In this document: one piece after another, positions 1 to 64,000 of the stretch
Layout of the letters: every line of letters begins with the position of its first letter
How positions within the stretch are numbered: the first letter of the stretch is position 1
From: a virus
Lineage: Duplodnaviria > Caudoviricetes
Virus record (IMG/VR): IMGVR_UViG_3300044961_000667
Direction: 5' to 3' (one strand)
DNA: 64,000 nt
Position numbers and translations under genes: made by a program
The notes under the pieces: generated by a model
Told to the model about the DNA's origin: nothing
Database searches by the model: none
Seen by the model: only the letters and a program-made list of their open reading frames with translations

Positions 1-345
1 CTTGCCGTCGATGGAGACAGCATGATCGGCGCCGGGATCCACGATGGCGACTACGTGATCGTCCGCCAGCAGCAAGACCCGCAGGCGGGCGAAATCGTCG
101 TCGCACTCGTCGACGACAACACGACGACGGTCAAGCGCCTCGCGCGAGACGGAGAACGCTTCGTCTTGCAGCCGGAGAACCCGAACCATCGCCCGATCCC
201 GATCGAGAGCAAGGCGGCTGCAATCCAGGGCGTCGTGATCGGTCTCATGCGGGAATACCGCGTTCGCGGGTCGAGTCGCTGGTCACCGCGCTCGGTCGCC
301 GGCTCGCAGCGTTCTGTGGCACGGAGGAGATCCCGTGTCACGTAA
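1..345 (+). CDS. lexA: LexA/S24 peptidase C-terminal domain (5' partial)
   Basis: Frame 1 reads LAVDGDSMIGAGIHDGDYVIVRQQ...GEIVVAL...TVKRL...LQPENP; catalytic Ser (GDSM) and Lys (VKR) present. Confidence 0.75.
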   Translation, partial: LAVDGDSMIGAGIHDGDYVIVRQQQDPQAGEIVVALVDDNTTTVKRLARDGERFVLQPENPNHRPIPIESKAAAIQGVVIGLMREYRVRGSSRWSPRSVAGSQRSVARRRSRVT

Positions 346-460
346 CGTCCAACCCATAGCCACCAAGGTCAGCGCTCGGTCCCAGGGCGCTCAGCAAAGG
401 CGCGTTTCTCAGGCGACCGCCGTGCATGGAGCACGGCCGCCAAAGATGCGAGAGGACAGG

Positions 461-1528
461 ATGACCAAAGCGGGCGCACCGCGCGAGATTACCGTTCCCG
501 GAGGACGCACCCTGAAGGCCACGCCCGTGTACGACACGTACTGGCGGTTCGCCGCGAAACGCCAGGATCTGTTCATGCGTAGGGTCGCGGGCGCTTCACC
601 GCCGTGGTCAGACGACCCCGTGCTCACAGCGCACCGGTTCACGAACGTGTACCGGGCGTCCGATCGCGTCAGCCAGTACCTGATCCGCCATGTCATCTAC
701 GAGGGAGCGCAAGCGGCCGAAGAGGTCTACTTCCGGACGCTGCTCTTCAAGCTGTTCAATCGGATCGAGACGTGGGAGCACCTTGTCTCGAAGCTGGGCA
801 CGCTGAGCTGGCGCGGCTTCGACTTCGAGCGGTACGCGAAGGTTCTCGATGCGGCGATCGGCAGCGGTGAGCGTGTCTACTCGGCCGCGTACATCATGCC
901 CTCCCCGGCATTCGGCAGCGAACGCAAGCACCGGAACCACCTCAGGCTGCTCGAGCACATGATGCGAGATGGCGCACCACGCCGGATCGCTCGCGCGCAA
1001 TCACTGCAGGAAGTCTTCGAGATCCTTCGCGGCTATCCGTCGCTGGGCGGCTTTCTCGCGTTTCAGTTCACCATCGACTTGAACTACAGCGAGCTCATCG
1101 ACTTCTCCGAGATGGACTTCGTGGTTCCCGGCCCGGGAGCGCGCGATGGGATCCGCAAGTGCTTCGGCGACATGGCCGGGCTCAGCGAAGCCGACGTCAT
1201 TCGGATCGTCGCTGAGCGCGCGAGCATTGAGTTCGAGCGGCTGGGCCTCGAGTTCCAAACGTTGTGGGGGCGACCGCTTCAGCTCATCGACTGCCAGAAC
1301 CTCTTTTGCGAGGTCGACAAGTACGCTCGCGTCGTCCATCCGGAGATTCAGGGCGAATCGGGACGGACGCGCATCAAGCAGCGCTTCACGGCGCGCCCGG
1401 AGCCGCTCGATCAGTGGTACCCGCCGAAGTGGGGGCTGAAGGTCCCTCCTTCACCGGCGCGATCTCAAGCGACCCCAGTCCGAGGCCCGCGGCAGCAGCC
1501 GCTTGCTCTTCACGCGGCCAGTCGCTGA
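461..1528 (+). CDS. 5-hmdU DNA kinase / aGPT-pyrophosphorylase clade 1-like (DNA base hypermodification)
   Basis: YWRFAAKRQ...PPWSDDPVL...RFTNVYRASDRVSQYL, YSAAY and DCQNLFCEVDKY motifs; AGAGGA RBS before ATG 461. Confidence 0.75.
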   Translation: MTKAGAPREITVPGGRTLKATPVYDTYWRFAAKRQDLFMRRVAGASPPWSDDPVLTAHRFTNVYRASDRVSQYLIRHVIYEGAQAAEEVYFRTLLFKLFNRIETWEHLVSKLGTLSWRGFDFERYAKVLDAAIGSGERVYSAAYIMPSPAFGSERKHRNHLRLLEHMMRDGAPRRIARAQSLQEVFEILRGYPSLGGFLAFQFTIDLNYSELIDFSEMDFVVPGPGARDGIRKCFGDMAGLSEADVIRIVAERASIEFERLGLEFQTLWGRPLQLIDCQNLFCEVDKYARVVHPEIQGESGRTRIKQRFTARPEPLDQWYPPKWGLKVPPSPARSQATPVRGPRQQPLALHAASR

Positions 1529-1544
1529 CGCTCGGCAACGCGAC

Positions 1545-2141
1545 CTATCTCCGGGTCGTTGGGGCGAGGTAGGTAAGCTCGCGCCGAACGAGATCGATGG
1601 TCACGGTCCCGCCCCTGTTGCTGCGCAGCTTCCGGAACGTCGCATACCCGTCGAGGATCGCCGCTTCCCACTGCCACAGAGGAACTTGGTCGACCTCGAA
1701 GCCCTGGATGAACTCCTGCACCGTTTTGAGGAGATCGTAGTCGACGTGGTCGACCCCGTCGAAGAAGTTCATCTCCTTCGCGCGGCTGAAGACGATGGCG
1801 GCCACGGCCTCCTCCAAAATCACCGCGCGCGCGCCATCCTGTCCCTCGTCCTTCTTGGAGCTGCTCTTCCGCTTGCACCGAAGCAGAGCGCGTACAACCG
1901 GTGACCAGCCGAGATGCACCGCGTGCGCGAAGTGGAAGATGTCGTGGTATCGGTAGCCGTCTGGATCCTCGATGTTGTCCGTGAGCCGATCGCCGAAGTT
2001 GATCCCATTGCACCGAAGCAAGACGACGCGCTGCTCGCCGTTGCCGTAGGTGCAGTCGGCCTCAAAGCCATCGGGCACATGGAGGGCCTCGATGGCGGAG
2101 AGGATTTCCTGCTGGTCCTGGCTGGTAGATTTCCACGTCAT
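1545..2141 (-). CDS. Chimeric ORF: phage MTase-like N-terminal 35 aa fused to a MazG C-terminal domain
   Basis: GDRLTDN..DGYRYHDIFHFAHAVHLGWSPVVRALL..KRKS...DGARA..LEE is MazG_C-like; N-terminus DQQEIL..LHVPDGFEADCTYGNG resembles phage methyltransferase starts (recalled). Confidence 0.6.
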   Translation of the reverse strand: MTWKSTSQDQQEILSAIEALHVPDGFEADCTYGNGEQRVVLLRCNGINFGDRLTDNIEDPDGYRYHDIFHFAHAVHLGWSPVVRALLRCKRKSSSKKDEGQDGARAVILEEAVAAIVFSRAKEMNFFDGVDHVDYDLLKTVQEFIQGFEVDQVPLWQWEAAILDGYATFRKLRSNRGGTVTIDLVRRELTYLAPTTRR

Positions 2142-2205
2142 CGTGTTTCAGCCCCACGAATTGAATCAGCTCCCTGGGCCGCTGTCTCTATCATCCGGGA
2201 CGCCT

Positions 2206-2424
2206 CTATCTATCATCCTGGACATCTGGGAAGTCTGCGTCCGTCCACGTACCGTCTCCCTCCCCTGAGTCGAAATCTTCCAGAGGGAGGTAGTCAGGAC
2301 CGCCGCCGTGGAAGAGCCCTGAATGGCTATCCGGGCTCTCGTCTTCGCCGTAGGCATACCCGACGCCATCGCCGCAGCCTGCACCGGCATCGTCACCGAA
2401 TCCATCATGCGGGCCGCAGCTCAT
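2206..2424 (-). CDS. Gly/Asp-rich peptide 5 (GPH...WTDADFP)
   Basis: ATGA-coupled to upstream paralog; shares N- and C-terminal motifs. Confidence 0.7.
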   Translation of the reverse strand: MSCGPHDGFGDDAGAGCGDGVGYAYGEDESPDSHSGLFHGGGPDYLPLEDFDSGEGDGTWTDADFPDVQDDR

Positions 2425-2675
2425 GTCGCCTCTCCGGGCATGTCGATGTCCGTCCAGATTGTTTCATCATCGACGTACCAGAATGTCTCGCCCATGGTGT
2501 CTCCCGCTCCGCTACCGCTGCCGTCACCATGCCCAGCACCGTGCCTGTCAGTCGGGCTGTCTGGACGGGTGTAGCCGCCGAATCCGTCACCGTTGCCAGC
2601 GCCGGCGTCGAGTCCACACCCGTGGCCGATGGCGTGCTCGCTCGCCAGCAGGTCTAGGCGAGTGAGCGGCTTCAT
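2421..2675 (-). CDS. Gly/Asp-rich peptide 4 (...WTDIDMP)
   Basis: ATGA overlap; shared C-terminal motif. Confidence 0.7.
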   Translation of the reverse strand: MKPLTRLDLLASEHAIGHGCGLDAGAGNGDGFGGYTRPDSPTDRHGAGHGDGSGSGAGDTMGETFWYVDDETIWTDIDMPGEAT

Positions 2676-2962
2676 GGTGTGCCCTTCCAGTCACGGGCTG
2701 GCCCCTCCCAGTCACGGGGCATGTAGATGTCTGTCCACGCGCTGCCTGTGTGCGTGCCGTCGTAGTCGCCCTCGCCGCTGCCGTCGCCGTTGCCGGAGCC
2801 GCCACCGTCGCCCCATACATCTTCGTCCAGCGCGTCGCCGCTGCATGGCGCTGGGCTTCCGTGGCCATGGCCATCACCGCCCCCATAGCCGTCGCCATCG
2901 CCGCTGCCACGGCCAGAGCCGACCTCCCAATCATCTCCCGCATGCGGCCCGTATGGAGTCAT
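2672..2962 (-). CDS. Gly/Asp-rich peptide 3 (YGPH...WTDIYMP)
   Basis: ATGA overlap at 2959-2962. Confidence 0.75.
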   Translation of the reverse strand: MTPYGPHAGDDWEVGSGRGSGDGDGYGGGDGHGHGSPAPCSGDALDEDVWGDGGGSGNGDGSGEGDYDGTHTGSAWTDIYMPRDWEGPARDWKGTP

Positions 2963-3171
2963 GGTTCCTCCGGGGGCATGGTGATGTCCGTCCACGCACC
3001 GCCTGTGTGGGTGCCGTCGTAGTTGCCGTCGCCGCTGCCGTCACCGTCGCTTTCGCCATAACCCCAGCCGATACGGTTCTTGCCGCCGGCTCCAGAGCTA
3101 TAGCTGAAGCCGCTGCCACGGCCAGAGCCCACCTCCCAGGCCTGGCCGTCATGTGGTTTGTGGCGTTTCAT
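2959..3171 (-). CDS. Gly/Asp-rich peptide 2 (KPH...WTDITMP)
   Basis: ATGA overlap at 3168-3171. Confidence 0.75.
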   Translation of the reverse strand: MKRHKPHDGQAWEVGSGRGSGFSYSSGAGGKNRIGWGYGESDGDGSGDGNYDGTHTGGAWTDITMPPEEP

Positions 3172-3434
3172 GGCTCCTTTTCAGGCATGGTGATGTCCGT
3201 CCACCTTCCCTCACCGTCTCCAACACCATTACTCCGACCGAAGCCAGAGCCAGAGCCGTCGCCGTCACCACTGTTATCGTTATAGCCAGAATCATAGCCG
3301 GAGCCGAAACCGTAGCCGACGCCGTGGCTAGAACCAGAAATGTACGCTAATCCGGGTCCAGAGCCGCAGCCAAAGCCAATACCATCGCCCGCTCCGTCCT
3401 CGTCACCAAAACCAACGTGTGGCCCGTAGCGCAT
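3168..3434 (-). CDS. Gly/Asp-rich peptide 1 (YGPH...WTDITMP)
   Basis: TGATG overlap with the DUF6948 stop at 3432-3436. Confidence 0.75.
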   Translation of the reverse strand: MRYGPHVGFGDEDGAGDGIGFGCGSGPGLAYISGSSHGVGYGFGSGYDSGYNDNSGDGDGSGSGFGRSNGVGDGEGRWTDITMPEKEP

Positions 3435-3808
3435 CACCCGCCCCACCTCGACGCGGTGAGGGACGGGGCCGCCGTCTCGCTGACCGGCAGAATCTCAGAC
3501 ACGTCCGCGACAAGGTGATGGGGAATAGGCCGTGCGATGCGCGTGCCCTCCATCTCCACGCCATCGCGCGCTACCTCGGACAGCGTGTATGCGCCGTACC
3601 ACCGCCAGATGCGGCGTGACTCAAGCAGCACCGCCGTCCGGCTGGCGGCGTCGTACTCAGCGAGCCATCCGACGTGGACGCCGGCCCCACGGGTACGCAC
3701 CACGACGAGAGGGCACAGGCCCTTCTCGCGGAGCACCTCGCCCGTGAGGAGACTTCTCTCGCGGGCTTCGTCGGCGGCGATGGCTTTCTCTGTTTTGGTT
3801 GCGCTCAT
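3434..3808 (-). CDS. DUF6948-like protein
   Basis: VVVRTRGAGVHVG...SRRIWRWYGAYTLSEVARDGV...EILP matches recalled family motifs. Confidence 0.7.
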   Translation of the reverse strand: MSATKTEKAIAADEARERSLLTGEVLREKGLCPLVVVRTRGAGVHVGWLAEYDAASRTAVLLESRRIWRWYGAYTLSEVARDGVEMEGTRIARPIPHHLVADVSEILPVSETAAPSLTASRWGG

Positions 3809-4292
3809 GGTTACGTATGTAACACGTCGAGTTATTTGTTTACGAAATACTACGCAACATCCGGCGGTCAACGCCGAGAGCGTGCTCGTGGAGGTCGTCC
3901 AGACTGGTATGACTCAAATCTGAGAGCAGTCGCTCGCGTACAAATTACGGCCCCATCCCATCTTTGCGCCGTCGTAGTTCGCGGCGCACGGCGACGAGGT
4001 AGTCCTCAACACAGCGCAGGTGCCACGCCGTCAGGCGCACGAAGCCTGCCTTGCGCAACGTAGCCTCAAGTGCGGCGTCTGGAATCATTTGCTCTCCGTA
4101 GATTTTCCCCGACGCCGTGTCCGCGCGGCGAGTCATCGTCCACACGCCCTCCTTGGGCAGCCACCTGGGCCACCTCCTGACACTCCGGGTGACACGTATG
4201 GTGCGTCGGTCCTTTGCCTGGGGCGGGCGGCCATGGAGCGATGGGCTCGCCCTGACAGAGCCGACAAGTCTTGACGCAGTTGCTTGCGCACC

Positions 4293-4502
4293 TCACGCGT
4301 ACCTCCAGGTGGCCATCTCCGGCAACCGCCAGCCGCACTTCGAGCAGTAGTGCCAGTCGTGCGACGAGTCTCGCTCGTGTCCGGAGGGCTCCCGCTCGAC
4401 ATCGCCGCCACACCGAGGGCAACTCAGGCATCCGCCCTGGACGTACTCCCGAATCTCCTCCTCGGAGAGTTCGGCCTTCTCCTTCACGCACGCCTTCGTC
4501 AC
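4293..4502 (-). CDS. Small Zn-ribbon protein
   Basis: CPRCGG...CSKCGW; GTGA overlap with upstream stop. Confidence 0.55.
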   Translation of the reverse strand: MTKACVKEKAELSEEEIREYVQGGCLSCPRCGGDVEREPSGHERDSSHDWHYCSKCGWRLPEMATWRYA

Positions 4503-4714
4503 GCGTACTTCCTCAGTCGCTCCATGGCCTGTTCCATGGTGATTGGCCGGTCGCCGGGGAATCCGTGCTTCACCCAGGACTTGGCCACCATGTCGTGGCA
4601 GCTGCCGCACGTGCCGAAACCGATGTCGCGCTCGGGATCGTGCGGCAAGTCCGTCCTGAAGCGTTGGCCACAGCAGTGGCACTCCACGGTACGGTAAAGA
4701 CCAGTCTCACTCAT
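4499..4714 (-). CDS. Small Cys-rich hypothetical protein
   Basis: CHCC...CGSC; coupled to neighbours. Confidence 0.55.
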   Translation of the reverse strand: MSETGLYRTVECHCCGQRFRTDLPHDPERDIGFGTCGSCHDMVAKSWVKHGFPGDRPITMEQAMERLRKYA

Positions 4715-5133
4715 TCGCCTCTCCTTGTCGGCCACACATACGGCAGGTTGTCTGGTACGCCGGGGAACAACGGCCCGTAGTGCGACGGCAGTTTCCGCAC
4801 GAGGTTGCTCTGGTGGCTCCGGTGGAACTCAGGATCGCCCAGCCACGACGGAGAAGTGCCGGTGTGACGCTGCATCGTCGAGACAAACTCACCGCGGATG
4901 GTGTCGTTGTACCCTCGGGCAATCCACTCGTCGGACATGGCGAGGCCGTACGCCGCCAAGTAGCGCAGGTGGCCTTCCCACATCTTGGCGGCCGGGTGGT
5001 TTCTCCAACCCTGCGTGCGTCCTTCCAACGCTCGAATCAGCTGGAGGGCCTCCACGCGTTGTTTGCCGAGGCGCCTGTAGTCGAGGGCCCTGGCTGATGC
5101 TCCGAAGTCCACCAGCGGCAGGAAGGTCTGCAC
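4711..5133 (-). CDS. Pyrimidine-dimer DNA glycosylase-like (MSMEG_6728 family)
   Basis: MQTFLP...LDYRRLGKQRVEALQ...WRNHPA.KMW...WLGDPEFHRSHQSNL. Confidence 0.85.
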   Translation of the reverse strand: MQTFLPLVDFGASARALDYRRLGKQRVEALQLIRALEGRTQGWRNHPAAKMWEGHLRYLAAYGLAMSDEWIARGYNDTIRGEFVSTMQRHTGTSPSWLGDPEFHRSHQSNLVRKLPSHYGPLFPGVPDNLPYVWPTRRGE

Positions 5134-5134
5134 A

Positions 5135-5641
5135 TCAGCGCAGCTCCGGGTGCTCTTCGCAGTACTCGTCGAAGTCCTGGCCTGTCTCCGGGTGGCACCA
5201 GTCGAACCAGGCGTCGTCCTTGGTCGGCTTCCCGTCGTCGTCCACGGCGCTGTCCGGCTCGTAGATCTGCAGGCCGCCGGCGTTCGAGTAGTCGGGCTTG
5301 ATGCGGTGCTGCAGCTGGAACATGTCGTAGTTCGCCAGCGTGTCGATCAGCAGCTTGGCCTCACGGAGCGTCTTGACTGGGACGTGGAACGCCTTGCCTG
5401 GAACCTGGGGGATCCACCAGACCCGGAGATCTCCCTTCTTCGGCTCCGTCTTCTTCGCCTTCTTCGCCATGACGTCTCCCTTCTCCAGAAACTGCAGATG
5501 ATCTCTGTCGTACGTGCGCAGCTCGGCACCGAAGCTGATCTTCACCCGCGTCTTGAGCACCCGCTGCACGGTGCCCAAGCCCCAATCGGGGTACCAACGA
5601 TCGCGGACCTTCAGCCCCAGCTTGAACTCGTCGAGCCTCAC
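5135..5641 (-). CDS. SH3-like N-terminus plus gp17-type superinfection-exclusion domain
   Basis: LRVWWIPQVPGKAF...LANYDMFQ...IKPDYSNAGGL; internal RBS and in-frame ATG at 5470. Confidence 0.65.
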   Translation of the reverse strand: MRLDEFKLGLKVRDRWYPDWGLGTVQRVLKTRVKISFGAELRTYDRDHLQFLEKGDVMAKKAKKTEPKKGDLRVWWIPQVPGKAFHVPVKTLREAKLLIDTLANYDMFQLQHRIKPDYSNAGGLQIYEPDSAVDDDGKPTKDDAWFDWCHPETGQDFDEYCEEHPELR

Positions 5642-5829
5642 GGCGACTGCTCCGACACCAACAACGCGACGCGGGTGGCGCCGTACAGCGCGTGCAGCTC
5701 CTCGGACTTCAACAAGTCCCAGGCGAAGACCGGTCGCTTGAGCGTCTTCATCGCAACCGCCTCCTGCTGCTCGCCCGGAAGCTGCTCGAACTCCCGACGC
5801 ACCATCCTCAACAGCTCGCTCTTCGTCAC
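5638..5829 (-). CDS. Hypothetical protein
   Basis: GTGA-coupled ORF. Confidence 0.5.
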   Translation of the reverse strand: MTKSELLRMVRREFEQLPGEQQEAVAMKTLKRPVFAWDLLKSEELHALYGATRVALLVSEQSP

Positions 5830-6242
5830 AGCGCCACCTCGCTCACCTGCATCGGCCAGTACTCCAGCAAGCCCGAGCGGTACCGCTGCTCCTGCCAGAG
5901 GGCGTGCTGCTTGAGGACGGCCACCACGCGGTAGCCGGCGTACTGCGGCACCACCGTCATCGTTCCGAAGCCGTCGTACGACTCCGGGGCTCGCGTCCTG
6001 GCGAAGACGTAGTCCGCAGTCACGTCGATCTCCCGCGCTCCATCCTCGCCCGCCAGATGCTCCGCGATGGCTGCGTGGGCGTCCGACGGCTTCGCCACGG
6101 GCTCCGACCTCAGCCCATAGCCGGCGGTGAAGCCCCACTTCAACTCGACGCCTGGCGCCGGCTTGTACATGACGTCGGTGACGCCGCTGTCGGCCAGCTT
6201 CTCCACCAGCTTCTCCGTCACCTCGAAGACGATGATCTTCAT
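5826..6242 (-). CDS. Hypothetical protein
   Basis: RBS plus ATG 6242 downstream of a promoter. Confidence 0.6.
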   Translation of the reverse strand: MKIIVFEVTEKLVEKLADSGVTDVMYKPAPGVELKWGFTAGYGLRSEPVAKPSDAHAAIAEHLAGEDGAREIDVTADYVFARTRAPESYDGFGTMTVVPQYAGYRVVAVLKQHALWQEQRYRSGLLEYWPMQVSEVAL

Positions 6243-6291
6243 CCGATTCTCCTTGCCCGCCTGGGGTGGCGGGGAGTGGTTGATTTTCAAG

Positions 6292-6320
6292 AGCATCTCA
6301 CAGGACGGCGCGTTCGTCAA
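6292..6320 (-). promoter_or_regulatory. Sigma70-like promoter
   Basis: TTGACG-N17-GATGCT. Confidence 0.5.
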
Positions 6321-6441
6321 GAGGACAAAGCGCCATCAACTGTCGTTTTCTTCTCTCAGCAGACGCTGGCGACGATGCCGCGCCAACGACAAGGGCTCTC
6401 GCCACTGTGTGTGGGAGAGCCCCTGCGTCGCGTTGGTGCTG

Positions 6442-7434
6442 TCAGGCTACCTTGCGGATCGGGATCACCTTGGCCAGCTTGTCGCCGTCCAGCGGGCTGC
6501 TGTCGCCGTAGACGAGCTTGCCGTCTTCCAGGGTGATGTTCGCGTGGGCTCGGAACGTCTCCTCCGCGGTTTCGATCAGCAGCTTCTGCATCAGCATCGC
6601 ATCGCCGGCGGGGACGCCGTTCGGCTGGATGCACAGACGCTCGACGATCTTCCGCGTCTGGCGGTGGATCACCTTCACGTTGCCGTGCGTGCCCTTGTCG
6701 ATGCGGTACAGGCGGCCCGAAGGGGCGTCCACGAGGAAGTACCCGTGGCGCACGAGGCAGTCGGCCTGCTCGTCCGTCAGCACCTCCATCAGCAGCTTGA
6801 TCGCCGTCTCCTCGGCGAGCTTCCGCTTCTGGTCCTCCGCGGCGAGGCGGGCTCGACGCTCTTCCTCCTCGCGTCGCCACCGTTCCGCCTGTTCCGCCCG
6901 GAGCTTCTTCTGCTCCTCCGACTCCACGTGCTGGATGCGCCCGCGGTAGATCGGCTGCGGCTGGCTCTGCCAGACGCCCCAAACGGCGTCTTGTCGAGCA
7001 CCACCAGTGCCCACCACCCAGGAGTCCCAGATGTCGTACGTCGTCGCCGCCGACGTCATCGTGCCGGCGGACACCCAGGTGTTCCACACCGTCGTCGCGC
7101 TGTTGGTCGTCAACCCCGTCGTCGAGTTGTCGACCCACGTGCGCCACACCCCGGCCGTCCCGCCGGTGGGCATCGCCTGGAACGTTCCGTTGATCGATCG
7201 GACTCGCACGATCCCTGTCTCCTCTGAAGTCGGCGACGCCGTGTCGAGAACACCGTTCCCGCCGAAGAAGGCCGTCGACCGACGCGGAGCGGGCGGTGGA
7301 GTCGGCGGCGGTGGCGGCGCAACGTGCAATCGATTGCGCTTCAGCCCCTTGGCCATCTTGGCCTGGTTCAGCCTGTCGAAGACGCCTGGGCGGTAGCGCT
7401 CCTGCGCCCGCCTCAACGCAGCCGCGGAGGGCAT
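6442..7434 (-). CDS. Conserved hypothetical protein (Trp/Thr-rich middle, coiled coil, C-terminal LCIQP domain)
   Basis: 330-aa ORF directly behind the GG-ending protein. Confidence 0.7.
   Translation of the reverse strand: MPSAAALRRAQERYRPGVFDRLNQAKMAKGLKRNRLHVAPPPPPTPPPAPRRSTAFFGGNGVLDTASPTSEETGIVRVRSINGTFQAMPTGGTAGVWRTWVDNSTTGLTTNSATTVWNTWVSAGTMTSAATTYDIWDSWVVGTGGARQDAVWGVWQSQPQPIYRGRIQHVESEEQKKLRAEQAERWRREEEERRARLAAEDQKRKLAEETAIKLLMEVLTDEQADCLVRHGYFLVDAPSGRLYRIDKGTHGNVKVIHRQTRKIVERLCIQPNGVPAGDAMLMQKLLIETAEETFRAHANITLEDGKLVYGDSSPLDGDKLAKVIPIRKVA
7324..7338. repeat. GTGCAATCGATTGCG palindrome copy
   Basis: Exact 15-mer, inside a CDS. Confidence 0.8.
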
Positions 7435-7435
7435 G

Positions 7436-7702
7436 TCAGCCCCCGGTGACCGGCGGCGAGAGGATGATCTTCTCGGCGTTCGGGTCGAACTCCGTGATCA
7501 TCTCGCCCTTGTCGCCCTTCTTGTTCACGGAGTAGGCGAGGAAGCCCTTCTTGCGAAGGCGGTTGAACTGCTCCTTCGCGTTCTCCACCTCGTCGGGGTT
7601 CTTCGGGTCCCAGATGATCTTGGTGTCGCCCGTGCCGTCGAGCACGTGCAGCATGCCCTTGATCGGCTTCCCACCAAACGTCTCCGTCGTCAGCTCGCCC
7701 AT
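7436..7702 (-). CDS. 88-aa protein ending IILSPPVTGG
   Basis: CAGGAG RBS, ATG 7702; C-terminus like MoaD/ThiS. Confidence 0.75.
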   Translation of the reverse strand: MGELTTETFGGKPIKGMLHVLDGTGDTKIIWDPKNPDEVENAKEQFNRLRKKGFLAYSVNKKGDKGEMITEFDPNAEKIILSPPVTGG

Positions 7703-7828
7703 GTCGTCTCCTGTTGCGTTGTGGTGCTTCGTCCTCTTGACAAACAACCATGCTGACCCTCCTTCGTCAAGAGGGTCAAGCTGATTTGCTTCACTCACTA
7801 CCGCTGGCGGCGATGCCCCTGCTGCCTG

Positions 7829-8116
7829 TCAGTGCACCTTCACAGGTGTGGGAGTGAAGGGCGGCGCGTCGTCCGTCTCGGGCTCCTTGATCGAAGACTT
7901 CTCGCCCGCCAGCCCCTTCTCCAGCTCAAGCCGGATCGCTTCTTCGGTTTCTCCGCCGACGAGGAGCACCTCCAGCGTCGTCGGCAGGCCGAGGCGGCTC
8001 AGCTCGATGTGGATCGGCCGCCCCTCCAGCAGCTTCTCGCAGTTGAGCCTCGACAGGCCCAGGATCACCAGCTGCTCTCCGCTTCCGGTTGCCTTTGTCA
8101 GCACGGCCTTCAGCAT
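7829..8116 (-). CDS. Phage hypothetical protein
   Basis: LVILGLSRLNCEKLLEGRPI motif. Confidence 0.6.
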   Translation of the reverse strand: MLKAVLTKATGSGEQLVILGLSRLNCEKLLEGRPIHIELSRLGLPTTLEVLLVGGETEEAIRLELEKGLAGEKSSIKEPETDDAPPFTPTPVKVH

Positions 8117-8519
8117 TCGCTTTCCTCGTTTCCTTCTTCGGGGTTCGTTCCTTGATGACCTGCAGGCACCGCTTGCACGTCACCTGCTCTTCGTCCTCAA
8201 CCAGGTTGCGACGAGAGATCCACGGCACGTCGCACACCTGGTGGCCAGTGTCTTTGTCGCGGAGGTGCTTCTTCCGAGGCGTGTACAGGAGCGCGTCCTG
8301 CTTCGACGCCCAGGTGATGTCGAGGTGGCCGCCGACATACGCGTACCCGGCCTCGTCCACCATGTCGCGGACCTTCTCAGAGATCTGCTCGGCCACGGCC
8401 TGCTCGACGTCGACCTGCTTGGCCTCATCGAGCTTGGACGGGTTCTTCATCAACAGCGTCAGCTGCAGCTTCACCAGCATCGTCGTCCCTCACTTTCATC
8501 GAACTTCCATCACCGCCGC

Positions 8520-8765
8520 TCAGAGCAGCGTTTCTTGCTTCGGCTTCGCCGACTCCACCTTCCAGCACTCCGGGCAGAAGTCCTGATCGGGCTCGACGTG
8601 ATGGGCGCAGTCGCGGCACATCGGCTTGTCGCAGCCCTTCCCGTCGCACAGCACCTCGTGCGGCTTCTTCTTGCAGACGAAGCATGGCCGGCGGGGGCGA
8701 CCTCGGCCCCTCTTGCAGGCGATGAACACCGTCCCGTCGGGGGCTTGAATCTTCTCGCAGACCAT
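8520..8765 (-). CDS. Cys-rich Zn-finger hypothetical protein
   Basis: CFVC...LCD..GCDKPMC..C...FCPEC. Confidence 0.65.
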   Translation of the reverse strand: MVCEKIQAPDGTVFIACKRGRGRPRRPCFVCKKKPHEVLCDGKGCDKPMCRDCAHHVEPDQDFCPECWKVESAKPKQETLL

Positions 8766-8768
8766 CGG

Positions 8769-9014
8769 CTATTTCCTCAGGCCGACCTCCCGCTCGGCCT
8801 CTTCGAGCGACTTTCCCACCCAGTAGACCACCGAGGCTTCCCTGGCAAAAGGCGGGCTGACCGAGGTGTCCAGGGTCCACCGTCCCGTCAGGGCCTTGAT
8901 GGTCCACAGGCCGTCGCCGAGGCCCCAGCAGACGGCGATGCGACGGTCCTTCCACTTCGCCACCGCGGCCCGGTGGGCGGCGTCCACCCGCTTCTTTTCG
9001 CTTTCGGAGGTCAC
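8769..9014 (-). CDS. Hypothetical protein
   Basis: Part of a coupled ORF series. Confidence 0.5.
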   Translation of the reverse strand: MTSESEKKRVDAAHRAAVAKWKDRRIAVCWGLGDGLWTIKALTGRWTLDTSVSPPFAREASVVYWVGKSLEEAEREVGLRK

Positions 9015-9445
9015 CGTCGCGGCTTCGCCGGGAGCGCCTCCAGCACCATCGTGCCCTTCACCAGCAGCCCGTCGTGGACGAGCGCCTGCAAGGCACGCCC
9101 GACCGTTTCGGGCACGGTGAATCGCGTGGGCGCCTGGTCTCCCTCGAACTGCACCTGGACGGCGTACCTCTCGTCGAAGCCGAGCGGCGACGTCATGCTG
9201 GGGCCCAGCTTCGCCACGCCGGTGATCCGCCCACGCGCCATCTCCATGTCGTTGCCCTTGGCCGCGAGCCGCGAAGCAGCCTCCCTCATCAGGGCACGGT
9301 GGGCCACGTTGTCGACCTGCCGCTCAGCGGCTTGTTCGAGCGCCTGCGCCAACAGGCCGTTGCTGGCGTCTCGGGCCAGGCCGGCTGCGGCTTCTTCGAG
9401 CTTCCGCTCCGTCACTTCGAGCATCGCTTCTTCGTTCTTGTTCAT
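9011..9445 (-). CDS. Hypothetical protein
   Basis: ATGA-coupled. Confidence 0.55.
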   Translation of the reverse strand: MNKNEEAMLEVTERKLEEAAAGLARDASNGLLAQALEQAAERQVDNVAHRALMREAASRLAAKGNDMEMARGRITGVAKLGPSMTSPLGFDERYAVQVQFEGDQAPTRFTVPETVGRALQALVHDGLLVKGTMVLEALPAKPRR

Positions 9446-9681
9446 GTCGTTTCCACCACCAGCCTGATGCTGGTCCCCAACGGGTAGTGCTTCGGAACGG
9501 TGGCCGGCACCTCCGTCTTGAAGGTGTGCTCCCCGATGCGGAAGCTCATCAGCAGCTTCCCCGACTCCATCGCGTAGCTGGTGATCTCCGCGGCGATGCG
9601 GATCTTCGGAGCATCAGGGCCAATCTGCTCCACCACCACCTGCTTCGGCTTCTCCTGCTTCTTCTCGAACGGCCACATCAC
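9442..9681 (-). CDS. Hypothetical protein
   Basis: Coupled ORF. Confidence 0.5.
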   Translation of the reverse strand: MMWPFEKKQEKPKQVVVEQIGPDAPKIRIAAEITSYAMESGKLLMSFRIGEHTFKTEVPATVPKHYPLGTSIRLVVETT

Positions 9682-9769
9682 GCGAAGCGCTTCATGTGGC
9701 CCCCGTGACTGTGATCGTGCTGCCCCACGGCGTGGCTGTGTCCACGCCCGTTCTTTCTTCCGAACATCG

Positions 9770-10255
9770 TCATCCCTTCCGGCCAGTGTTGGCCGCCATC
9801 ATCACTGCCCGCACCCACTCCACGGGCAAGCTCAACTGCGAGGCGACGTCAGACGCCGTCACCGACTCTTCCATCTCAGCTTGCTCGCGAAGAAACGAGA
9901 TCACCCGTTGCTTCGCCTGGGCTGGCACCGGGCCGATGGGCGTCTCCAGCAGCCCGCCGGCGTCCACCGAGATCACCGGCTCAGGCGCCGCCTGGGCCGC
10001 CGGAGCCCTCACCGCCGCCGTCTTCGGCAACGGCATGCCGACCAGGCTGGCCAACAGCTGCTGGTGCTCGACCAGCAGCGGGGCGAGTTCTGCCTCCAGC
10101 ACCGCGATGTCCGTCTGCGTCTGCGACAGCGTGACTCGCAGTGCGTTCAGCTTCTGCCCCAGCTCCATGATCTGAGCGCCGACCAGCGCGAAGCGTCGGG
10201 GCGCGTCCGCCGCCTGCAAGTCCTTCAGCTTCGTCTCCAGCACCTCAGTACCCAT
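9770..10255 (-). CDS. Coiled-coil protein with possible C-terminal HTH
   Basis: Heptad pattern; TASDVASQLSLPVEWV. Confidence 0.55.
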   Translation of the reverse strand: MGTEVLETKLKDLQAADAPRRFALVGAQIMELGQKLNALRVTLSQTQTDIAVLEAELAPLLVEHQQLLASLVGMPLPKTAAVRAPAAQAAPEPVISVDAGGLLETPIGPVPAQAKQRVISFLREQAEMEESVTASDVASQLSLPVEWVRAVMMAANTGRKG

Positions 10256-10901
10256 GGCAGTCCTCGCAGGTCTCGTCGTCGCAGTGCTCGGCACGCAACG
10301 GCAGGTTGATCTTCTCTCGCGGCGTGGCCGCGTCGTACTTCGCCTTCGCCTTCGCGTCCGCAGCGTCGCAGTCGTCGTGCCGGTTGCAGGTGCGCTTCTT
10401 CGGCTTCACCTCCAGCGGGACGATCAAGTTCGTCACCAGCTCCGCCCCGCAGGCCCTGCAGAACGAGGTGCCGTCAGATCGAAGGTACACCTCGTGCTTC
10501 CCCTGCCGCGCCTCGTGCGGACACGGGCTGTCGGGCTGCAGCAACGGCTTCTGCGCCTCCTTCACGAGCCGAGCGAACGTCGGCGTCAGCTCTCCCAGGA
10601 GGAACTTCCTGGCCGAGTAGCAGATGTCCTTGGTGCAGGTCTCCCACGAGCCGTTGCCGTTGGGGCCGTCGTCGTTGTGGTACGCCTGGTGCGTCGTCTG
10701 CGCCATCCACCGCACCATGTCGCGAGCGCCCTGATCCCACGCCGGCGGCGAAGTCTGCAGCAGCCGCTCCATCAGCGCTGGCGCTGGCGACGGCGTGTGG
10801 AGCACCAGCGGGGCCACCTTCACTCCGCCGACGTACACGCCCTGCACCGAGTTCGGGCAGTCAGGCTCGTGCCCAGTCGTCTTGCATCCGCACGGCGTCA
10901 T
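10245..10901 (-). CDS. Cys/His-rich hypothetical protein
   Basis: Several CxxC/H clusters. Confidence 0.5.
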   Translation of the reverse strand: MTPCGCKTTGHEPDCPNSVQGVYVGGVKVAPLVLHTPSPAPALMERLLQTSPPAWDQGARDMVRWMAQTTHQAYHNDDGPNGNGSWETCTKDICYSARKFLLGELTPTFARLVKEAQKPLLQPDSPCPHEARQGKHEVYLRSDGTSFCRACGAELVTNLIVPLEVKPKKRTCNRHDDCDAADAKAKAKYDAATPREKINLPLRAEHCDDETCEDCHGY

Positions 10902-11395
10902 CCGAACCTCCCCATCAAGTACCCGCCGCCCAGCCCCACCATGAAGGCCACGGCCGTCGAGAGCCACGGCAGGTGGCGACGCACCGTCAGCACCGACGGC
11001 GACACCACCTTCGTCACGACGTACTTCTTCCCGTCGTTCAACTGCAGCACGGTGCCCACTGGGACCCACGCCTCCGTGAAGCCGTGGCCCACCGTCGTGA
11101 TCTCCGCCTTCGCCCACGGCCATCTCATGCGTTTTCTCTCTCTCAAAGACGCTGGCGCCGATGCCGCGGCTGGCTGATCAGCTCTCACTCTTGGGGGTTG
11201 GAGCCTGGAGCGCCGCGTTGCGCGGGCAGTACATGCAGGGCTCCGAGGTCGAGACGCAGACGGACACCCGTCCAGGATGCAGCGTCTCACCGCAGGTGCG
11301 GCACTTCTTCTTGCCATTCTTCTTGGCGCCACGGACACCGGTGCCTTCGCAGTCGGTGCAGGTAGCGAGCTGCAGGTGAGGACACTCCATGAACA

Positions 11396-11947
11396 TCAGC
11401 GGGGCTCCCAGTGTGACTCGTTGTCGTCCTTCGTCGTCTTCACGCCGAACTTCGCCTCGCGTTGGGCGATGAGGCCGTCGTACAGCTTCAGAGCCTCGTC
11501 CTTGGTGGGCGGGCGGCCGACGCGCTTGCCGTCACCACGGACGACAGGCGGCTCGCCAACAGGCAGCTGCCCCTTCACGGGGTTGAACAGCATGCAGCGG
11601 TAGAAGCAGCCGCTGTGGCCCTGGTCGAACGAATCCGGCTTGAAGCGACCGCGATCGAAGGGGCAGGTGGCCTGCTTCGGCGGGTCGCGAGGGGAGCTTC
11701 GCCCGGCTTTGACCTGCTCCGGGAAGACGTGATCGTTCACGTCGGGGTAGCTGCGGGCGTCGTCGGTGCACAGGCCCCACGAGGCGTGCGTGTGCTTGTC
11801 GCCGATGGTGTTGCTGTCATCGAGATCGAGCGGCAGCCCAGCAGCGATGCGCCCGCGGATTCGCCGCAGCGTGTCCTGGTAGCGCCCCTCACCCATCTCC
11901 GGGTTGATGGGCGTGTCGAACACCGTGCGGCGCCTCGTGTCTTCCAT
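11396..11947 (-). CDS. Hypothetical protein
   Basis: AAGGAG RBS, ATG 11947. Confidence 0.6.
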   Translation of the reverse strand: MEDTRRRTVFDTPINPEMGEGRYQDTLRRIRGRIAAGLPLDLDDSNTIGDKHTHASWGLCTDDARSYPDVNDHVFPEQVKAGRSSPRDPPKQATCPFDRGRFKPDSFDQGHSGCFYRCMLFNPVKGQLPVGEPPVVRGDGKRVGRPPTKDEALKLYDGLIAQREAKFGVKTTKDDNESHWEPR

Positions 11948-12434
11948 GGACGTCTCCTTGTCTACCCTTTGTCGTGTTTCGTCAAGTGGTCTTGACGCAG
12001 CTTGCGGACGTGCTTGCCCACGGCATTCGTGATGTTCAGCAGCGCGTTCGCCTGGCCTCGGGCCAGGTAGTCGTCGAGACGGCTCTCCAGCTCCCAGCAC
12101 GGGTTGCATCGCTGCGTGCCGTACTGATCGATGGGGATCGTCGCACCGCAGGTGGCGCAGACGAGCGTGGCGCCAGAGCACTCCGGGCACGGGCCTGTCG
12201 GCTGGCCTGGGCCTGCGTCCGGCGGCACCCGCTTCGTGTCGTTGCAGGTGACGCAGGTCACTTGAGCACCGGGAGCGCGATCGACTGGGCGGCGGCATTG
12301 CCGGCAGCCACCAAGAGCGGGGCACCGACGGGACAGAGATCGAACGGATGATCGCGGCACTGCTTGCACACGTCGAGGTGCGCGTGGAACTTCTCGATCT
12401 CCGCCTCAGCCTTCTTCTGCGCTTCATTCATGGA

Positions 12435-13094
12435 TCAGTCCTTCAGCACCTTGTTCACCTTCAGGAACAGCTCGTGCGAGTCCTTGCTCAGCTGCTCCAG
12501 CGGGGCCGGCAAGACAGGGGCGGTGAGGTACTCCATCAGCGACGCAGGGGCGTTCTTGCCGAACGGCAGGACGTGAGGATCGACCTCGACGAGCTGCTGC
12601 AGCAACACCTTGCGGTGCGTCACGACGAAGACGGCCTCCGTCTTCGTCGGCAGAGCCGAGACGAAGTCGGCGATGGCCTTGCCCACGCCCGCGGCGTAGC
12701 GATCCGAGAGGCCGGTGTCCGGCTCGTCCCAGAACACCATGTGCGGCGTCTCCCGGCCCTGGGCCGTGCGGATGGCCGTCGAGACCGTCATCGCCGAGTT
12801 CGCCCCGGTCGAGCTGGTGTGCTCGTCGCCGTACACGAAACCGCGCATCGCCCCCATGAAGCCGCCGGCACGGCCCTCCATCGACAGGCCGATCAGCTCG
12901 ATGTCGCGCTTGTCGGCCTTATTGCGGCAGTACGCGCCCACCGCACGACGGAACAGCGACTTGCCGGTGGCGTTCTCCCCGACGATGACGGCCAGCGGCG
13001 ACTTGCTGGCCACCCAGCGCACGTGCAGGCCGGTCACCTCGGAGTCAAACAGCTGCCGATCCAGACACCACTTGATGCAGTCGTTCGTCTTCAT
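12435..13094 (-). CDS. ABC-type P-loop ATPase
   Basis: Walker A GENATGKS; Walker B/D-loop [11 protein letters not shown]; VVTH switch. Confidence 0.85.
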
Positions 13095-13442
13095 CGAGCT
13101 TCCTCCAGTGAGACGCCCTTCCTTGTCACCTTCGCCTTCATGTCGGCGGTGCCTCTCCCTCCGGGAAACGCGACGGCAAGATCCGGCAGCCCCTCATCCA
13201 GCATCTGCTGGTTGCGACGAGGACCTGCGCTCTTCCCGAACTTTCCCAGTCGGCCTCGAAGACGCGAACGGGAATGCCACGCTTCTTGGCCCACGCGCCG
13301 CTCAGTCGCCTGGCGCCCCTCCGTGGATCAGAAGCCCGAACGGGCGACGAGCGTGCAGTCGGTCCAGGGTTTCATCCATCAGTCGCTCGTCCGAGAAGTC
13401 GCGACCGCCGAACACCAACACCGTGAAGACGGCAGGGCTCAT
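13091..13442 (-). pseudogene. SLOG/DUF2493-like protein, frame-disrupted (probably sequence errors)
   Basis: [17 protein letters not shown], then [17 protein letters not shown] and [20 protein letters not shown] in three different frames. Confidence 0.7.
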
Positions 13443-13696
13443 GCGGGGCGTCCACCCGGCTTCGTCAGATCCTCGGGCTTCACCAAGCTGACGAGGACGT
13501 GATTCTTCTCCTCGATGCACCGCTGCTTCTTCAGCAGCTCGATGCACGACTGGTACTGCTGCAGCGTCAACACGCCAGTGACGTAGGCGTACAGGACGCC
13601 GGACGGCACGCCTTCCGGGCCCGCTGCGTGAATCGCCTGGAAGATCGTGAGCAGCACCTTCGCCGCGGAACCAACCTCCTCGCTCGTCACCTTCAC
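13439..13696 (-). CDS. Small winged-helix-like hypothetical protein
   Basis: GVPSGVLYA...QYQSCIELLK. Confidence 0.55.
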   Translation of the reverse strand: MKVTSEEVGSAAKVLLTIFQAIHAAGPEGVPSGVLYAYVTGVLTLQQYQSCIELLKKQRCIEEKNHVLVSLVKPEDLTKPGGRPA

Positions 13697-13896
13697 GTGT
13701 CCTCCTTGGCCTTCTGCACGGCGGCAACCACCGAGGGCTCCGCGTCAGGATGGGCGACGAAGCGCTCATCCTTCAGACTGGGGACGCTCCAGCTGAACGA
13801 CTCGGGCTTCGGGTGCTCGGTGTTCTCGCCGGTGATGCTGTAGCGGTACCACTCGCCCTTGCCGGCATCCTTCAGCGTCTTGATGAGCCACGACAT
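13693..13896 (-). CDS. Hypothetical protein
   Basis: Coupled ORF. Confidence 0.5.
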   Translation of the reverse strand: MSWLIKTLKDAGKGEWYRYSITGENTEHPKPESFSWSVPSLKDERFVAHPDAEPSVVAAVQKAKEDT

Positions 13897-13899
13897 CGG

Positions 13900-14163
13900 C
13901 TACCCCACCTTCGCGTTGCGCTTCGTCCACTCCTGCTCGTTCACCTCGACGTACCCGTTCCAGTGGGCGTCGATGCGCTTGCGGTCGACCGCGCCGCTGT
14001 CATCCAGCAGGTCCACCCGGTGCTCGCCGAAGAGCCCACCGGAGAAGACCGCCTGCTTCGCCTGGTGGTCGAAGTCCATCCGCAACCGGAGGTCTCCGGT
14101 CCAGCGGGCCTGCACTTCGTCGTAGTGCACGTTGCCGACGTACTTCGCCTGACGGAATTCCAT
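13900..14163 (-). CDS. Hypothetical protein
   Basis: GGAGG RBS. Confidence 0.55.
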   Translation of the reverse strand: MEFRQAKYVGNVHYDEVQARWTGDLRLRMDFDHQAKQAVFSGGLFGEHRVDLLDDSGAVDRKRIDAHWNGYVEVNEQEWTKRNAKVG

Positions 14164-14205
14164 GTGCTGCCTCCTTGAAGTCCCCATGGGTTTGGGGATT
14201 CTTCA

Positions 14206-14234
14206 AAGCTACCAGCAGCCTACTGGTTCGTCAA
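14206..14234 (-). promoter_or_regulatory. Sigma70-like promoter
   Basis: TTGACG-N17-TAGCTT with TGn extended -10. Confidence 0.6.
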
Positions 14235-14250
14235 GAGGAAAACGACGGGC

Positions 14251-15207
14251 TTACAGCGACAGCTGCAGGGTCATCTGCCCCGTGGCGATGGGCAACGTCC
14301 CGATGCGCTGGAGCAGGTAGCCGTTGACTCCCGTGATGCTGCCCGGCGGGTTCAGGCACGAGCCCTGGTTCCAGCGGCTGTACTTCCAGGCGACCAGGTT
14401 GGCCATCGTCGACGTCACCACGTACGCGGTCTGCCCGAAGACGAGCGTCTCGCCCGGCCGGTGCGTCGTCGTGTACTTCGGCACGTTCGGATCGGAGTCG
14501 GAGCAGCCGGTGCCGCTGAAGAACCAGATCACCTCGTCGTTGACGATCATCGCCGTCCGACGCTGGTAGGTGACGAGCACGCGGTAGGTGCCGACCTGCA
14601 ACACCGTCGTCACCGTCCCGAGGGCGTTCGCCCCCGAAGAGTCGGCGTTCATCGGGTCCGGCAGCGTGTACGAGACGACCGGGCCGATGATCGCCCCCGA
14701 GCCGTCCTGCGTGAAGAGGTGGTTCGGCCCGGCGGGACCTGCAGGACCAACAGGCCCCTGCGGACCAGTCGCGCCAGTCGCGCCCGTTGCGCCGGTCGCT
14801 CCCGTTGCGCCGGTGGCCCCGGTTGCTCCAGTCGCCCCGGTTGCTCCAGTCGGGCCAACATCACCGCGGGGGCCAGTCGCTCCGGGCATTCCGGGCGGCC
14901 CCTGCAGCCCCATCGGGCCCTGCACGCCCTGGATGCCCTGCGGCCCCTGCTGCCCCGGCGCCCCGTCGAGACCAGGAGGCCCCTGCAGGCCCTGCGGTCC
15001 CTGTGGACCGACTTCTCCGCGTGGCCCCTGCGGACCGGCGTCCCCCTGCGGACCTCGCGGCCCCTGCGGGCCCTGTGGGCCGGCGGGACCAGTCGGCCCC
15101 ACCTCACAGGCGGGGCTGCACGACGCGTCTTCTGCGACCGGCGTCAGCTGCTGACACCCAACCAACATCGACACTGCCAGACATGCGAATGCGATCTGCC
15201 GTTTCAT
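14251..15207 (-). CDS. Collagen-like lipoprotein
   Basis: MKR..hydrophobic..LVGC lipobox; long G-X-Y run including GATGATGAT; globular C-terminus. Confidence 0.8.
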
Positions 15208-15249
15208 GGTGTGGCCTCCTTTGGATCCCAAGTTCTTTGGGATGCTTAG

Positions 15250-15279
15250 AAACTAGCAGCAGTCCTCTCCGTTCGTCAA
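15250..15279 (-). promoter_or_regulatory. Sigma70-like promoter
   Basis: TTGACG-N18-TAGTTT. Confidence 0.55.
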
Positions 15280-15284
15280 GAGGA

Positions 15285-15599
15285 CTACGCCCGGCGGACG
15301 TCGTCCACCGTGAAAGGCCACTTCCCCTCTCCCTTGTGCACCACGGTCAGGATGGTGCCGACCTTGATGGGCACGCCGACCGGGATGTCGATCTCGGTCA
15401 CCATGCCGTTGCTCCAGTACATCTCGAAGCCTTCCTCGTCGCAGTCCAGCACGCCGGTGTGCAGCTTGCCGTCCCAGCTCCCCTCAAACAGCCAGGGTTG
15501 GATGCCGCCCTCGTCGATGACGTTCTGGGCGTCAGCCGGGTAGTAGACCGTGAGATCGTCGCCGTCCGGCGCCCGCATGTGTACCCGCAACATGGCCAC
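15285..15599 (-). CDS. Hypothetical protein
   Basis: ORF with RBS. Confidence 0.55.
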   Translation of the reverse strand: MAMLRVHMRAPDGDDLTVYYPADAQNVIDEGGIQPWLFEGSWDGKLHTGVLDCDEEGFEMYWSNGMVTEIDIPVGVPIKVGTILTVVHKGEGKWPFTVDDVRRA

Positions 15600-15618
15600 C
15601 TTCTACCCGGAAACCGGC

Positions 15619-15633
15619 GTGCAATCGATTGCG
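15619..15633. repeat. GTGCAATCGATTGCG palindrome copy
   Basis: Exact 15-mer, intergenic. Confidence 0.8.
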
Positions 15634-15637
15634 TGCT

Positions 15638-15901
15638 TCACTGATCCTTGGGCTTCGCAGGACTGACGCCAGTCCGTAGCTGTGGACGGTTCTTCCCGTC
15701 CAGCCACCAGACGTCGATCGGCTCGTACCCCACGCCAGGCAGGCGATCGATGCGCCGCATGCCGCACCGGCACTCCCGGTACTTGTAGCGTCCCGTCGTC
15801 CGCTTCGTGACGTACCAGTGCACGTGCAGGACGTCGATCAGCCCAGCGATCAAGTCCATCACCCTCAAGCCTACCCTTCGCCTGGCGATCATCTCCATCA
15901 T
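15638..15901 (-). CDS. Hypothetical protein
   Basis: LHVHWY...ECRCGM motif. Confidence 0.5.
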   Translation of the reverse strand: MMEMIARRRVGLRVMDLIAGLIDVLHVHWYVTKRTTGRYKYRECRCGMRRIDRLPGVGYEPIDVWWLDGKNRPQLRTGVSPAKPKDQ

Positions 15902-17033
15902 GCGGTTTTCGCCTCATCACTCCCCGCCTGGCGATGCCCCTCCTGGGGATCGATCGACTCGCCTTGGGGTTGGGAGATCGAAGCGGCGAGGTTCTCCATG
16001 GCGTACCGCATGGCCCTGGTGGCGTCCCGGCTGACGCCGACACCTCTCCCGCCGAGCTGTTCCACGGTGACGATGCAGGTCCAGAACATGGCTCCGCCGA
16101 CGGAGGCCGCGGGTGCGTGGTGGAACTGCACGTTCATCGGCGTCGTGACGTTGCAGTGGTTCGGCAGGCGCATCACTTCTCCTTGTCGGGTACGACGAAG
16201 TTGAACTTCACGAACTCGATGGGCTTGGGCGGTACGATCGTCCTGTCCACCACCAGATCGCCATCCAGCCGCTGCTTCACCAGATCGCGCACCAGTGCAC
16301 CGCGGACGACGTCCACCCTGACGATCGCATCGCAGTCCACGCAGACGGTGCTGCGGTTCTTGTCGCCTTCCTGGAAGCGAGTGTGCGGGCACGTGTCGGG
16401 ATCGAGCCGCCAGACGCCGTTGCATCGGCCCCAGAGTCGACCGCACGCACGGCAACGGATCAGCGTTGCGCTGATCTCCCAGGCTGACTGCTGACAAGCA
16501 CACCGCTCGTCTGACGGATCGAAGCCCATGTTCCACCCCCAAGTGGACTGCCACTTCCGAAGGGCGTCAGCGCGACTTGCCCTTGAACGACACCGAGGCG
16601 ACCGGCAGCTTGCCATCCTGCGCCGCCTTCAGCACGTCGCCGACGCTCATCCGGCTGGGCCCCTGAACGCCGGCCGTCAGCAGCTCGATGAACTTGAGCA
16701 CCTGCGGCGTCGCGTCGTGCGACTCGTCCACCTCAGGCGTCTTCGGCTGCTTCTTCTTCTCCTCGCAGCACTTCTCGCAGAGATCCCCGTTGCAGTCGGT
16801 GCACGGGTACCACGTGGCTCCCGGCTGCAGGTACTTCGCGATGGGCGTGCGGCACGAGGCGCACACCAACGGCGGCTGGGTGCGCTTGGGCGGCTCCGCC
16901 TTGCTCTCGGGCCACGGCCGGCACCAACCGCACGGCTCCGTCTTGAACTTGTACTTGCCGCACTTGCCGCAGATCGCCTTGTCGCAGGCTCCGTCTGCGT
17001 GTTGATCGCACGGCTTGTCGGGAACGTCAGCCA

Positions 17034-17477
17034 TCACGCCTCTCCGTACTTCTGCTGGAGGCGCTTCAGCTCCTGTCGCTCCCGAGCTTCGAGGTCGACG
17101 GCCACCCGGCCCTGGTACATCTCGCGGAGGCCGGACGTACTGAGCCACGCGCGGATCGCCCGCTCGACGTCGCAGTGCGTGAAGCGGGGATCGCCGCACG
17201 GCTGGAACTCCATCGCGTTCTTGATCCAGGCCAGCTTCTTTCGATCGCTGCTGAACCAGACGTCGAAGAAGCCACCCATGTCGTACTCGGCGATGTGGTG
17301 GAACATGTTCGACAGCTTCGAGTACAGCTCCTTGTTCCACTTCTTCGGGCTGAAGTCCGAGAGGACGAAGTCGGCCAGGGCCTGCGCGGTCTTCATCTTC
17401 CCCTCCGCGGTGTACGTCGCGTTGTAGACCTTCTCGTACGAGACAAACTGGCTGACATCAAACTCGGGCTTCATCAT
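17034..17477 (-). CDS. Conserved phage hypothetical protein
   Basis: LYSKLSNMFHHIAEYDMGGFFDVWF motif. Confidence 0.65.
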   Translation of the reverse strand: MMKPEFDVSQFVSYEKVYNATYTAEGKMKTAQALADFVLSDFSPKKWNKELYSKLSNMFHHIAEYDMGGFFDVWFSSDRKKLAWIKNAMEFQPCGDPRFTHCDVERAIRAWLSTSGLREMYQGRVAVDLEARERQELKRLQQKYGEA

Positions 17478-17807
17478 CGTCCTTTCTTCCAGAACACCAA
17501 CATTCACATCCGTCGCAACCGCCTTCGTGAGATCGATCGCCTCTCTAGTCGCAGACACGTCCGGCACGGCGTCGCGGCTCCAACCGGCAACCACGCGCCC
17601 CCGCGCACCATGCCACACTCCGAGATGTGAGCCGGCCGCCCCTCCAACAACATCACACGGTGAGCCCGCCCGGTTGTGCCAACCTGTCTCCAAACGTACT
17701 GATTCACGATACGCCTCTCCCCGTAAGCGACACCCGTAGCACCAGCGACTGGCCACGTAGCCGAGCAACCCCCGCTTCATCTTGAGGGTCCTTCGTGAAG
17801 TTGGTCG

Positions 17808-18065
17808 TCACCGCGTCCACTTGGGACGCTTCGGGTTGTCCCCTCGCTTCGACCACTTCGCAGCAGCGTTCATCTTGCCGGCGAACTCCTTCGCGTACTC
17901 CAAGGCCAGCTCGTTGCCAGGCTTGGCCACGGCGACCACCAGCACGAAGGGATGCCCTTCGGGTGTCGTGAAGCCTTCCAGCATGAGAGCCGAGCCCTCC
18001 TGCTTCACCTTCGTCACCAGCGTGTCGACGGTGGTGTGCCGCACCTGCTCCCAGGCGTCGCTCAT
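17808..18065 (-). CDS. Hypothetical protein
   Basis: Coupled ORF. Confidence 0.5.
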   Translation of the reverse strand: MSDAWEQVRHTTVDTLVTKVKQEGSALMLEGFTTPEGHPFVLVVAVAKPGNELALEYAKEFAGKMNAAAKWSKRGDNPKRPKWTR

Positions 18066-18382
18066 CCGCGGGCCTCGTCGGGGTGCTGATCGCAGTTGCC
18101 ATCGGCGTTGGTGTCACGCTCGCAGCACGGGCCACCGTCGGGCGGCTTCTCCGTGTTCGCGATGAAGTCCGTCATGCCGCCATCACCGAGGACGCCGGCG
18201 TGGAGCTGGTCGCGCAGCATGTACAGGCGCACCGGGTAGCTGCCATCGCCCAGCACCTCCTGGAGGCGCTTCGTCACCAGCTTCTGCGCCAGCTTCACGG
18301 TGGTGGCCTTCACGACGCCGTGATCCAAAGGATCGCCGTCGTCGTCGATCTCCTTCACTCGGTACAGCCACAGCCTCATCAT
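18062..18382 (-). CDS. Hypothetical protein
   Basis: Coupled ORF. Confidence 0.5.
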   Translation of the reverse strand: MMRLWLYRVKEIDDDGDPLDHGVVKATTVKLAQKLVTKRLQEVLGDGSYPVRLYMLRDQLHAGVLGDGGMTDFIANTEKPPDGGPCCERDTNADGNCDQHPDEARG

Positions 18383-18392
18383 GATCGACCTT

Positions 18393-18842
18393 TCAGACGG
18401 GCGGGACGCCCGACTTCCAGAAGGAGTTGATCCCTCGCACGTTCTTCTCCTTCTCCTTCGGTTGCACCCGGAAGTTCTTCGACTTCAGGAACTCCAGCGT
18501 CTCGCGGTACTTCTCCTTCGTGTGGTGCACCAGCTCCTGCAACTCCTCCACGTAGAAGGTGGTCCGCTCCTCCTCCTGCAGGTACTGGATGAACGAGTAC
18601 ACGCTCCGGAACTCCTCCGGGAGCTCGTTGAACTGCCAGATGCCTTCACCGTCCAGGAAGAGGTCGCCCTCCTCCTGCATTCGATCCGCCGCCACCCGGC
18701 ATTCCTGGCATTCAGCGCCGAGTCGACCGAGCTGAGTGGCGTGCTCCTTGTCCGACACATCCGGATTCGGCGAGCGCCCGATGTAGACGCAGAGGACGTG
18801 GGTGAATCCCGCGGGCCGTATGTGAATGGGCTTCGAGGACAT
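18393..18842 (-). CDS. Hypothetical protein
   Basis: Directly behind a promoter. Confidence 0.6.
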   Translation of the reverse strand: MSSKPIHIRPAGFTHVLCVYIGRSPNPDVSDKEHATQLGRLGAECQECRVAADRMQEEGDLFLDGEGIWQFNELPEEFRSVYSFIQYLQEEERTTFYVEELQELVHHTKEKYRETLEFLKSKNFRVQPKEKEKNVRGINSFWKSGVPPV

Positions 18843-18847
18843 GCTTC

Positions 18848-18876
18848 ATACTGGCAGCGTTCACTCGTTTCGTCAA
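18848..18876 (-). promoter_or_regulatory. Sigma70-like promoter
   Basis: TTGACG-N17-CAGTAT. Confidence 0.5.
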
Positions 18877-18985
18877 GAGACGAGCGTTCCTCGCGTGCGT
18901 TTTTTCTCTCTCACATCCGCTGGCGGCGATGCCGCGGCTTGCTGATCGGCTCTCGTCTCAGTGGGTGGGAGGACGAGACGTCGCA

Positions 18986-19228
18986 TCAGTCGTCCAGACT
19001 GGCCTGCAGGCTTCGCTTGGCGTCACGGTGGGCGGCCACCTGCAAGTACGTCATCTGCAGATTCTGAAGGCAGCCCAGCATGTGGATGTTCTGGATGCCT
19101 CCACCTTGGCGCATCAGCACGGCCAGGAAGTCAGCCTCCTTCTTGAACTCCGCCTCCAGCATCTCCAAGCGGAAGTCGAGGAGCGACTTCACCTCGGGCT
19201 TCTGCTTGTCCTTCTTCTTCTTGGCCAT
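18986..19228 (-). CDS. Hypothetical protein
   Basis: GAGGAGG RBS. Confidence 0.6.
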   Translation of the reverse strand: MAKKKKDKQKPEVKSLLDFRLEMLEAEFKKEADFLAVLMRQGGGIQNIHMLGCLQNLQMTYLQVAAHRDAKRSLQASLDD

Positions 19229-19237
19229 GGTGCCTCC

Positions 19238-19639
19238 TCAGTCGTAGCCGTACGTCTTGGACAGCGGCTTCTTCTTCAGGCCGACAGCCCACTTCAGGGA
19301 GTCGATGGCGCACGAGAGTTCAGCCTTCGTCTCGTACGTGGCGCCGGCGGCCATGGCCTCCAGCCTGCGGATCTCGTCGATCAGCAGCGACATCGACTTC
19401 GGGTGCGCACCGCGGCAGATGCACTGGCACCGCTTGTCAGGGCACACCAGCGAGGATCCGTACTCCGGGGCACCTCGGCTGCTGTGCTGGCCCTGGCTGC
19501 AGTTGGCGCAGATCACCTGGGTCCTCTTGCCGACAGGGCAGTCGGGGCCGTGCGGATCGTTCGGGTTGCTACCGCACGATTCGCAGAACCCCGCCTTCTT
19601 CACCGAGATGACTCGGCCCTTCAGCTTCTTCGCTGCCAT
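19238..19639 (-). CDS. Cys-rich hypothetical protein
   Basis: GGAGGAG RBS; several CxxC. Confidence 0.6.
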   Translation of the reverse strand: MAAKKLKGRVISVKKAGFCESCGSNPNDPHGPDCPVGKRTQVICANCSQGQHSSRGAPEYGSSLVCPDKRCQCICRGAHPKSMSLLIDEIRRLEAMAAGATYETKAELSCAIDSLKWAVGLKKKPLSKTYGYD

Positions 19640-19650
19640 GGGACTCCTCC

Positions 19651-19665
19651 GTGCAATCGATTGCG
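19651..19665. repeat. GTGCAATCGATTGCG palindrome copy
   Basis: Exact 15-mer abutting an RBS. Confidence 0.8.
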
Positions 19666-20051
19666 CCTACGTCAGGCGGAAGCGCTCCAGCGCCACCCGC
19701 ATCTCCTTCGCGGGGATGAACAGGCCGTCGTACCTGCCAGGCGTGCCGGCGCAGGCCCACCAGCCCTTCGTCAGCGTCCAGTTCTTGAAGTCGGGCGTGA
19801 AGTAGCAGGACTCGTAGCCGGTGACGCCGCCCTCCTCCACCTTCACCACCGCCTTGCCTTCGCCGAACTTGCACACCAGCTTCACCGGGCTGATCGACTT
19901 CTGCTGAGTCGAGCAGTCGGTGCGCACCGCCGTGACGTCGGCGACGCTGCAGGCAGGGCACGGGGCCTTGTGGGCGGACACCGTGTACTTCCTGCCCATG
20001 AACTCGGCCTCGCGCTCTTCGACTCGGACTTCGCGAAGCCCGCCGCACGTG

Positions 20052-20783
20052 TCACAGCGTTTTGGCGGCACGGTTCGCCCTCCGGATCTCTGCCTCCTGT
20101 TTGAGGGCCTCCTGGACGACGGAGATCACCTTCATGCACGTGGGCACGTCGAACAGCCTGATGTGCGTCTGCTCCTGGCTCAGCCCGAGCTGATCGGCCA
20201 ACCAGGCGTACGCTTCGGTCCGCGTCATCCGGCCGTGCTTCCACAGCACGTCGAAGACGCGGTGGGCTGACTTCCGGGCGTCACGCGTCGGGGCATCCGA
20301 CTGGGCGCCGAGCGGGTTGCCGCGGCGGTCGCACCCCTGCGTGATGTCGCACTGCGGGTAGCCGCGGCACTGCAGGAACGGGCCGAAGGGCCCGTGCGTG
20401 AGGCTCAGCTCCTGGCCGCGCTTCGAGCATTCGCCACCTTCAGGTACCCAGAGCCAACCCTGGACGTAGGCACCGGGATCGTCTCCGCGGCTGATCACCG
20501 CGTTGTCGTCGATCTCCACGGAACCTTCGCTGCCGTGCTGGATGTTCGCCTGGGCCAGGTACCACTTGTCCGAGCCGACGACTTCCTCGCCGCCCTCGAC
20601 GACGTCGTTGTTCGCTTCCTCGATCAGCTCGTCGCGGTACTCCTTGAGGATCGACTTCGCCTCATCGAAATCCCGACCCAGCCGAGTCTCCAGCTCCTTG
20701 AGCGCGTCCAGCTTCGCCCCCAGCGTCATGTCGGTCCGCAACACCTTCGCCCGCTTCGGTCCCTTCGTCTTCTTGTCTGCCAT
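20052..20783 (-). CDS. Protein with C-terminal DUF3268-like Zn-ribbon domain
   Basis: GPFLQCRGYPQCD...ARKSAHRVFDVLW...RTEAYAWLADQLGL...HIRLFD. Confidence 0.7.
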   Translation of the reverse strand: MADKKTKGPKRAKVLRTDMTLGAKLDALKELETRLGRDFDEAKSILKEYRDELIEEANNDVVEGGEEVVGSDKWYLAQANIQHGSEGSVEIDDNAVISRGDDPGAYVQGWLWVPEGGECSKRGQELSLTHGPFGPFLQCRGYPQCDITQGCDRRGNPLGAQSDAPTRDARKSAHRVFDVLWKHGRMTRTEAYAWLADQLGLSQEQTHIRLFDVPTCMKVISVVQEALKQEAEIRRANRAAKTL

Positions 20784-21148
20784 CAGGCCAGCGCCTCCCA
20801 TGCGCGAATGAGCGCCGCTTCGATCTCCAAGCGAGCGCCGAGGAACTCCTCCGTCGTGAGGCCGTACACCGAGATCTTGGCCCACTGCTCCTGCTTCTCG
20901 ATGCGGAACTCGCCGCAGATCTGAGCGTCGAGCTTCAGCCGCTTCATCTCGCCGGTGATCGGCCCGACGCCGGGCAGCCCAGCCATGTCGTAGACCTCGA
21001 CGACGATCTGATCCTTGTCGTTGCAGGTGCACGGCCGCTTCGTCTCGACCCTGCGCCAGAAGAGCCCGAGACGGAATGCCTCGCCCTTGTTCTCCTGGAA
21101 CTTGAAGCCCAGCTTGGTCATCTCCGCCTTCAGCTCGTCGAAGGTCAT
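20783..21148 (-). CDS. Hypothetical protein
   Basis: RBS plus ATG. Confidence 0.55.
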   Translation of the reverse strand: MTFDELKAEMTKLGFKFQENKGEAFRLGLFWRRVETKRPCTCNDKDQIVVEVYDMAGLPGVGPITGEMKRLKLDAQICGEFRIEKQEQWAKISVYGLTTEEFLGARLEIEAALIRAWEALA

Positions 21149-21859
21149 CGCTTCTTCCTCCGTTTCTTGGGCTCGTACTTCTTTCGGCACAGGTAGCAGA
21201 GCGACGGCGCATCAGGGTCGCCGTTGGCGTCCCTCCCCACCGCCTTCACGTCCTTGCGGTACTTGCCGCACTCGTCGCACTCATCCAGGCCCTGCGCCTT
21301 CCGCCCTTCACGAATGAGCGCCTGGCCGATCTCGATGGCCTGGCTTGGCGTGAACGCCTCCAGGTGATCAGCGTCCGACATGTCTTCGTGCCGGTTGACG
21401 AAGTAGCGCTCCTCCCCGTCGTCAGAGAAGTCGCGCCACAGATGGACGTTCTGCTTTCCCATCACTTGTCCTTGCGGTTGAGCCGACCCAGCGACTGCTC
21501 GTCGCTCATCGGCGTGTACTTCATGCCCTTGAACACCACCGGCTTGGGCTCCCACGGGAAGCGGCCAAACAGCCGGCGGTACGCCAGGTCGTACAGCATG
21601 ACGATCATGTCTCGAACGGTGGGTCGGAAGAAGAACATCACCCCTCCGCGTTCTGCACAGCCTCGCGGCTGACACGGCGGGCCCGCTTCTTCCACACCTT
21701 CTGCAGCGGCGCCTTGGGGCTGACGCTGCGGTTACGGCCACTCCAACGACGCGCCTTGCGGCTGTCATCGGAGTCGTACTTCACGCTGCCGCTCTGCTTG
21801 CTGTTGATGCCGTAGGGCTTCATCACCATCTCCTCTTGGGTTTGAGGTTGATGGTGAGC

Positions 21860-21887
21860 ATCATGCCTGCCTGCCCTGTTTTGTCAA
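21860..21887 (-). promoter_or_regulatory. Sigma70-like promoter
   Basis: TTGACA-N16-CATGAT. Confidence 0.45.
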
Positions 21888-21917
21888 GAGGACACAGGGC
21901 AGGCTCGGTCGATTCGA

Positions 21918-22724
21918 CTACGGCGTCGCCGTCACCTCGGCGCTGGGCGACTGCACGCCGTCGTTGATGCCGAGGCAGTGCGGGCACGGGGTGCCAGGGG
22001 AGCGGCCGTGGGGGCACCCAATCTCCGTCGGCTGGGTGTCGGGAGGGGCTGCCGTCGTCGCTTCAGGAGCGGGCTGGAGCTTCGCCTGCTCCTCGATGGC
22101 CTTCAGGCGGACCTGCACCTCGGGGAGGCTGCCCAGCACGCGCACGAGCTTGTGCAGGCGCACGTTTTCCTTCTCCAGCTCCTGCACCTTCTCGGTCTTG
22201 CTGTGCAGGCGCTTTCGCAGCGTCTTCGCGTCTTCCATCTTCGCGGTGGCCAGCTCGGCCTGGAGCGCCGACACCTTCTGCGCCATCTCGGCTTCGAGCG
22301 CCGTCACCCGGTTCGACAGGGCGGTCGCTTCTTCCTTCGACGCCACCAGATCGTTCTGGAGGGCGATCTGCACCTGCTCCTCGGCCAGCAGGGCCTGGGC
22401 GGCGAGCTTGTTCTCGTGCTCCAGCAGCACCTTGTCCTTCAGCAGCGCGTCGATCTTCGCGCTGATGGCGGCGTCGAGGTTCGTCTCCAGCGCCAGCTTC
22501 TCGGCCTTCACCTTCTCCAGCTCGCGCTTCACCTCGTTCACGCTGGCTTCGTACTCCCGCTTCAGGACGACGACGTGCTCGCCGGCCCTCACCTCGATGT
22601 CGCCGCGGAGCCGGTCGCGTTCGGACTCGGCGGCGGCCTGGGCCGCTCGGGCTTCCTCACGCTGCTTCAGCAGCTTCTTCTGCGTTTCCTTCAACTGCCT
22701 CTCTTTGGCCGTCGTCTTGGACAT
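21918..22724 (-). CDS. Long coiled-coil protein
   Basis: E/K/A/L heptads; GGAGGAG RBS. Confidence 0.7.
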   Translation of the reverse strand: MSKTTAKERQLKETQKKLLKQREEARAAQAAAESERDRLRGDIEVRAGEHVVVLKREYEASVNEVKRELEKVKAEKLALETNLDAAISAKIDALLKDKVLLEHENKLAAQALLAEEQVQIALQNDLVASKEEATALSNRVTALEAEMAQKVSALQAELATAKMEDAKTLRKRLHSKTEKVQELEKENVRLHKLVRVLGSLPEVQVRLKAIEEQAKLQPAPEATTAAPPDTQPTEIGCPHGRSPGTPCPHCLGINDGVQSPSAEVTATP

Positions 22725-22801
22725 GCTCTCCTCCAGAGCTTGGATGCTGTGCTTCGTCAAGCCTGCTTCACCGCGGGACTACCAAGGGCTACGCTTCCTC
22801 C

Positions 22802-23254
22802 ATGGACATCGATCTCGGACCACTGAACGTTCTCATCTGCTGGCAGACCATCCTCCTCAGCCTCACTGTCGCCACCGCGACGCACGGCGTGAAGCGGGTG
22901 ATCGACCACACCATCGAGGGCGGCAAGGTCGCCCGGCAGCAGAAGATCTTCGTCAACCGCATCGTGCTGCCCGGCACGCCGATCCTGCTCGGCGCGGTCC
23001 TGGCGATCTTCGTGCCGATGCACCCGGAAGCGCTCCTCACGTACATCGCCGACCACCAGCTGACGGGCTTCAAGTACTACGCGATCATGGCCGCCTACGG
23101 CTCGTGCCTCGGGCAGTTCTCCGACTACATCTGGCACCGCTTCAGCGGCATCATGGACGACGTGAAGAAGCGCCGCGGCAGCAAGAAGGCCGCCGCTGAC
23201 GATCAGGCCCCGGTCGAGCCGCCGTCAGAGCCGCCCGCGCCGCCGGCCGCCTGA
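22802..23254 (+). CDS. Membrane protein, holin-like
   Basis: About three hydrophobic segments and a charged tail; opposite strand to neighbours. Confidence 0.6.
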   Translation: MDIDLGPLNVLICWQTILLSLTVATATHGVKRVIDHTIEGGKVARQQKIFVNRIVLPGTPILLGAVLAIFVPMHPEALLTYIADHQLTGFKYYAIMAAYGSCLGQFSDYIWHRFSGIMDDVKKRRGSKKAAADDQAPVEPPSEPPAPPAA

Positions 23255-23716
23255 GCCTTCACCGGCTCGACGGTCTTGTCGTCGAAGCCGCAGATGTGCT
23301 TCTGCTCGAACTCTTCCTCCGGACCTCCGTCGTCAGGCTTCACCACGACGGTGCGCTTGGAGATCTTCCCGGCGGCGAAGTCCTCCTTCGAGTCGGCGTA
23401 CGCGTAGACGTGCGTCACCGTGCCCCAGAAGTCGCGGATCTTCACCTGCCCCTTCATCTGCATGCCGGCGAGCGCCACCGTCTCCAGCGGCGAGATGGTG
23501 CGAATCCGCACCCGGCTCCCCTTCGTCAAGTACACGTCGACTTCCATCACGTCCTCCCCTTCAGCTTCGCGAGTTCCGCCTCCAGCTCCTGCACGTAGTC
23601 GACAGCCTCCCTGCCGACTTTCGCCAGAGTCTTGATGGCGCCTGGCTCGATCTTGTCGAGCACGAAGAGCATCTCGAACAGCTTCGGCCGCTCCAGCTTC
23701 TTGCGTCGCCGGGGCT

Positions 23717-24412
23717 TCAGCACGAGGCCGTCCCGAACAGCACGTACTTGCCCGGCTTGGCGAACAGCAGCCCACGGGCTTCGTCGGCGTCCTTGCCGAC
23801 CGCTGAGCCGTACGGGCCGATCGTCAGCACGCCGTTCTTCTTCACCCCCACCTGCACCATCGTCTGGTCGCCGCGGCGGGAGACTTCCACCTGCACGCCG
23901 GGGCCGTACTTCTCCTCCAGCAGCTTCTGCGCGGCATCCTTCGACAGCCGCTTCACCTCGTCGGGACTGCGGACCTCGATGCCGACGCAGGGGCCCCACT
24001 TGTCCTGCGCCCGCTTGTCGTTCGCCGAGAGATCGTTGGCGAAGAGCAGCAGCGCTTCCTCCCGCAGGCGGGATCGGCCAGGATGCCCTCCAGCTTGGCG
24101 ATCTCCTCGGCCAGCCCCTTCGCCGTCGTGTACCGGCGGTAGAACTCCGAGCCGAGCGCCACCATCCCCGTCTGGTCCCGGCTTGGCCGCCCGCATCTCG
24201 TCGAGCTGCTTGCCGAGCTTCTCCTTCACCTTGGCGAAGAAGGGCTCCAGCTGGCTGTCCCGAGGCGTGAAGGCGATGCACTCGCTCTTCTCCGCGATGG
24301 TGCCGGTGTACCCGCGGTTCCCGTACTCGAACCGGGCGTTCTCGACTGCCGAACGGAAGGCTTCCTTCATCGAACGGCCTTCCACCACCACCATGAATTC
24401 AGTCGCTCCCAC
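23717..24412 (-). CDS. Phage hypothetical protein with two compensating frameshifts
   Basis: GATEF..AF..A...YGNRGYTGTIAEK and DKWGPC motifs; middle segment reads better in another frame (24072-24177). Confidence 0.6.
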   Translation of the reverse strand: MGATEFMVVVEGRSMKEAFRSAVENARFEYGNRGYTGTIAEKSECIAFTPRDSQLEPFFAKVKEKLGKQLDEMRAAKPGPDGDGGARLGVLPPVHDGEGAGRGDRQAGGHPGRSRLREEALLLFANDLSANDKRAQDKWGPCVGIEVRSPDEVKRLSKDAAQKLLEEKYGPGVQVEVSRRGDQTMVQVGVKKNGVLTIGPYGSAVGKDADEARGLLFAKPGKYVLFGTASC

Positions 24413-24523
24413 GCTTCATCGCTCCTTTCATCTTCGTCCACATCCGCTTCACCCAGACGATCAACAGCCCCGCCACCGGGACTGCCGCCATCAGCATCTG
24501 CGCCTCTTGGTGGCAGAAGTGCA

Positions 24524-25183
24524 TCACGCCACCTCCGCCGAGGCCGGCCGGTTCTCTTCCAGCCAGTCCGACGCCACCCGGCAGAACTGCTGCCAGTCGC
24601 GGTAGATCCCGTTCACGTCGGTCGCGTGGCAGGGCATCACGGGGGCGAACCCGGCTCCCCGGAACTCCACCTCGCCCGACGCCTTCTTCACCGCGTACAC
24701 CGACTGGGCCGCCACCACCCGGCGCTCCGGGTTGAGGATGTGCAGTTCCTGCTGCAGCCGGACTTCCATCTTCCGGGTGACGCCGTCGCTGTCGAGCCGA
24801 TCAACCCCAGTCAGCACCAGCGCCGGCAACCGCGCCTTCGACGCCTTCGCCTTCTCCGGCGTCTTGTAGTTCTCGTTGCCCCGGAGATCCGTCACCACGC
24901 CCCAGACGGTCGCCGGCATCTTCCCGCTGTCGTACCAGTACGGCGCTCCGTCCCAGAGGTACACCGTCTCGCCGTACAGCAGCACCCCCTTGAAGCCGTT
25001 GGGGTGGTTCGACTCCAGCCCGCCGATGATGAAGCGCTCCTGCTGCTCCAACCGGCCGCCCCAGCCGAAGGACGGCTTCATCCGGTACACCAGCGTGTGG
25101 GTGGCAGTCACCGCCGCCCCGTCTTCGCGGGTGATCAACTGCGCCTTCTTCAGCTTCTTCACGCCGTAGAGGTAGGTGCCCAT
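24524..25183 (-). CDS. Hypothetical protein
   Basis: 219-aa ORF with RBS. Confidence 0.6.
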   Translation of the reverse strand: MGTYLYGVKKLKKAQLITREDGAAVTATHTLVYRMKPSFGWGGRLEQQERFIIGGLESNHPNGFKGVLLYGETVYLWDGAPYWYDSGKMPATVWGVVTDLRGNENYKTPEKAKASKARLPALVLTGVDRLDSDGVTRKMEVRLQQELHILNPERRVVAAQSVYAVKKASGEVEFRGAGFAPVMPCHATDVNGIYRDWQQFCRVASDWLEENRPASAEVA

Positions 25184-25195
25184 GGTGTCGTCCCC

Positions 25196-25522
25196 TTACG
25201 CCGCCTTCAAGGCGGCAACCGCCGGCAGCTCCACCGGGGCGACTTCCACCGGCTTCATCTGCTTCGGGAAGGCGCTGGCGGTCGCGGCCACCGCGCCCTC
25301 CATCACCATCTGGCGGACGAGATCTTCGTGCTTGCAGCTGAGCCCCGAGTTCCGGCTGTGGAAGATGCCTGCCGGGCAGCTGCACCGGACGCCGTTGGCC
25401 ACCAGCCCCAGGGTGACGACGTAGGGCTTCTCCTGCCCCGCCTTCCGGACTTCGTACTTCCCGGCTTCGCCGTTCTCCTTCGGGGTGATGATGTAGTTGG
25501 TCTTCGTCGCCTTGGCTGCCAT
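25196..25522 (-). CDS. SWIM Zn-finger protein
   Basis: RCSCPAG...SCKH. Confidence 0.75.
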   Translation of the reverse strand: MAAKATKTNYIITPKENGEAGKYEVRKAGQEKPYVVTLGLVANGVRCSCPAGIFHSRNSGLSCKHEDLVRQMVMEGAVAATASAFPKQMKPVEVAPVELPAVAALKAA

Positions 25523-25576
25523 TCGCTGCCTCCTGGGTGTCTCCCTGGGTTGGGGAGGTGGATTGAGGATGGAGAG

Positions 25577-25606
25577 AATCTAGCCCAAGTCCTCCGCGTT
25601 CGTCAA
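25577..25606 (-). promoter_or_regulatory. Sigma70-like promoter
   Basis: TTGACG-N18-TAGATT. Confidence 0.55.
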
Positions 25607-26259
25607 GAGATGTGCGGCCCTCCCCTGTCGATTCGCGAACGAATTTCGATCGACATCATCATGCGTCGGGGGGAAGGGGGAGGGGCCCCTGGCGTGCACT
25701 TTGTTGCCTGTGGACAAGTCGGCGTACGGGCCCAAAGGCTTAGAGGCTTTGAGGGTTTGCCCCTGAGGGGCTGTGGAAGACTCTGTGGGAAACGAGACGA
25801 TGGAGGGCGCGCAACTTCCTGCGCCACCTTGGGTGCGGCACAGGGGGTGCGAAAGTGCTGTGGGACGGGTGCTGGTGTACAGGGCAGCGCGACTTCCAGG
25901 GAGGGATGCGCCTTGCTGACGGTGTACCGGTACTACGACAAGCGGGTGAAGACGAAGGGGCCTCTGGTGGAGCGGATCCACCCGTGCGCCTATGGGGAGA
26001 GGTGCAAGTGCTGGGTGGGCGTCTCGGACTCGTGCTTCCCCTTCTGCTGGCACCACGCGGGGCATCCGGAGGGTCGGGGGAACGAAAGGCCCCCCAGGCG
26101 TCCGAAGAAGCGTCCTCCGGGTGGGTCCGGCGGGCCGGCTGGCTCGGGCGGCGTGAATAGGAAACGGAATCTTTTCCGTGCGTCTCCCGGCGGATCAGCC
26201 GAATTCGTCAGCCAGGTCGCCGGGTTACCTGCTGTCGGCCGCGCTGAATAAAACGCGGA

Positions 26260-26565
26260 TCAGGCGCTGATCAGCTGCCCGTCACGCACCCACCCGTGCC
26301 AGTGGCAGGGCGTTGGATCGTTCTCCGCGTTCCAGACGTGCCTGAAGTCGATACTGGGCGTCAGCGTGAGGCTGTCCAGGGTGTCGCCCTGACGCTGCCA
26401 CAGGAGCCCGCTGGAGCCCGCGGGGCCGCCGTCGATGGGGTTGGCGAAGGGCACGGAGATGACGCACCGGCAGTCGGGCCGGCACGGGCACCGGAAGTTC
26501 AACCCCATCCCCTGCCTGTCGGGCTTCATCGCCCAGAAGCTGGCTTCCCTGTCCGTGAGTCGCAT
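26260..26565 (-). CDS. DUF6527-like protein
   Basis: FRCPC...W...LTLTPSI...CHWHGWVRDG. Confidence 0.7.
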   Translation of the reverse strand: MRLTDREASFWAMKPDRQGMGLNFRCPCRPDCRCVISVPFANPIDGGPAGSSGLLWQRQGDTLDSLTLTPSIDFRHVWNAENDPTPCHWHGWVRDGQLISA

Positions 26566-26672
26566 GGCGCCCAGGGTTGCACGGGCTCAGGACTGGGTGC
26601 AAAGAAGCGCCTGGGACTGGGAGAGCCCGGTCGGCGTCGGCGCCTCGGTGCGGTTCACCGGGGCCCTTCGCT

Positions 26673-26855
26673 TCACACCACCCACTGGAAACGCGCCTGG
26701 CGACCGCACCGCGGGCACTGGCACATCTCCGGGTCCGACTTGAGGTTGAGCGGGGCCATGTACTGCTCGGGGCACACGGGGCACCGAGGGGCCTTCCCGA
26801 TGACCTTCAAGTCCTCGGGGCGGAACTGCTTCTCCTTCGTCTCCATCATCTTCAC
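26673..26855 (-). CDS. Small Zn-ribbon protein
   Basis: CPVC...CPRCG. Confidence 0.5.
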   Translation of the reverse strand: MKMMETKEKQFRPEDLKVIGKAPRCPVCPEQYMAPLNLKSDPEMCQCPRCGRQARFQWVV

Positions 26856-27436
26856 CAGCCGATGATCAGGTGCCCCTGGTCCCGGTCCTTCCGGATGAAG
26901 TCGAGCAGCTTCGTCCGCACCAGCTGCTCGGCGGCCGACTTGCTGTCGAAGTACTGCGGCTCCGTGCTGACGCGAGCCATGTTCTTGAAGCCCGAGCCCG
27001 TCCAGAACAGCGGCTCCGAGTCGTTGTTGGCCGTCTTGAAGCAGACGACGAACTTCCCGCCGTAGCCGGGGCCGTCCACGAAGGGGTTCTGCTTGTGCTT
27101 CTTCACCCCGTGGTGCTTCTGCACGATGTCCAGCTCGCGCTTCTGATCAGGCGACAGCTCGACGGCCTCGTGCTTCTTGCCCTTCCGCACGTCGTGGAAC
27201 CACTTCCACGCCTTCGGCGAGGGCGGCTCCATGCCCAGCAGATTGCGCATCTCGTCGTCGGTGAAGTCTTCGAGCCCGGCCATGTGGGCGAAGTCGTCGA
27301 TCTCGTCCACCGCCAGGCCCAGCTCCTTCGCCTCCAGCCAGCCGTTGCCCTGGCCGCTTTCGTACGAGCGCATGGCCTGAGCACGCGTCATCGACTCGCG
27401 AACTTCCTTCTTCAGGGCCTCGACGATCTGCCGCAT
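26852..27436 (-). CDS. Putative head-internal protein (MRQIVEALKKEVRES leader)
   Basis: Leader shared with the two adjacent genes. Confidence 0.6.
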   Translation of the reverse strand: MRQIVEALKKEVRESMTRAQAMRSYESGQGNGWLEAKELGLAVDEIDDFAHMAGLEDFTDDEMRNLLGMEPPSPKAWKWFHDVRKGKKHEAVELSPDQKRELDIVQKHHGVKKHKQNPFVDGPGYGGKFVVCFKTANNDSEPLFWTGSGFKNMARVSTEPQYFDSKSAAEQLVRTKLLDFIRKDRDQGHLIIGW

Positions 27437-27471
27437 GGCTACCTCCAAACCTCCGACTTCGTCGAGAACTT

Positions 27472-27756
27472 CTACGCGATGGCCTGCACCGTCTTCGCCA
27501 GCGGCCGAATCGCCTTCCGGTGCTTCTCGTCCAGGATGTCGATCTGGTTCAGCGTGTCTTCCAGGCGGTACGCGTCCGCGGCGAGCCCCAGCTCCTGCAG
27601 CCCACCCATCATCGCCGCGATGGCCCTGTTGAAGCCCGGATCCTTCATCTGACGCAGGATGCCCTCGTCGGCGAAGAGGGACGCAGCGAGTCGCCTCGCC
27701 ATCTTGACGTCGTCCTGCGAGATCTCCTCCTTGAGCGCCTCGACGAGGTGTCGCAC
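27472..27756 (-). CDS. Putative head-internal protein (MRHLVEALKEE leader)
   Basis: GTG start; shared leader. Confidence 0.55.
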   Translation of the reverse strand: MRHLVEALKEEISQDDVKMARRLAASLFADEGILRQMKDPGFNRAIAAMMGGLQELGLAADAYRLEDTLNQIDILDEKHRKAIRPLAKTVQAIA

Positions 27757-27757
27757 G

Positions 27758-28448
27758 TCAGAGCCCCCATCATCTGCGAGACGCACTCCCAGACGATCTC
27801 GGCATCGACCTTCTTGCCGCGGTACTGCGGATCGTACTTCGCGAAGCTGTGGGCCGACTGCGCCACCATCGTCTCCGGCGAGTCGGACTGCTTCAGCTCG
27901 CGCCCCATCGAGCCGACGATCTTCTTGGCGATCTCGTGCTCGACCGGGTACCGCGTCGGTAACAACGCCTCACCCAACACCACTTCGTGAGACGGCCCAT
28001 CGTCGTGGTAGCGAGGGTACTCGCGGACACTCTGCACGGTGAATCTGCCGACCCGTGCTCCGGGCTTGGGCAACTTCTCGAAGAAGGCTTGGTCGGCCAC
28101 GGTACCATCCGGGTAGTAGACCTTCGCGTAGATCCCATCGTCCCAACTCCGCTTGGCCTCGCCGAACACCTTCACCACCGGCCGACCATTGGGCGACACC
28201 TTGGGTGGCGGGCGTTTCCCCGAATCGTCGATGCTCATCGAGCCTGGGTTCGAGAACTTCCGGAATAGGTACTTCTCCGCCCTCTCGTCGGAGCTGAACG
28301 GCCCATACGTGATGGCGTCATCGCTTTCGCCATGCTCCTGCGGCGCGAGATCCAGGTACCACTTCCCGTCGGTGGCCTTTCACACCTCGCAAAAGCGAGA
28401 CATGGACTCCACCAACTCCTTCTTCAGCGCCTCGACGAGTCGTTTCAT
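27758..28448 (-). pseudogene. MKRLVEALKKELVES-leader protein with an in-frame TGA at 28380-28382
   Basis: Frame continuous across the TGA (CEV*KATDGKWYL...YGPF...FSNPG); the C5 run at 27764 probably masks the real stop. Confidence 0.55.
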
Positions 28449-28720
28449 CCTTGCCTCAGAACGTTGATCAGCCAGTCCAACTTCCTCTCCACTCGAATCA
28501 GCCGGGCGTTGATCTCCTCGTTGGAGACACCACCCGGCGTCTTGGTGGGCCTGGTGGCGGCACGCTGCAGGCCGGTGGGCTGCGTCTTTGCGACGGGCAC
28601 GGCCACCATAGGCACGTGGGTCTCGGAGATCTCCCCGCCACTATTCTTGTAGCGGTTGTGCTGGATGCCGACGTTCACCAACTCTTCCAGCGACAGGCCA
28701 CCAATCTTGCCGCCTGACAT
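28445..28720 (-). CDS. Hypothetical protein
   Basis: C-terminal coiled coil. Confidence 0.55.
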   Translation of the reverse strand: MSGGKIGGLSLEELVNVGIQHNRYKNSGGEISETHVPMVAVPVAKTQPTGLQRAATRPTKTPGGVSNEEINARLIRVERKLDWLINVLRQG

Positions 28721-28723
28721 GCC

Positions 28724-29058
28724 CTACTCCTCGCCAATGACTCTTCCGTATTGAACTCCACCTGACGTGCTCGATCATCGTACAACACTTCGCACGCGTA
28801 GTCCTTCACGCAGGTGATGCGCAACTTCTGTCCGATGTGCAGCACGCACCAGTCCTCGATGCCGGCCACCTCACGGGCCACCACCCGCTTGTCAGGCTCC
28901 GAGACTCGGGCGGTGAAGATGCGCACCTCCTTGCCGGCGGCGAGCAGCTCCTTCACGCGATTCACCATCGCCGGCACCGGCGGCCCCACCACGCCGTAGA
29001 TGTGACGCCCGTCGTAGACGGCGAGCGTGCCGTCGAGATCGAAGCCAACCCAGCCCAT
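28724..29058 (-). CDS. HAD-family phosphatase-like protein
   Basis: FDLDGTLA, IFTAR, LYDDRA; one extra G near 28746 restores NTGRVIGEE* before the next ATG. Confidence 0.75.
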
Positions 29059-29069
29059 GCGTTCCTCGC

Positions 29070-29453
29070 TTACCCCGCCCAGTACCGCCACACGTCATCA
29101 GTCGTCGACGTGCTGGTGGTCGTGGTTCGATTGAAGCCCTGCTGCCGCACGACGACAACTCGAATCGGCGGCTGCGGCATGACGGGACGCTGGGCAACCT
29201 CCAGCTTCTCCATCTCCTCCATGACGCAGCTGACGAGGCGGAACAGCTCGGCCTTCCCCTCGTCGCCATTCGTCCTGTCGGGGTGCAGGTCCATCGCTGC
29301 GCGACGGAAGCCCGCCTTCGCCCGCGCCTTCAGCTGAACAAGTCTCTGCTTCGACTCTTCCAGGTTGTTCGTCTGCAGCGGGAACTGCAGATCGGCGAAC
29401 GTCAGCCCCATCAGCTGCAGCGCCTGCGACACCTGCTGTTGAGTCAGCTTCAT
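29070..29453 (-). CDS. J-domain (DnaJ-like) protein
   Basis: FRRAAMDLHPDR with HPD motif. Confidence 0.75.
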   Translation of the reverse strand: MKLTQQQVSQALQLMGLTFADLQFPLQTNNLEESKQRLVQLKARAKAGFRRAAMDLHPDRTNGDEGKAELFRLVSCVMEEMEKLEVAQRPVMPQPPIRVVVVRQQGFNRTTTTSTSTTDDVWRYWAG

Positions 29454-29465
29454 ACTCGGCCCAGC

Positions 29466-29738
29466 CTACTTGATGATGGTCGCGAACGCCGGCGTACGGT
29501 CTCCGACGTAGGAGCCCACGACGTTGAAGTCGAAGAACTCGTTGGCGTCGGCACGGCTCATCTTGTCGCGCTGCATCAGCACCTTGATGCGCTTCTCCCT
29601 GTCGTAGAGCGCGAGCGTCGAGCCTCCGGCGATCTCGACGTACCCGATGATGGCGTCGTCGAAACCGTCTGCGAGCACCATCTCCTCGTCCACCGCGGCC
29701 AGCTCTTCCCGGAGTCGCTCACCCTTGCGTGCCACCAC
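29466..29738 (-). CDS. Conserved phage hypothetical protein
   Basis: ADGFDDAIIG...EFFDFNVVGSYVG..TP. Confidence 0.7.
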   Translation of the reverse strand: MVARKGERLREELAAVDEEMVLADGFDDAIIGYVEIAGGSTLALYDREKRIKVLMQRDKMSRADANEFFDFNVVGSYVGDRTPAFATIIK

Positions 29739-29915
29739 GTCCTCCGCTTCTCCACGGCCACGTCAGCGGCCCGGTCGACGACATCGGTCCAGCCCAGGCC
29801 GGCACCGGCGTGTTGGTTGTGACACCTCCGAAGGCCCTCTGAAGAGGCGCCTGGCCGCCCCCGTACTCGTCGAACAGCGGCACCGAGGATGTCGGGATGT
29901 CGCTCTCGTCGGGGC

Positions 29916-30200
29916 CTACAAGTCGACGAGATTGAACCTCGGGCGGTTCACCCCGTCCGGCCACGTCACCATCTCGCTCCACTGCTTCAGGCTTCGCACC
30001 TTCACGCGGCCCTTCCACTTTCCGAGCGGGACGTAGATCACCACCGGCTCGTGGCTTGCCTGGCTTCCGTCGGGCGGGTTGGTCGAGTCGTCGCCCACCA
30101 TCAGCAGGTGGTACAGATCGCCGTCGCGGTGACGGTACACGCCCGGAACCGGGTCCAGCGGCTTCTTTGCCTCCGACTCGCCCTGCAGCATCGCTTCCAT
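29916..30200 (-). CDS. DUF1653-like protein
   Basis: GVYRHRDGDLY...VVIY...VRSL. Confidence 0.65.
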   Translation of the reverse strand: MEAMLQGESEAKKPLDPVPGVYRHRDGDLYHLLMVGDDSTNPPDGSQASHEPVVIYVPLGKWKGRVKVRSLKQWSEMVTWPDGVNRPRFNLVDL

Positions 30201-38338: not shown

Positions 38339-38427
38339 CGGAGCGGGTCCGAGTCGAACGGACAGCCCGCCTTTCGACGAGCAAGCGCTTTCGAGACGCT
38401 CTGACTTGCCTGTGTGCAAACCGCTCC
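38339..38427 (-). tRNA. tRNA-Ser(CGA)
   Basis: Cloverleaf with long variable arm. Confidence 0.88.
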
Positions 38428-38523
38428 AGAAACACCCTCAGATGACCGCCTGAGGGGCGCGGGGGCCTGTTGGCCGAGATGCCCCTAGCTGTCGCCAGTT
38501 CGTGAGCGTCTCGGGACGGCTTG

Positions 38524-38610
38524 CGGAAGACGGAGGACTCGAACCCCACACCCACTCGGGGTGCCGACCGCTTTCAAGGCGGGCCAGCGTCCATCACTGG
38601 TTCATCTTCC
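38524..38610 (-). tRNA. tRNA-Ser(TGA)
   Basis: Cloverleaf with long variable arm. Confidence 0.9.
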
Positions 38611-38611
38611 A

Positions 38612-38941
38612 TCACTGCGATCGCGGCTGATCGGCGTTCCAGACGGAGCGGCCCATCGCTCCCTCATCGGCCTCAGCGTTCTTCAACATCGAGTAGTAGT
38701 CCGGTCGCTCCTTCAGGTGCGCCCAGGCGATCTTCCCGATGTCGAGCAGGTCGTCAACCACGTCGGTCTCCGGGTCGACGTCATGCTCCGACTCAACCCC
38801 GAGACCGGCCGCGAACTCTCCGAGGTCGACCTGGCTCCAGTCGATCCCCAGCTGGTCGCCAACCCACTTCGCCAGCTCAGGGCTCCATGCCGGCGCCTCG
38901 CCGACCTCTTCCTTCAGCTGCCTGACGAGCTTCCTGAGCAT
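38612..38941 (-). CDS. DUF5661-like protein
   Basis: GLGVESEH...KIAWAHLKERPDYYSMLK. Confidence 0.75.
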   Translation of the reverse strand: MLRKLVRQLKEEVGEAPAWSPELAKWVGDQLGIDWSQVDLGEFAAGLGVESEHDVDPETDVVDDLLDIGKIAWAHLKERPDYYSMLKNAEADEGAMGRSVWNADQPRSQ

Positions 38942-38981
38942 GCGGTGGCCTCCGGGCGCACAGTACACCCAGAGGCCACCC

Positions 38982-39524
38982 TCAGTCTTCCAGCTCGGTG
39001 TTCCAGTACGCCACCGAGGCGAGCCACTGCTTCCACGGCTCGGGCATGCCCTTCTTCCAGGTGAAGGTGAGCCGCACCGACTCGGGCAACGACTTCGGCT
39101 TCACCGGCACCTGCAGGAGCTTCATGCCTGCCTGCGCTGGCGTCCGACCGCCCTTCTTCTGGTTGCAGGGCGTGCACGACACCACGATGTTCTCCCACGT
39201 CGTGTGGCCGCCCTGCGTGCGCGGGACGACGTGGTCGTACGTGAAGTCGTGCCTGGGCACCTTCGCCGAGCAGTACTGGCACTTGCCCTTGTCTCGCGTG
39301 AAGACGTTCTCGCGACTGAACTTGATCGCCTTCTTCTTGCCGCGGATCGCCCGGAGGAACCGGATCACCGACGGCACCTTGAACTCCAACGTCATCGAGC
39401 GGACGGTCTTGTCCTCGTACTCCTCGACGACTTCCACCTTCTCCTCCCAGAGGAGGGTGATCGCCCGTTGCCAGCTCACGCGGGCAACCGGGGTGTAGCC
39501 AACATCGAGCACCAGCGTTTCCAC
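38982..39524 (-). CDS. HNH endonuclease (McrA-like)
   Basis: FSRENVFTRD..KCQYC...TYDHVVPR..GG.T.WENIV.SC..CN.KK. Confidence 0.9.
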   Translation of the reverse strand: METLVLDVGYTPVARVSWQRAITLLWEEKVEVVEEYEDKTVRSMTLEFKVPSVIRFLRAIRGKKKAIKFSRENVFTRDKGKCQYCSAKVPRHDFTYDHVVPRTQGGHTTWENIVVSCTPCNQKKGGRTPAQAGMKLLQVPVKPKSLPESVRLTFTWKKGMPEPWKQWLASVAYWNTELED

Positions 39525-39562
39525 GTTGCCCGTCCTTTCTGCGGCCTTCGCCGCGGTGAGTG

Positions 39563-39647
39563 TAGTCCCGGCCGGACTCGAACCGGCACGGCCTTTGTGG
39601 CCACTGGGGTTTGAGCCCAGCGCGTCTACCGACTCCGCCACGGGACC
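39563..39647 (-). tRNA. tRNA-Leu(CAA)
   Basis: Cloverleaf. Confidence 0.9.
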
Positions 39648-39652
39648 ATCTG

Positions 39653-39741
39653 TGCTCGGGGCGAGACTCGAACTCGCATGAGGCTTTCGCCCCACCGGCT
39701 TCTGAGGCCGGCGTGTCTACCGAAGGTTCCACCACCCGAGC
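39653..39741 (-). tRNA. tRNA-Leu(CAG)
   Basis: Cloverleaf. Confidence 0.9.
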
Positions 39742-39752
39742 ATGCACTTCAG

Positions 39753-39839
39753 TGGTCCGGGCGAGAGTCGAACTCGCATGATCTTTCGATCGGCAGGCTC
39801 TCAACCTGCTGTGTCTACCGGAGGTTCCACCACCGGACC
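39753..39839 (-). tRNA. tRNA-Leu(GAG)
   Basis: Cloverleaf. Confidence 0.9.
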
Positions 39840-39843
39840 AAAG

Positions 39844-39916
39844 TACCCGCTCTCGGAATCGAACCGAGCCCTCCGCCTTGTGAAAACGGCGCTCTCACCA
39901 GTTGAGCTACGCGGGC
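39844..39916 (-). tRNA. tRNA-Val(CAC)
   Basis: Cloverleaf. Confidence 0.88.
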
Positions 39917-39919
39917 ATG

Positions 39920-39991
39920 TCGTGAGCCTGGGAGTCGAACCCAGCTGGGCGGATTATGAGACCGCTGCCTTCCCTCGATGGCTTGCTCACG
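39920..39991 (-). tRNA. tRNA(CAT), Met or Ile2
   Basis: Loop CTCATAA. Confidence 0.8.
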
Positions 39992-39994
39992 GAG

Positions 39995-40067
39995 TAGCAG
40001 GGGCTGGGATCGAACCAGCGTTCTCCAGGTTATGAGCCTGGCGAGATGACCTCTTCTCCACCCTGCA
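39995..40067 (-). tRNA. tRNA-fMet(CAT)
   Basis: 1:72 mismatch; loop CTCATAA. Confidence 0.85.
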
Positions 40068-40068
40068 G

Positions 40069-40142
40069 TACTCCCGGAGGGACTCGAACCCCCAGCCTCT
40101 TCGTTCGTAGCGAAGCGATCTGATCCGTTGATCTACGGGAGC
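40069..40142 (-). tRNA. tRNA-Arg(ACG)
   Basis: Cloverleaf. Confidence 0.9.
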
Positions 40143-40154
40143 ATCAAACAACAG

Positions 40155-40228
40155 CGGTCTCGGCGGGACTCGAACCCGCGGCCTTTCGCTTCGGAGGCGA
40201 ACGCTCTCATCCACTGAGCTACGAGACC
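40155..40228 (-). tRNA. tRNA-Arg(CCG)
   Basis: Cloverleaf. Confidence 0.9.
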
Positions 40229-40230
40229 AG

Positions 40231-40303
40231 CGTTCCCGGAGGGACTCGAACCCCCGACTTCTCCGTTAGGACCGGAGCACTCTTCCAACTGAGCTACGGG
40301 AAC
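40231..40303 (-). tRNA. tRNA-Arg(CCT)
   Basis: Cloverleaf. Confidence 0.88.
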
Positions 40304-40309
40304 ATCCTG

Positions 40310-40380
<71 letters not shown>

Positions 40381-40779
40381 TCAACCAACCACGTACTTCT
40401 CAGCCAACTTCACACCGGACTTCTGACCGTTCTTGGCAGGCTCGACCCGAAGCTGCCCGCCAACGGCCCCAACCTCCTCGACCGGGACCAGATACACCGC
40501 ATCCAACTCTGGGCAGTGGACGCCGAAGAACTCGACCTCACCGCGGTACGACTTTCTCCCAGTCCCTCGGTGAGCCGAGTTGCTGCTGGTGTCGAAGACA
40601 ACCGCTCCATTCTTGAGCCGCCCAGTCTTGCACTGCACTCGCTGGAACCCGGCATCAGTGTCGATCACCAGGTCGTAGCGCTGGTTCTCTCCAATCGGGA
40701 GCAGCACCGTCCTCCCGGTCTTGAGCAACGCCGCCATCACCGCACCCTCTGTTCTCGTCCCCTGCGCCTTGGTGTTCAT
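40381..40779 (-). CDS. PD-(D/E)XK endonuclease (PDDEXK_5-like)
   Basis: G...E...P.GENQRYDLVID...RVQCKT. Confidence 0.88.
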   Translation of the reverse strand: MNTKAQGTRTEGAVMAALLKTGRTVLLPIGENQRYDLVIDTDAGFQRVQCKTGRLKNGAVVFDTSSNSAHRGTGRKSYRGEVEFFGVHCPELDAVYLVPVEEVGAVGGQLRVEPAKNGQKSGVKLAEKYVVG

Positions 40780-40795
40780 GCTCCACATCTACCAC

Positions 40796-40841
40796 ACCGC
40801 TCGGACACCAGCCGAGTGCTCTGCCTTCGAGCTGCGGGGGC
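40796..40841 (-). pseudogene. 5' fragment of tRNA-Thr(GGT)
   Basis: GCCCCCGCAGCTCGAAGGCAGAGCACTCGG-CTGGTGT-CCGAG; no T-arm. Confidence 0.7.
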
Positions 40842-40845
40842 GCTG

Positions 40846-40918
40846 TGGATCTGGCCGGACTCGAACCGGCAACCTTCTGCGTGCAAAGCAGCCGCTCTCC
40901 CATTGGAGCTACAGACCC
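40846..40918 (-). tRNA. tRNA-Ala(TGC)
   Basis: G3:U70. Confidence 0.92.
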
Positions 40919-40923
40919 TTCAG

Positions 40924-40996
40924 TGGAACCGGCGGGACTTGAACCCGCCACCTCTCGCATGCGAAGCGAGCGCTCTCCCAGATGAGCTACGGCCCC
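40924..40996 (-). tRNA. tRNA-Ala(CGC)
   Basis: Cloverleaf. Confidence 0.92.
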
Positions 40997-41001
40997 AGGT
41001 G

Positions 41002-41072
41002 TGCGCGAGCAGGGAGTCGAACCCTGTCGTCTCCCGCGTCGGGGGAGTGCTCTACCGGTGAGCTACACGCGC
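41002..41072 (-). tRNA. tRNA-Val(GAC)
   Basis: Cloverleaf; atypical loop CCGACGC. Confidence 0.8.
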
Positions 41073-41161
41073 ATGGGCAGGCGGTGCTTTCGCCGAGCTG
41101 CCAGCAGTCACCACGTTCGTGACCCCGGCCCTGCTCGGTAGACTGCCACCTCTCCTGCTTG

Positions 41162-41234
41162 TGGACCCGGCGGGGATCGAACCCGCTACCTCTCGCATGC
41201 CATGCGAGCGCTCTCCCAAGTGAGCTACAGGCCC
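41162..41234 (-). tRNA. tRNA-Ala(GGC)
   Basis: Cloverleaf. Confidence 0.92.
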
Positions 41235-41326
41235 TAAGCGAGGCAGTTCGTAACGCTGCCTGCCCGGCTTTCCACCGGCGCGGGTTGATCAGACCCACGA
41301 GACTTGCCCGGAGCGACCGGGCCATG

Positions 41327-41399
41327 TGCCGTCCCTCGGAATCGAACCGAGATCCTCCGCTCTTCAGGCGGGTGCATGGACCACCACTGCCAAGACGGC
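41327..41399 (-). tRNA. tRNA-Phe(GAA)
   Basis: Cloverleaf. Confidence 0.85.
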
Positions 41400-41408
41400 G
41401 TACTTCAG

Positions 41409-41480
41409 CGGACCCGAACGGAATCGAACCGTCCTCGCCGGCGTGACAGGCCGGTCGCCTCACCAGATGCGTACGGATCC
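41409..41480 (-). tRNA. tRNA-Asp(GTC)
   Basis: Cloverleaf. Confidence 0.9.
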
Positions 41481-41485
41481 AACAG

Positions 41486-41568
41486 GGCGACTGGAGAGAA
41501 TCGAACTCTCACTGAGCTTTCGCTCGCGGGGTCACAACCCGCTGGGAACCCATTTCCCATCAGCCGCC
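41486..41568 (-). tRNA. tRNA-His(GTG) with a long variable arm
   Basis: G-1:C73; variable hairpin GAGC-GAAA-GCTC. Confidence 0.85.
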
Positions 41569-41697
41569 AGAAGAAATCTGCTCCACCCGAGTGAGGAAGG
41601 CATGAAACGGGTTTGAACCGTCTGGTCGATTTAGCAGATCGACTGATCACCAAGATCAGTAGTGCGTGTGAGCCATCCTCGGCCGGGTGGTGCAGAG

Positions 41698-41769
41698 TCC
41701 GCCGCAGTGGAATCGAACCACTTGCCTCTCGCTTATCAGGCGAGTGCTCTTCCAGTGAGCTACCGGCGG
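41698..41769 (-). tRNA. tRNA-Ile(GAT)
   Basis: Cloverleaf. Confidence 0.85.
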
Positions 41770-41778
41770 GCACGTCAG

Positions 41779-41852
41779 TCAGGGTGGCTGGGATCGAACC
41801 AGCGACCTCCTGCATCCGAAGCAGGCGCGCTACCAGGCTGCGCTACACCCTG
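41779..41852 (-). tRNA. tRNA-Pro(CGG)
   Basis: Cloverleaf. Confidence 0.92.
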
Positions 41853-41862
41853 TTGAGTCAAG

Positions 41863-41899
41863 TCAGGTCGGCTGGGATCGAACCAGCGATCTCCTGCAT
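41863..41899 (-). pseudogene. 3' half of a split tRNA-Pro
   Basis: ATGCAGGAGATCGCTGGTTCGATCCCAGCCGACCTGA; acceptor CGACCTG pairs 7/7 with CAGGTCG at 42446-42452. Confidence 0.8.
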
Positions 41900-42327
41900 C
41901 ACCAGACGTGGTCACTGGCCAGCAGGATGTTCTTCTTGGCCCCATTCGCGGGGGCCTCCAATCTCACATGCAGGATCGACTTCCCCTGGAACTCCTCAGG
42001 CAGGAAGGCCGTCACCACGTCCATCTCAGGCAGATACACCAGAAGCAGGTCAACCTCCCCGACCTCATACTTCTTGAACGACTTGTTGCTCGGTCCCACC
42101 CACGTCCTCAGAGCCACAGTCGCCACGCCGGACGAATGAGACGACTTGCCGCCTCCATACTTCGCTTGGGCCCGGATCAACCTAACACCATCATCCAGAA
42201 CCAGATCGTACCTGGCATCGGTTGTGGGCCGACTGACGACAAACCCCTTCTCAATCGCCCTCTGCTGCGCCTTCAGCGATGCCACTTCACCCTTCTGCCT
42301 GGTGTCCACTTCTCTTGCGTACCACAC
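41899..42327 (-). CDS. PD-(D/E)XK endonuclease (PDDEXK_5-like)
   Basis: KG...GF.VS.P..DARYDLVLD...AQAKY; lower GC. Confidence 0.88.
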   Translation of the reverse strand: MWYAREVDTRQKGEVASLKAQQRAIEKGFVVSRPTTDARYDLVLDDGVRLIRAQAKYGGGKSSHSSGVATVALRTWVGPSNKSFKKYEVGEVDLLLVYLPEMDVVTAFLPEEFQGKSILHVRLEAPANGAKKNILLASDHVW

Positions 42328-42340
42328 AGGAGAACATCTG

Positions 42341-42412
42341 TCGAAGAGACTGGACTCGAACCAGCATCCTCACGGCCCCCAGCCGTGCGCTCCACCATTG
42401 AGCTACTCCTCG
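42341..42412 (-). tRNA. tRNA-Pro(GGG), intact copy inside the insertion
   Basis: CACGG-CTGGGGG-CCGTG; acceptor CGAGGAG/CTCTTCG. Confidence 0.88.
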
Positions 42413-42417
42413 TCACG

Positions 42418-42452
42418 CCCGAGCAGGCGCGGTACCACTCCGCTACGACCTG
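42418..42452 (-). pseudogene. 5' half of the split tRNA-Pro
   Basis: CAGGTCGTAGCGGAGTGGTACCGCGCCTGCTCGGG. Confidence 0.8.
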
Positions 42453-42456
42453 AAAG

Positions 42457-42528
42457 TCTGGAAGGCGGGGATCGAACCCGCGACCTCTCGCGTCCAAGGC
42501 GAGCGCCCTACCGCTGGACTACTTCCAG
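42457..42528 (-). tRNA. tRNA-Pro(TGG)
   Basis: Cloverleaf. Confidence 0.9.
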
Positions 42529-42530
42529 TT

Positions 42531-42545
42531 GTGCAATCGATTGCG
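42531..42545. repeat. GTGCAATCGATTGCG palindrome copy
   Basis: Exact 15-mer, 2 nt before tRNA-Pro(TGG). Confidence 0.8.
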
Positions 42546-42712
42546 TTCAAAACTGTGCAGTGCGGACTGGCGGTTTGCACCCGCTGCACCGCATTGTCGG
42601 CCTGGCCTCAATAGGCCGCACGGTCCCACGCCGTCGAACGCCAGGACCTGCACCAACCACCGCCATGTTCGACCTGCCAAGCGGTGCCCGTTCATGCCGG
42701 GATGCTGCACAG

Positions 42713-42784
42713 TACCCCGTACGAGAATCGAACTCGTTTCGCTCGCTTGAAGGGCGAGGGGCCTAACCAATGGCCGAACGGGGC
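42713..42784 (-). tRNA. tRNA-Glu(TTC)
   Basis: Cloverleaf; first 22 nt overlap the HNH ORF end. Confidence 0.88.
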
Positions 42785-43119
42785 TTCTCTGCTCGATCAT
42801 GCGTCCTCTGCCGATGACAGTTGGCGCAGACCACTTCACATTTCTCGATCTCGGCTACGACCTTCTCAGGTCCGACACCGTGCCTCTTGAACTGCCCCAG
42901 GCTGAACTCCTTCCGACCCCTGACGTGATCAAAGTCCATCACCCATGGCGGATAGGCGACACCGCAGTCCGCGCACGGCCTGGACTTGGCTTTGTCGATG
43001 ATCGCCTTGATCGTCTCTTTGTAGGCCGCTGCCGCTCTGATGTACGAGATCTTGTTCTTCTCGTAGTGCCTGCGGCTGTACTCGGCCTGCTTCGACTTCG
43101 ACGGCTCTCTGAGCGGCAT
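42763..43119 (-). CDS. HNH endonuclease
   Basis: PCADCG...MDFDHV...KCEVVCANCHRQRT; same family as 36452-36979. Confidence 0.88.
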   Translation of the reverse strand: MPLREPSKSKQAEYSRRHYEKNKISYIRAAAAYKETIKAIIDKAKSRPCADCGVAYPPWVMDFDHVRGRKEFSLGQFKRHGVGPEKVVAEIEKCEVVCANCHRQRTHDRAEKPRSAIG

Positions 43120-43152
43120 TCTTCGTCATACCACTTGACGAACCTTTCGTCA

Positions 43153-43198
43153 CTCCACCTTGAAAGGGTGTCGGCCTCACCTGAAGCACCAACGGGGC
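43153..43198 (-). pseudogene. 5' fragment of tRNA-Glu(TTC)
   Basis: GCCCCGT...CACC-CTTTCAA-GGTG; no T-arm. Confidence 0.65.
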
Positions 43199-43203
43199 TG
43201 AAG

Positions 43204-43274
43204 TACCGCGTACGGGTGTCGAACCCGTCTCACTGGGCTGAGAACCCAGGGACCTCCCGGAAGTCGAACGCGGC
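43204..43274 (-). tRNA. tRNA-Glu(CTC)
   Basis: Cloverleaf. Confidence 0.88.
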
Positions 43275-43280
43275 TTGAAG

Positions 43281-43353
43281 AGGCGGAGGCGGGAGTCGAA
43301 CCCGCTCGATGTCGGTTTTGCAGACCGATGCCTTCCCAGTTGGCTACTCCGCC
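43281..43353 (-). tRNA. tRNA-Cys(GCA)
   Basis: Cloverleaf, U73. Confidence 0.9.
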
Positions 43354-43375
43354 AGGGAAAGACGAGACTGTGCAC

Positions 43376-43732
43376 ATGAAGCGCGTGCTGTGCCTTGATG
43401 ACGACGACATGGTGGCCCGGCTCATCGCCGAGGTGGTCGAGTTCTGCGGACACGAGCCCGTTCGAGAGAGCGACCCGCTGAAGGCTTCCTCGGACCACCT
43501 CCACGACCGGAAGATCGCTGCGGTGCTCACCGACTACATGATGCCTCGCCTCGATGGCGTCGACGTTCTGGTGGTCTGGCAGGAGTCTCGACCCGAGGTG
43601 CGCCGAGTGCTGATCACCGCGGCCCCGAACGAGCCGGCGGTGAAAGAGGCCCTCCGCACCGGCGTCGCTCAGATGGTGATCGCTAAGCCTCCGACGATCG
43701 CCGACATCAAGATGGCCCTGGCCTGGCTCTGA
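43376..43732 (+). CDS. Single-domain response regulator receiver
   Basis: LDDD, TDYMMP (phospho-Asp), LIT, AKP. Confidence 0.9.
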   Translation: MKRVLCLDDDDMVARLIAEVVEFCGHEPVRESDPLKASSDHLHDRKIAAVLTDYMMPRLDGVDVLVVWQESRPEVRRVLITAAPNEPAVKEALRTGVAQMVIAKPPTIADIKMALAWL

Positions 43733-43733
43733 G

Positions 43734-44297
43734 CTACCGCTTCTTCCTCGCCAGTCGCTCCTCCAGCTGCTGAACCGACATCTGGATGGAGTCGTTGATC
43801 GACCGCATCATGTCCTGCCGGAGCTTGTACTCCAGCTCCTGCAGCTTCTTGTCGGAGGCGTCCTTCGACTCCTTCTCGCGCTGGCGGTAGTACTCACCCT
43901 GTTTCTCGATGCGCTGGTCCACCGCCTGCCGGATCTCCGAGACCGTTCCCTTCATGGCCTCGATGGCCGACAGCACCTGCTTCATCTCGGTCTGAACGTT
44001 GCCGACCGACTTGTCGATACCGGCCAGGGCGTCGCTCTGCTCGTCGAACTTGTCGTCGTGCTCGTCGAGCCGCTCTTCGGTCTTCTGCTTGTCCTTGTCC
44101 TCGCGGTCGACCGTCCGCGAGCCCAGCCACTTGACGAAGCCAACGACGGCTCCGATCAACTGGGTGACGACTGCTGCTCCGACCAGCAAGTACAGCCCGG
44201 TCAGCCCGTCACCTGCTGGCGCTGGCGGTGGGGTTGCTGCTGCGGCTCCTGCCGCCGCCGCCGCCGCCGGGCCCGCCGCCAAGATCAACAGGTTCAA
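43734..44297 (-). CDS. Single-TM coiled-coil protein (possibly lysis-related)
   Basis: One hydrophobic helix, then a coiled coil. Confidence 0.6.
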   Translation of the reverse strand: MNLLILAAGPAAAAAAGAAAATPPPAPAGDGLTGLYLLVGAAVVTQLIGAVVGFVKWLGSRTVDREDKDKQKTEERLDEHDDKFDEQSDALAGIDKSVGNVQTEMKQVLSAIEAMKGTVSEIRQAVDQRIEKQGEYYRQREKESKDASDKKLQELEYKLRQDMMRSINDSIQMSVQQLEERLARKKR

Positions 44298-44300
44298 GAA

Positions 44301-44657
44301 CTACTCCTTGCTCGACAGATCGTCGTCGTCGTCGGGCTCTTCAGAGGGCACCGCCGACACCGGAGTCGCTGGCGGGAGGTTCACCTGCAGCTTGGCCGCA
44401 ATGGCGTCCACCACCTTCGACGTGTGCCGGCTTTCCATCTGCATCGACATCATCAGCTTCTCGCCTCGGAGCGTGCGCTCGTCGACATGCTTCACGGCGG
44501 TCTTCAGTGCCGCCAGGTCCTCGCCGAAGCCGGCCATTTTGGACCTCATCTCGTGCATGTCCTCTTCGAGCTTTGCCACTCGCGAGGCCAGGCTGATGGC
44601 CGTCGGCTTCCGCTTTCTTGGGGCCGTACGGAGGCCCCTCCCTCTGGTGTCACGCAA
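44301..44657 (-). CDS. Coiled-coil hypothetical protein
   Basis: Heptads. Confidence 0.55.
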   Translation of the reverse strand: MRDTRGRGLRTAPRKRKPTAISLASRVAKLEEDMHEMRSKMAGFGEDLAALKTAVKHVDERTLRGEKLMMSMQMESRHTSKVVDAIAAKLQVNLPPATPVSAVPSEEPDDDDDLSSKE

Positions 44658-44768
44658 AGTCGCTCTCCGAAGAAGCGGTCCACGGTCGTGGTTCTCTCAC
44701 GGCCTGCTGTTGGTTGACTGCTCCATCTTTCGCCCTCTTCTGGGCATCCGTCAACTGTCACTGATGCG

Positions 44769-44839
44769 TACCCTCTCGGAATCGAACCGAGCACCGTCGG
44801 CTTAACAGGCCGCTGCTATCAACCAGACCAGCTCAGGGC
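44769..44839 (-). tRNA. tRNA-Asn(GTT), imperfect acceptor
   Basis: Loop CTGTTAA; good T-arm. Confidence 0.7.
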
Positions 44840-44847
44840 ACATCGTA

Positions 44848-44918
44848 CTGGGGAGGAAGGGATCGAACCTTCTCCGTCGGCTTCAGAGACCGCTGCGCTA
44901 CCCTTGCGCCACTCCCCA
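44848..44918 (-). tRNA. tRNA-Gln(CTG)
   Basis: Cloverleaf. Confidence 0.9.
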
Positions 44919-44930
44919 ATGTCTTTCGCT

Positions 44931-44996
44931 CAGGGGCCCTGGGAATCGAACCCAGCTCGTCGGCTTCAAAGGCCGACTCACTCCCTGAGTACCCCT
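44931..44996 (-). tRNA. tRNA-Gln(TTG), short D region
   Basis: TCGGC-CTTTGAA-GCCGA. Confidence 0.72.
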
Positions 44997-45001
44997 CCAT
45001 G

Positions 45002-45073
45002 AGCGGGTGGCGAGGATCGAACTCGCGCATCCTGGGTTGGAAGCCCAGAGCCTTTCCGCTTGGCTACACCCGC
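45002..45073 (-). tRNA. tRNA-Gly(TCC)
   Basis: Cloverleaf. Confidence 0.9.
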
Positions 45074-45076
45074 ATG

Positions 45077-45147
45077 TACCGCCGCTGGGGATCGAACCCA
45101 GTCCCTCCGCTTAAAAGGCGGTTGCTCTACCCTTGAGCTACGACGGC
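45077..45147 (-). tRNA. tRNA-Lys(TTT)
   Basis: Cloverleaf. Confidence 0.9.
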
Positions 45148-45186
45148 GCGTGGACCTGCGCCGTCGCGTTTCATCTTCGTCTTCAT
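45127..45186 (-). CDS. Mini-ORF MKTKMKRDGAGPRAVVAQG running into tRNA-Lys
   Basis: AAGGAG RBS; three Lys codons in the first six. Confidence 0.45.
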   Translation of the reverse strand: MKTKMKRDGAGPRAVVAQG

Positions 45187-45204
45187 CGTCGTCTCCTTGT
45201 CGAG

Positions 45205-45292
45205 TGGTGGGAAGGCTCGGAGTCGAGCCGAGCTGGGACGCAATGCCACCCGCTTTACAGGCGGGCCACGAGCCCTACGTGTCTACCTTCCC
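45205..45292 (-). tRNA. tRNA-Tyr(GTA), CCA encoded
   Basis: Cloverleaf with long variable arm. Confidence 0.88.
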
Positions 45293-45295
45293 ATG

Positions 45296-45366
45296 AGCGG
45301 CATCCGGGAATCGAACCCGGTTCAGTGGCCTGGCAGACCACGGCCCAACCAATAGACCAATGCCGC
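45296..45366 (-). tRNA. tRNA-Gly(GCC)
   Basis: Cloverleaf. Confidence 0.9.
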
Positions 45367-45448
45367 ATACGGCTTTGTCGCTGACGGCCGCGCAGATCCT
45401 CGTGCGGAATGCACGAAGGACTGAACGTCTGCCGGCGACAGAAGCCAG

Positions 45449-45519
45449 TGGGCCCTGAGGGGATCGAACCCTCTCCTGACGCTTAAGAGGCGCCTGCTCT
45501 ACCCTTGAGCTAAGGACCC
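45449..45519 (-). tRNA. tRNA-Lys(CTT)
   Basis: Cloverleaf. Confidence 0.9.
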
Positions 45520-45570
45520 AGATTCGGCCAGCCCGACTAGACGTCAGACAGGTGGCCGAACTGTCGCTGC

Positions 45571-45589
45571 TATCCAGTTTTCAGAGAAC
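45571..45589 (-). promoter_or_regulatory. rrn boxA-like element
   Basis: GTTCTCTGAAAACTGGATA resembles rRNA-operon GTTCTTTGAAAACTGAATA. Confidence 0.5.
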
Positions 45590-45599
45590 AGAACTGCGA

Positions 45600-45673
45600 A
45601 GCACCAGGTCGGGCTCGAACCGACGACCTGCGGTTTACGAAACCGCTGCTGCTACCTGCTGAGCTACTGGTGC
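45600..45673 (-). tRNA. tRNA-Thr(CGT)
   Basis: Cloverleaf. Confidence 0.88.
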
Positions 45674-45677
45674 ACTG

Positions 45678-45751
45678 CACGGCGAGCAGGAGTCGAACCT
45701 GCAGCGTCGGGTTTTGGAGGCCCGTTCCCTTCCCGTTGGGGACTTCGCCGT
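45678..45751 (-). tRNA. tRNA-Trp(CCA)
   Basis: Loop CTCCAAA. Confidence 0.85.
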
Positions 45752-45812
45752 ATACCGTTGTTCCTTTCCTTTTGACGAAACATCCTCTCGAAGACTGACC
45801 TGCGGTGGTGCA

Positions 45813-45852
45813 GAAAAGCGAAAGGCCGGGACCCTTTTGGGGTGCCCGGCCT
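45813..45852 (-). terminator. Intrinsic terminator upstream of the tRNA array
   Basis: AGGCCGGG-C-ACCC-CAAAA-GGGT-CCCGGCCT followed by TTCGCTTTT. Confidence 0.75.
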
Positions 45853-45879
45853 CCGTGAGCGATCCAATGTGCTACTGGA

Positions 45880-46050
45880 TCAGGTTCTCATGGAGCCGGG
45901 CCGTCGGTGGTCGCTGGTACCCAGATTCTGCTCGGGCTGATAGGCGACCACGCTTTCGACGGACCAAAGGCACGAACGCAAAAACGCCGGTCGAGCGGCC
46001 ATGGCCGCCCCGGCGATTCGCTTCGTCAGCGCTTTGGTTGAGGTCGACAT
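45880..46050 (-). CDS. Putative leader peptide (56 aa)
   Basis: Between promoter and terminator; last codons complementary to the terminator 5' arm. Confidence 0.5.
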   Translation of the reverse strand: MSTSTKALTKRIAGAAMAARPAFLRSCLWSVESVVAYQPEQNLGTSDHRRPGSMRT

Positions 46051-46078
46051 CGAAAGCACGTGCTCCTTGATGTCCAGC

Positions 46079-46108
46079 AGAGTACCCACCTGACGAATTC
46101 GCCGTCAA
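46079..46108 (-). promoter_or_regulatory. Sigma70-like promoter of the tRNA leader
   Basis: TTGACG-N18-TACTCT. Confidence 0.55.
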
Positions 46109-46130
46109 GCACCTGACGACGATTCTTCGA

Positions 46131-47066
46131 TCAGTACCAGCCCGCGGGGTTCAACGTCGGGTTGTTCTCGAACGGGTACTGCTCACCGCCACCCTCGTCG
46201 TCATCCTGCCAACCAGGAGCGCCCTGTTCCATCTCCGGGTCGGACTCGATGCTTCGACGAACTTCCTTCTCCATGAAGTCGGCGATCACCGCCATCATCG
46301 CCTCGTCGTCTTCAGCTCCCTGCATCGCGCTCACGAGCGAGCCCTCGTCCGAGTCGGCCTCGACCAGCATCTGGCCGTGGAGCTGGAACGCCTCGACGAA
46401 GTCGATCTTCTTCAGGAAGCTCTGCCACGCATCCCTCGCGTAGTCGGCGACCTTCTCCTTGAACTTGCCGGTGCCGATGTCTCGACCGCGGTAGAAACCC
46501 TTGAGAAAGGTCCTCGCGATCGACTTCGCGATTCCTCCGGCCACGTCGGAGACCTTCTTCTTCTCCTCGGGAGACGGCTTCTTCCCGGCCGCCGCCCCCT
46601 TGAGCGCCTTGGTCGCTTCCTTGGCTGCTTCGGGATTCTTGGCGACAGCCTTGGCAGCGGCCTTCTTCGCGCGGCCCTTGCCCTTCGCGACCTTCGCCTG
46701 ACCAGGGGCTTTCTTCGGGGCCGGCGCCTCGGCATCACCCTTCGGCTTGTCGACCTTGGTGGCCGGCTGCCCCTTCGGCTTCTTCGCGGAACCACCCTTC
46801 TCGGGCACCTTCTCCCAGTCGCCCTCCTTCGTCTTGACGAAGGTGCCCGCCTTGCGCTTCCGCTTCTCACCCGGCTTGGCGACGTTGGTGCCCTGGCCCT
46901 TGCCGGCGGCAGTCTTCGCCACCGACGGCTTGCCCACCGCGGTTCCACCCTTCTTCTGCAGCTGCGAGATCGGGATGAGCACCGGAGACGTCTTCACGTC
47001 GCGCGGGTACGGGCCCTTCTCAACGAGGGAACGCATCTGCTCCACGAGTGAAGAGAGGCTGCTCAC
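46131..47066 (-). CDS. Lys/Ala-rich protein, possibly head-internal
   Basis: SLVEQMRSLVEK leader; basic low-complexity middle; acidic tail. Confidence 0.65.
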   Translation of the reverse strand: MSSLSSLVEQMRSLVEKGPYPRDVKTSPVLIPISQLQKKGGTAVGKPSVAKTAAGKGQGTNVAKPGEKRKRKAGTFVKTKEGDWEKVPEKGGSAKKPKGQPATKVDKPKGDAEAPAPKKAPGQAKVAKGKGRAKKAAAKAVAKNPEAAKEATKALKGAAAGKKPSPEEKKKVSDVAGGIAKSIARTFLKGFYRGRDIGTGKFKEKVADYARDAWQSFLKKIDFVEAFQLHGQMLVEADSDEGSLVSAMQGAEDDEAMMAVIADFMEKEVRRSIESDPEMEQGAPGWQDDDEGGGEQYPFENNPTLNPAGWY

Positions 47067-47074
47067 GTCGACTC

Positions 47075-47428
47075 CTACGCGCTCTTGCGGGCGCGGAAGA
47101 TCGCGGTGCGCGCCAGCTCGTCCATCCACGATGCGTCCGCGAGCACCGACTGGATCGAATCAGTCAACTGACCCATGTACTCGTTCACGCGAGGCACGGT
47201 GATCTCCTCGGGCCGCCCCTGGTACTCGCGAGCAAGGTGCGCGGCCAGGTGATCGGCGAGCAGCTCTCGCAACATCACGCGGGCGTCTGCCTTCAGCGCC
47301 TCGTTCTCATCGTCGTGGAACGGGTCCTCGTCAGTCTCCCCGGCGTCTTCCACCCCCGCCGACAGGTGATCGAGCGTGGCCTGCATCTCGTCGAGGTCTT
47401 CGAGGATCTTCTCGGCACTGACTCCCAT
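47075..47428 (-). CDS. Acidic hypothetical protein
   Basis: RBS; follows a palindrome. Confidence 0.6.
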   Translation of the reverse strand: MGVSAEKILEDLDEMQATLDHLSAGVEDAGETDEDPFHDDENEALKADARVMLRELLADHLAAHLAREYQGRPEEITVPRVNEYMGQLTDSIQSVLADASWMDELARTAIFRARKSA

Positions 47429-47438
47429 CGTCCACCTC

Positions 47439-47453
47439 GTGCAATCGATTGCG
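47439..47453. repeat. GTGCAATCGATTGCG palindrome copy
   Basis: Exact 15-mer between a stop and an RBS. Confidence 0.8.
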
Positions 47454-47459
47454 TGAGCG

Positions 47460-47846
47460 CTACGGCTGCTGCGCCTTGTTCACCGCGAACACGACTACCA
47501 CGACTGTGGCCGCGCCGAGAACGAAGCCCGACACGAGGCCGATCTGCCCTTTATACTCGCTCCAGAAGGTCGGCTTCAGCACCTCGACCTGCTTCTTGTA
47601 GGCGTCCTCCTTCTTGGCCCACGCCTCCTTGTCGGCTTCGTACTCGCGCCGCAGCTTCTTCAGGTCCACCTTGTCGGCGAACGTCTGCTCGGCCAGCTGC
47701 TCCGGGAACAACAGGCCAGGGAACGGCGCCTTTTCTCCGGTCTCCAGCGGAACGATGACTCCTGCGTCGGCCAGGGGGACATCGACCGGCGGATCGGCAA
47801 AGGCCGGCAGGCAGACCAACAACGTCAGCAGGGCGATCAGTCTCAC
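47460..47846 (-). CDS. Spanin-like protein
   Basis: Signal peptide, coiled coil, C-terminal TM. Confidence 0.5.
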   Translation of the reverse strand: MRLIALLTLLVCLPAFADPPVDVPLADAGVIVPLETGEKAPFPGLLFPEQLAEQTFADKVDLKKLRREYEADKEAWAKKEDAYKKQVEVLKPTFWSEYKGQIGLVSGFVLGAATVVVVVFAVNKAQQP

Positions 47847-48820
47847 GGGGGCACCACGGGGAGCGTCGGGTTGCGACGGTACACTTTCGTGTTCGTCGGG
47901 TTGTCGTTGTCGTCTCGCAGATCGAACACCTGGATCGGCGTGAGTCCATCGACGTCGTACAGCGTGAGCTGGAACGACTCGATCTTCCACTTCCCGAAGG
48001 CCACCTTGCGGGCGGCGAGCGCGTGAGCCAGCGAGTCGGAGAACATCTTGCCGAACGTCCCGGCGGACGCGTGGCCAGCCGTGGGCTCGTCGTAGATCAG
48101 GTCGACGAGAGCCGGGTGGTTGGCGGCCACGTTCAACTGCGTGCCGGCCTGGCCGGCGGTGTTGTACCCGCTGATGCTCTTGTCCCAGACCGCCGTCGCG
48201 ATGGCAGCGTTGTCGATCGTGAGGTTCGACGCGTCGAACAGCGCCTGCCCTGCCTTGCCCGCGCCCAGGTGGCCGGCCAACAGCTCCTCCCAGACGTCGC
48301 CAGCGACCGTCAGAACCTCGTTGAAGACCGCCTGGCCGCTCTTGCCGTCGTTGTTGCCGGCGGTGTCGCCTCGGATGGACTCCTTGTAGAGCAACGCCTT
48401 GCCGAACACCGTCGCGGCTGCCGAGTTGTCGGTCGGGTCGCCGAGCTGATCGACGCGAAGGCCCTTCTGCCCGGCCGCGTACGCCGTGCTGTCGGACCAG
48501 ACGTCGGTCACGATCTGCGAGATCGGCTCATCGAGGAAGGCATCGCGCGGGCTAATCGCCCCCTTGATGTACCGCACCTCCTCGGTGGGGATGCTGGCTC
48601 CGCCGTCGACCATGAAGACGATGTCGGGATCGTTCTTCGTCGTCCACGTCCAGTCGAAGTAGTACTCGCCGTTGCTCTTCTCGACGATCCCACCGACCGG
48701 CGAAGCAGGCGACGTCGCACCGAAGGTGTCGGCGCGCTGGAAGAACGTGAAGATCGGCGCGAGCCCCGTGTCGGAGTTGCGGAAGTTCAGGAAGTAGCGC
48801 TTGACGACTGGGAATGGCAT
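47843..48820 (-). CDS. Virion structural protein
   Basis: V(W)D/E..H...GT(F)GK repeats; C-terminal GKWKIE..QLTLYD.DG.TP...FDL. Confidence 0.65.
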   Translation of the reverse strand: MPFPVVKRYFLNFRNSDTGLAPIFTFFQRADTFGATSPASPVGGIVEKSNGEYYFDWTWTTKNDPDIVFMVDGGASIPTEEVRYIKGAISPRDAFLDEPISQIVTDVWSDSTAYAAGQKGLRVDQLGDPTDNSAAATVFGKALLYKESIRGDTAGNNDGKSGQAVFNEVLTVAGDVWEELLAGHLGAGKAGQALFDASNLTIDNAAIATAVWDKSISGYNTAGQAGTQLNVAANHPALVDLIYDEPTAGHASAGTFGKMFSDSLAHALAARKVAFGKWKIESFQLTLYDVDGLTPIQVFDLRDDNDNPTNTKVYRRNPTLPVVPP

Positions 48821-48827
48821 CGGCTCC

Positions 48828-48989
48828 TCACTTTCCTGGCGGCGTTCCCGGCGTCATCACCTGCTGACCCTGGATGCTGGTGAACGTGCCGTTGTTCAGC
48901 GACGCACCGCCGTCTGCCTTCGGCCCTCCGACGGTTGCCGTCGAGGGCTTGGGCACGATGCTCACGATGGTGACGAAGAGGTCGGCCAT
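48828..48989 (-). CDS. Small hypothetical protein
   Basis: 53-aa ORF filling the gap between genes. Confidence 0.45.
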   Translation of the reverse strand: MADLFVTIVSIVPKPSTATVGGPKADGGASLNNGTFTSIQGQQVMTPGTPPGK

Positions 48990-48990
48990 G

Positions 48991-50802
48991 TCAGAACAGT
49001 CCGTTCGCGGTTACGAGCCAGATTCTCCCATCGGTCCCAAGAACACCACCAGCCACGCCCACAGCGTAGATGCGCTTGGCCGGCTCGTCGAGAACGACTC
49101 CAACCGCAACGCCATCGGTGAGCCCGACGGCAGTCCAGGTCGCGGTGTTGTCGGAGACCGAACCAGTCGACGCCCACGCCGGCTCTGCGCTTCCTGACGT
49201 ACCTCCAGCCGCGGTACGGAAGTAGTACTTCGACTTCGCGAACTGATGCGTCTCGCGAGGGCGCACCAACGCGCCCGCCGAATACACGGTGTTCCGCACC
49301 CACTCCTGGATCACCTGTCCCGAGAGCGTCCGCTGCGCAGCGATTCGCCCTTCACTGTCCAGCACGACCACGCCGGCGGTTCCAGCTGCAACCACCACGC
49401 TGCCGTTCGAGGCCACCTTCGACTGGAAGAAGCTGCCACCACCGGGCAACGTCAGCGAGTCGAACAACTGCACAGGCGCCGAGGAGCTGACGTACTTGTA
49501 GACGTTCAGTCGGTCGACCAGCGACGCATAGACGAGCGCGCCAGTCGGGTTCCCGGAGTCCACGCCCACGCTGAGCGCGTTCGCCCTGCTGGTCAACTTG
49601 GTGTTCACCAGCAGCGTCGGCGTCACGCCGTTCTCCTGGTACACCCGAAGCCTCTCGACGCCAGCCTCGGTGGACGCCACGAAGATCAGAGCCGGCGAGA
49701 GGAAGTTCGCCACTGCCACGGCCCTGACTCCAGTCACGCCCGAGAAAACGGTGCCCGTCGCTCCCGACGAGAGGTTGACGACAACGAGCTGCCCGCCCGT
49801 GCCGGAGTTGTCGGCGTACTGCGCGACGTAGCCATGCGTGCTGGAGACATCCATGGCCACCGCGTAGGACGTGCCAGGGAGATCGACGTTCAGCGAGCCG
49901 GCTGCAGGCACGAGCGAGTACTCGTTCACGTCGTCGCCGTTACCGGTCGGCCCTGCCGACGCCCCCACCGTCATCACCGTCCCAGCGACATCCACCCTCG
50001 CCACGGCGCCAACACCATCTGACGTGCCCTGCTGAACACCGTCGAGGTGGTACAGCTTCGTGTTGTCGGTCGACAGCACCAAGGCCCCGCGCAGGTTGTC
50101 GATCAACGTCGTGTTGTCGAACTTCGACGGCTCCCCCACGAAGAACGTGTTCGCCACCGACGGGTGCTTCACGATGCACTGCAACGGACGCGTTCTGCCA
50201 AGCGTCGCCGCCTCGACCAACTGCCTCGACTCTCTGCCCAGCTGAGCCACGGACGCGTGACTCTGCGTGTACGACGCGACGTCCACGAAGGTCGTCTCGT
50301 TCACCTGCCCCGTCAGCAACGGGTACCCCGACTGCCAGGTGAGGCCGCCGTCATCGCTGATGCGGCCGTACACGCCCAGGTTCTTTGCCGTGCGGTAGTA
50401 CAACATCCACTCCGGCCCCTGAGTCGTCCGGTACGACATCTTGGGCTGCGAGCCCTGGCAGAGCACCGTCGGCCCCGAGATGAGCACGCCCGTGGTCGGG
50501 TGAAACCGCGCGATGAGCAAGTTGCCGTTGGCGGAGCCGTTCACGGCAACGCCGTCGTCCCAGACCACCACGACATGGTCCGTCACCGGATCGTACAGCG
50601 CGCTCACGCCTCGGAACGGCTGCCCCAACTGCGGCGTGACCTCGGTGAAGTCGAGCCCGTTGTGCGGCTTCCAGCTCAGGCGCTTGGTCGCAAACGCGAC
50701 CGGCGTGTACCAGACGACGTACGTCACCCCCGAGCGCAGGAAGCTCGAAAGCTCCTGCGGCTGCCCCTCGATGGTGATCCCTGAGATGGCCGAGACGGTC
50801 AT
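48991..50802 (-). CDS. Virion protein, beta-rich/propeller-like
   Basis: 603 aa, Thr/Ser/Gly/Val-rich; W..NTVYSAG..V module. Confidence 0.7.
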   Translation of the reverse strand: MTVSAISGITIEGQPQELSSFLRSGVTYVVWYTPVAFATKRLSWKPHNGLDFTEVTPQLGQPFRGVSALYDPVTDHVVVVWDDGVAVNGSANGNLLIARFHPTTGVLISGPTVLCQGSQPKMSYRTTQGPEWMLYYRTAKNLGVYGRISDDGGLTWQSGYPLLTGQVNETTFVDVASYTQSHASVAQLGRESRQLVEAATLGRTRPLQCIVKHPSVANTFFVGEPSKFDNTTLIDNLRGALVLSTDNTKLYHLDGVQQGTSDGVGAVARVDVAGTVMTVGASAGPTGNGDDVNEYSLVPAAGSLNVDLPGTSYAVAMDVSSTHGYVAQYADNSGTGGQLVVVNLSSGATGTVFSGVTGVRAVAVANFLSPALIFVASTEAGVERLRVYQENGVTPTLLVNTKLTSRANALSVGVDSGNPTGALVYASLVDRLNVYKYVSSSAPVQLFDSLTLPGGGSFFQSKVASNGSVVVAAGTAGVVVLDSEGRIAAQRTLSGQVIQEWVRNTVYSAGALVRPRETHQFAKSKYYFRTAAGGTSGSAEPAWASTGSVSDNTATWTAVGLTDGVAVGVVLDEPAKRIYAVGVAGGVLGTDGRIWLVTANGLF

Positions 50803-53800
50803 CAGGCCCTCAAGCCAGTGCAGTACTTGGCCAGGCGGAAGCGTCGATCGCCGAACACGCGGTACGACACGGGGCCAGCATCCGCGGTGAACGACACCGC
50901 GGCCCCCGTGTAGTGGTTCTTCACGGTGATCGCCGTCGCGCTCGTGAAGACGCTGATCTCGTAGATCCCCTTGTTCACGCCGCTGTCGACGTAGAGCAGG
51001 CGCCCCACGTCATCAGAGCAGAACCCGGAGCCCACGAAGTTGCCGTTGCTGCCCGCCATGGACCCGTCGGCTCGGGCGTACCCGCTGCCGATGTCTTCAG
51101 GGAAGAACCGGTAGTGACCACGGCTGTCCTGGCAGATGTCGCCGCTCTGCAGCGGGTACGTGCTCATCGGTCGCGTGATGCGAGCGCTCTTCGAGCCCTC
51201 GGTCGTCGTCGACGTCGTGTCGTAGCCGGGGCGACGAATCTCCCAGGGGCGGTTGGTCACGGCCGGCTGCAGGTTCTCGCTGATCGTGATGGTCGTCAGC
51301 GCATCGTTGATCGTCGCGATCGTGTACTCGCGCAGATCGCTGTCGAACTCCAGCGTGCCACCAGTGCCGCCAGCGAACGAAACAGCGGCCCCCAACTGCG
51401 ACGAAACTGTCACCTGGGTCGAGCTGTTCACCGTCTTGATGATGTAGCCGCCGTTGTCCGCGGTGGCGCCAGTCACCTTGACCACCTTGCCGAGATCGGC
51501 GTCGGTGAAGGCGGCGGAGGCCGAGTTGAGCTGATTCGTCCCCACCGTCGTGACAGCATCACCGGCCGCACCGAGCCGACGAATCGCGAACCGATCGGGA
51601 GCCGTACCTCCGGCGTTGATGCCCTCGTGCACGGTGAAGTTCATCGGGCCAGCGTCGGTCGCCAGCGCAGGAGCACCACCCGACGGCGTCACCAACGTCA
51701 CCTGCGTCGCCGAAACACGGCTGGCGATGCGGTAGAAGTTGCCCGAGTACGTCCCCGAGGTGAACCTGACGAAGCGCCCCACGTCGGCCGTCACCCACGC
51801 CGCGCTCGCCGAGTTCAGCGCGTTCGGCGACGTCGTCGTGCCGTCGGTGTACGGCACCCGCACCTGGTGGCCGAGGAACTTGTTGCCCCCGGTGGTCAAC
51901 GTCAGCGTGTCGCCGCTGGCGCCACCGAGATCGACGTTCCCGTTGAAGCCCGCCACGCCAGACATGGCGTTGTTCGCCGCCTGCAGGAAGTCGACCCTGT
52001 TCAGCCAGCTGAAGTAGAAGTCGGCGTTCGTCTGCGCCTGATCGGTCGACGTGTAGCGGCTGCTCGCCAGCTTCGCTCCGGACGGCGAGTAGAACTCGAA
52101 GCTGCTCCACCAGAAGGCGGCGTCCTGGCCAGTGTCGCCGTTGAACCTCGGAATGCCAGTCCACTTCCACCACCTGCCCGTGCGCTGCGCGACGGACAAG
52201 TCGGTGAGGTCGAAGTACATCAACGCGTCGTTGTTGTCGTACTGGTTGCGACCGTTCAGCGTGAAGAACGTGCCGTTGTTCTTCACGTCGGGAGGCAACG
52301 CCTCGGTCGAGAACGACAGACGCTTGACCAGGCTCCAGGTCGGAACGACAGCCTGGTAGTTCTGGTTCGTGACGGTCGCGTTCGGACCCGTCCGCACCTG
52401 CGCCGACGTCGCCGACAGGAGCCGGTCCACGCAGAGACGGTGCGTCGGGGCTCCCAGGCTGGGAATGGCGATCATGTCTTCGTCCTGCACGCCATCGCGG
52501 ACTTCGTACGTGATGCCCGACGCAGAGCCGCCCCACGCCTTGGCCGTCTGATCGAGGTTGCGCACCGTGACCGTCGAGCCATCGAGCGACACCGCGATGA
52601 TGCGGTAGCTGCCGTTGTCGGCACCCGCACCAGCAGTCAGCTTCAACACCTTGCCGCGGTCGCCAGTGACGAAGGTCGACGCCGCCGCCACCAACGTGTT
52701 GCCGCCAGCCGTGATGGCACCGTCGGTGTTCGGGCCCGTCGTCACCGCGCCCAGGAAATCTCCGGACGACAGAGTCAGCGTGGTGACGTTCGCTCCCGAC
52801 GCGTTGATGTTCGCCGTTCCGCTGGTGCGAACAACGGACGAGGCGACCGGAGTGCCGCCAGAGTTCGGTGCCGAGTACAGGTTCGCCACCAGTCCGTGGA
52901 ACGTGGCCGTGAGTCCCTGGAAGCTGTACCCGCTGCCGGTGTTGCTCTTGAAGCGGATCTGAACGAACCCAACCTCGGTGTCCTTGCCGAGGTCGACCAT
53001 CACCGAGGCCCCCATCACAGAGCTGTTGGCGTCACGCCCATGCCAGTCAGTGTCGGCGCTGGGGGACGAGTACATGTCGGCTCGCCCACCGGCGTTGTTC
53101 AGGTATTTGTCCTGAATCCAGTCGCAGAGCTGGCGGCCGTTGGTCGTCTCCGCACCAGGCAGCGCCCGGTGGTGACTGAGTGCCGCATCGTACTGCGGCG
53201 AAGCCCTCGCGTACGTCTCGTAGTACACCTTGGTCTCGGTCGAGCCAGGCACGGCCAGCGGGTTCTCGACGACGAACTTCTTGTCCTCGAAGTTCTCCGA
53301 GAAGCGCGTCTTGAAGCCGAACATCTCGTAGGTGGCGCCCGACAGATCCTGCGTGTTGTCCTTCCCGAGACCGTCGGCCAACATCACGGTGATGTTCTCC
53401 GGGCCGGCGTTCGAGCCAGGGGTGCCCAGGTCCCAGACGGAGTACGTCAGGGTTCCCGCCGTCGCGCTGGCCGAGAAGGGCCTGCCGTTCATCCTGGTAA
53501 GCGTGACGCTCGCCGCGCTGATGAACGCGGTGATCTTGTAGACATCAGCGTCCGCTCCCGACTCGATGCGGAGGAGCTTGCCCACGTCACCAGACACGAA
53601 GCTGGAGCCGCCGAACGTCGACGACGCCGACGTCGTCGAGCCATCGGTAGCAGTCACCCTGCTCTGCCCACCGCGACCCAGGAACTCGTTGTTGGGCGGC
53701 GTCGCGCCACCCTGACGGTTCCAGCGCACCTTCACACCGAACATCGTGTCCTGATGCGTCGAGTGAATCGGCCGCGTGAAGAGCCCGCCGCCCTTCGTGT

Positions 53801-56800
53801 ACGAGAGCGTCCCCGCCGTCGCGCTGGCCGAGAACGGCTTGCCGTTGAGCAGCCTCAGGTCGACCGACGTCGAGCTGTTGAAGACGCCGATGCGGTAGAT
53901 GCCGATGGAAGCGCCCGACTCGATCCGCAGCAGCTTGCCCACGTCAGCAGCGGCGAAGCCCGAGCCCGTGAAGGTCGCAGACCCAGACGTCGTCGCTCCA
54001 TCCGTCGGAACGTTGTTGCCCTTGAGGGGCATGGACTCCCGCGAGTGCTCCAAGGGCACCCACTTCGCACCATCCCACTGGTAGTGCACTTCGATGGGGG
54101 CAATCAGGTACCGCGCGCCACTGCCCACCGCCGACGGATGGACGTAGAAGTACCGACCCCAGGGGTCGAAGTGGAACGCGACCGCCTCGTTGCTGTTGTT
54201 GGGGTTGATCTCTCCCTTGTACGCCCAGGACTGCGTCGCCTGAGAGAAGTACCCGACGTTGCCCACCGAGTTCGTGTTGGGCCTGAGGTACACCATCATC
54301 TTCCCGTCCGGGTGCTCGTAGAACGCTCGAACGTACCGCGTGTTGCCCGAGCTGCCGGCGTACGCGCCATCTGGCCGCGGGGCGACCTTGTCGGACACGT
54401 AGAACGTGCCCGCGTAGTTCGACTGCGCTGAACCGGAAGCGTTGGTGAAGGTCACCGACGACGAACTATTGAAAGCCGTGATCGGGAATGCCCCGTTGTT
54501 CGCCGCCGTCGACGCGCCGGTGATGACGATCCACCGCCCCACGTCGGCAGCCGTGAAAGGCGTACCCGTGGCGTTGATCGTCATGTTCGGCGTCGAGAAC
54601 GACAGACCCGTCGTGCCGTTGCCGGTGCCCGTCGTCAACGGCACTCCAGCGAAGTACGTCGTGTTGTCAGGGCCGAAGTGACGCTTGACGGCCGCCGCGG
54701 CGAAGTTGCTCCTCGGGATCTGGAAGATGCCGTTGTCGGAGCCGACCCAGACGTCATCGAACTTGCTGTTGACGTGGATCGCAGAGAACACGCCCGGCGT
54801 GCCAGGGTTGGTCGCCGGATTCGCACCGCCCTGCACAACACCGCCAGCCGGCGACAGCAGCGACGTGTTCGAGATCGAGATGAACGCGTGCGTATTGGCC
54901 ACGACGTCGTACTTGTTGATCTGCTGCTGCGTGTCGTTCGACAGCCAGTAGACGTCTCCCGTGCCCTGATCGACGCTGCACATCTGCGGCTGCCCGTACA
55001 GCAGCCCCGTGCCACCAGGAACTCGCGTGTTGATGTTCGCGCCATTCGTCATCGTCACGGTGCGCGTCAAGAACGTCCCCGGAGCGAGGGACTCCATGTA
55101 GTTGATCTTCCCGGCACCCGTCGTGTTGTTGTTGAAGAACAGGTACAGGCGATCACCGATCTCGAATGTGCCGCCACTCTGGGTGGTGAACGTCACCGCC
55201 CCACCAACGAGCGTCTGGACCTCGACCGAGGTCGCGCTATTGATCGCGCTGATCTTGTACGTGCCCGAATCCGCGCCAAGCCCCGTGAGCTTGATGACGC
55301 GCCCGATGTCGGCGGCCGTGAAGCCTCCCGACGCCGACGTCACATTGTCGGCACCATCGGTCGAAGCGTCGGCAGCAGTCCCGAGCCGAGTCCTCGTCTT
55401 GTCGATGACGCAACCCGCGAGCACCGAGGAAGGAACGCCGTCGCCGAGGCCATACTGCAACGTCGTCAAGTCCGGCTTGATGACGATGATGCCGGCGTTG
55501 CCTCCGCTCGCGTGGAACATCGCGACGTAGACCCAGTTCTTCCCAGAGCCGAAGTTACTGCCGATCTGCATCGACGTGACGACGTCGCCAGCACCCATCA
55601 CTGGGGTGGGCGTCAGCATCTGCTGAGGGGCATTGCCGAGGTAGTTCGCCACCTCGCGAATGCCCTCGCTCGTCTTGTACCGCCAGTGGAACAGCGCCGA
55701 CGTGTTCGAGATGGTGGTGCCGCTGAACCACATCCGCTGGTTGTCCCAGTCCAGAACGAGTCCGTTGCAACCGCCAGAGAAGTTCGACAACCACGGGATG
55801 GTTTCGCTCCCGTTCGCCCCGAACAAGCAGTCGGAGAGAATGAACCCGTCGTCCTGGATGGCCGAACCGAGAGCGCCATACCCGTGCGTGAACGGACGCA
55901 GCGTCATCGAGTAACTGCCCTGCTGCTCGGTCCCCACAGCAGCTTCAGTGGAGCCAGTCTTCTCCACGACGAAGCGCATGATGAAGGACTCCCGCAACGC
56001 CTTGTCACCGTAGTACGGCGCGGCCGGGTTCCGCGGATTGTACCGGCCGGCGGTGTCAACAGTACCGACACTGAGCGGGATGATGCCGACCTCGTTGAAC
56101 CAGGCTCGACGACCAGGAGCCGCAGTCATCAGCAGGCCACTCGCCGTGTCCTGTGCGTAGAATGGAGTGCCGTCCAGGTTTCGCAGCCACAGCCTGTTGG
56201 TCTGCAAGTCGTTGTTCTGAACGAAATAGTACCCGGCGTCAGCACCCGTTTCGATGCGGACAATCGAGAAGACATGCTGCGACGTCGACCCAAAATCCCA
56301 GAACTGACCATTCGTGTACGTGACGTAGCTCAACCCAGCAGTCGTGGCGACCGTGTTCCCCTGTTGATGCGCAGGGTGAAAATACACAATACCGATCTGC
56401 GTATAGTCGAGCGGCACGTCCACCTGCGAAACGAGCTGATCTCCACCACCAAATCTCGACGCGATAACTCCCGGATAGGCGCTCCCGGCACCAAGCCCAC
56501 CAACGACTCGCGGGATGTTGGCTGCAGGCACGTTCCCGACCGTCCCGGTAACCCTGAACTGCGCGTACTGCACCGTCGACATGGTCGTCGTGCTTCCGGT
56601 CGGAGAGTCAGGGTAGTTCGTCACACCTCGAACGAACGTGTCGTGACCGATGCTCTGATCATCGTCCGCCAACAGGTAGACCATCTTGAAGGGCAGAGCC
56701 AACACATGCGGGGCGGTGCCCGCGTAGTTGTTGTTCCACTGATAGATGGTGCGGTACCTCGACGCGTACAGGTACGACAAGTTCGAGCCCTGGTGCTCGA

Positions 56801-56855
56801 CGCGACCCTCATTGTCGTGGAGGGTCAGCAGACCGACGATGTCCTTGAGTCCCAT
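50802..56855 (-). CDS. 2017-aa tail fibre/adhesin-like virion protein
   Basis: About eight repeats of D(V/I/L)G(R/K)xxxxxSG...GxYxIxxxxSxTxVx. Confidence 0.75.
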   Translation of the reverse strand: MGLKDIVGLLTLHDNEGRVEHQGSNLSYLYASRYRTIYQWNNNYAGTAPHVLALPFKMVYLLADDDQSIGHDTFVRGVTNYPDSPTGSTTTMSTVQYAQFRVTGTVGNVPAANIPRVVGGLGAGSAYPGVIASRFGGGDQLVSQVDVPLDYTQIGIVYFHPAHQQGNTVATTAGLSYVTYTNGQFWDFGSTSQHVFSIVRIETGADAGYYFVQNNDLQTNRLWLRNLDGTPFYAQDTASGLLMTAAPGRRAWFNEVGIIPLSVGTVDTAGRYNPRNPAAPYYGDKALRESFIMRFVVEKTGSTEAAVGTEQQGSYSMTLRPFTHGYGALGSAIQDDGFILSDCLFGANGSETIPWLSNFSGGCNGLVLDWDNQRMWFSGTTISNTSALFHWRYKTSEGIREVANYLGNAPQQMLTPTPVMGAGDVVTSMQIGSNFGSGKNWVYVAMFHASGGNAGIIVIKPDLTTLQYGLGDGVPSSVLAGCVIDKTRTRLGTAADASTDGADNVTSASGGFTAADIGRVIKLTGLGADSGTYKISAINSATSVEVQTLVGGAVTFTTQSGGTFEIGDRLYLFFNNNTTGAGKINYMESLAPGTFLTRTVTMTNGANINTRVPGGTGLLYGQPQMCSVDQGTGDVYWLSNDTQQQINKYDVVANTHAFISISNTSLLSPAGGVVQGGANPATNPGTPGVFSAIHVNSKFDDVWVGSDNGIFQIPRSNFAAAAVKRHFGPDNTTYFAGVPLTTGTGNGTTGLSFSTPNMTINATGTPFTAADVGRWIVITGASTAANNGAFPITAFNSSSSVTFTNASGSAQSNYAGTFYVSDKVAPRPDGAYAGSSGNTRYVRAFYEHPDGKMMVYLRPNTNSVGNVGYFSQATQSWAYKGEINPNNSNEAVAFHFDPWGRYFYVHPSAVGSGARYLIAPIEVHYQWDGAKWVPLEHSRESMPLKGNNVPTDGATTSGSATFTGSGFAAADVGKLLRIESGASIGIYRIGVFNSSTSVDLRLLNGKPFSASATAGTLSYTKGGGLFTRPIHSTHQDTMFGVKVRWNRQGGATPPNNEFLGRGGQSRVTATDGSTTSASSTFGGSSFVSGDVGKLLRIESGADADVYKITAFISAASVTLTRMNGRPFSASATAGTLTYSVWDLGTPGSNAGPENITVMLADGLGKDNTQDLSGATYEMFGFKTRFSENFEDKKFVVENPLAVPGSTETKVYYETYARASPQYDAALSHHRALPGAETTNGRQLCDWIQDKYLNNAGGRADMYSSPSADTDWHGRDANSSVMGASVMVDLGKDTEVGFVQIRFKSNTGSGYSFQGLTATFHGLVANLYSAPNSGGTPVASSVVRTSGTANINASGANVTTLTLSSGDFLGAVTTGPNTDGAITAGGNTLVAAASTFVTGDRGKVLKLTAGAGADNGSYRIIAVSLDGSTVTVRNLDQTAKAWGGSASGITYEVRDGVQDEDMIAIPSLGAPTHRLCVDRLLSATSAQVRTGPNATVTNQNYQAVVPTWSLVKRLSFSTEALPPDVKNNGTFFTLNGRNQYDNNDALMYFDLTDLSVAQRTGRWWKWTGIPRFNGDTGQDAAFWWSSFEFYSPSGAKLASSRYTSTDQAQTNADFYFSWLNRVDFLQAANNAMSGVAGFNGNVDLGGASGDTLTLTTGGNKFLGHQVRVPYTDGTTTSPNALNSASAAWVTADVGRFVRFTSGTYSGNFYRIASRVSATQVTLVTPSGGAPALATDAGPMNFTVHEGINAGGTAPDRFAIRRLGAAGDAVTTVGTNQLNSASAAFTDADLGKVVKVTGATADNGGYIIKTVNSSTQVTVSSQLGAAVSFAGGTGGTLEFDSDLREYTIATINDALTTITISENLQPAVTNRPWEIRRPGYDTTSTTTEGSKSARITRPMSTYPLQSGDICQDSRGHYRFFPEDIGSGYARADGSMAGSNGNFVGSGFCSDDVGRLLYVDSGVNKGIYEISVFTSATAITVKNHYTGAAVSFTADAGPVSYRVFGDRRFRLAKYCTGLRA

Positions 56856-56870
56856 TTGAATTCTCGCCCT

Positions 56871-57479
56871 TCAGTAGACCGGGTTCATGCTGAGCTTGTA
56901 CACGACCTCCAACGTCTGAGTCGTGGTCTGCGTCTTGGGCGGCGTCAGGAGCGAGTACGACCAAATGTAAACTGGCCCGAAGTTCACGTCCGTCGACGTG
57001 CCAGTGAAGTAGCTCGTCCAGATGATGCCCAACGTGCGGTTGGATGCTGGCGCCCCGAACGTCGTCGAATACTGCTTGGTGTATGTACTCGGCGTGATGA
57101 CGGGCGTCAGGAGGGACGACAGGAAGGACTGGTTTCCATTCGTCGGGATTGCAGACCTGAAAATGCTCGGAGTCTCCTGGCTCGGAGCAAAGCCAAGCCT
57201 CAGGTTCTGAAGTCCGTTGTCGAACCACGCGCTTCGAGCGATGTCGGTCAGCAGGTTCTCCTGCTTCGTCTGCCACTCCACTTCGCCTGATCGAACGTCT
57301 CGGGCCGTCAGCTCGAACTCGCCCTTCACCTCGAACCCACTGGCCAACACCATCTTGCGATGGGCACTGGGGATCGGACTCCCGAGGTGACTCGGCATTC
57401 GCCCCTGCGCACGCGCCCGGAGGAACGCGTCGACTTCGGCGGGGCCCATCTCCTGCGCGATGTAGGACTTGTTGCTCAT
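56871..57479 (-). CDS. Tail/baseplate protein
   Basis: V.W...QENLLTD...KTQTTTQTLEVVYKL. Confidence 0.7.
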   Translation of the reverse strand: MSNKSYIAQEMGPAEVDAFLRARAQGRMPSHLGSPIPSAHRKMVLASGFEVKGEFELTARDVRSGEVEWQTKQENLLTDIARSAWFDNGLQNLRLGFAPSQETPSIFRSAIPTNGNQSFLSSLLTPVITPSTYTKQYSTTFGAPASNRTLGIIWTSYFTGTSTDVNFGPVYIWSYSLLTPPKTQTTTQTLEVVYKLSMNPVY

Positions 57480-59260
57480 TCCGTCTGAACCACCTTTCCA
57501 GAGTCGACTGGACGATTCGTCGTTCCGTTGGTCACCGACCCGGATTGAGCGCCGCCCGAACCCAGGTTGTTCATATCCGGGTCCTGGGTCGACATCTTCA
57601 CGGGTGCTCGGTTCACGTACGAGAAGTCCTCCAACAACACCTCTCGCATGCCTCCGCCCCAACCCAGGCTGGCGCCTTCCCGGTCGAATCCATCACCATC
57701 GTTACCGAACTGCAAAATCGTCCCGCCGGGCGTGTCTCTGACGAGACCAAACCTGTCGTACAGCACCTCCGACAAGACTCCCGTCCTCATCCCGGTTCGA
57801 CTCAGCGCTTCGGCAAAGTACCCTCGCCCCGAGACCCTGGTGGCGATGGGCACGAAGAATCGGCTGTCGGAGATGGGCGTGGGCGCCGCCATCGCGACGA
57901 CGGCTCCGCCATCGTTGTAGTACGCCAGGTACCCGCCCTCCTCGGAGTCGACAGGTCCGATGACGAAACCGAAGCCGAGCGTCGGATGCTTCAGAAAGGC
58001 CAGCTGCGGGGTGTTCGGCGTCCCCTGGACCACCACCGGCTCCATCCCGCTTCCACCCCACCCAAGGTTGACGATCGTCGGCTCGGTGAGGTTCAGCTTC
58101 ACGGTGCCGAACGTCGTCTGAGTGAAGTCGCTGATCAGCGGCTCGCGCTGTCCACCACCCGACCCAAGCCTCGCTCCGTCGACGTTGTCGACAGACTTGA
58201 TGATGGTGCCCGTGTCCGCGGTGTACGGCATGTTGATCGTCGCCGGGTCGTCGGTCGAGTTCGCCGTCAGCTTGTAGATGCGGTTGCCGGAAACGAAGAA
58301 CACGTAGAGCGTGTCGGTGGCAGCGTCGTAGAGCAGCTCCGGCTGGCCCGTGAGAGACGAGTTGCCGCCACCGACCGTCGTGAGTCGCGTCTCGGAGCCA
58401 AACTGCCCAAATGGCGACTCCTTCACCGCGTACAAGTCCTTGTCGCGCTCGAACACCCACCACCGCACGCCGGCACCCATCTCGGACGTCGAGACCGCCA
58501 AGACGGTGTTCGACGCACTGAGCTTCGTCGTCGTGCTTCGGAGCGCAGCGCGGAAGTACGCGTCGATGAGGTACGCGTGGTAGGGCCTCGCCACGTCGTG
58601 GACCGAGATCTCGTCCAGGAGGCCATCCCAGAACGCCGAGTTCGCTTCCTTCTGGGACCGCCCCACAGAGAACACGGCCGATGCGTTGGCCGCCGGCCCC
58701 GGAACAGGGAATGCCGTCGGGCTGCCATTCAACGTGATGACAGCAGGCGCCTTCTGCACGTTGTCGACGAAGATCTCGACATCGAAGCCTCCGCCATTCA
58801 CCACCCGCCGAACCTGTACGAAGTACGTCTGCCCGGTTCGGATGGTGCCGGCGGCAGTCTGAACGACAACCTCTCCTCCGGCCGCCGTGTGGCGGTACTG
58901 CAGCGCACCGCTCAGCGTCACGTTCAGCGCGTAGAGCGAGTTGTCGCCCGTCGTCGGACCACCACACGAGACGATGCACCTCAGCTGCGAGCCGGCGCCG
59001 TTGTACGTGTTCAACCGCACCCAGCCCATGAGCGTCAGCGAGCCCGTCAACCGCAGAAGCGCTGACGTCACGCTGGCAAACGACGTCGACCCATCGAAAC
59101 GCCTGGCATTGCCGACTCGCCCCGGCAGCGCCCCGTTCGAGTTGGTGACAGCCAGGTTGAGACCGTTGGCGGTCGAGTCGACAGCGGGATCGGTCTCCAG
59201 AGCTTCATCGAAGCCCCAGTACCCAACGACATTCGAGTCGAGCGTGAGCCTCTGGCCCAT
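57476..59260 (-). CDS. LamG/concanavalin-like virion protein
   Basis: VVGYWGFDE...GRVGNARRFDG...WDGLLDEISVHD. Confidence 0.8.
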   Translation of the reverse strand: MGQRLTLDSNVVGYWGFDEALETDPAVDSTANGLNLAVTNSNGALPGRVGNARRFDGSTSFASVTSALLRLTGSLTLMGWVRLNTYNGAGSQLRCIVSCGGPTTGDNSLYALNVTLSGALQYRHTAAGGEVVVQTAAGTIRTGQTYFVQVRRVVNGGGFDVEIFVDNVQKAPAVITLNGSPTAFPVPGPAANASAVFSVGRSQKEANSAFWDGLLDEISVHDVARPYHAYLIDAYFRAALRSTTTKLSASNTVLAVSTSEMGAGVRWWVFERDKDLYAVKESPFGQFGSETRLTTVGGGNSSLTGQPELLYDAATDTLYVFFVSGNRIYKLTANSTDDPATINMPYTADTGTIIKSVDNVDGARLGSGGGQREPLISDFTQTTFGTVKLNLTEPTIVNLGWGGSGMEPVVVQGTPNTPQLAFLKHPTLGFGFVIGPVDSEEGGYLAYYNDGGAVVAMAAPTPISDSRFFVPIATRVSGRGYFAEALSRTGMRTGVLSEVLYDRFGLVRDTPGGTILQFGNDGDGFDREGASLGWGGGMREVLLEDFSYVNRAPVKMSTQDPDMNNLGSGGAQSGSVTNGTTNRPVDSGKVVQTE

Positions 59261-59740
59261 TTACGCCCCCGCGAGGAGGTACGGACCATTCGTGTCGAGG
59301 AAGTTCGGCTCGAACTGGGGGTTCAGGTGGTCCTGGTGGAACACCGTCTTCTCGCGCTTCTGAATGCGCAGCTCGACCCGGTACTTCTTCTGCCACCCCG
59401 CCGCTCCAGCGCCACCCACCACGCAGAAGGACAGATGCTGCTCAGCTGGAACCCAGAAGCAGTTCGGGACGAACTCTTTGCCAGGAGAGAGCTGGAACGG
59501 CATGCAGGCTTCAGGGTTGGCCGGCGCGACCGCCATGGCGTTCGGGTCGGTGCCAATCTCCAGTCCCACCGAGGCAACCTCAGCATCGGCCTCCTTCGTC
59601 AGCCGCAGGAAGGTGCCTCCACCGCAGTTCAGAATCAGGTCGTCAGCCGAGATGGTGCGTTCGACGGACATCCCCGACGCGATGAGCATGCTCCGCAGAT
59701 CGGAGAAGAACAGGGCGACGCTCTGGTAGCTCGACTGCAT
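59261..59740 (-). CDS. Hypothetical virion-region protein
   Basis: Abuts its neighbour. Confidence 0.6.
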   Translation of the reverse strand: MQSSYQSVALFFSDLRSMLIASGMSVERTISADDLILNCGGGTFLRLTKEADAEVASVGLEIGTDPNAMAVAPANPEACMPFQLSPGKEFVPNCFWVPAEQHLSFCVVGGAGAAGWQKKYRVELRIQKREKTVFHQDHLNPQFEPNFLDTNGPYLLAGA

Positions 59741-59837
59741 CGGGTTCCTCCGCCAAGGGCTGTTTACCCCAGGAGTCTCAGGCCAACAAGAAAAGCCCCA
59801 GAGGCTCCGGGGCTGTCGACCAGTCTACACCAGAAGC

Positions 59838-60224
59838 TCAGACAGAGATGGTGACAGTCGGCTCGACGGAGAAGTGACTGCGCTCGACGATGACGTGCAC
59901 GTCGGCCCCCATCATCATCTTGATGTCGTAGACGTAGTCCTGCGGGAAGAGGTTCTGGGTGTCTCCGGGGTCGATCCTCACCTCGAACTTGCCGGGAGTC
60001 GTCGCGTCGCCGTTCTGGGTGATCACGATGCCGAGACCGCCCGTCTTCTTGAAGAAGACCTGATCGACATCCGCATCCGCCTCGACACGCTTCACCCGCA
60101 TCGTGATGGTCGCGTTCTGAATGCTGATGCCGATGTCGACCTCGATCTCCACGACCAGGCTCGTGCCCTGGTACACGGACAGGTCGAACGTCTGAGGCAT
60201 GGCTGGCGGTCTTTTGGTCGGCAT
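59838..60224 (-). CDS. BppU/LtfC-like Ig-fold baseplate protein
   Basis: DLSVYQGT...FEVRIDP.DT..L....YVYDI...F.VEP.VT. Confidence 0.7.
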   Translation of the reverse strand: MPTKRPPAMPQTFDLSVYQGTSLVVEIEVDIGISIQNATITMRVKRVEADADVDQVFFKKTGGLGIVITQNGDATTPGKFEVRIDPGDTQNLFPQDYVYDIKMMMGADVHVIVERSHFSVEPTVTISV

Positions 60225-60237
60225 CTCAGCCCTCTCC

Positions 60238-60390
60238 TCAGCGCTTCAGCTTCACCTTCAACTGCACCTTCATCGTCACCTTCACCCGCTTCGGTCCGCG
60301 CTTGATGCGAACCTTCACCTTCTGCGGCTCGAAACGCACAACCCTGGTCCCACCAGATGCACCCAAGCCCTTGGTGATCAGCAGACTCAC
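60238..60390 (-). CDS. Small basic Val/Lys-rich protein
   Basis: MSLLITKGLG...KVKVRIKR...KVKLKR; GTGA-coupled. Confidence 0.5.
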   Translation of the reverse strand: MSLLITKGLGASGGTRVVRFEPQKVKVRIKRGPKRVKVTMKVQLKVKLKR

Positions 60391-60878
60391 GGCGCCTGCG
60401 TCCTCTCGAACACCTCTTCGACGTTCGGAGCCCCGTTACGGTCGAACAGGTTGAACTTCAACAGCGGAGTCACCTGATCGTCGTCGTACATGATCATCTG
60501 CAGCGTGTTCTTGTCGAGCTTCCAGCGGTTCGTCTCGATCTTCCGAAGCAGCGACACGTCGGACACGAGCGAGTTCAAGGTCGGCTGGACGACAAGATCT
60601 TCGCCCATCATCCCAACAACCCCGTTGCCGTCGGTGAGCTTGTACTCGACGACGTACGCACCCGCGGGAAGCGTCGGCCCCGACCACACGTAACGCCAGA
60701 CGTTGGTCACCCCCACCTGGACCAACGACGTGCTCGGCAAGTCCACCGTCTCGGTCACGCCCGCAAGGTGGTAGACGCGGACCAGTCCGCTCACCACGTC
60801 GAGCTTGGCGGCACCACCAAGGCCGAGCGCCACCGCTTCGAGCACCACTTGAGCTGGGTTCGTCGAGACGATGAGCAC
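60387..60878 (-). CDS. Virion protein
   Basis: C-terminal NRWKLD...YDDD.VTPL..FNL, paralogous to the C-terminus of 47843-48820. Confidence 0.65.
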   Translation of the reverse strand: MLIVSTNPAQVVLEAVALGLGGAAKLDVVSGLVRVYHLAGVTETVDLPSTSLVQVGVTNVWRYVWSGPTLPAGAYVVEYKLTDGNGVVGMMGEDLVVQPTLNSLVSDVSLLRKIETNRWKLDKNTLQMIMYDDDQVTPLLKFNLFDRNGAPNVEEVFERTQAP

Positions 60879-60960
60879 GCGAGGCAGCCCTCCGTCCCCA
60901 CTCTACGCCCATCAGGCCGAACGCCCAAGCGACTCGGACCCAATGGGCGCAGCTGGTCGC

Positions 60961-61332
60961 TTAGCCGGCGACGCCGATCTCGCCTTCGCCCTGGATCGAC
61001 AGCGACGTGGCCGCGGACGCGCCACCGACCAGGAACTGCGTCGAGTCGATGCGCATCATGCCGTACCAGTCGTACGCGCTGTTGGCGGCAACCGAGAGCG
61101 CCTGACCAACGACTTCGGTGCCAGCGGCGTTCGCGCCGCTCGCACCGAGCCACAACGAGAACGTCACGGCGCCCGCCGTCTTGTTCACGATGCGGATGTG
61201 CCGGAGGATGATGTACATCGGCGACGATCCACCGTTCACGCCGCCAGTGGCCGTCGGCGGGTTGAGGATGTTGGTCGTCAGCGTGTTGCTCATCGCGACC
61301 GGGCCGAAGTTGAAGATCTTGTTGGCTGCCAT
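60961..61332 (-). CDS. Virion protein
   Basis: IILRHIRIVN.T...V.FSLW jelly-roll-like. Confidence 0.7.
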   Translation of the reverse strand: MAANKIFNFGPVAMSNTLTTNILNPPTATGGVNGGSSPMYIILRHIRIVNKTAGAVTFSLWLGASGANAAGTEVVGQALSVAANSAYDWYGMMRIDSTQFLVGGASAATSLSIQGEGEIGVAG

Positions 61333-61370
61333 GGTTCAAAGCTCCTGCGTGTTCGAGATGGACTTGGAAC

Positions 61371-61643
61371 TTACCCTGCGATGTCGCTCAGGGTGAGAAT
61401 GTCTCGCGCGTTGTGCACCGCGGGAGCGCCCAACGAGTCGAGCCGCGCCAGGATGGCCGCGTTGATCTTCGCCTTCTGCTGCGTCTCGGAGTCGGTGTTC
61501 GCCACCACCACTTCGATCGACTCCTGGGCCGTTCCTTGCGCCAGCCCCCAGTAGTCGACCAGCAGCACGATCACGCTCTGGTTCGTCGGGTCAGCCGGGT
61601 TGGGGAAACGGTCGGTGATCTCGTTCACGTACGCAGTCGCCAT
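61371..61643 (-). CDS. Hypothetical protein (tail-assembly-like)
   Basis: GAGGA RBS. Confidence 0.55.
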   Translation of the reverse strand: MATAYVNEITDRFPNPADPTNQSVIVLLVDYWGLAQGTAQESIEVVVANTDSETQQKAKINAAILARLDSLGAPAVHNARDILTLSDIAG

Positions 61644-61650
61644 GGCTTCC

Positions 61651-61881
61651 TCAGTCAAACAGATCGGACGGTACAACTCCATCGACAGGACGCTCGATCC
61701 ACCCCGTCATCGAGCCGTCGTCAAGCAGCCAATGCGTCGCCGACAGCTGTTGCACACCCTCGGCGAAGAACACCGACATGAGCGGCTCTGGCCCGCCACG
61801 AATCACGACCGCAGGGAACGGGCCCTGCTTGTCATCCCACATCATGAACCACACCATCTGTCCAACCGTCGTCGTCGGCAT
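61651..61881 (-). CDS. Hypothetical protein
   Basis: GQMVWF..GPFPAVV. Confidence 0.55.
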   Translation of the reverse strand: MPTTTVGQMVWFMMWDDKQGPFPAVVIRGGPEPLMSVFFAEGVQQLSATHWLLDDGSMTGWIERPVDGVVPSDLFD

Positions 61882-64000
61882 CAGTAGTCCGTCTCAATAT
61901 AGAGCCCGAAGAGCGTGTACCCCACAACCGACGACGTACCACCAACCGAGGTGTACCCGTAGAAGTTGAGCGCCGTGGTGTTGCTCGGAATGTCCGTGTT
62001 GACCGAACCCGTAGCCACGGCCCCCGACGTGAGGTTCGTCACCTCGTAGTTGATGGTCGTCGTGTTGGGCGAGCAGAACATCGCCAGCTCGTACACCGCG
62101 GCGCGGTCCGTAGTGGGCACCGCGAACGAATCACCCAGGTCAACCTTGGACGCCGTGCCGGTGCCGTCGTTGTACATAAACTGGATGTTCGTATCGGCCG
62201 CATCCCACCCCATGCCCAGAATGTTCGTCAACGACGACGGCTGCACATCCGTAGGCGCCGCCGTGGAAGCACGGAATCCAGTGAATGCACGATGCGTCGC
62301 AGTCGCCACTCCCGTCGCAGCGCCCCACCGACACACATAATGGAAGCCACCAAGGCCCGCCGCGTTACCCGTCCACCACTGCTGTGCAGCGCCTCGAAAG
62401 CCAGCGACAGCAGTCGTTGCCGCAGTCGTGACGAGGTAGTCGATTCGGCGCATCGACTGATACAGATCGGTCGACGCCCAGTTGGCAGCCGTAGCCGTGC
62501 CGGTGGCCGTCACCGCAGCACCAAAGGCCGAAACCGTCGTGCTATTGCCATTCGGCCGCACGATGGCGATCGCGTTCCGTCCGAAGTGCGGCTGAAGGGA
62601 CGTGCCAAGTCCCGACGGACCCAACTGCGCCGTCATCATCCGGCCGCCGAACTTCCTCGCGAAGACGGTCAGCTTGTCAGTGGCCGGCGTAGTCGGAGAG
62701 GCATCAAGCGACAGCACAGGCGAGCCGCTGGCGGCCACTTCCATCTTCGATGCGCCAGCGAGTGCGCCAGCGTTGTTGTACTGCACCTGGCCCGTCGAGC
62801 CACCAGCGCTTGCCGTGCCGGCTGCTCCAGCAGGACCAGGCGGGCCCATCTCGCCGTCCAACCCGTCCTCGGCGACGAGGAAAATGGCCGGACCAACCGG
62901 ACCAGTCGCTCCCGTCGGACCAGTAGCTCCAGGCGCCCCCGGAGGGCCAGGCTCACCGTCGATGCCGTCTTCGGCAGTCAGGTAGACGGCGGGCCCGACT
63001 GGACCCTGGGCGCCCGTTCCTGCTGGCCCCGTCGGCCCCTGTGGCCCTTGCGGCCCCTGCGGCAACACCCCGAGGTCGATGTACGACGCCGGGTCGTCGA
63101 ACAGCATGTGTGAGCCGGCCGGCGGTCCAGAGCCGATCGCAACATCGGCCACAAAAGCCAACGACGTCACCCCCACCACGATGGTGCCCTGCGTGTTGAG
63201 CCGCCACCGCGTGTGCGCGTTCGATGTGCCTGCGCTCACCGCAACCAGAATCTCCGGAACCACCGACTCCGAAGTCCAGTCGGCCGCGTAGCTCCAAGCC
63301 CCACTGGCGACTACGTAGATGCCGTTGGCAGAGCCCGTCGTCTGATTCTTCAACAACACTCGGTCGCCGGCCGCCAGCGCCACACCATCGATGGTGAGCA
63401 ATCCCGACAACGTACCAACGTTGACGGTCGACGCGGCACGCACGGGGCGAACCATGCCAGTCTGCGCCGACGCAGAACCAGGCAGCGAGTTGAACGCCTG
63501 GGCCGCGGTGGTGAACGGGTTCGTCGCAACGTACGAATACCCCTTCGTCGCCATGACATCGTCGAGGTCGCCCTTCGACGTCACTGGGGCCGTGATGTCG
63601 ACGTACGGCCCCTGGGCAAACGAATCGAGCACCAACGAGCCAGGGACCAGCAACGACAACGCCCCCAGCGACGGGTCCGCCTGCCTGTAGCGGAAAGTCG
63701 GAGTCGCCCCGTTGACAGGCACACTGGGGCCAGCCTCCACTGTCCACGTTCCAGCACCACCAGGATTTGTGAGGTTTCGCCCGTTGCCAGAGCCGTCACT
63801 CAGCATCGAGCCCAGCGACTGCAACGAATAGTACGACCAGAGATTCGTCGTACTAACCGGATCGAGCTGCGTACGCTCCACATCCAGTTCTTCGAGCGTC
63901 AGAGCCCGAGACCACGTCTTGATGCCGGCGGCGTGTCCATCGTTGCCGATGTAGCCGATGCCGAAGAGCGTGCTCGTGAAGTTGGCAACGTTGGTGCCGG
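61881..64000 (-). CDS. Tail fibre with LamG, GDRVLLKNQ and collagen-like segments (5' partial)
   Basis: Frame open to the window edge; IDGV.L..GDRVLLKNQT..S.NGIY; [10 protein letters not shown]. Confidence 0.75.
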   Translation of the reverse strand, partial: GTNVANFTSTLFGIGYIGNDGHAAGIKTWSRALTLEELDVERTQLDPVSTTNLWSYYSLQSLGSMLSDGSGNGRNLTNPGGAGTWTVEAGPSVPVNGATPTFRYRQADPSLGALSLLVPGSLVLDSFAQGPYVDITAPVTSKGDLDDVMATKGYSYVATNPFTTAAQAFNSLPGSASAQTGMVRPVRAASTVNVGTLSGLLTIDGVALAAGDRVLLKNQTTGSANGIYVVASGAWSYAADWTSESVVPEILVAVSAGTSNAHTRWRLNTQGTIVVGVTSLAFVADVAIGSGPPAGSHMLFDDPASYIDLGVLPQGPQGPQGPTGPAGTGAQGPVGPAVYLTAEDGIDGEPGPPGAPGATGPTGATGPVGPAIFLVAEDGLDGEMGPPGPAGAAGTASAGGSTGQVQYNNAGALAGASKMEVAASGSPVLSLDASPTTPATDKLTVFARKFGGRMMTAQLGPSGLGTSLQPHFGRNAIAIVRPNGNSTTVSAFGAAVTATGTATAANWASTDLYQSMRRIDYLVTTAATTAVAGFRGAAQQWWTGNAAGLGGFHYVCRWGAATGVATATHRAFTGFRASTAAPTDVQPSSLTNILGMGWDAADTNIQFMYNDGTGTASKVDLGDSFAVPTTDRAAVYELAMFCSPNTTTINYEVTNLTSGAVATGSVNTDIPSNTTALNFYGYTSVGGTSSVVGYTLFGLYIETDY

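What the first reader, a model, noticed from the sequence alone, without database searches (positions are those of the whole stretch)
45813..46108. Classical attenuator architecture upstream of the tRNA array
Order: promoter, 56-codon leader ORF, intrinsic terminator, tRNA-Trp and the rest of the array. The last leader codons (GCCCGGCTCC, 45892-45901) are complementary to the terminator 5' arm (GGAGGCCGGGC, 45844-45854, one bulge). A ribosome finishing the ORF would permit termination, and a stalled ribosome would permit antitermination. The phage tRNA set may therefore be switched on by translation stress such as tRNA cleavage by host defences.
Basis: partly seen in the sequence, partly recalled or inferred. 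Interest (0 to 1): 0.8.

Follow-up and report, generated by a model that had tools for sequence, protein, structure and literature searches.

The report
Structured terminator-bearing leader before phage tRNAs
Between the structural genes and the 38-tRNA array of an uncultured 64% GC phage lies a conserved, unusually folded 379-base leader with a likely promoter and two transcription stop signals, so it probably limits how much transcription reaches the tRNA genes, but nothing shows that ribosomes reading a leader peptide operate it.

Summary
- a promoter-like site (46108-46079)
- a 56-codon ORF (46050-45880)
- a strong hairpin plus U tract, T2 (45851-45812)
- tRNA-Trp 64 nt further on
- a 10-bp pairing (45901-45892 with 45854-45844) that excludes T2

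Support differs by element. The promoter and T2 exceed chance. The ORF does not: shuffles give an ORF this long 24-57% of the time. The pairing is borderline, at 2-4% of background.

It lies inside the ORF at codons 12-25 and sits at the tip of a 79-nt rod.

The ORF has weak codon bias, a Shine-Dalgarno 12 nt from the ATG, no homologues and no synonymous variation. Its codons do not match the tRNAs downstream.

The 379-nt gap is the most structured of 65 sampled segments (z = -4.9). It varies far less between strains than third codon positions do.

Best reading (0.42): a non-coding leader whose tandem terminators limit transcription into the tRNA array. The ribosome-sensing attenuator stays possible (about 0.15).

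This scan has noted codon-matched leader attenuators before tRNA arrays in other phages. This locus lacks that hallmark.

The parts
46131..47066 (-). Upstream protein gene (311 aa as called in metagenomes; 332 aa from the longest start at 47129). It is the last gene of the structural-gene stream before the gap.
   Evidence: One search lists the ORF and one search shows it called as a gene. All 12 differences in the X9 contig and 8 of 9 in L001 fall on third codon positions. No homologue exists outside this phage lineage.
46099..46122 (-). Hairpin H0 (10 bp) just after the stop codon. It overlaps the -35 element and has no U tract.
   Evidence: Fold.
46079..46108 (-). Promoter P1: TTGACG (46108-46103), an 18-nt spacer, TACTCT (46084-46079). 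The predicted start is near 46072.
   Evidence: One of 4 pattern matches in the window where 0.18 are expected; the other 3 are consensus phage promoters. It scores low on the extended consensus matrix.
46087..46119 (-). Direct repeat CGTCAGGTG(+1), two copies 23 nt apart, bracketing the -35 element. It may be a regulator binding site.
   Evidence: family D3. There are only 3 copies in the window, two of them here.
45880..46050 (-). 56-codon ORF (ATG 46050, TGA 45882-45880), with AAGGAG at 46068-46063. The coding evidence is weak, so translation is unproven.
45960..46038 (-). 79-nt rod-like hairpin (-43.4 kcal/mol). Its tip is terminator T1: core stem 46015-45985, then TTTTTGCGTT at 45984-45975. 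T1 covers ORF codons 12-25.
   Evidence: The strain variant 46037 C>U changes an amino acid but keeps the helix (C-G to U.G).
45907..45951 (-). Hairpin H1b, closed by GUGGUCGC/GCGACCAC.
   Evidence: pair I5; folds.
45890..45901 (-). 5' strand of the antiterminator helix (ORF codons 50-53).
   Evidence: Pair probabilities of 0.9-1.0 with 45856-45844 while the 3' arm of T2 is not yet made.
45860..45882 (-). Hairpin H2 (9 bp), enclosed by the antiterminator helix. Its 5' arm contains the ORF stop codon.
   Evidence: The strain variant 45866 weakens one of its pairs.
45812..45856 (-). Terminator T2: hairpin 45851-45824 and U tract 45823-45812. Bases 45856-45844 are also the 3' strand of the antiterminator helix.
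45752..45811 (-). Spacer between T2 and tRNA-Trp. No minus-strand promoter was found in it.
45768..45781 (+). Inverted copy (on the plus strand) of the phage's extended -35 motif, CCTTTTGACGAAAC, inside the spacer. It has no good -10 element.
   Evidence: ninth-best matrix hit in the window.
45677..45751 (-). tRNA-Trp(CCA), first gene of the array.

Best explanation
The 379-nt gap encodes a non-coding, highly structured leader RNA that acts as a termination gate in front of the tRNA array.

Proposed sequence of events:
1. A sigma-70-type promoter, P1 (46108-46079), fires 23 nt after the last structural gene.
2. Transcripts from P1, and read-through from the upstream operon, meet terminator T1. 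Stopping there would give an RNA of about 95 nt from P1.
3. Transcripts that pass T1 meet terminator T2 about 160 nt later. Stopping there would give an RNA of about 255 nt.
4. Only polymerases that pass both terminators make the tRNA precursor.
5. At T2, an upstream strand (45901-45890) pairs first with the terminator's 5' arm. T2 must displace this helix to form, which lowers its efficiency and sets the leak rate.

On this reading the gate is set by RNA folding kinetics, possibly together with an unidentified antitermination factor. It does not depend on translation of a leader peptide.

Shown: the sequence elements, their rarity in the window, the predicted structures, the strain-level conservation, and the absence of a coding signature.

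Inferred: promoter activity, actual termination at T1 and T2, read-through as the source of the tRNA precursor, and the kinetic role of the competing helix.
For: - Promoter: the pattern is found 4 times in the window where 0.18 are expected, and three of those are bona fide consensus promoters.
- Order of elements: elsewhere in this phage a terminator comes before the next promoter, for example at 14188-14250. Here the promoter comes before two terminators.
- Terminators: T1 (-21.8 kcal/mol, U5) and T2 (-23.7) are the strongest and third-strongest minus-strand hairpin-plus-T sites in 64 kb, and they lie 160 nt apart in this one gap.
- No other promoter: no sigma-70-like promoter lies between T2 and tRNA-Trp or inside the array.
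- Structure: the MFE z-score is -4.2 to -4.9. This is the lowest of 65 sampled 379-nt segments, whose mean is -0.5 with sd 1.2. The tRNA-rich segments score -1.9 to -2.5.
- Conservation: the gap shows 2 differences in 379 nt against L001 and 1 against the X9 contig. Third codon positions of neighbouring genes differ at 2.6% and 3.6%, which predicts about 10 and 14 differences. My Poisson arithmetic from those counts gives P about 0.003 and 2e-5.
- Against a protein-coding reading. The one variant inside the ORF changes the peptide but preserves a base pair of the T1 rod.
- Competing helix: it is predicted with probability about 1 before the 3' arm of T2 emerges. T2 is predicted with probability about 1 afterwards.
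- Weak hint: contigs from RNA libraries bridge T2 into the tRNAs (X9 covers 45132-47300; X18 covers 45577-45830). DNA carry-over cannot be excluded.
Against: - There is no transcript-end data. Promoter activity and termination are predictions only.
- P1 lacks the extended consensus flanks and scores low on a matrix built from the strong promoters.
- The phage may use unrecognised promoter types for the tRNA array, in which case T1 and T2 simply end upstream units.
- A gate with no regulator leaves the purpose of placing a promoter in front of two terminators unexplained.
- The AAGGAG motif, the open frame and the position of the stop codon relative to the antiterminator also fit a ribosome-operated switch.
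- The competing helix is only 2-4% unusual.
- Two relatives at 65-68% protein identity have no comparable locus, so nothing shows the arrangement is selected beyond one lineage.
Confidence: 0.42

Rival explanations
1. One reading: a ribosome-operated leader-peptide attenuator. A ribosome that completes the 56-codon ORF masks 45901-45892, so T2 forms and transcription stops. A ribosome stalled further upstream leaves that strand free to pair with the 5' arm of T2, and the tRNA array is transcribed. The phage tRNA set would then be induced by translation stress.
For: - The promoter, the ORF with an AAGGAG upstream, the antiterminator/terminator overlap and the array all come in the right order.
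- The stop codon lies 9 nt after the antiterminator's 5' strand and 24 nt before the 5' arm of T2. A terminating ribosome would therefore cover the first without touching the second (coordinates).
- The helix forms first co-transcriptionally in silico.
- There is precedent for a long leader ORF that senses general translation inhibition: the 53-aa bmrB leader of B. subtilis has a terminator within its coding region (PMC4191407).
- Unchecked notes from this scan report leader attenuators before tRNA arrays in other phages.
Against: - T1 lies at codons 12-25. Stalls before about codon 10, including at both Lys codons, or a failure to initiate, would favour termination at T1. Stress would then reduce output rather than raise it.
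- The ORF is no longer than chance allows.
- Codon bias is weak.
- The Shine-Dalgarno spacing is 12 or 3 nt, against a typical 5-9 nt.
- The SD and AUG are paired in the nascent 5' hairpin and again in the long rod.
- No regulatory codon run is present, and the codons read by the first tRNA block are if anything under-represented: 0.20 against 0.30 +/- 0.08 in ordinary genes.
- The pairing is only 2-4% unusual.
- No covariation data exist.
Confidence: 0.15
2. A separate small-RNA gene. P1 together with T1 (about 95 nt) or T2 (about 255 nt) makes a stable phage small RNA with its own function in trans. The tRNA array is fed only incidentally by read-through, or from an unrecognised promoter.
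For: - A promoter followed at about 95 nt by a strong terminator gives the usual small-RNA layout: a 5' hairpin, a single-stranded stretch and a terminator hairpin with a U tail.
- The region shows extreme structure and nucleotide-level conservation without a coding signature.
- From memory: phage T4 carries two small stable RNAs of unknown role in its tRNA cluster.
Against: - No Rfam family matches at E up to 1.
- No target or partner is known.
- Conservation extends across the whole 379 nt, including the part between T1 and T2 and the spacer, not only the P1-T1 unit.
- It does not explain how the array is transcribed.
Confidence: 0.2
3. Ordinary operon end. T1 and T2 are tandem terminators that finish the long structural-gene transcript. 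P1 and the alternative pairing are chance matches, and the tRNA array uses a promoter type that was not recognised here.
For: - Almost all genes run the same way, so a strong stop is expected after the structural module.
- Tandem terminators after highly expressed operons are common (general knowledge).
- P1 fits only the minimal promoter pattern.
- The pairing is within 2-4% of chance.
Against: - The expected number of chance promoter-pattern matches inside this gap on this strand is about 0.18 x 379/128000, that is 5e-4 (my arithmetic).
- Simple terminators do not explain the conservation and structure of the full 379 nt.
- No alternative promoter motif was found upstream of tRNA-Trp.
Confidence: 0.13
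4. A real small protein gene of 56-69 aa, as metagenome gene callers annotate it, with T2 as its ordinary terminator.
For: - Gene callers called a 69-aa gene here on two independent contigs.
- The frame is open, AAGGAG lies upstream and a terminator follows.
Against: - The codon score of 0.04 is at the 3rd percentile of coding windows.
- GC by codon position is 0.54/0.61/0.74, against about 0.62/0.45/0.85 for real genes.
- There are no synonymous differences where about 2-4 are expected, and the single difference is non-synonymous.
- No homologue exists among 5.8 billion clusters apart from a 99% identical copy.
- A 79-nt rod ending in a U5 terminator fills codons 5-31.
- The 69-aa form starts at a GTG inside the promoter and has no SD.
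Confidence: 0.07

Closest known systems
bmrB-bmrCD ribosome-mediated transcriptional attenuator of Bacillus subtilis (PMC4191407)
   Same: A promoter-proximal ORF of about 53-56 codons, an intrinsic terminator within or just after it, a competing antiterminator helix, and the idea that any slowing of translation raises read-through.
   Different: - There, translation of the leader was shown to be required. Here nothing shows that the ORF is translated.
- The genes controlled here are tRNAs, not a transporter.
- This locus has two terminators, and the first would punish early stalls.
Classical leader-peptide attenuators of amino-acid operons (trpL, hisL, pheL; textbook, and PMC1183508 for the logic)
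   Same: Mutually exclusive antiterminator and terminator hairpins, with the leader stop codon placed so that a terminating ribosome masks the antiterminator's 5' strand.
   Different: - Those leaders have 14-32 codons with runs of regulatory codons. This one has 56 codons and no codon bias towards the downstream genes.
- No anti-antiterminator partner has been defined here.
- Relatives that would allow a covariation test are lacking.
Phage lambda pR'-tR' module (6S transcript) read through under Q antitermination (recalled from general knowledge)
   Same: A constitutive promoter followed within 100-250 nt by strong intrinsic terminators that block the downstream genes. There are also repeat elements at the promoter that could bind a regulator (46119-46087).
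   Different: - No Q-like gene, Q-binding element or promoter-proximal pause signal was identified.
- The genes downstream here are tRNAs, not late genes.
Codon-matched leader attenuators before phage tRNA arrays, noted by this scan in other genomes (AI notes, unchecked)
   Same: A promoter, then a small ORF, then a terminator with an alternative partner inside the ORF, then a tRNA block in a large phage.
   Different: - Those leaders are described as 23-32 codons spelled from the amino acids of the block behind them.
- This ORF is 56 codons and its composition does not mirror the first block. The array as a whole reads nearly all codons, so the test carries no information at that level.

Membership tests
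Leader-peptide (ribosome-mediated) transcription attenuator | A short ORF in the leader with a working ribosome binding site | tested here: inconclusive
   AAGGAG is present, but it lies 12 nt from the ATG and 3 nt from an in-frame GTG. The typical distance in this phage is 5-9 nt. An open frame of this length arises by chance 24-57% of the time. The SD and AUG are paired in the predicted folds.
Leader-peptide (ribosome-mediated) transcription attenuator | An intrinsic terminator between the leader ORF and the regulated genes | tested here: met
   T2 has a hairpin of -23.7 kcal/mol and a U tract, and lies 64 nt before tRNA-Trp.
Leader-peptide (ribosome-mediated) transcription attenuator | An antiterminator helix that excludes the terminator and whose 5' strand lies where the ribosome decides its fate | tested here: met
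   The helix 45901-45890 with 45856-45844 overlaps the whole 5' arm of T2. Its pair probability is about 1 before the 3' arm is made. Its 5' strand is codons 50-53, three codons before the stop. Statistical support is only 2-4%.
Leader-peptide (ribosome-mediated) transcription attenuator | Regulatory codons in the leader that match the product being controlled | tested here: not met
   Codons read by the first 10-tRNA block make up 0.20 of the ORF, against 0.30 +/- 0.08 in ordinary genes. For the whole array the figures are 0.96 against 0.97, which carries no information.
Leader-peptide (ribosome-mediated) transcription attenuator | Read-through depends on translation of the leader | not testable with these tools
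   This needs reporter fusions or ribosome profiling.
Leader-peptide (ribosome-mediated) transcription attenuator | Conservation or covariation of the alternative helices in relatives | tested here: inconclusive
   Only relatives at 99% identity or more carry the locus, with 3 variable sites in 379 nt. More distant relatives are not syntenic.
Intrinsic (Rho-independent) terminator | A G+C-rich hairpin followed directly by a U-rich tract on the transcribed strand | tested here: met
   T1 is the stem 46015-45985 followed by UUUUUGCGUU. T2 is the stem 45851-45824 followed by UUUCGCUUUUC. Both rank among the three strongest such minus-strand sites in the window. Whether they terminate in vivo was not tested.
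This phage's sigma-70-type promoters (TCTTGACGAAC - 14 nt - TAGNTT) | A TTGACG -35 element, a 17-18 nt spacer, a TANNNT -10 element, and the extended flanks | tested here: inconclusive
   The core pattern is met. The extended flanks are not, and P1 falls outside the top 30 matrix hits.
T-box or other curated cis-regulatory RNA (Rfam 15) | A match to a curated covariance model | tested here: not met
   No family other than tRNA matches 45000-47000 at E up to 1.
Processive antitermination module (lambda Q or N type) | An antiterminator protein gene and its recognition site at the promoter or in the leader | not tested
   The only hint is the direct repeat bracketing the -35 element. No search for an antiterminator gene was made.

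The most novel reading that the evidence does not exclude
A two-checkpoint, translation-sensing attenuator that gates a complete phage translation kit of 38 tRNAs plus a tmRNA. Under this reading a ribosome must follow the polymerase to melt T1. The position of the ribosome when the polymerase reaches T2 then decides between the antiterminator and the terminator. The phage would raise its own tRNA supply only when decoding of the later leader codons is slow, for example after the host's tRNA pool has been damaged.
Probability: 0.13. Interest if true: 0.8.

Novelty: new variant of a known kind. Interest (0 to 1): 0.42.

Why it matters
Large phages carry tRNA arrays that are thought to sustain translation late in infection or after host tRNA-targeting defences have acted. 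How these arrays are switched on is almost unknown. A promoter followed by two strong terminators and a competing helix directly in front of a 38-tRNA array would mean that tRNA supply is controlled at the level of transcription termination. The locus is compact (379 nt) and could be tested directly with reporter fusions and end-mapping. If the switch proved to be ribosome-operated, attenuation logic would extend from amino-acid and resistance genes to tRNA genes themselves. If it is not, the locus is still a clean example of a conserved, highly structured phage leader or small RNA.

Tried and rejected
- Close or distant relatives for covariation. IMG/VR scans with the neighbouring 311/332-aa protein, the T2 sequence and a 325-aa neighbour found nothing. 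A metagenome scan with the C-terminal domain found nothing. An exhaustive search of 1.84 billion representatives returned only the protein itself. The ORF has only a 99% identical twin.
- Two relatives found through the 603-aa structural protein (65% and 68% identity; L003/G001 and L018) have no tRNAs nearby. In G001 the tRNA array follows a ligase-like gene after a 40-nt spacer. They say nothing about this leader.
- The INPHARED phage collection matches only the tRNA-Thr gene.
- No whole genome is held for this window.
- RNA-library contigs. Uncovered parts, such as X18 having no contig between 45831 and 46093, and contig ends are not evidence. The runs are assemblies and could contain DNA.
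- Replication origin or other DNA-level element. Cumulative GC skew shows no turning point near 46 kb, and the gap has no repeat family elsewhere in the window. I dropped this idea.
- T-box, nut-like and boxA-like resemblances seen by eye (a CGCUC motif before T2, the CAAAA loop) have no support from Rfam, and the motifs are too short to mean anything.
- The shared 11-mer TCTGCACCACC at 45814-45804 and 41696-41686 is within chance expectation for 64 kb.
- The built-in promoter/terminator scan missed P1, T1 and T2 because of its strict -10 rule and its stem and loop limits. I used custom scans instead.

Full report
**Setting.** The window is 64% G+C, and nearly all of its genes lie on the minus strand. 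ARAGORN finds 38 tRNA genes and a tmRNA on the minus strand between 45751 and 36894, with tRNA-Trp(CCA) at 45751-45677 first in the direction of transcription. Upstream lies a run of structural-type genes that ends with a protein gene at 47066/47129-46131. Its reality is shown by strain variation: 12 of 12 differences in one contig, and 8 of 9 in another, fall on third codon positions. The finding concerns the 379 nt between that gene and tRNA-Trp (46130-45752).

**Checking the observation.**
- TTGACG (46108-46103), an 18-nt spacer, then TACTCT (46084-46079)
- AAGGAG at 46068-46063
- an ATG ORF of 56 codons from 46050 to the TGA at 45882-45880
- a hairpin at 45851-45824 followed by TTTCGCTTTTC
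- tRNA-Trp 64 nt later

The claimed complementarity is exact. GCCCGGCUCC (45901-45892) pairs with GGAGGCCGGGC (45854-45844) over 10 bp with one bulged G, and it covers the whole 5' arm of the terminator.

**Is it more than chance?**
- *Promoter: yes.* TCTTGACGAA with at most one mismatch occurs 26 times in the window where 3.4 are expected. Most copies lie on the minus strand in front of genes between 6 and 38 kb. With their -10 elements these form a clear phage promoter family, TCTTGACGAAC, about 14 nt, TAGNTT. The stricter pattern TTGACG-N17/18-TANNNT has four matches on both strands where 0.18 are expected. Three are consensus promoters and the fourth is P1. P1 lacks the extended flanks and scores low on a matrix trained on the strong promoters. 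I treat it as a likely but weaker promoter.
- *Terminator: yes.* In a custom scan for hairpins of -14 kcal/mol or better followed by a T-rich tail, T2 (-23.7) is the strongest minus-strand site in the window.
- *ORF: no.* An ATG ORF of at least 56 codons appears in 24% of dinucleotide shuffles of the gap, and in 57% if any start codon is allowed. The same gap holds a 78-codon ORF in another frame and a 118-codon ORF on the other strand.
- *Alternative pairing: borderline.* The best duplex between the 5' arm of T2 and the 100 nt upstream is -25.4 kcal/mol. That is equalled by 4.2% of all 100-nt windows of this phage and by 2.0% of shuffles.

The same scan finds a second terminator-like site, T1, inside the ORF. 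Its stem is 46015-45985 (-21.8 kcal/mol) and UUUUUGCGUU follows directly. T1 is the tip of a 79-nt rod (46038-45960, -43.4 kcal/mol). In longer transcripts the rod extends further, by pairing the start-codon region (46057-46050) with 45959-45952. T1 spans codons 12-22 and its U tract spans codons 23-25. The true order is therefore: promoter, T1, hairpin H1b, antiterminator strand, hairpin H2, T2, a 64-nt spacer, then the tRNAs.

**Is the ORF a gene?** Real genes here have G+C by codon position of about 0.62/0.45/0.85. The ORF has 0.54/0.61/0.74. A codon log-likelihood score trained on 39 long genes gives it 0.04. Coding windows of the same length average 0.57 +/- 0.25 and only 3% score lower, while 11% of non-coding frames score higher. 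Where GGAG precedes a start in this phage it ends 5-9 nt away. Here it ends 12 nt from the ATG, or 3 nt from an in-frame GTG. The 69-aa form called by metagenome pipelines starts inside the promoter and has no SD.

The peptide matches no Pfam or PHROG family. Its only relative among 5.8 billion clusters is a 99% identical copy.

Between strains the ORF has no synonymous difference, where about 2-4 would be expected from neighbouring genes. The single difference (46037, Thr5 to Ile) is non-synonymous, yet it keeps a base pair of the T1 rod (C-G to U.G).

I also applied the hallmark reported by this scan for tRNA-array leaders in other phages (unchecked notes). Codons read by the first ten tRNAs make up 0.20 of the ORF, against 0.30 +/- 0.08 in ordinary genes. 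Array-wide cognate coverage is 0.96 against 0.97, which carries no information. The ORF is therefore not demonstrably coding and not codon-matched. A leader peptide need not look like a gene, however, so this weakens the ribosome model without excluding it.

**Is the RNA special?** The gap folds with z = -4.2 in the tool's 100 shuffles. In my own run z is -4.9, the lowest of 65 minus-strand segments of 379 nt sampled every 1 kb. The background mean is -0.5 with sd 1.2, and the next lowest value is -3.8.

Near-identical phages from two other metagenomes (L001, L002) differ from the window at 86 and 27 positions. Most in-gene differences fall on third codon positions, about 2.6% of those sites, but only 2 of the gap's 379 bases differ. 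A contig in run X9 shows 12 third-position differences in the neighbouring gene (3.6%) and one in the gap. From these counts the gap is significantly more constrained than silent sites: my Poisson arithmetic gives about 0.003 and 2e-5. There is no Rfam match, no repeat of the element elsewhere in the window and no GC-skew turning point.

**Folding the alternatives.**
- *Before the 3' arm of T2 is made.* For a transcript starting at the predicted P1 start (46072) and ending at 45840, the antiterminator helix has pair probabilities of 0.9-1.0.
- *Once the 3' arm is present.* With the transcript ending at 45823 or 45812, T2 has probability about 1 and the antiterminator 0.1 or less.
- *Longer RNAs.* For RNAs that reach tRNA-Trp or begin in the upstream gene, the two states are closer to balance: T2 at 0.70 or 0.34 against the antiterminator at 0.30 or 0.66.
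- *Local energy.* The T2-containing state is about 10 kcal/mol more stable.

This is the pattern of a kinetic competitor. The helix forms first and must be displaced. The trp leader shows the same kind of relation (textbook), so the energetics neither prove nor refute a switch.

**Weighing mechanisms.** A promoter placed in front of two strong terminators is unlike the terminator-then-promoter junctions seen elsewhere in this phage, for example at 14188-14250. No sigma-70-like promoter lies after T2 or inside the array. The array is therefore most simply fed by read-through from P1 and from the upstream operon, which makes T1 and T2 leader terminators.

The ribosome model has the right geometry at T2, but T1 complicates it. 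Without a closely following ribosome T1 should form. A ribosome stalled at the Lys codons 6 or 10 would still leave the T1 core free. General translation stress or loss of tRNA-Lys would then favour stopping at T1 rather than induction. Only stalls between about codons 25 and 45 would give the proposed outcome.

Together with the weak initiation signals and the missing coding and codon signatures, I put the ribosome model at about 0.15. I prefer a non-coding termination gate set by RNA folding, possibly helped by an unidentified factor (0.42). The 9-nt direct repeat that brackets the -35 element could be a regulator binding site.

The other rivals are a separate small-RNA gene from P1 to T1 (0.20), a plain operon end with a chance promoter (0.13) and a real small protein gene (0.07).

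**Expression data.** The phage, or close strains of it, occurs in runs labelled hot-spring, microbial-mat, wastewater and bioreactor, and in several RNA libraries. Only assembled contigs could be laid. One contig from an RNA library spans 45132-47300, and another spans 45577-45830, from the 3' arm of T2 into tRNA-Thr. This is compatible with read-through, but DNA carry-over cannot be excluded and contig ends are not transcript ends.

**Comparison with known systems.** It has a 53-aa leader ORF with a terminator in its coding region, antiterminator and anti-antiterminator helices, and induction by any ribosome-targeting antibiotic (PMC4191407). The locus shares the hairpin logic of classical trp/his-type attenuators, but not their short leaders or regulatory codons. 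The lambda pR'-tR' module (recalled) is the analogue for a factor-dependent reading. My two literature searches returned no paper describing an attenuator in front of a phage tRNA array. Those searches were narrow, so this is not proof that none exists.

**Verdict.** What is really there is a conserved, exceptionally structured leader with a likely promoter and two tandem terminators directly in front of the tRNA array. It is a new variant of a known kind of control, of moderate interest, and directly testable.

Noticed in passing
window 6313-38054, minus strand (e.g. 25606, 15279, 14234, 6320, 21887, 18876): A phage promoter family, (C/T)CTCTTGACGAAC, about 14 nt, TAGNTT or GATGCT. The 10-mer TCTTGACGAA with at most one mismatch occurs 26 times where 3.4 are expected. 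From memory, the -35 and -10 elements resemble the alphaproteobacterial housekeeping consensus TTGACGS...GCTANAWC, which may hint at the host.
   Followed up: partly
window 45768-45781, plus strand: A good copy of the extended -35 motif (CCTTTTGACGAAAC) lies in inverted orientation in the spacer between T2 and tRNA-Trp, with no convincing -10 element. It may be an antisense promoter or a factor binding site.
   Followed up: partly
window 46087-46096 and 46110-46119: A perfect 10-nt direct repeat (CACCTGACGA on the plus strand) with 23-nt spacing brackets the -35 element of P1. The -35 element is itself half of the inverted repeat CGTCA-N6-TGACG.
   Followed up: partly
window 25523-26259: A 737-nt stretch with no convincing ORF. 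It starts with a terminator-like hairpin (26253) and ends with the best consensus promoter in the window (25606). It could hold another non-coding RNA.
   Followed up: no
window 36894-36971 and 37321-37700: A tRNA with anticodon CTA, which ARAGORN labels Pyl and which would read the amber stop codon. Next to it is a tmRNA with the tag ANDNVEAAPMLAAA, at the far end of the array.
   Followed up: no
L017 (G001:C1:12000-27000) 10629-12033: A relative with 65% identity in a 603-aa structural protein (IMG/VR contig of 177 kb) has only 13 tRNAs and a different layout. Its first tRNA (Lys) follows a DNA-ligase-like gene after 40 nt, with no leader.
   Followed up: partly
window 45141-45166: A perfect 10-bp G+C-rich hairpin lies between tRNA-Lys(TTT) and tRNA-Tyr inside the array. 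The built-in scan flagged it as terminator-like on the plus strand.
   Followed up: no
window 46131-47129: The gene upstream of the leader encodes a protein with a long Lys/Ala/Pro-rich central region and an acidic C-terminus. It has no detectable relative in 1.84 billion representative proteins outside this phage lineage.
   Followed up: partly
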